The notes under the pieces were generated by a model. It saw only the letters and a program-made list of their open reading frames with translations. It did not search any database and was not told the DNA's origin. Below, one piece after another: positions 1 through 24,156 of a stretch of 24,156 nt of DNA (within the stretch, counting starts at the first letter, position 1; each line of letters opens with the position of its first letter). The stretch is taken from contig JASEGJ010000016.1 in the NCBI GenBank assembly GCA_030018135.1, forward strand, positions 1 through 24,156. Direction: 5' to 3'. Source of the stretch: Candidatus Hodarchaeaceae archaeon. GTDB taxonomy: Archaea > Hadarchaeota > Hadarchaeia > Hadarchaeales > Hadarchaeaceae. The translations under genes and the position numbers were made by a program.

Positions 1-427
1 CAAGCGAGGCGACCGCAGCGATCACGGTCACGACATGCCCATACTCTTGCACTAGAATCATTGTCGTGACGATGGCTCCCGGCCCTGTGAGCAAGGGCGT
101 ACCGATGAGCGCGATCGCTGGCGAGTACCTGAATCTGCCGCGAGCTGGCGAGAAGCCGAGCACGAGCTCAATTCCTAGAATGGTCAGGACTATCCCTCCC
201 GCGATCTTCAGCGAGGGGAAGTCGATCCCGAAAACGGAGAGGATGCCCCTGCCGAAGAACAGGAATACGAATAGCACGATGGCCGCGGTCCCCACGGCAT
301 GGATGGCGGCGAGCCCCTTTTCCCTGCCGCCCATATTTTTGGTCAGGGAGATGAAAATGGGCATGCTCGCAAATGGGCCCATTATCACAAACAGCGAGAG
401 GGATGACTTTAGGATCTCTTCCAACAT
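1..427 (-). CDS. MarC family integral membrane protein (partial; 3' end runs off the window)
   Basis: Not in the ORF track. Manual minus-strand translation from ATG at 427 gives MLEEILKSSLSLFVIMGPFASMPIFISLTKNM...PAIALIGTPLLTGPGAIVTTMILVQEYG. The N-terminal 'LFVIMxP...PIF' and the 'PLLxGPGAI' segments are MarC-like. Confidence 0.85.
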   Translation of the reverse strand, partial: MLEEILKSSLSLFVIMGPFASMPIFISLTKNMGGREKGLAAIHAVGTAAIVLFVFLFFGRGILSVFGIDFPSLKIAGGIVLTILGIELVLGFSPARGRFRYSPAIALIGTPLLTGPGAIVTTMILVQEYGHVVTVIAAVASL

Positions 428-499
428 GGGATCATGGTAGACTTGATGGAGCTGTCTTAAAAGCAGATAGGGGTCCACAAAAACTAGCTCATAAAATCG

Positions 500-610
500 T
501 GGCGCCGGGGGTGGGATTTGAACCCACGCTGCGCGTGAGCGCAAACAGGTTAGCAACCTTTGGCGGGCCCAAGTTAGGCCTGTCGCCTTACCTGGCTGGG
601 CCACCCCGGC
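500..610 (-). tRNA. tRNA-Ser(GCT) with a 22-nt intron at non-canonical position 28/29 (intron at 560-581); CCA encoded
   Basis: Acceptor stem GCCGGGG/CCCCGGC, discriminator G, CCA, T arm GTGGG-TTCAAAT-CCCAC, long variable arm TGCGC-TCAC-GCGCA. Removing AGGCCTAACTTGGGCCCGCCAA gives anticodon arm ACAGG-TTGCTAA-CCTGT. Confidence 0.9.
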
Positions 611-634
611 GCATTTAAACTTTTGCTTCGCAGT

Positions 635-641
635 TATTTAA
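635..641 (-). promoter_or_regulatory. Putative TATA box for tRNA-Ser
   Basis: TTAAATA on the minus strand, 25-31 nt upstream of tRNA position 1. Confidence 0.45.
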
Positions 642-775
642 CTCAACCGCCTCTTTGACCGGTGGTAGGTGGCAAATTCCATGCCTTTTAAGTTACTTTC
701 GGTGACCTCTTCCCCAATAGGCACTTATGTACCATCATTTGCCTTTCATTTGAATCCATAAAACTGGGTGGTCGA

Positions 776-1419
776 ATGGAGGTTACACCAGAACTTGCCG
801 AACTCTTTGGGGCTTACGTGGGGGACGGAACAATGAGTGCTACCAAGAGTGGAAAACTAAAACTGTCGATAGCGGCTAGCAAAGATGAAAAAGGATGGCT
901 GGACTATCTGGCATCTCTTTTTGAGCAGGCATTTTGCCATCACCCAAAAGTTCTGTGGAATTCAAATGTGTGGTAATGGACGCTAGTGTGGGTGCCATTC
1001 AAAAAGCGTTTTTAAGGGGGTACTTTGATGCTGATGGTTATCTGTCTTTTAAAAAAGGAAGGCAAGACAGAAGCGCGGAATTCAAGAAGATCCATCATTA
1101 TTACCCCCAAATCTCCCTCTGCTCAATTTCTAAAGAGTTGATTATTACAGATATCGAGCACATGCTGGAATCTATGGGCTTCTGCTACAACATTTATGAG
1201 GTGGCACCGAATGGGAGAGGGAAAAACAAAAAATATCTTGCCACGATAAACGGTGCTACCCAACTCAAGTTGTGGATGAAAGAGATAGTGTCTTCGAACC
1301 CTGTGCACTCCAGCAAATATGAAGTCTGGAAAAGATTCGGATTTTGCCCGCCCAGAACTACACTTGAACAAAGAATAACGATTCTCTCCGGGCGACTTGA
1401 TCCAGAAATTTTCTACTGA
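776..1419 (+). pseudogene. Free-standing double-motif LAGLIDADG homing endonuclease, split into 776-976 and 976-1419; probably internally deleted or frameshifted
   Basis: Motif 1 ELAELFGAYVGDG in the 66-aa ORF and motif 2 AFLRGYFDADG in the second ORF. The ORFs join through a TAATG stop/start overlap at 974-978. The DNA is visibly AT-richer than the flanking genes, and no intein splice residues or host gene are present. Confidence 0.8.
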
Positions 1420-1424
1420 GAAGG

Positions 1425-1736
1425 GGCGGCGAGCACGCACGAAGTGGACGCCTTCCCCGCGCGTCGATTGCTGACCCCGATCTCCATCCCGTGATCCGCA
1501 AGCGCCGCACGTCCTGCCTACCCTCGCTGACTTCCGCCCCTAGGGGATTCGACAGGTGAAGGTGGTTCACCCCAGCCCTACGACCGAGGCCCCACCACCG
1601 CCGACCCTGCGGGACAGGACTTCTTCGTCGGAAGCCAGGTCGGCGCGCAGTTCCGAACGCCGCCCTCGAGCTTCGGCCCACCGTAAACCCCATTTGTGGT
1701 ACAGAGGAGGGGTATCCCTCCACCTAGCTCGCCGCC
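1425..1736 (-). ncRNA. ffs: Archaeal signal recognition particle RNA (7S SRP RNA)
   Basis: 312 nt. Helix 1 GGCGGCGAGC/GCTCGCCGCC; Alu domain with a TGTA motif and complementary loops ACCCC/GGGGT; helix 8 AGG-GGC-GGAA-GTC-AGC (SRP54-binding motif with GNRA loop). Confidence 0.93.
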
Positions 1737-1751
1737 AACTAAAACTTGGTG

Positions 1752-2699
1752 TCAGTAAATAAGCGTTTTTCGCTGTTTTTCTAGTCCGAGTTTTTTCAGA
1801 AGCTCGCAGCTCTTGCAGACGTTCGTCGATGTCGGCTCGCCGCAGACCTCGCACCTCCTCATCTCGAACTCCGGCACGCCCCTGACGACTTGGGGCTTCA
1901 GGCGGTCGAACATCCGCAGGATCATGAATTTGGAGTTCGGATGATTTGCCTCGAGGTTGTTCAGAAAGTCCCGGATCTCGATGTGGATGCCGCCAGCGTA
2001 GGGGCAGACCGCGAGGTGCACCCTCAGCTCCCGAAGCAAGGCGTAGAGCGCGACCTCCTTCTCGGGTATCTCGCGGAGGGGTTTGATGCGCGGCACGAAT
2101 CCCTCGCGCGGCGAGTAGATCGGGCCGAGGCGATGAAGTCTGGAGAGGTCCGCTCGGACATAGTTCAGCATTATCGCCTGTACTTCATCATCGAGGTTGT
2201 GCGCCGTCGCCAGCTTGTCGGCGCCCAGCTCACGTGCAGCTTGATTCAGCAGCGAGCGCCGCATCACCCCGCAGTAGGTGCATGGGTTCAAGCCAGTTTT
2301 GCGGCGCTTGGCGAGGCGAACCATCCGATCGAGCGTCGCGCCGAAGGCGTCCTCGAAGTTGACGACGAGGTGCCTAACGCCGAGTAACTCGGCATTTTCC
2401 TTCGCGATCGGCAGGCTGCGGTCTCGATACCCCTTTATCCCCTCGTCTATAGTTATCGCCGCAAGCTCGCAATTTCTCAGCCGGAGATGCTCGGCCAGCA
2501 TGTGCAGGCAAACTACGCTATCCTTGCCCCCGGAAACCGCGACTGCTATTCGCTCGCTTGGCGCGATGAGCTTGTGTTCGGCGATCGCCCTGCGAAATCT
2601 CCTTTCCACGCTTTTAACCAAGCACCTATCGCAAAGCAGCACGCCCGCGTAGTGGCGATCGTAAACCGCCCTCCGCCCGCAGAGGCTGCACCTGAGCAC
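1752..2699 (-). CDS. ttuA: tRNA 2-thiolation enzyme, TtuA/NcsA/Ncs6 family
   Basis: PP-loop SGGKDS, N-terminal CSLC...CDRC and C-terminal CEVC...CKSC zinc fingers, central CTYC and CPY cysteines, ATAHNLDDE motif. Confidence 0.92.
   Translation of the reverse strand: MLRCSLCGRRAVYDRHYAGVLLCDRCLVKSVERRFRRAIAEHKLIAPSERIAVAVSGGKDSVVCLHMLAEHLRLRNCELAAITIDEGIKGYRDRSLPIAKENAELLGVRHLVVNFEDAFGATLDRMVRLAKRRKTGLNPCTYCGVMRRSLLNQAARELGADKLATAHNLDDEVQAIMLNYVRADLSRLHRLGPIYSPREGFVPRIKPLREIPEKEVALYALLRELRVHLAVCPYAGGIHIEIRDFLNNLEANHPNSKFMILRMFDRLKPQVVRGVPEFEMRRCEVCGEPTSTNVCKSCELLKKLGLEKQRKTLIY
1756..1771 (-). promoter_or_regulatory. Putative BRE/TATA promoter of the SRP RNA gene, inside the last codons of ttuA
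   Basis: Minus strand GAAAAACG-CTTATTTA; the TATA-like part is 20-27 nt upstream of the predicted SRP RNA 5' end. Confidence 0.5.
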
Positions 2700-2915
2700 T
2701 CAACCACCAGTGACTATGGGTATTATCTCCACGAGGTCGCCATTAGCAAGGCGCTCCCCCTCGGCCACTATCTTGCCGTCGCGCCTGGTCGCGACCACCT
2801 CCGGGTTATAACCGAGCGACCTCAGCAGGTCGGTGACCCTAGCTCGCGCCTGCAGCCTGAGCCTTCGCGTGCCCCTCTGGCCGAACACCCTAACGGTGAC
2901 CGTGATGCGGGCCAA
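2700..2915 (-). CDS. Ubiquitin-like sulfur carrier, MoaD/ThiS/SAMP family (TtuB/SAMP2-like)
   Basis: 71 aa ending IIPIVTGG (diglycine); GGTGA RBS 4 nt before TTG; stop codon abuts the ttuA start. Confidence 0.9.
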   Translation of the reverse strand: MARITVTVRVFGQRGTRRLRLQARARVTDLLRSLGYNPEVVATRRDGKIVAEGERLANGDLVEIIPIVTGG

Positions 2916-2919
2916 CCTA

Positions 2920-4104
2920 TCACCATAGCATGGGGGCGATGTTTATGATCAATATAGCCAGCACCAAAATCGATAGCGCGTAGCTCACGCGGCGGGCGGT
3001 TTTGGCAGAGCTTCGCCACTCCACCAGCCCGCTGATGAGGTAGCCGCCGTCGAGCGGCACCGCGGGCAAGAGGTTGAAAAGCCCTATGCCCATGTTGAGC
3101 ACAAACATCCACTTGAAAAGATCGATGAATGACCAAGGCACCCGCGCATCGTACGTATACTTGTGAAACACCGGATAGCCGAGGAGCTCCTCGACCATGA
3201 CCTGGGCCACGATCAATGGGTTCTTGAAGCTGGACGGAGGAATGGCTGAAATCGGGATTATCCCTATGTCCCCAAAGTTTTCCTTCCTGTGCTTGGTGGC
3301 CGTAATGAGAAAAGATCCTTGGTCCGTTAAAACGTTGAGATTATCGCCGGGCTCGACATCCTTCATTTTTTCATAAAAATTCTCATAGCTGTCGATCGCC
3401 ACGTTGTCGATTTCAAGCAGGCGCATGCCCGGGCTCAAAACATCGTGGGAGGGGCCATTCTCCCTGACGCCCCAAACGTAAACCCCGGGCTTGGGGGCTA
3501 CCGCGAGCAAGATGACGCCCAAACAAATTAACGAGAGGACGACATTCGCGAATGAGCCAGCACCGAAGACCCTCATGCGCTTTGGCACGGGGGAAGCCTT
3601 AAGTTGCTCCTCGTCCGGCTCGACGAAGGCACCAGGGATTAGCAGTAGCAATAGCGCCCCAACTGATTTCGTGCGGAGCCCCTGTGCTCGGATCACTATG
3701 CCATGGGCGAGTTCATGTACGATCAGCACGCTGAGTATCGCGATGACCCCGGCTGCGAGTGGAATGGTGATGCCCGGTATCACAAATCGCGCGCCCGGGA
3801 TGGCATCTCCCGGTTGTTTGAGGATGAATGCCGCATTTAACGCGAAGTTAGCGAAGACAAATATCATGAAAGCTGTTCCGATTACAGCCGCGGCGGTTCC
3901 GAACGCAAGCCACCCGCGCTTTGAGGCACCAGCAATGCGGTCGATCAGCCTCAGCCCGCGTTTCGTGCGCCACATCAGCATTCCGTACTCAATTGTTATG
4001 CCATGTTTCTTCAGATCGTGGGCGCGGTTGATGTGATAGAGGACGATCCACAGCGCCGCTACAAACAGCAATATCCACGTTAGCCAACTGAATTGTGCAC
4101 CCAT
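2920..4104 (-). CDS. Site-2 protease (peptidase M50) with PDZ domain
   Basis: HELAH zinc motif, NLLPAVPLDGG motif, PGAFVEPDEE, several TM segments and a soluble PDZ-like insert. Confidence 0.92.
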   Translation of the reverse strand: MGAQFSWLTWILLFVAALWIVLYHINRAHDLKKHGITIEYGMLMWRTKRGLRLIDRIAGASKRGWLAFGTAAAVIGTAFMIFVFANFALNAAFILKQPGDAIPGARFVIPGITIPLAAGVIAILSVLIVHELAHGIVIRAQGLRTKSVGALLLLLIPGAFVEPDEEQLKASPVPKRMRVFGAGSFANVVLSLICLGVILLAVAPKPGVYVWGVRENGPSHDVLSPGMRLLEIDNVAIDSYENFYEKMKDVEPGDNLNVLTDQGSFLITATKHRKENFGDIGIIPISAIPPSSFKNPLIVAQVMVEELLGYPVFHKYTYDARVPWSFIDLFKWMFVLNMGIGLFNLLPAVPLDGGYLISGLVEWRSSAKTARRVSYALSILVLAILIINIAPMLW

Positions 4105-4157
4105 GCGCTTCCCGCAGTCTTAATAACGCATCACGACTTAAACCCCTGTGGGTAAGC

Positions 4158-4469
4158 ATGTTTTACGCCGTGCTCGTGGCAGCAAGGGACCAAGACGAGG
4201 CCCAACGAATCGCCGAGCAAGTTGTAAACGAGCGACTTGCGGCTTGTGTAAACGTCGTGTCCGGCGTGAGCTCGACATACGTATGGCGGGGCGAGGTCGA
4301 ACGTGCTAGCGAGGCCCTGTTGCTGATGAAGACCTCCCGGGAGAAGCTAGATTATTTATTTAAACGAGTTAAGGAGCTCCATAGCTATGAGGTGCCGGAG
4401 ATTCTGGCACTGCCAATCGAGCGGGGCTCGCCCGAGTACTTAAAATGGTTGGAGGAAAGCCTGAGGTGA
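4158..4469 (+). CDS. cutA: Divalent-cation tolerance protein CutA
   Basis: LAACVN, YVWRGEVE and HSYEVPEI motifs. Start placed at ATG 4158 rather than 4095. Confidence 0.92.
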   Translation: MFYAVLVAARDQDEAQRIAEQVVNERLAACVNVVSGVSSTYVWRGEVERASEALLLMKTSREKLDYLFKRVKELHSYEVPEILALPIERGSPEYLKWLEESLR

Positions 4470-4473
4470 TCGC

Positions 4474-5013
4474 ACGAGCATAGCCCTAGAGGACTTCTAT
4501 AAGCTGGTCGCGCCGAGGCCAATTGTGCTCGTCACGACCGTCGATAAAAATGGCAGGATCAATGCTGCGCCAATGTCCTTCGTCATGCCGGTTGAGATGG
4601 ATCCACCCATTTTGGCCTTCTCGACTAGCTACGAGAGCGACACTTACCGCAACATAAGTGAGACGGGTGAGTTCGTCGCGAACCTCGTGACGGCGGAGGT
4701 CAAAAAGCAAATGTATATATGTGGAAGGAGCTTCCCGCGCGGCGTAAATGAGCTGGAGAAGGCTGGCCTGCACTGGGAGCCGTCAAAGAAGGTAAAGCCG
4801 CCCGGGGTGGTCGAGTGCCCGGCGAACCTTGAGTGCAAGCTCGAGTGGACCCATGAGGGCCCCGAATATATCGTCGTCGCTGGCAGGGTCGTGGCGATGA
4901 ACGTCAGAAAGGGGACGCTGAGGGCTGGCAAGCTAAATGTGGAGCAGGTCAAACCGCTTTTGCACCTTTCCGGAAAGTCCTTCATCATCGGGGACCACAC
5001 GACAGAGCTCTGA
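4474..5013 (+). CDS. Flavin reductase-like FMN-binding protein (DIM6/NTAB family); start probably ACG at 4474, first canonical start GTG at 4525
   Basis: The family-like segment FYKLVAPRPIVLVTT extends upstream of 4525 in frame; NAAPMS, DTYRNI and NLECKL motifs. Confidence 0.85.
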   Translation, partial: TSIALEDFYKLVAPRPIVLVTTVDKNGRINAAPMSFVMPVEMDPPILAFSTSYESDTYRNISETGEFVANLVTAEVKKQMYICGRSFPRGVNELEKAGLHWEPSKKVKPPGVVECPANLECKLEWTHEGPEYIVVAGRVVAMNVRKGTLRAGKLNVEQVKPLLHLSGKSFIIGDHTTEL

Positions 5014-5017
5014 TATC

Positions 5018-5722
5018 ATGGTCAGGCCAGTTCGAGTTACGGATGCAATTAAGGTCGTATACGAAGAAGGCAGATGGCAGCTGTTGAAGCGTCTGCGCCG
5101 GCAAGCGCAGGAATTGATGACCACATTGGCCAAACAGGGCATTGAGTCCGCGGTTCACGGCAGCGTCGCGCGGGGGGATGTAGTGGTGGGCAGCGATGTC
5201 GATGTTTTCGTGCCAGATTTGACGCCCTCCTACGCGATTGAACTCGCCCTGCGCAACGCCGATTTTCACCCGATAAAGCGCGAGATAGTGATGGCCACAC
5301 CCTGGCATTTGCCCAAGGCGCACATCTACATCGAGGAAGATTACTTGGTTACCTTCCCGCTCATGAGGCCGAAGCATTTGGAACTCGAGTTCTATTACTT
5401 CGGGGGTGCGGCCGATTTAAAGCAGGTTCAACACGAGATTCGCGTGCCCGGCGTGGATAAGCGTTTGATGCTGATCGAGCCAACGCAGGATGGGCACATC
5501 GAGAGCCAGGTTGTGGGCCGGGAGGCGGAGGTCGCTAAGAGGGTCGGCGTCAGCTTGGACATCGTCCGCGAGCGGGTGCGGATTTTGAGGCGCCGCGCCA
5601 ACATAGGACACACTGGCATATTTTTGCAGAGGGAGCTCGCGCCGGATGAGAATTTTGAAGCTGTTTTCAAGCAACTCATCGAGGGCAATCCTGCGATGAA
5701 GCTTCGCTTCAAGGAAAAATAG
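5018..5722 (+). CDS. Archaeal nucleotidyltransferase, DNA pol-beta superfamily (COG2413-like)
   Basis: HGSVARGD...SDVD signature, EFYYFGG and RVPGVDKRL. Start at ATG 5018, just after the upstream stop. Confidence 0.8.
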   Translation: MVRPVRVTDAIKVVYEEGRWQLLKRLRRQAQELMTTLAKQGIESAVHGSVARGDVVVGSDVDVFVPDLTPSYAIELALRNADFHPIKREIVMATPWHLPKAHIYIEEDYLVTFPLMRPKHLELEFYYFGGAADLKQVQHEIRVPGVDKRLMLIEPTQDGHIESQVVGREAEVAKRVGVSLDIVRERVRILRRRANIGHTGIFLQRELAPDENFEAVFKQLIEGNPAMKLRFKEK

Positions 5723-5726
5723 CGCT

Positions 5727-7301
5727 CTACATCGAGGCTTCCTTGAAGCGCTCAATCACGAACTTCTTGTCTAGGGCGGAGATGAAGCCGCCCACGCGGG
5801 GGCCTGAAGCAAGCCCGATGAGCACCAAGTATATCGCCTCGAAAAGCTCGGGCGGTTTTAGCCCGACCCCTTGTGCAACTTCATAAACGCGGTTGTGGAG
5901 TTCAACCGGCCCATATTCGCGCGCAGCTAGGTCCGACGCAAGCTGCCTTAGTCCGGCTTTTTGTCCCTCCGTCAACGCTTGCCTCGTCTCGTCCGGCAAC
6001 ACCCTCAATAGCTCGAAGCGGAGATGCTGCGGGGCATATTTGGTCACCCAGTTGCGCGCGCGGTTCAAGCGGCTTAGGGCCAATTTTACGTCAGACTCGC
6101 TTTGATCGACGAACATGCCCCTAGCGGTCAAGATGTCAATTGCATGTTGCGGGTCGCGCATCACCTGACCCAGCACCGCCGCAAACCTAAATGGCACCCT
6201 CTGTGGCTGCGACCTCGGGGGCCCAAGGATCTGGGATAGCTCATATATCCGCCTAAACTGCGCCCTGCGCCTCTCGCCAACGCTGACCTTGCCAAAGTAC
6301 ACCCCCTCGACCAAATCGTACTCGTCGTAGAAGTCCAGCAGAGGCAGGCCTTGGTCGAACTCCTTTGCCTTCATGGGCTTGCTCCTGAAGATGAAGTAGC
6401 GCAATAGCTCAGGTTCTGCTATCTCGAGCCATTGGGGTAAAGTAAAGACCACGCCCTTCGATGACGACATCCGCCTGCCCTTGAGGCTGACCCATTCGTA
6501 CGGCACGGGATAGGGCGCCTCGCAATCGAACACTCGCTTTGCGATGAGCTTGCCGGTGTCGTAGCTCCCGCCGACCACCGCGTGATCCTTGCCGAATGGC
6601 TCGCAGGTGACGCCGAGCAACTTCCAGCGCGCTGGCCACTCCACCCTCCAAGTCAGCTTCCCCTCCCCCTTGGTGTAGTCGGCCTCGCCCTCGTGGCCAC
6701 AGCCCGCCGAGTAGTCGCAGCCCTCGCACTTGTAGCTGACGTAGTTGTCGTGCCAGCTGTAGGCTCGAGTGGTGGCGAGCTTGCCGCAGTTCTCGCACAC
6801 CGCATCGTACGGCAGCCAGTCCTCGGGCAATCGCTTCGAGCGGTACTTATTGAGAATCGCTCGAATTTCGTCTACCTTCTCGAGTGCGGTTCTTATCAGT
6901 ACCGCCATTTTGCCGCTTTGGTACACTTCGGCACCCGAATAAATCTTGACGCGGATGCCGAAGTCCTCGAGCGACTCGATGAACGGGCGGGCGAAGAAAT
7001 CGACGAAGTTTCTGTAATTTGGATCTGGTGAGGGTATATTGAGGTAGGGCATGCCCAGGTATTGCTTGTAGTCCTCGGACAACGGCCAAGGGATGCGGCG
7101 CATGGGGTCGAAGTCGTCGGCGTACCATATAGCCTCCGCCTTACCGCCGAACTCCTCAATGGCCCGCCGGATACCGTCTGCTATAAATATGTCATTACAG
7201 TGACCGATATGGATGTGGCCCGAAATTGAGATCCCGCTAGCAATGACATTCTTTCTACTCCGGCGAAGCAAGGTTTTTGCAACACGGTCGATCCAATGCA
7301 T
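5727..7301 (-). CDS. lysS: Class I lysyl-tRNA synthetase
   Basis: SGHIHIGH (HIGH), GKLTWRVEWPARW, EPFGKDH, RMSSSKG (KMSKS-like), C-terminal GPRVG anticodon-binding domain. Confidence 0.96.
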   Translation of the reverse strand: MHWIDRVAKTLLRRSRKNVIASGISISGHIHIGHCNDIFIADGIRRAIEEFGGKAEAIWYADDFDPMRRIPWPLSEDYKQYLGMPYLNIPSPDPNYRNFVDFFARPFIESLEDFGIRVKIYSGAEVYQSGKMAVLIRTALEKVDEIRAILNKYRSKRLPEDWLPYDAVCENCGKLATTRAYSWHDNYVSYKCEGCDYSAGCGHEGEADYTKGEGKLTWRVEWPARWKLLGVTCEPFGKDHAVVGGSYDTGKLIAKRVFDCEAPYPVPYEWVSLKGRRMSSSKGVVFTLPQWLEIAEPELLRYFIFRSKPMKAKEFDQGLPLLDFYDEYDLVEGVYFGKVSVGERRRAQFRRIYELSQILGPPRSQPQRVPFRFAAVLGQVMRDPQHAIDILTARGMFVDQSESDVKLALSRLNRARNWVTKYAPQHLRFELLRVLPDETRQALTEGQKAGLRQLASDLAAREYGPVELHNRVYEVAQGVGLKPPELFEAIYLVLIGLASGPRVGGFISALDKKFVIERFKEASM

Positions 7302-7451
7302 ACAATAAAATCTGTGGTTCTACTTATTAGCATCTTCTTTTTAATGCATGGTTTTGTTATACGTAGAAATTTTTTAAAACTTGTAGGTCCAGATTTCCAC
7401 TTGTCTTTATAGCGTTGAGCAACTAATCGAATTTGCTCAAGAGGTGATGAA

Positions 7452-8609
7452 TTGAGGCCAGCGAGGCGGATGGCGACGATGCCGCAATCTGGCACGCTGA
7501 GGATGCTCGACGTAGCCAAGCGGCTGGAGCGAGAGGGGCGCGATATCATCCACATGGAGGTTGGCGAGCCCGATTTCGACACACCCGAGCACATCAAGCG
7601 GGCCGCGGAGGAGGCTCTTGCGCGGGGGGTGACGAAGTACACCCCGAGCGCAGGCACACCTGAGTTGCGCGAGGCCATCGCGGAGCATTTGACGACGAAG
7701 GGAATTCCCGCAGCACCGAAGGAGGTCCTAGTGACGCCCGGCGCCAAGCACGCGATATTCTGCGCCATGGCGGCGGCTCTCGACCCAAGCGACGAGGTGC
7801 TCATCCCGAGCCCATGCTGGACCTACGAGGGGATCGCGCTCACAGCCGGGGCGAAACCCACATACATCGAGATGACCCAGGCAGATGAATTCAGGTTAAA
7901 GGTCGGAGACGTACAGGAAAAACTCACCCAGAGGACCCGAATGCTCGTACTCAATTACCCCAACAACCCGACTGGTGCAACTATGACTAAGGACGACCTA
8001 AGTGCATTGGCCGATCTCGCGGCCGACCACGAGCTCTGGGTGCTGTCCGACGAGATATACGATTGTTTGGTGTACGATGGCAAGCATGCCAGCATCGCCT
8101 CTCTACCCGGGATGCACGAGCGCACCATCTATATCAACGGCTTCTCCAAGGCTTATGCCATGACCGGTTGGAGGCTCGGCTACGCCGCCGCGCCAGCCGA
8201 GCTAACTGCCGAGATGGTAAAAATTCAACAGGCTTCCACATCTTGTCCAACCTCCTTCGTCCAAGCCGCTGGCGTCGCTGCCCTGCGCGGCCCACAGGAT
8301 TGCGTCGAGCGGATGCGCGAGGAGTACCACAGGCGGCGCGATGTGATCGTCGAGGGACTTAACTCCATTGATGGCTTCGAGTGCGTTAAGCCGAAGGGTG
8401 CCTTCTACGCCTTTCCGAGCATCGGGGGGCTCGAGATAAAGTCGCTCGAGCTTTGCGAGTACCTCCTGCGCGAGGCGGGCGTCGCGGCTGTGCCTGGGAG
8501 CGAGTTCGGTCCGTACGGTGAGGGGCACGTGCGCTTCAGCTATGCCACATCCATGGAAAAAATCGAGAGGGCGCTCGAAAGGATCGAAACGGCCGTCGCG
8601 CGACTTTAG
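7452..8609 (+). CDS. PLP-dependent class I/II aminotransferase (aspartate aminotransferase-like)
   Basis: GEPDF, NYPNNPTG, SDEIY and GFSKAYAMTGWRLG (PLP lysine); GAGGTGA RBS 4 nt before TTG. Confidence 0.92.
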   Translation: MRPARRMATMPQSGTLRMLDVAKRLEREGRDIIHMEVGEPDFDTPEHIKRAAEEALARGVTKYTPSAGTPELREAIAEHLTTKGIPAAPKEVLVTPGAKHAIFCAMAAALDPSDEVLIPSPCWTYEGIALTAGAKPTYIEMTQADEFRLKVGDVQEKLTQRTRMLVLNYPNNPTGATMTKDDLSALADLAADHELWVLSDEIYDCLVYDGKHASIASLPGMHERTIYINGFSKAYAMTGWRLGYAAAPAELTAEMVKIQQASTSCPTSFVQAAGVAALRGPQDCVERMREEYHRRRDVIVEGLNSIDGFECVKPKGAFYAFPSIGGLEIKSLELCEYLLREAGVAAVPGSEFGPYGEGHVRFSYATSMEKIERALERIETAVARL

Positions 8610-8664
8610 CCAAAATTTGACATCAGAATTTTTAACCAGAATTCACTAAAACAATGAAGTTGCC

Positions 8665-9057
8665 TTAAATTTGAACCCACCTTCGATTGACCAGATCCCA
8701 AATCCCCTGCCCGTGGAAATCACCGCGGACGCAAAATGCGGACACGACTTTTCGGCCTGCGTCCAATGTGATTATTGCAGTGTGGCCCTCGAGCGCTTCG
8801 AGCATAAAGTGCGGATGTCCTCCACTCCACGTGGTATAGTCCACGACCAGAACCTTACCACCCGGCTGATGATTATAGGCTTCCTTGATCTCGACCGAGT
8901 TTTCGTCGAGGTGGTCGGATACGTCGGTATTCTTCAGAAACTTTATCACGATGCTCTTCATCTCCGCTTCGCTTAATTCCCCCCGCGCGACATAGAGCAC
9001 AGCAACACCGAGACAAGTACCGACTAAAACCGCGACGATGATTATTTTTTTCAGCAT
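8665..9057 (-). CDS. Hypothetical secreted or membrane-anchored protein
   Basis: N-terminal KK followed by a hydrophobic stretch; GGTGAGG RBS upstream of ATG; no family confidently recognised. Confidence 0.7.
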   Translation of the reverse strand: MLKKIIIVAVLVGTCLGVAVLYVARGELSEAEMKSIVIKFLKNTDVSDHLDENSVEIKEAYNHQPGGKVLVVDYTTWSGGHPHFMLEALEGHTAIITLDAGRKVVSAFCVRGDFHGQGIWDLVNRRWVQI

Positions 9058-9127
9058 TTGCTATCCTCACCCACTTTTCGGCTCTTCCCCAGAGGACTGA
9101 CCTTTATCACCATCAGCTCATGGCAGG

Positions 9128-9730
9128 TCAGCTACCCAAAAACTCAATTTGGTTTATTTCGCTTAAATCATCTAGTCGGTTCATTTTTACCATGCGTTCC
9201 GAAAATGTGTAAAGCACATCCTCGATGTAAAGGGACCTTTGTACCGAATAGGGGGGAAGAGAAATAGAAACCGCTTTTTGCGAGTTCCTCACCCCGTAAG
9301 TGGGTAACCCTACCCCTGAACTCAAATCCCCCATCCAAGGAAACATCGAACACATAGGCCCCTTGGAAAACGTAATCCCCGATGGTGAATGGGGGCACCC
9401 CTCCTGGATATTTTTCTTCATTTATTTCAGCGAGCAAGATGGGTATGATCAAAAGACCCCTTTCCCTGCTGAACAGGAATGCCTTGTGATCTCTTAAGGC
9501 ATAGGAGTCGGTACCGCGATCGCCGATGGTGTACCTCGCCCTCTCCTTGGGATTTTCCACATCGCTGACATCGAAGTCTCCTGCCTTTCTTTCAAAAAAT
9601 CCTTCAACTCCTGATAAGAGAAAAATCTCCTCACCTGCGGCTCAACTTCGGCCCCCAATTTAAAAGAAAGAATGGATACAGTGCTCGCCAACAGCGCCGC
9701 GACCAAGAGCAAGGGGATGAGGGCCCTCAT
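9128..9730 (-). pseudogene. Secreted beta-propeller protein (COG4880/Beta_propel-like) pseudogene
   Basis: Signal peptide plus RRFFSYQELKDFL is joined out of frame near 9577 to C-terminal FDVSDVENPKE...DHKAFLF...QGAYVFDVS...GRVTH. A second frameshift in the G6 run at 9251-9256 precedes RSLYIEDVLYTFS. Confidence 0.8.
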
Positions 9731-9819
9731 GTTCTGCACTCCAATTTTTTCGTGCATGTTACTTTGTTATAAATTAAGTTTCGAATGTGAAATCCAGAAT
9801 TTACGTCGCGGAAAAATCC

Positions 9820-12060
9820 TCAGGGCACGTACGAGCTGCTCAGCACCCGCCTGATCTCCCTCGCCTTCTCGGGCCCTATACCTCGCACCTGCTGAAGCTC
9901 CTCCTCCGACGCCGCCATGACCCGCTCCACCGTGCCGAAGTGCTCGAGCAACCGCTCGGCCAGCACCGCCGAGACGCCCGGCAGCCCCTCGACGATGAAC
10001 CTCTGTTGCTCCTGCAAGGTCAAGCCCTTGGCCTCGCCGCGTACCGCCACCTCTCGATCTCTCTCCGCCTGCTCCCGCTTGGCAATCATGGCAAGCACGG
10101 CCGCCGTTTCCCTCTCGTTCCGGGTGGGCAGGACCGAGACGCCGAAGTCGACCGCCACAGCAGCCAGTGCCCCCCTTATCGCATTCGGATGAATGGCTCG
10201 GATCATGTAGAGCTCGTTGCTCTCGCCCTCCAAGATAAGAATTGGGCGCTCGAAGGTCTCCGCCAGCAACTTCGCTTGGCCCAGCAATCGCTTGTCTACC
10301 ATCGACTGCAGAAAATCCTGCACGGACTTGCGTTCCACGCCCACGCGGTCGCTGAGGATGTAATCGCCGACTTCGAGTTGCTTGGCCTCGATTACGACGC
10401 CCAGCTGCGCCAGCTCGCGAACCACGCCCGACGCCACCTCGCGGTGGTCTGCGATGACCCTCACCATTGCCGGCTTGGTGAACTCCTCCAACATCTTCTG
10501 ACCCATTTGCGCTGGCGCCGCCCCTTGTCCGCATAGCGCCTCGCGCATCCGTTGCTCCTTACGGACGGCCGACCAGTAAAATGCTTCGTCCCGCGTCCCC
10601 TTGGCCAGTAACACGATGACCCGTCCCGGCCTAATGCGACCGGTCCGCCCGCGCCGCTGGATAAACCTGATCTCGCTTGGCACAGCCTCGTAGAAGAGCA
10701 CAAGTTCGACGCTGGGGATGTCGAGGCCCTCCTCTCCGACCGCGGTGCTTATGAGCACGTTGTAATCTCCGGCCCTGAACTTCTCAAGAATCCGGGCCTG
10801 CTCCCTCTGACTCATCCCGGATTCGCTTTCCCGCGCCGCCTGCCCTATAAACTTTACCGGCCTCACGCCGCTCAACTTGCTCAGCACATCGACCAGCCTC
10901 TCGACGGAGTCCCGGTAGTGGGCGAAGATTATCACTCGCGAATTGGGCTTTCGCACGAACTGCCCGCGGACGACCTCGATTGCCTCGGCAATCTTGGGGT
11001 GCTCCATCTTTTCGCGTAGCCCTTGAGCGGTGCGAAAGGCCCGCCATGTCCTAGGATCGTTGGCTAAAATTTTCAATGCCCTGCCGGCGCCCGGCATGCG
11101 CGCCCTTCGCAACAATCGCGCCAGGTAGCGCTCGAGCGCTGCCAAGCCCTGGGTCTCGAGTAACTCGACCGCATGACACAGCCGCATGGCGGCGGCCTGC
11201 GCAATCAGTCCGACGTAAAGATTTTCCGGCGCGCTGGGCCCGAGTCCATGCACGACCTCGCGAATTTTACGTTGAACCTCGAGGAGGTCGCGTTTTCCGA
11301 CCCCCTGTACGCTTGTTATGAACCCATATTTTTTTAGCACAGTCAGCTGTTCCCTCAGCTGCTCCTCCAACAGCTTTTTAACATCGATAAATGCCCGCGG
11401 AAGCTCCAGCCTGTGCCACTCTATTTCGGTGGGCTGAACATATGGATGAACGTCCGCGTCCCTCTCGGTCCTGATCTCGACCTGCCCGATAAAGAGGTTT
11501 CGCTTGACCTCCTCAATTCGGCCCGCCTCGGCGCCGGGCGAGGCCGTAAGCGCCAAGATCAGGGGGTTCTTCGCCGCGCGCATGTAACGCTCGGCTACGA
11601 AGCCATATGGGTAATCGCCGACGGCGCGGTGCGCCTCATCGAACACTAGCAGCGAAAAATCCCCGAGCGAGAGCCTGCCGGCGACTAAGTCGTACTCCAC
11701 GACCTGCGGCGTCGCGAATATCAACCTCGCCCGCCGCCATGCCTCTTGTCTTCGAGCTGGCGATGTGTGACCTGTGAGCGCTCGAAGTTCCTCCCGCGGC
11801 AACCTCATCAAGCGCCCAAAGACTTGGCAGTGCTGCACCACGAGCGGTCGGGTAGGTGCCATCACCAGAACTTTGCTGTCCGGCAATCCAGCCAGACGAT
11901 GGGCGGCCACCATTATCGCGATCTGCGTCTTCCCCATGCCAGTTGGGAGCACGACCAACGTGTTTCCTCGAACTGCGGAGCTGAAAATCACCTGCTGATA
12001 TGCCCTGGCCTCCATCGAGTTCGGCTCTATCAACGGATGATCTACGTGCGACATCGACAT
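9820..12060 (-). CDS. hef: Hef: SF2 DEAH helicase fused to ERCC4/XPF nuclease and HhH domains (FANCM homologue)
   Basis: PTGMGKT, DEAH, TASPG, QRRGRTGR, nuclease GDY...VERKS..DF and C-terminal HhH2. Start likely ATG 12060 or 12054, not 12234. Confidence 0.95.
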   Translation of the reverse strand: MSMSHVDHPLIEPNSMEARAYQQVIFSSAVRGNTLVVLPTGMGKTQIAIMVAAHRLAGLPDSKVLVMAPTRPLVVQHCQVFGRLMRLPREELRALTGHTSPARRQEAWRRARLIFATPQVVEYDLVAGRLSLGDFSLLVFDEAHRAVGDYPYGFVAERYMRAAKNPLILALTASPGAEAGRIEEVKRNLFIGQVEIRTERDADVHPYVQPTEIEWHRLELPRAFIDVKKLLEEQLREQLTVLKKYGFITSVQGVGKRDLLEVQRKIREVVHGLGPSAPENLYVGLIAQAAAMRLCHAVELLETQGLAALERYLARLLRRARMPGAGRALKILANDPRTWRAFRTAQGLREKMEHPKIAEAIEVVRGQFVRKPNSRVIIFAHYRDSVERLVDVLSKLSGVRPVKFIGQAARESESGMSQREQARILEKFRAGDYNVLISTAVGEEGLDIPSVELVLFYEAVPSEIRFIQRRGRTGRIRPGRVIVLLAKGTRDEAFYWSAVRKEQRMREALCGQGAAPAQMGQKMLEEFTKPAMVRVIADHREVASGVVRELAQLGVVIEAKQLEVGDYILSDRVGVERKSVQDFLQSMVDKRLLGQAKLLAETFERPILILEGESNELYMIRAIHPNAIRGALAAVAVDFGVSVLPTRNERETAAVLAMIAKREQAERDREVAVRGEAKGLTLQEQQRFIVEGLPGVSAVLAERLLEHFGTVERVMAASEEELQQVRGIGPEKAREIRRVLSSSYVP

Positions 12061-12184
12061 CAAACTCGAAATATCATCGGGCTGAGATATAAGGCATCGA
12101 GGGGGCAAAACGTGGGAAAAATGGACGGCAAACTTAAACTCCCGAACTCGTTCAAAAAAGCTGAGCGATAAAAAATAAGATGCG

Positions 12185-14128
12185 TCAGCCTCCGAAGAAT
12201 TCCCGCAAGCGCCTCGCGAGCGCCCCGTGCTCATCCTGCACGACCTCCAGCCGCTCGCGCAGCCAGCTCGGGATGCTGCGCTTGACGAAGGCCGTCGCGA
12301 CCCGCCAATCCATGAATATGACGGCTGCCTTGTCGGTGAGCAGGCGATGCGCCCTGCCAGCTGCTTGGCTCATGCGCCTGTGGGCGGGCAGGTAGTAGCC
12401 GTAAAACTCCCCCTTGCCCGGGAACTGGGACTCGTAGTACTCGACCATCGCCTTGGTGCGCTTGGTCGGACGGGAGTACGGGATGCCGACCACAACGACG
12501 GCGTTCATCTCGTTGCCCGGGTAATCGCCTCCCTCCGCATTTCGGCCGCCCACGACGCCTAGGAGCACCGCCCCGCCCCTTTCGGCGTGCGACTTAAAGT
12601 CTCTGACCAAACGATCGTTTTTTAACGACGACATCTCCCGCTCCTCGACGAACAACGGCTTTTGGACCCTGTTAGCTATACCGGCGTCGAGCAGGCCCTC
12701 CAGGACCTCATAGCTTGCCGTGAAAACTCCCACGTTTGCCGGCACGGCATCCGTCACCTCGGCTACGCGGTCGACGAGCTTATCGTACATCTCTCGCGCG
12801 CGGTAGGTCTCCTTCGTCGTGACGCCTCGCACCACCAGCGCGAGCACGTTTTCGCTGGAGAACGGCGACGAAAATTGCGCCGTGATCGTGTCCTCGGGCA
12901 GGCCGATGACGTCTCGATATGCATCGAGCGGGACGAGCGTCCCAGACATGCTGACGACGGAATGCGCGCCATCTATGACGGGTGATGTTATGATCCTCGG
13001 GTCAAGCGCTTGGACCTCGAGCTTTACTGTGGGCTGCCCGTGCCTCCCGGTGCCCCTCGATATTATGTGCATGTACTGGGGGCTTTTGCTCGTCGCGTCC
13101 CACGCCTCTAAAAACGTCGCGAGCCTGCGTATGTAGGAGCGCGGCGCCCTGCCCCGCCTGAGGTCGTATAGCATGTGCTCCTCGCCAACTCTTTTGAGGA
13201 ACTCAAAGATGTCAGCTGGTTCGATGTCCAACCCCGCTCGCTCGAGCATGTCGGCTATCGCGTCCAAGAACTCCCGGCCCCGAAGCAGCTCCTCGCCATC
13301 CCCGTCGCCTATGCGCTCCGTCGCCATCTCGTCGACGAGTTCGTGCAAGCCTTTTGCAACTTGATATGCCAGCTCGTCCCCGAACTCCTGGGCCTCCCGC
13401 GCGGCGGAGGCGATCGAGAAGGTGCTCAACACGCCGCTCGCGAGTTCGACCGCAACCTCAGGTAAATTGTGCGCCTCGTCGAGGACGACGATCAAATCTG
13501 AGGGATCCGCATGCATGTTGCGCAGGAAGAGCGGTCTTATCTCTGGATCCAGTAAATAGATGTAGCTGGCTGCTACCACCTTAACGTCCGCGAGAGCACT
13601 TTTGGCTAGCTCGTAGGGGCAAAAGTTTTCCTCCCTACAAATGTCGATGAGTCCGCCCGCGGTCGTCGGCTGAGCCAAAATAACGTCTTGAAGCTCTAAG
13701 ACTCTTTCCTCCTGCTTGAGCATATTCTCGTAAAATTCGCACCTCTCGAGCTTGCGAAGCATACCGCAGGTATAAGCCGCGTCGGCCGCGCTCGCAGCGA
13801 ACCGCCTCACGAGCGGGTTGATGCACATTTCCCTGCGCCCGCGCATGGATATACCGGAGATGTGGAACCTCGAGCGGAGTGCACGGAGCTCCTCGATCAC
13901 CCGGTCCATTTGCTTGTGCGTGCGGCAGCAGTAGATTATTCGGCGGTCGGCCGCCTCCGGGGAGACCAGAATGCCGCAGAGCACGGCGATCGTCTTTCCC
14001 ATGCCAGTCGAGCCCTCAAGCGCCGCATGCCTGCCGGCACTGACGGCACCTCGAATGACATTGATCATCTCCGCCTGAACTGGTCTAACCTCCGGGTAGG
14101 GAAAAATCTCGGCGAGGGAGATCGTCAT
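12185..14128 (-). CDS. xpd: XPD/Rad3-family Fe-S DNA helicase
   Basis: Q motif RPVQ, GSTGMGKT, four Fe-S cysteines (MCINP, YTCG, RCEFY, FCPYE), DEAHNL, SGTL and QAAGRAHR. Confidence 0.93.
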   Translation of the reverse strand: MTISLAEIFPYPEVRPVQAEMINVIRGAVSAGRHAALEGSTGMGKTIAVLCGILVSPEAADRRIIYCCRTHKQMDRVIEELRALRSRFHISGISMRGRREMCINPLVRRFAASAADAAYTCGMLRKLERCEFYENMLKQEERVLELQDVILAQPTTAGGLIDICREENFCPYELAKSALADVKVVAASYIYLLDPEIRPLFLRNMHADPSDLIVVLDEAHNLPEVAVELASGVLSTFSIASAAREAQEFGDELAYQVAKGLHELVDEMATERIGDGDGEELLRGREFLDAIADMLERAGLDIEPADIFEFLKRVGEEHMLYDLRRGRAPRSYIRRLATFLEAWDATSKSPQYMHIISRGTGRHGQPTVKLEVQALDPRIITSPVIDGAHSVVSMSGTLVPLDAYRDVIGLPEDTITAQFSSPFSSENVLALVVRGVTTKETYRAREMYDKLVDRVAEVTDAVPANVGVFTASYEVLEGLLDAGIANRVQKPLFVEEREMSSLKNDRLVRDFKSHAERGGAVLLGVVGGRNAEGGDYPGNEMNAVVVVGIPYSRPTKRTKAMVEYYESQFPGKGEFYGYYLPAHRRMSQAAGRAHRLLTDKAAVIFMDWRVATAFVKRSIPSWLRERLEVVQDEHGALARRLREFFGG

Positions 14129-14143
14129 CGAATAATCTAATCC

Positions 14144-14458
14144 TCACGCGGTCAATTTAATGGTGTATGTTATTATCCACAAAATTAGCCACATGATGAA
14201 AAATGGCAATGCGCCCGTGGTGGCGATTTTTCGCCTCTCAATTGGCTTTTGAACCTGAGTCGCGGTTGTGGTCGAGGCGGGGGGCGACGGCGCGGGTTTG
14301 ACGACGCCGAACATGGAGCAGGCCAACCTGTACGAGCCGTAGAAAAAGACGATCGCGAGCAGCAATGCCGCACCCTCACTGGATAACACGCCGGAGATAA
14401 GTCCGACGAGGGCGCCGAATGCGGCGAACAGAATGGTAATTTTACCCACAGCGTCCAT
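14144..14458 (-). CDS. Small three-TM membrane protein, archaeal EMC6-like/DUF5379-like
   Basis: Three hydrophobic segments and C-terminal GALPFFIMWLILWIITYT pattern; family assignment from memory. Confidence 0.6.
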   Translation of the reverse strand: MDAVGKITILFAAFGALVGLISGVLSSEGAALLLAIVFFYGSYRLACSMFGVVKPAPSPPASTTTATQVQKPIERRKIATTGALPFFIMWLILWIITYTIKLTA

Positions 14459-14649
14459 GTGTACACCAACTCGTCGCGAGGTTATCCACGTTTAGCTCGG
14501 AACTATGGTCTGCGCCCGCGAGCTTAAAAATGCTATCGGTGCCATTGGGGTCGTTTGGGTTGTGAGTTGGCCGTCGTCTCCACTACCCGGCTGCCCTTTG
14601 ACCAAAAACTGGAAAACTTATCAGCATTTGGTTTAAGATGGGCGCCTTA

Positions 14650-14843
14650 TCACCTCAGGCCCAGCCTCCTCTTCAACTTCTTGATAAATCCCCCTCCTCC
14701 CTAATTTGTAGGTAACGATAGACGGTTGAAACGCCTAACTTCGGCCTCTTGGCTATCTCCTTTGGCTCTATCCCCATTTCCTTGAGCCTCCTTATTTCTC
14801 CTATGGTTTCTGGCGCCAATCTTTTTCTCCCTCTCTTTGACAT
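14650..14843 (-). pseudogene. Small helix-turn-helix protein (resolvase/HTH_7-like), possibly frameshifted near its 3' end
   Basis: GAGGTGG RBS, ATG at 14843, KEIAKRPKLGVSTVYRYL HTH. In-frame stop at 14673; a shift in the G5 run would continue GFIKKLKRRLGLR to a stop at 14650. Confidence 0.55.
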
Positions 14844-14960
14844 GATTCTCCACCTCAATAGAAATCTTGTGTATTGGTTAAAAAATAGCCCCCAATGATT
14901 TCCTCGGGAAAAGCATCGACGCTTTATTACCCGTAGCTCAGTAGTTTCAATGGGATCACA

Positions 14961-16901
14961 TTGAAGATCGCCATGAGTAGCCTCGACATCGCGGCCTGCG
15001 TCGAGGAGCTGAAAATTGCCGTAGGTGCCCGCGTCGACAAAGTCTACGAGCTGGATGGCCTCTTCATCCTCCGGCTACGTTCACCCGGCAAGGGACGCTT
15101 AGACCTACTGATAGAGCCGGGAAGGCGGGTGCACCTGACGACTATGGAATACAAGTCCTCAAGGCAGCCCACCTCATACGCGATGTTTTTGCGGAAACAT
15201 TTGACGAACGCGCGATTAGCCGACATCAACCAGCCAAAATTTGAGCGCATCCTGGAGTTCAGGTTTAAGGGCAGAGAGGAACGCGTGCTGATAACGGAGC
15301 TATTCGGCTCCGGAAACCTGATCTTATGCGATGGGGATTTGGTCATCATTCAGCCCTATCGCGTGGAGGTGTGGCGACACCGCGCTCTCAAGCCCGGCGA
15401 GAGGTACCTCCACCCCCCGATGGGCCTTGACATCCGCGAGTTCGACCAGGTAAAGCTGCGGGACGCGCTCGTTGAGGCCCCTGACATCGTGCGCGGCTTG
15501 GCGGTCAACTTAAATCTCGGTGGACCACTCGCCGAGGAGGTATGCGCTCGGGCGAGGGTCCAGAAGGGCAGGAAACCAGCCGAGCTGTCCGAGCCGGAGT
15601 TGCAGTCCCTGGTGGATGCCGTCGTCGCCCTGTTCGATCAAAAACTGGCGCCGCACATCGTCTACGACGACGGTTACCCGATCGATGTCCTCCCGTTCGA
15701 TTTCGCTTCGCACTTTGGCAAGCGCGCGAGGCGATTCGGATCCTTCAATCAAGCCTTGGATGAATACTTCAGCACGCTGGCCGTTCAATCCACCGCCGCG
15801 AGGCAAAAGGACAGGCTTGAGCTGAAGGCGGGAAGGCTGCGCCGACGCTTGGCTGAACAAGAAGCACGCCTCGCTGAGCTTGAGGCCAAGGCCAGCGATG
15901 CAAAGGGGCAGGCCGACCTCATAGCAACCCACCATGTCCAAGTTGAAGAGGCCCTGCGCCGCCTCGCCGAACTCAGGCGCGCCGAAGGCTGGCAGGTCGC
16001 TATGAACGCGTTGCAAAGGGCTCGGGAATCCGGGGAAGCTTGGGCGAAGCTCGTAAAAGCCGTCGATGTTCGCGCGGGAGTGGTGGAGATGGAACTCGAG
16101 GGGAAAGCCGTGGACGTCGACTTGCGCCTCCCGGCGTTCGGAAACGCGTCGAAATTGTACGAGAGGTACAAGAAGCTGGCTGAAAAGGCAGAGGGTGCCA
16201 AGAAGGCGGTCGCGAAAACTGAACTCGAGCTGAGCGAGTTGCTCTCCGCGGGCATGGTGGAAGTCGCTGCACCGGCCCCTCGAAAACGTAGGAAACCGAG
16301 GTGGTTCGAGCGCTTCAGGTGGTTCATTTCGTCAGACGGCATCCTCGTCATAGGCGGACGCGATGTTGCGACAAATCGCGAGGTCGTGGAAAAACACATG
16401 CAGCCGGGCGATCGCTACCTGCACGCTGACATCGTCGGGGCACCACACGTAGTAGTCAAGGCGGACGGCAAGGAGGTGCCCGAGACCACGCTGAGGGAAG
16501 CTGCGGAACTTGCGGCGATGCACTCGCGCGCCTGGCGCGAGGGCCTAGGGGCGCTCGACGTTTATTGGGTGCTGCCGGAACAGGTTTCAAGACAGGCGCC
16601 CTCTGGGGAGTACCTGCCGCGGGGGAGCTACGCGGTCAGGGACAAGCGCAATTTTTTAAAGGTTCCAGTGAGGGCGGCGATCGGCGTCGTGGCCCTGGAC
16701 GACGAACGGGTGATAATGTGCGGGCCGCCGAGCGCGGTGGAGCGCCGCTCAAAGGTCGTCATTCAAATCGTCCCCGGGCGACTCAAGAAGTCCGATCTGG
16801 CGAAAAAGGTGCAAGCACGCCTGCGCGTAAAAGGCGTGGACGTTTCGATCGATGAGTTGATGCGCGCGCTACCGCCCGGGAGGGGTGAAATCAAGGGGTG
16901 A
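14961..16901 (+). CDS. rqcH: Ribosome quality-control factor Rqc2/NEMF/RqcH (NFACT family)
   Basis: MSSLDI, MFLRKHL, FERI, ELFGSGN, coiled coil, WFERFRWFISSDG, GGRD, HADIVGAP and SGEYLPRGSY. TTTATTA at ~14923-14929 upstream. Confidence 0.93.
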   Translation: MKIAMSSLDIAACVEELKIAVGARVDKVYELDGLFILRLRSPGKGRLDLLIEPGRRVHLTTMEYKSSRQPTSYAMFLRKHLTNARLADINQPKFERILEFRFKGREERVLITELFGSGNLILCDGDLVIIQPYRVEVWRHRALKPGERYLHPPMGLDIREFDQVKLRDALVEAPDIVRGLAVNLNLGGPLAEEVCARARVQKGRKPAELSEPELQSLVDAVVALFDQKLAPHIVYDDGYPIDVLPFDFASHFGKRARRFGSFNQALDEYFSTLAVQSTAARQKDRLELKAGRLRRRLAEQEARLAELEAKASDAKGQADLIATHHVQVEEALRRLAELRRAEGWQVAMNALQRARESGEAWAKLVKAVDVRAGVVEMELEGKAVDVDLRLPAFGNASKLYERYKKLAEKAEGAKKAVAKTELELSELLSAGMVEVAAPAPRKRRKPRWFERFRWFISSDGILVIGGRDVATNREVVEKHMQPGDRYLHADIVGAPHVVVKADGKEVPETTLREAAELAAMHSRAWREGLGALDVYWVLPEQVSRQAPSGEYLPRGSYAVRDKRNFLKVPVRAAIGVVALDDERVIMCGPPSAVERRSKVVIQIVPGRLKKSDLAKKVQARLRVKGVDVSIDELMRALPPGRGEIKG

Positions 16902-16909
16902 GGCGGACC

Positions 16910-18133
16910 ATGGACCAACGAACGCTGATGCTCGTAGCCCTTCTGGCAATTCTGGGCAGTTCCGTCCTAGCCAGCGCCGAACTCGAGCGGGGGGGCTTCG
17001 TCTATGCCATAGAGGTCAGGGGCACCATAGATGCTGGTGTCGCGAACTTCATGGAAAAATCCATCGCCAAGGCCGAGCGCGATGGCGTCGCGCTGATAAT
17101 CAAGCTCAACACCCCGGGCGGCTTGGTCTCGGCCACGAAGGACATCGTGGACCGAATGCTAAACGCCAAAACAACGATCGTCGTCTGGGTCACGCCGGAT
17201 GGAGCTTGGGCCTACTCCGCTGGCGCTTACATCGCCCTCGCATCGAATGTCGCCGCGATGGACAACGGCACGGTGATAGGGGCTGCGCAGCCTCAGCCGG
17301 CGGACAATAAGACCGTGGAGGCGATGGTCGGATGGATTAGGGAGATCGCGGAGCACCGCGGGCGCCCGCCTGAAGTTGCCGAGGATTTTGTGTTAAAGAA
17401 TCGCACGATGGGACCCCTGGAAGCCTTGGACCACGGCATCATAAACTTGATCGCCAGTAGCGGTGGGGAGGTACTGAACTACCTCGGCTCACCTGGCGCT
17501 GAAATAAAAATGATTGAGATGGGACTATTCAGCAAGGCGCTTAGGATCTTGAGCGACCCTCAGGTGGTCCTCATCCTGTTCATCGCCGGGCTACTCGGGA
17601 TAATCGTAGAGGTCACGACGCCGGGCGTCGGCGTCCCGGGCATCGCGGGCGTGATATGCATGTTGCTAGCCCTGTGGGGCCTCGGCATTTTGGAGGTGAA
17701 CTACGCAGCGGTTGCCCTCATCGTCTTGGGTGCCGTGCTGCTTGCAGTTGAAATTTTTACGCCCGGCTTTGGGGCCTTCGGGGTCGGCGGGATAATCGCC
17801 CTGATCTTGGGCCTCGCCATGGTGGACAAGGAGCCTTGGGTGGAAATCGCGAGCGACATCGCGAAGGGCATGCTCCTTGGTCTAATTGCGATCTTCGCGG
17901 TCATCTTAGCGATCGTCAGGCGCTCCCTGAAAAAGCCGATCAGGGTCGGCAGGGAGGCGATGATAGGCGAGGTGGGGGTCGCGGAGACCGCGGTAGATCC
18001 GAAGGGATTGGTCAAGGTGAGGGGAGAGCTCTGGACCGCGACCTCGAAGGAACGCATCAGGAAAGGGGAGGAGGTCTTGGTCAAGGATGTGAAGGGTATA
18101 GAACTGGTCGTCGGGAGGCGCCCTAAAGCCTAG
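16910..18133 (+). CDS. nfeD: NfeD long form: membrane-bound ClpP-class serine protease (stomatin operon partner protein)
   Basis: Signal peptide, LNTPGG, AYSAGAYI (catalytic Ser context), IGAAQP, TM region and C-terminal OB fold GLVKVRGELWTA. ATG 16910 follows GGTGAGG. Confidence 0.92.
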   Translation: MDQRTLMLVALLAILGSSVLASAELERGGFVYAIEVRGTIDAGVANFMEKSIAKAERDGVALIIKLNTPGGLVSATKDIVDRMLNAKTTIVVWVTPDGAWAYSAGAYIALASNVAAMDNGTVIGAAQPQPADNKTVEAMVGWIREIAEHRGRPPEVAEDFVLKNRTMGPLEALDHGIINLIASSGGEVLNYLGSPGAEIKMIEMGLFSKALRILSDPQVVLILFIAGLLGIIVEVTTPGVGVPGIAGVICMLLALWGLGILEVNYAAVALIVLGAVLLAVEIFTPGFGAFGVGGIIALILGLAMVDKEPWVEIASDIAKGMLLGLIAIFAVILAIVRRSLKKPIRVGREAMIGEVGVAETAVDPKGLVKVRGELWTATSKERIRKGEEVLVKDVKGIELVVGRRPKA

Positions 18134-18134
18134 T

Positions 18135-18920
18135 TCACCCTTTTTCCTGCTTCCGAAGTGCCGTCGTCAGGCCCAAAACTTCTCCGAGGTGGGTCCCAAG
18201 TTGGGACGGGGTGACGACTATCAAGTTCTTTTCCCTGGCGATCTCCGTCAACGTCTGCAGCTCCCTCAGCCTGAGTGCCGCCGGGTTCTTCTGGTAGCGC
18301 TGCGCGGCCTCGGACATCTTGGTCGCCGCCTCGAGCTCGCCCGTCGCCATGATCACCCTCGACCTTCGCTCCCTTTCCGCCTCCGCCTGTTTGGCTATCG
18401 CGCGAAGCATGGTCTCCGGCAGGGAGATGTCCTTTATCGTGACCGCGCTCACCTTCACGCCCCACGGGTCAGTCGCTTCATCCAAGATCTTCTGAAGCCT
18501 CTTGTTGAGCTCCTCGCGCTTGGTCAACAGGTCATCCAGCTCGACCTGCCCCAGGACATCCCTGACCGTCGTCTGGGACAGCAAGCTCGTGGCGAGGATG
18601 TAATGCTCGACCTTCATGACCGCATCGCTGGGGTTGAAGACCCGCATGTAGACGACCGCATCGACATCGACGCTGACGTTGTCCTTTGTCACGACCCTCT
18701 GCTTCGGCACATCAAGTGTTATCGTCCGGAGGTCTATCTTCGACATCTTATCGAACCCTGGTATGATGAAGAAAATGCCCGGGCCCTTCACGCCGACGAA
18801 CCTGCCGAGCCTGAAAAGCACGCCGCGCTCGTACTCGCGAAGTATCTTTATCGCGAACGGCAGCAGGGCCAGCACGACCAGGACAACAAGCACGATTAAA
18901 CTGAGCAACCATTCCGGCAT
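18135..18920 (-). CDS. Stomatin/slipin (SPFH/band 7) protein
   Basis: EYERGVLFRLGR, TKDNVSVDVDAVVY, TDPWGVKV and QAEAERERR motifs. Confidence 0.95.
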   Translation of the reverse strand: MPEWLLSLIVLVVLVVLALLPFAIKILREYERGVLFRLGRFVGVKGPGIFFIIPGFDKMSKIDLRTITLDVPKQRVVTKDNVSVDVDAVVYMRVFNPSDAVMKVEHYILATSLLSQTTVRDVLGQVELDDLLTKREELNKRLQKILDEATDPWGVKVSAVTIKDISLPETMLRAIAKQAEAERERRSRVIMATGELEAATKMSEAAQRYQKNPAALRLRELQTLTEIAREKNLIVVTPSQLGTHLGEVLGLTTALRKQEKG

Positions 18921-18996
18921 GGTCCAGCCCAGCGTTACTCTGTTCGATGGTACTTAAAGATGTCGGGGTTTAATTCGGCGGGGCGAGTGGGCGCGC

Positions 18997-19170
18997 CGCA
19001 GTTGCCGTCGCACGGACGGGACCCGGCATTTTAACCCCTTCGGATGGCGTGCGGAGGCTTTGAGGTTTACTTCCCCCACGAAGATGGACGGGATCGTGGC
19101 TAAGCTTGTAGCTACCCCGAGCTTTTCGAGGCCGTTCACTTAGGCGCCTTCAGAGGGTGCCCCTACTGCG
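18997..19170 (+). ncRNA. Structured non-coding RNA, HgcC-like
   Basis: Closing stem CGCAGT/ACTGCG; hairpins CCGTC/GACGG, CGTG-GGAGG/CTTCC-CACG, GTGGCTA/TAGCTAC and GGCGCCTT/AGGGTGCC, with G-U pairs favouring the + strand. TTTAAT at 18969-18974 upstream. The core GGCATTTTAACCCCTTCGGATGGCGTGCGG...GAGGTTTACTTCCCCC resembles HgcC as I remember it; not verified. Confidence 0.65.
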
Positions 19171-19203
19171 CTCTATCGTTTCTGGAAAATCGAGGTGGAC
19201 CAA

Positions 19204-19374
19204 TTAAAGCTCCATCCCCTTCTCAATGATGATCTTCCCATCGGCCACCGAGACTTTCACGATCGTGCGGTCGCTCCAACCTAGCGCCTTGGCCTCTGGC
19301 GTCACAAAGACGACTAGGTTATCGTGCCAGCGGACGAGCTTTTTGGCGCGCTTGCTACGAATCCTCCGGCCGAT
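19204..19374 (-). CDS. AbrB/MazE/SpoVT-like small DNA-binding protein lacking a canonical start codon (possible pseudogene)
   Basis: Not in the ORF track. Frame reads IGRRIRSKRAKKLVRWHDNLVVFVTPEAKALGWSDRTIVKVSVADGKIIIEKGMEL*, a swapped-hairpin pattern. Only ATC/ATT occur between the upstream in-frame TAA and the domain. Confidence 0.55.
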   Translation of the reverse strand: MGRRIRSKRAKKLVRWHDNLVVFVTPEAKALGWSDRTIVKVSVADGKIIIEKGMEL

Positions 19375-19474
19375 TAAAATCCCAGAGCTAGCTTATGGCA
19401 ACACGTTAAGAGAGTTAGACGTGCTAAACGTGTTATTTATATGGCCGAGGTGAATCCGCATATTGGTGATGGGT

Positions 19475-19688
19475 ATGGACGAGGTGGCCCGGAAGTTCCG
19501 AAAGATTGAGGAGCTGCGTCGTCGAAGGCGGAGGGCGGCCCCGGGAGAGCGGGCCAGATGAAGGACGACCTCGCGGCCGTGAAGCGACAGATCGAGGCGC
19601 TGTCGGAGCACTTTGATAAAGCGTTCCACCTCGACCCGCCACGCTTGAGTTCTCAATCTTCGGAAAACCGTGAAAGGTATTGGTATAA
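19475..19688 (+). pseudogene. Small basic coiled-coil protein, apparently frameshifted at ~19556-19561
   Basis: TTTATA box at ~19436, GGTGA RBS, ATG 19475 giving MDEVARKFRKIEELRRRRRRAAPGERAR*. It overlaps through ATGA with MKDDLAAVKRQIEALSEHFDKAFHLDPPR, which then runs without a stop into the antisense tRNA. Confidence 0.4.
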
Positions 19689-19783
19689 AGCCCCGGGCGG
19701 GGATCGAACCCGCGACCTTCGCCTTACCAAGGCGACACTTTTGGTCCGCCCTGAGGGCGGTCTACCAGCTGAGCCACCGGGGC
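19689..19783 (-). tRNA. tRNA-Thr(GGT) with a 22-nt intron at non-canonical position 22/23 (intron at 19740-19761); CCA not encoded
   Basis: Acceptor stem GCCCCGG/CCGGGGC, discriminator T, anticodon arm TCGCC-TTGGTAA-GGCGA, T arm GCGGG-TTCGATC-CCCGC. BHB motif GC-TGGT-AG|A-CCGCCC-TCA-GGGCGG-ACCA-AA|A-GT. Confidence 0.93.
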
Positions 19784-19870
19784 ACATTTAAAAATCGCTC
19801 CCACGACCTAAAAGGTTTCCCGAGAATTCATTTTTTATTCTTCTCCGTTCGATATGAATCGGGGCCTAAG

Positions 19871-20659
19871 ATGAAAATAGGCTTTATAGGGTGCGGAAAC
19901 TTGGGGAGTTCCTTGATAAGGGGTCTCTTAGGGGCAAATTTGCTGAAAGGCAAAGAGATCGTCGCTAGCGACGCGGACGAAAACAGGCTAAAAGAACTGA
20001 GGGAACTCGGAGTAGAGGTCACAGGCGATAACAGAAAAGTGGCGAGGCTCTGCGACGTGATCTTCATAGCCGTAAAGCCCGATGTCGTCGGAGATGTCCT
20101 GGGTGAGATACGCGAATTTTCCGGCGGCAAGCTGCTGGTTTCGGTTGCGGCGGGGGTGTCGGCGAAATTCGTCGAGGGGAGGACCGATGCACGGGTGATA
20201 AGGGCCATGCCTAACATCTGCTGCCTGGTCGGCGAGATGGCCTCATGTTTTTCCCTAGGCACCAAGGCATCGAAAGAGGATAGGAAACTCATCGAAAAAC
20301 TGCTGGGCGGCTTGGGCGAAACAATGGAAGTAAAGGAGGAGATGATGGACGCGATCACCGGACTAAGCGGCAGTGGCCCAGCCTACTTTTACCTCGTCAT
20401 AAAAGCCCTGCAGGAAGCCGGCGTCGAGCTCGGCTTGCCCGAGGATGTCGCGCTGAGGCTCGCGGCCCAGACGGCGAAGGGCGCCGGGGAGATGGCACTG
20501 CGCTCGGGCAGGGGGCTCGATGAGCTGACGAGGATGGTCTGCTCCCCAAAGGGGACGACCGTGGAGGGGCTCAAGGTTCTGGAGGGGCGAAGGGCCTTCG
20601 AGGCATTTAAAGACGCCGTCAAGGCCGCCGCCAAAAGGTCAAAGGAGCTATCGAGGTGA
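19871..20659 (+). CDS. proC: Pyrroline-5-carboxylate reductase
   Basis: KIGFIGCGNLG Rossmann motif, AVKP, RAMPN, TGLSGSGPAY and VCSPKGTT. True start ATG 19871; the track ORF extends into the tRNA. Confidence 0.95.
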   Translation: MKIGFIGCGNLGSSLIRGLLGANLLKGKEIVASDADENRLKELRELGVEVTGDNRKVARLCDVIFIAVKPDVVGDVLGEIREFSGGKLLVSVAAGVSAKFVEGRTDARVIRAMPNICCLVGEMASCFSLGTKASKEDRKLIEKLLGGLGETMEVKEEMMDAITGLSGSGPAYFYLVIKALQEAGVELGLPEDVALRLAAQTAKGAGEMALRSGRGLDELTRMVCSPKGTTVEGLKVLEGRRAFEAFKDAVKAAAKRSKELSR

Positions 20660-21037
20660 TCACTGCTCGACTTTGGCCTGCTCGGCCTTGGCCTCCTCAA
20701 TCCGCTTCCTTATCTGAGGTGGTAGCTCCTTCGTCTTTTCGTACGCCGCCTTGAGCTCGGCGAGCGCTCTCTCCAGCACTGGCTGGGGGGGCGCGGCGAT
20801 CTTATGGCGCCTAGTACGGTCCTTGTCGTAGACTGCCTCCTCGAACCTTAACGTGTGGATGTCCCAAAGGTAGTCGCCCAAGAAGACTATGACGATGTAG
20901 ATCCTCTTCGTCTCGGGGTCCTCGAAGTGCTTCTCCGCGAGCAGCAAGGTGTAGGAGATGAACCAGTCGAACTCCTTCTCGAGCACCTCGAGGAACTTCG
21001 GCGCGTTCACGCTCTTGCCCAGCAGGTCGATCTCCAT
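20660..21037 (-). CDS. Hypothetical protein (125 aa)
   Basis: Fills the gap between proC and larB, G-rich RBS-like sequence upstream, protein-like composition, charged helical C-terminus. Confidence 0.7.
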   Translation of the reverse strand: MEIDLLGKSVNAPKFLEVLEKEFDWFISYTLLLAEKHFEDPETKRIYIVIVFLGDYLWDIHTLRFEEAVYDKDRTRRHKIAAPPQPVLERALAELKAAYEKTKELPPQIRKRIEEAKAEQAKVEQ

Positions 21038-21119
21038 CGCAACCCCCCCCTGAATTTCGCCACGTCATCATTTAAGGATATGTGCGAATTTGATATAGAG
21101 GGCTAATGCGGGAATCGGG

Positions 21120-21923
21120 ATGGCCAAAGAGCTCGAGCTGGGCGTCGAGGATGTGCTCAAAAAGCTGCTGGCGGGCGAACTCACCGTCGGGCAGGCCAAG
21201 CGTAAGCTGGCGGCGCTGAACATAAAGAGGATAGCCGACCTGGCGAGGCTCGACACGCGCCGAACTCACAGGGTAGGCATCCCCGAGGCCATCTTGGCGG
21301 AGGGCAAGAGCCCGAAAGCGTCGGCGGAGGCGGCGATCGCGATGGCGAGGGAGAGCGGCTACGCGCTGGTGACGCGAGTTAACGAAAAACACCTAAGGCC
21401 GCTCCGCGCCGCGCTGCCGAGGGGCTTCGAGATGGACCACAACAAGATGGCTAGGACGGTCGTGGTGAAGCGTAGGGGCCATGCCTTCCCAAAGGTCGGC
21501 CGGATAGGCGTGCTCGCGGCTGGCACGGCGGACATACCAGTCGCCGAGGAGGCCGCGGTCGCCGCAGGAGTTATGGGCTGCGAGGTGCTGAAGGCGTACG
21601 ATGTGGGCATAGCCGGCATCCATCGCCTGTTCGAGCCGCTCAAGCGGATGACCGATGAAGGCGTCGCCGCCATCGTGGTTGTCGCGGGCATGGAGGGTGC
21701 CCTGCCCTCGGTGGTCTCGAGCCTCGTGGACGTGCCGGTGATAGGCGTGCCGACCTCGATAGGCTACGGCGTTGGCGCCGAGGGCATCGGGGCGCTCGTG
21801 ACGATGCTCCAATCCTGCTCACCGAAGCTGGCGGTCGTCAACATCGACAATGGGTTCGGGGGAGGGATCTTCGCCGCCCTCGTGGCCAAGCGATCCGCTG
21901 GGCGAGACAAGTTAAGTGGTTGA
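21120..21923 (+). CDS. larB: Nickel-pincer cofactor biosynthesis protein LarB (PurE/AIR carboxylase-like)
   Basis: ARLDTRR..RVGIPEAILAEGK, AGTADIPVAEEA, DVGIAGIHRL, AGMEGALPS, VPTSIGYG and VVNIDNGFG. Confidence 0.92.
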   Translation: MAKELELGVEDVLKKLLAGELTVGQAKRKLAALNIKRIADLARLDTRRTHRVGIPEAILAEGKSPKASAEAAIAMARESGYALVTRVNEKHLRPLRAALPRGFEMDHNKMARTVVVKRRGHAFPKVGRIGVLAAGTADIPVAEEAAVAAGVMGCEVLKAYDVGIAGIHRLFEPLKRMTDEGVAAIVVVAGMEGALPSVVSSLVDVPVIGVPTSIGYGVGAEGIGALVTMLQSCSPKLAVVNIDNGFGGGIFAALVAKRSAGRDKLSG

Positions 21924-21924
21924 A

Positions 21925-22992
21925 ATGGAAACGCTCGCGTTGAAGGTCGACCCCAAGCGACCGGAGCTGGATAAGATCCGAATCGCGGCGGGGGTGCTGA
22001 GGAATGGCGGTCTGGTAGCGTTCCCCACCGAGACCGTCTATGGACTTGGGGCAAACGCGCTTGACGAGAAGGCCGTGCTGAGGATCTTCGAGGCGAAAAA
22101 TCGGCCGGCGGACAACCCGATAATAGTGCACGTCGTGAACAGGGACGATGTCTACGTGCTGGCGGAGCACGTGCCCGAGGTAGCAGAAAGGTTGATCGAT
22201 AAATTTTGGCCGGGCCCGCTGACGCTCCTCTTCCTCAAGTCCGAGGCGGTGCCGAACGCTGTCACGGCCGGCTTGGGCACGGTGGCGATTCGGATGCCTA
22301 GCCATGCCGTCGCGCGCGCCCTCATAGCCGAGGCGGGGGTGCCAGTGGCGGCGCCCAGCGCGAATCTCGCCGGCAGGCCCAGTCCGACCAGCGCGGAGCA
22401 CGTGCTGGATGATCTCTCCGGCAGGATAGAGGTCCTGATCGACGGGGGGGAGATAGGCTACGGCGTGGAGTCGACCGTGCTCGACCTGACGACGGAGCCG
22501 CCGACGGTGCTGAGGCCGGGCCCGGTCACGATTGAGGAGCTGAAGGAGGTCATCGGCGGGGTGGAGGTCCATCCCGCCGCGAGGGCGGAGGTGCCCGTGG
22601 AGGTCGCCATCGCCCGCTCGCCCGGCATGAAGTATCGCCACTACGCCCCGGTCGCCGAGGTGGTCGTGGTCGAGGGGCCGCTGGAGGGTGTCATCGCGAA
22701 AATTCAGGAACTTGTGGACGCGCGTAGGGAGCGCGGCGAAAGGGTCGGCGTCATGGCCACCGAGGAAACCGCGCTGAGGTATCGTGCTGACATCGTGAAG
22801 GTCGTCGGGAGCCGTCGAGACCCCAGGACGGTCGCCAAAAACCTGTTCAGGGTCCTGCGAGAGTTCGACGCAGAAGGCGTCGACTTCGCCGCCGCCGAGG
22901 GGCTTGAGCCAGTCGGCATCGGGCTGGCGGTGATGAACAGGCTCAGAAAGGCAGCTGGGCACAACATAGTCCGAGTCGAACAAGCGAACTAA
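21925..22992 (+). CDS. sua5: Threonylcarbamoyl-AMP synthase Sua5 (YrdC domain plus C-terminal SUA5 domain)
   Basis: AFPTETVYGLGA, KNRPADNP, PGPLT, AAPSANLAGRPSPT and SPGMKYRHYAP. Alternative start GTG 21916. Confidence 0.95.
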   Translation: METLALKVDPKRPELDKIRIAAGVLRNGGLVAFPTETVYGLGANALDEKAVLRIFEAKNRPADNPIIVHVVNRDDVYVLAEHVPEVAERLIDKFWPGPLTLLFLKSEAVPNAVTAGLGTVAIRMPSHAVARALIAEAGVPVAAPSANLAGRPSPTSAEHVLDDLSGRIEVLIDGGEIGYGVESTVLDLTTEPPTVLRPGPVTIEELKEVIGGVEVHPAARAEVPVEVAIARSPGMKYRHYAPVAEVVVVEGPLEGVIAKIQELVDARRERGERVGVMATEETALRYRADIVKVVGSRRDPRTVAKNLFRVLREFDAEGVDFAAAEGLEPVGIGLAVMNRLRKAAGHNIVRVEQAN

Positions 22993-23004
22993 AAACTGGG
23001 TTGC

Positions 23005-23478
23005 TTACTTCTTAAGCTCAACTTTAGGGGCCTCTGGTTTTCGATACGCTTCCCTGACGATGCTCAAAATCTCATCCAAGTGATTCGTAACGGTCAGACA
23101 ATCCCTTTTAGTCGGGAAATACCCGGAGGTGGGGAGCTTTCGCCTCTTCACAAAATTCATGTACTCGGTCAAGTACCTTTTGACATCCCTTGCTGGCGCG
23201 CCCTCCTTGGCTAGGGCGGCGCCGACCAGCAGGTGATAGGACTTCCTCGCCTCGTCAACTTTCCCCTTTTTCTCGCTGCCCTTCGCCTCCTTCAGTATCT
23301 CCCCCGGCGATTTTTTATCCTCTAGGGCGATCGGTGCCACGACGAACTTGGGCAGGGATTCGGCGTACGGCTTGCCCTTCAGCCTCGGCTCCAGCTTATC
23401 CATCAGCGTGCACAATGCGCACGTACAGGGTGCAGCCTTTGGTGCCTCCTTCTTTTTTCCCTTGAATGGCCACCTCAT
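23005..23478 (-). CDS. Hypothetical Lys-rich protein with a CxCxxC motif
   Basis: 157-aa ORF convergent with sua5; TTTAAA box at ~23507-23512, about 30 nt upstream of the start. Confidence 0.7.
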   Translation of the reverse strand: MRWPFKGKKKEAPKAAPCTCALCTLMDKLEPRLKGKPYAESLPKFVVAPIALEDKKSPGEILKEAKGSEKKGKVDEARKSYHLLVGAALAKEGAPARDVKRYLTEYMNFVKRRKLPTSGYFPTKRDCLTVTNHLDEILSIVREAYRKPEAPKVELKK

Positions 23479-23625
23479 TTCATCGGAAGTAAACTATGAG
23501 CCCGACTTTAAATCCATTTCCCCTATATACTGAGGGGCCGCGATGGGAAAACCTTCAAAGATCTTGGGTCATCGACGAGCTAGGCGGGCCTCGATGAGTG
23601 ACATTTTGAGCTCGCCAAGAGAAAC

Positions 23626-24072
23626 GTGCTGAGTGGCATTAAGCAGGCGGTTTATGAGCGGATAAGGCTCAACACAGAAACGCAGCATAGGTTCACGCCC
23701 CACCGGGAGCTATTCTCGCCTAGATCCAAGGATGCCACGCTGATCATCAGGGAGCTTCAGAGCGTCTACCAAGATCTCGTCAAGGAGGAGATGATGATTG
23801 CCACATGGAAGGGCAAGGATGAAATTGAGGTGGCTGGCAAGATGGTGAACTTCGCACAGTATGTGCAGATGCAGGGCGGGATTGTTATCTACACAGGGGA
23901 GTTGGAGCGTTATTTGAAAGAAAAGCTGGGTGGGAGAGTAAGTTTTCAGAAGGTGTTTGGAGAGTGGTATTCGGACCCAGAGAGGCACGGGGAGTTTACA
24001 AATTATTTGGCTACCCTATTGGGTATTTTGCATAAACCTCAGAGATTAGAAAAGATAGAGGCATATCGTTAA
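23626..24072 (+). CDS. Hypothetical protein in AT-richer DNA, possibly a 5'-truncated fragment
   Basis: 148-aa ORF with a GTG start and no evident RBS; the frame is open 8 more codons upstream (HFELAKRN) to a TGA. Confidence 0.5.
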   Translation: MLSGIKQAVYERIRLNTETQHRFTPHRELFSPRSKDATLIIRELQSVYQDLVKEEMMIATWKGKDEIEVAGKMVNFAQYVQMQGGIVIYTGELERYLKEKLGGRVSFQKVFGEWYSDPERHGEFTNYLATLLGILHKPQRLEKIEAYR

Positions 24073-24156
24073 ACTCTCCTTTTATTCTCTCCATTATCTT
24101 CCCTACAAAAGAAAGTACTTGCAGTTCTTCGGGAGATGCATTCTTCAATGTTTCAG
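24011..24156 (-). CDS. C-terminal end of a gene entering from the right edge, YwgA/DUF4065 (Panacea/SocA)-like
   Basis: Manual translation ETLKNASPEELQVLSFVGKIMERIKGEFNDMPLSFLISEVYAKYPIG*. The 'FNxMPLxxLxxxVYxxYP' ending resembles this family as I remember it. Confidence 0.45.
   Translation of the reverse strand, partial: ETLKNASPEELQVLSFVGKIMERIKGEFNDMPLSFLISEVYAKYPIG

Follow-up and report, generated by a model that had tools for sequence, protein, structure and literature searches.

The window analysed here, that is, the whole 24,156-nt stretch of contig JASEGJ010000016.1 (assembly GCA_030018135.1, Candidatus Hodarchaeaceae archaeon), holds a tRNA-Ser(GCT) gene and an SRP (7S) RNA gene on the reverse strand, with a broken LAGLIDADG gene between them on the forward strand. 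The locus comprises the following features:

503..610, reverse strand: tRNA-Ser(GCT) gene, 108 nt including the intron (Rfam tRNA, 43.1 bits; anticodon at 552-554)
560..581, reverse strand: 22-nt BHB intron at tRNA positions 28/29 (alignment A4 and pair counts)
611..775, no strand: cassette leader, a putative divergent promoter region (read from the sequence; the leader of locus L062 is near-identical)
776..976, forward strand: N-terminal piece of the LAGLIDADG pseudogene, 66 codons with the first LAGLIDADG motif, ended by a premature TAA at 974-976
969..970, forward strand: junction of a 97-bp deletion, with 32 codons and one base lost and a frameshift (DNA alignment with L062)
970..1419, forward strand: C-terminal piece of the pseudogene in another frame, with the second motif and the conserved tail; stop codon TGA at 1417-1419
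1420..1426, no strand: 7 nt left of the original SRP/tRNA-Ser spacer (from filled versus empty sites)
1427..1734, reverse strand: SRP (7S) RNA gene (Rfam RF01857, 147.4 bits)

The SRP RNA match covers the full model (1-317), its 147.4 bits comparing with a gathering score of 96.5 bits. An earlier note on this DNA had described an AT-rich LAGLIDADG gene at 776-1419 that lies in neither an intron nor an intein, and this description holds. Indeed, GC content is 0.40-0.47 across 601-1425, whereas the RNA genes reach 0.56-0.69 and the genes nearby about 0.6; the product belongs to LAGLIDADG_3 (37 bits, see below); and the gene has start and stop codons of its own and is flanked by a complete tRNA gene and a complete SRP RNA gene, both on the other strand. 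Its orientation, divergent from tRNA-Ser and convergent with SRP RNA, is likewise as first read, with Rfam matches at 503-610 and 1427-1734 on the reverse strand. The stop codon does adjoin the SRP RNA 3' end, at 7 nt from the Rfam boundary rather than the 5 nt given in that note. The leader contains a TATA-like octamer 24-31 nt upstream of the tRNA; T/A-rich boxes precede the LAGLIDADG ATG by about 15-34 nt. A group I intron was considered and ruled out, because an Rfam search of 400-1800 returned neither a group I intron nor any further family, and because the archaeal group I introns of Nawrocki et al. all lie in rRNA genes, according to the available text of that paper (PMC6125680).

The tRNA-Ser(GCT) gene and its intron

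Default ARAGORN called no tRNA in the window and, with its intron option, proposed a tRNA-Trp, which we regard as a miscall; the identity given here is that of Rfam and of hand reading, not of ARAGORN. Read by hand, the tRNA at 503-610 has a long variable arm and the anticodon GCT, and its exons correspond to the uninterrupted tRNA-Ser(GCT) genes of relatives.

The intron, placed at 28/29 by the earlier note and found there, forms a BHB motif with a 4-bp central helix between two 3-nt bulges, plus an intron hairpin. A three-base repeat would let its borders slide by up to 3 nt, and the BHB sets them at 560-581. In an alignment of nine homologous pre-tRNAs (alignment A4), all 81 cells of the motif are paired (81/81), three of the nine pairs show compensatory changes, and pairing falls sharply when the partners are slid. 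The motif is a relaxed BHB, with no outer exon helix evident. Introns homologous to this one were found in 16 species genomes.

A decayed LAGLIDADG endonuclease gene

The family and the extent proposed for the gene at 776-1419 were correct, whereas its reading as one open frame was not. The first frame (776-976) stops after 66 codons, and the remainder, to TGA 1417-1419, lies in another frame. Aligned as DNA with the intact orthologue L062 (246 aa), the gene shows this damage to be a single 97-bp deletion at 969/970, and contigs of the sediment runs X2, X3 and X4 carry 97 extra letters exactly between these two positions. The gene of the window is a pseudogene, killed by this one deletion, and the copy lacks 32 residues of the first domain.

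Profile searches place the C-terminal piece (window 925-1416) in LAGLIDADG_3 (PF14528) with 37 bits for a cut-off of 22.5, the intact orthologue P0019 scoring 36.2 bits, and the N-terminal piece matches LAGLIDADG_2 (PF03161) at 18.3 bits, below the cut-off. Homologues of the reading frame were recovered with E-values down to 2.8e-86. Both LAGLIDADG motifs and their acidic residues are seen in the pieces of the window and in intact orthologues; the two helices, each with a terminal acidic residue as in the monomeric type, are conserved in 12-13 homologues, and the C-terminal tail of about 45 residues is strongly conserved across phyla. An AlphaFold model of the intact homologue P0003 (pLDDT 79, pTM 0.80) shows the alpha-beta-beta-alpha-beta-beta-alpha double-domain fold. 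The best Foldseek matches of this model are all LAGLIDADG enzymes (E down to 3.9e-11), of the archaeal intein- or intron-encoded kind (7qsu, 1dq3, I-Tsp061I 2dch and I-DmoI). A Protein Data Bank sequence search with the C-terminal piece gave no match at E up to 10, and an NCBIfam search gave nothing meaningful. Judged by sequence and predicted fold, the family is one of free-standing, monomeric two-motif LAGLIDADG homing endonucleases, with putative nuclease activity; enzymes of this class cleave both strands at specific sites and leave 4-nt 3' overhangs. Searches of the window's own genome with the C-terminal piece and P0019 as queries revealed no second copy of the gene. Other LAGLIDADG_3 matches of that genome lie mostly within long ORFs and are probably inteins.

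The cassette and its insertion site

SRP RNA was detected in 39 of 41 related genomes. The tRNA-Ser(GCT) gene follows it on the same strand after a spacer of 3-10 nt in 12 genomes and of 45-102 nt in another 12. From these comparisons, the tandem of SRP RNA, a 3-10 nt spacer and tRNA-Ser(GCT) appears to be the ancestral locus of the order Hadarchaeales. This reading is supported by the linked 7S RNA and tRNA-Ser genes of Methanothermus fervidus (Haas et al. 1990), where the same two genes adjoin in another archaeal lineage; going by the title of that reference as cited in PMC3035299, the linkage was reported there without an endonuclease gene.

A cassette of roughly 0.8 kb fills the SRP/tRNA-Ser gap in eight of the 65 species genomes of the order, and all carriers among these 65 have it at this spacer. 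Seven were found by tblastn with the SRP-type gene: two intact (G047, G050), two broken (G000, G002) and three reduced to fragments (G005, G022, G041). The further carrier, G042, retains a 24-codon remnant. Only two of the eight copies are thus intact and six are broken. Within one genus (g7), two of 14 genomes carry the cassette.

The same arrangement recurs in metagenomes. L062 holds an intact orthologue with a near-identical 165-nt leader, and the SRP-type metagenome loci with both neighbours on the contig uniformly show the order tRNA-Ser, leader of 62-165 nt, ORF and SRP 3' end. The stop codon lies 5-20 nt from the SRP 3' end in these loci, and in L071 the ORF overlaps the SRP gene. Sediment runs X1 and X2 yield both filled-type contigs and contigs that join window position 610 directly to 1421-1426; the sides of these empty-type joints are short (27-38 nt, 85% likeness) and may belong to other species, and each of the public runs listed, none of them an RNA run, holds a small share of the stretch (at most 0.14).

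Traces of the cassette also persist where the gene is absent. Among 16 long spacers in genomes without the gene, five are homologous to cassette leaders, a score that 0 of 60 shuffles reach, and we regard them as footprints. The other 11 were left out of this count: eight have only TATA-like words in common with the leaders (p = 0.1 to 0.82), and G001 (p = 0.017), G059 (p = 0.067) and G038 (p = 0.6, not significant) are marginal or null.

One pair of genomes from a single genus brings together a filled and an empty site. G014 has a 4-nt spacer and an intron-less tRNA-Ser, and G047 has the cassette and a tRNA-Ser with the 28/29 intron. Upstream of the SRP gene the two sequences are 91.3% identical; the SRP gene itself reaches 97.4% and the region downstream of the tRNA 98.5%, but tRNA-Ser only 76.5%. 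Moreover, five of the nine SRP gene mismatches fall in its last 35 nt. The differing stretch is thus the tRNA-Ser allele together with the last 35 nt of SRP, in a single pair that is compatible with either direction of change. In this pair, cassette and intron-bearing tRNA allele are either both present or both absent; therefore, the intron can travel by linkage.

Homologues at the ends of stable-RNA genes

The earlier note had proposed a free-standing homing-endonuclease gene at stable-RNA loci and suggested that the neighbours of homologues be tabulated, and the tabulation strongly favours this proposal. We collected 160 homologue loci from many archaeal phyla by protein motifs alone; duplicates between collections are included, and the set corresponds to 133 proteins, 119 of them different. 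The ORF ends within 30 nt of a tRNA or SRP RNA gene, or inside it, at 113 of the 160 loci (read directly in the case of L077), and its stop codon is inside the RNA gene at 78. By contrast, an RNA gene within 30 nt upstream of the ORF occurs at 0 of 160 loci. About 42 loci have no RNA gene adjoining the ORF.

In a quick IQ-TREE protein tree, from which L182 was left out, each clade has its own type of partner RNA, and the SRP-type proteins group in a single clade (98% support). Upstream of the ORF, 98 loci were searched for a partial duplicate of the RNA-gene end that the ORF abuts, and 17 gave a significant match. None of these is SRP-type, and the search accordingly lends no support to a 'replacement RNA end' architecture in the SRP-type clade. 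In the literature accessible outside subscription-only papers, we found no report of LAGLIDADG genes that abut tRNA or SRP RNA genes in Archaea.

We tentatively suggest, as a generalization that could well prove too broad, that the pseudogene belongs to a large, apparently unpublished family of LAGLIDADG cassettes. These would use the ends of RNA genes (tRNA, SRP RNA) as homing sites in archaeal chromosomes, the ORF often running into the RNA gene, and would carry or co-convert replacement RNA-gene parts, including BHB introns.

Intronless homing as a probable explanation

At the SRP/tRNA-Ser junction itself, we consider it probable that intronless homing with co-conversion of the tRNA has taken place, and that window 611-1426 is a decayed selfish cassette. 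Such a cassette would combine two parts, a short leader bearing divergent promoters and the gene of a monomeric two-motif LAGLIDADG homing endonuclease. It occupies the SRP/tRNA-Ser spacer exactly, the ORF ending toward the SRP 3' end and the leader touching the tRNA 5' end. The following steps are envisaged:

Cutting: the intact enzyme would cut the cassette-free SRP/tRNA-Ser junction, where the ends of the two RNA genes form a conserved segment of about 25 bp.
Repair: the break would be repaired from a cassette-bearing allele, with the SRP gene and the 3' part of the tRNA as homology arms, which would copy the cassette in and co-convert the adjoining tRNA-Ser allele with any BHB intron it has.
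Immunity: the carrier would be immune, its cut site being split by the insertion.
Decay: once fixed, the gene decays, the copy of the window having been killed by its 97-bp deletion.

The endonuclease activity, the cut position and the promoters are predicted here, and the junction is proposed as the target from the position of the gene alone. Filled and empty alleles show no systematic base difference in the SRP 3' end or the tRNA 5' end, which makes the splitting of the junction the simplest source of immunity. In G014/G047, the co-conversion tract spans the whole tRNA to the T arm, and a cut inside the tRNA would fit it equally.

Such a cut is at the heart of collaborative homing, put forward in the earlier note with the 28/29 intron as the source of immunity. 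The enzyme would cut the anticodon arm of intron-less tRNA-Ser(GCT), 100-200 bp from its own gene; an ORF-less BHB intron, at 28/29 or 37/38, would split the site and protect carriers, and intron and gene would spread as partners. Partnerships between a nuclease and an ORF-less intron have precedents in phages. Moreover, both intron positions fall inside a single 22-bp segment of the anticodon arm, a length close to that established for LAGLIDADG sites, and cassette and intron differ together in G014/G047. As immunity by the intron predicts, tRNA-Ser contains an intron in 8/8 genomes with the gene or its remains, in the anticodon arm as in 5/5 further contigs with a visible tRNA, and no ORF remnant adjoins an intron-less tRNA-Ser. 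Intron-less tRNA-Ser occurs in five of 15 family genomes without gene or remains versus none of eight carriers (nominal p about 0.05), the 15 being first-sample genomes whose tRNA was read, and related genomes not being independent.

However, the co-occurrence of intron and endonuclease in relatives, suggested as a check on this idea, holds in one direction only: every carrier has some intron, but of the 16 species genomes with the 28/29 intron, 10 lack the gene. The ten are G011, G012, G020, G058 and all six genomes of the sister family f2, in which no SRP-type gene was found and tRNA-Ser does not adjoin the SRP gene. G011, which combines the intron with a spacer of 9 nt and lacks any sign of a cassette, also counts against the intronless homing favoured here. 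Conversely, G005, G022 and L066 carry the gene beside a tRNA-Ser whose sole intron is the canonical one at 37/38, and L063 has both introns. In G015, a footprint of the cassette leader lies beside an intron-less tRNA. Among homologue loci, 37 of the 95 abutted tRNAs are intron-less, and introns are not enriched in them (58/95 versus 38/73 for other tRNAs of the same loci, p = 0.27). Finally, the ORF end is flush with the RNA-gene border family-wide, pointing to the border as the target. The specific claim that the 28/29 intron confers immunity is thus not supported, and collaborative homing in its wider form is unlikely.

If the SRP/tRNA-Ser spacer of the family ancestor had received a single insertion long ago, followed by many losses and erosions and by no recent mobility, this would account for the six broken copies among eight, for the widespread leader footprints and for the single clade of SRP-type proteins. 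We nevertheless find such a vertical relic quite improbable, as seven family genomes have 3-10 nt spacers without any footprint, and as intact copies remain in two genomes and several metagenome contigs. In the SRP RNA tree, carriers are scattered among non-carriers, with at least four changes forced by well-supported branches and eight by parsimony. Furthermore, G014 is empty and G047 intact, with flanks 91-98% identical and yet different tRNA alleles, which deletion would not give. That the LAGLIDADG protein or the cassette promoters serve the host, for example in stable-RNA expression or processing, is very improbable: the leader seems to give tRNA-Ser a TATA-like box of its own after separation from the SRP promoter, and the tail is strongly conserved across phyla, but the gene is broken here and in five other genomes of the order and absent from most genomes, the partner RNAs vary by clade, and the protein has the fold and the catalytic motifs of active homing endonucleases.

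Comparison with known systems

Intronless homing of the kind favoured here has its closest parallel in SegB of phage T4, a free-standing GIY-YIG homing endonuclease encoded in the T4 tRNA gene cluster. As described in the available text of PMC2330249, SegB recognizes a conserved tRNA-gene motif and drives the inheritance of its own gene and of the surrounding tRNA genes, with loss of recipient markers. Both systems would thus combine a free-standing nuclease gene among tRNA genes with intronless homing and co-conversion. SegB, however, is a GIY-YIG enzyme acting on a phage genome during co-infection, whereas the present enzyme is a LAGLIDADG protein of an archaeal chromosome, known from its sequence; and the target is a tRNA-gene motif in T4, in contrast to the putative SRP RNA/tRNA junction here.

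With I-DmoI, I-Tsp061I and PI-PfuI, the cassette enzyme has in common the monomeric two-motif fold and the acidic motif residues; they target conserved stable-RNA or housekeeping genes, as the cassette enzyme would. Unlike these enzymes, which are encoded inside a spliced rRNA intron or an intein, its gene stands alone between complete RNA genes, with no splicing, and its product has the conserved C-terminal tail of about 45 residues.

An intron-bearing tRNA allele linked to an inserted mobile element was also described in Caldiarchaeum subterraneum, where an extra-intron allele of tRNA-Thr accompanies such an element in a natural population, and the model of Sugahara et al. (2012, PMC3293823) has the intron arrive with the element by recombination. 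That element differs from the present cassette in its size of 1.8 kb, its predicted recombinase and its att-site integration, and the available text of the paper mentions neither LAGLIDADG enzymes nor homing.

With the homing proposed here, an intronless process familiar from phages would be extended to archaeal chromosomes and their LAGLIDADG enzymes, and the borders of stable-RNA genes would be marked as a preferred niche for homing-endonuclease genes. The cassette enzymes would add to the rare-cutting nucleases a new set aimed at RNA genes. Should the tentative generalization to the whole family be true, homing-endonuclease traffic would be an engine spreading non-canonical tRNA introns in Archaea, and would also explain the turnover of tRNA alleles between genera and the leftover tRNA fragments of archaeal genomes. 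How archaeal tRNA introns come to lie at unusual positions, and why their occurrence is so patchy, is a long-standing question, for which this locus is a natural test bed, one small BHB intron, tRNA and SRP gene being found with an intact cassette, a dead cassette, a footprint only, or none.

The endonuclease gene and its neighbours

The locus consists of two RNA genes on the minus strand, separated by an AT-rich plus-strand stretch (GC 0.40–0.47 versus 0.56–0.69 in the RNA genes) that holds two LAGLIDADG motifs:

503–610, minus: tRNA-Ser(GCT) (Rfam tRNA, 43.1 bits)
560–581, minus: tRNA-Ser intron, with a BHB structure on an alignment of nine homologous pre-tRNAs
776–976, plus: LAGLIDADG frame A, with a stop after 66 codons
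to 1419, plus: second LAGLIDADG piece in another frame, matching Pfam LAGLIDADG_3 above its cut-off
1427–1734, minus: archaeal SRP RNA (Rfam, 147.4 bits)

The tRNA at 503–610 was not detected by default ARAGORN. By hand reading, its anticodon is GCT, its variable arm is long, and the 5′ strand of the anticodon stem carries a 22-nt insert; its exons match intron-less tRNA-Ser(GCT) genes in relatives. In the nine aligned pre-tRNAs, all 81 cells of a 4-bp helix between two 3-nt bulges and of an intron hairpin are paired; compensatory changes occur in three pairs, and sliding the partners collapses the pairing. The position between tRNA nucleotides 28 and 29, proposed in an earlier note on this DNA, is thus borne out. 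A second tRNA of the window (19 689–19 783, minus; 95 nt; Rfam, 52.6 bits) is likewise missed by default ARAGORN and, going by its length, probably contains an intron.

The same note had described a LAGLIDADG gene at 776–1419. LAGLIDADG motifs and a Pfam match are indeed present, but the sequence is split over two frames rather than forming a single ORF. A protein search returned 18 homologues of 169–274 aa (16 of them 225–274 aa, and one of the 18 named as from Hadesarchaea), with E-values down to 2.8e-86, relative to which about 30 first-domain residues are missing from the window copy. An intact 246-aa orthologue on metagenome contig L062 is preceded by a 165-nt leader near-identical to that of the window. 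The DNA alignment of the two (mean column identity 89%, gap counted) contains a single 97-bp gap between window positions 969 and 970, exactly where contigs of three public sediment runs carry 97 extra letters. Judged from these alignments, a single deletion turned the window gene into a pseudogene. The predicted structure of an intact homologue (pLDDT 79, pTM 0.80) matches the LAGLIDADG domains of archaeal inteins, I-Tsp061I and I-DmoI.

Elsewhere in the window's genome, LAGLIDADG_3 domains inside ORFs of 830, 1261 and 1671 aa (contigs C4, C5 and C17) are probably inteins. Near the SRP RNA gene, a PP-loop 2-thiouridine synthetase-like gene of TtuA/NcsA type (1752–2699, minus) and, directly upstream of it, a gene for a 71-aa ThiS/SAMP2-like protein with a Gly-Gly end (2700–2915, minus) resemble a sulfur-carrier pair serving tRNA thiolation.

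Proposed invasion of the SRP/tRNA-Ser junction

The SRP/tRNA-Ser locus was surveyed in 41 genomes of the same order as the window's genome (1.1 Mb, 45 contigs, 93% complete). In Methanothermus fervidus, too, 7S RNA and tRNA-Ser genes are reported to be linked.

State of the SRP/tRNA-Ser locus (SRP RNA detected in 39/41 genomes)
tRNA-Ser(GCT) after SRP RNA, same strand, spacer 3–10 nt: 12 genomes
tRNA-Ser(GCT) after SRP RNA, same strand, spacer 45–102 nt: 12 genomes
LAGLIDADG coding sequence in the spacer: 4 genomes
Unrelated genes in the gap: 3 genomes
No tRNA-Ser seen adjoining the SRP gene: 8 genomes

The spacers with coding sequence measure 816 nt in the window's genome (G000), 853 nt with two frameshifts in G002, 268 nt with only the C-terminal 46 codons in G005, and 253 nt in G022, where the N-terminal 45 codons are fused to the last few. 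Other genes in the gap (G023, locus L023, 970–1506; G031 and G028, loci L042 and L043, approx. 630–1495) are, named by reading translations, a 179-aa nucleotidyltransferase-like ORF and an approximately 288-aa transporter-like ORF.

In filled alleles, i.e. those with the cassette of leader and endonuclease gene, 2–6 nt of the old spacer remain at the SRP 3′ end, and the leader extends up to base 1 of the tRNA. Because this insertion splits the conserved sequence formed by two RNA-gene ends, and because these ends exhibit no systematic base difference between filled and empty alleles, the junction itself is favoured as the putative cut site.

Among 65 species genomes of the order, seven contain this SRP-type gene: full-length and open in G047 and G050, broken in G000 and G002, and as fragments in G005, G022 and G041. 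A 24-codon remnant persists in G042. All eight carriers of the gene or its remains belong to one family (in genus g7, two of 14 genomes), and carriers are dispersed among non-carriers on the SRP RNA tree. Moreover, of 16 long spacers in genomes without the gene, five (in G006, G009, G015, G017 and G060) show clear homology to the leader, each footprint with a score reached by 0/60 shuffles; these five genomes are probably ex-carriers.

Two genomes of the same genus provide an empty and a filled allele. The G014 allele combines a 4-nt spacer with a tRNA-Ser that lacks an intron, whereas G047 (to which L141 is identical over the compared locus) carries an intact cassette together with another tRNA-Ser allele, one that bears the 28/29 intron. 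Their identity is 91.3% over 300 nt upstream of the SRP gene, 97.4% in the SRP gene and 98.5% over 200 nt downstream of the tRNA, versus 76.5% in tRNA-Ser itself, and five of nine SRP mismatches fall in the last 35 nt of that gene. Such a pattern is what break repair from a foreign cassette-bearing template would be expected to leave. G047 (L222) and G042 (L249), of different genera, also share a tRNA-Ser that is 99.1% identical including its 26-nt intron, with flanks only 73–75% and leaders 70% identical, which suggests that only the tRNA allele was exchanged recently.

These findings agree with a homing-endonuclease cassette that would invade the junction, drag the adjoining tRNA allele along, reach fixation and then decay. 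The literature searched yielded no description of LAGLIDADG genes directly beside tRNA or SRP RNA genes in archaea; T4 SegB (PMC2330249) and the Caldiarchaeum tRNA-Thr model (PMC3293823) are among the closest published work.

Intron and endonuclease

The earlier note had proposed intronless or collaborative homing, in which the enzyme may target the anticodon arm of intron-less tRNA-Ser or the SRP gene and the 28/29 intron would give immunity. This intron does accompany the gene or its remains in six genomes (G000, G002, G041, G042, G047 and G050) and four contigs (L062, L063, L064 and L071); on L063 (9–136, minus), the tRNA-Ser(GCT) beside an intact cassette has both the 28/29 and the canonical 37/38 introns. 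G005, G022 and contig L066 possess the canonical intron only, and the leader footprint of G015 adjoins an intron-less tRNA. The co-occurrence breaks down in 10 genomes with the 28/29 intron and no gene: G011 (9-nt spacer), G012, G020, G058, and all six of the sister family, whose tRNA-Ser lies elsewhere in the genome. Since it occurs without the gene, even in that family, the 28/29 intron is, on this distribution, older and more widespread than the cassette, with which it can travel but on which it does not depend. Introns were found in 58/95 tRNAs abutted by homologues versus 38/73 other tRNAs of the same loci (p = 0.27). Cleavage of the anticodon arm, with immunity through the intron, is possible but disfavoured, and cleavage at the junction is preferred.

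A wider family at RNA-gene ends

Metagenome and genome collections, scanned with two protein motifs only, yielded 160 loci from Hadesarchaea, several DPANN phyla and others; the two collections overlap, and the loci represent 133 proteins, 119 of them different. With ARAGORN and an SRP profile, 108 loci proved to have an RNA gene no more than 30 nt from the ORF end, including 78 whose stop codon falls within that gene; in none of the 160 loci does an RNA gene lie this close upstream of the ORF. Rfam added five among 40 unresolved loci, so that the association with RNA genes anticipated in the earlier note holds at 113/160 loci; approximately five further loci are interrupted by contig ends. 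At L077, base 1 of a tRNA-Arg directly follows the last conserved codon; the reading frame ends within the D arm. Partner RNAs cluster by clade on the protein tree (57 changes versus 87.8 in shuffles), SRP-type proteins forming one clade (98% support) whose sister clade has a tail-to-tail arrangement with tRNAs.

At 17/98 loci, a partial copy (13–33 nt) of the near end of the abutted RNA gene lies 100–250 nt upstream of the ORF (L077, 2372–2395; also L069, L093, L121, L140, L155, L210 and L212), which looks like the old gene end left by a cassette bringing its own replacement. In G007 (contig C7; loci L060/L011, 98–600), the contig start truncates a family paralogue of 39–41% identity, and 10 nt beyond the end of this paralogue, on the same strand, lies a 94-nt tRNA that ARAGORN calls SeC(TCA). 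At L200 (2347–3279), ARAGORN predicts a tRNA-Ala with an 841-nt intron spanning the whole endonuclease ORF, possibly an artefact of that program's intron option. Finally, metagenome contig L073 has an Rfam match to RT-16 RNA (603–798, minus; 74.6 bits) approximately 1 kb from its endonuclease gene.
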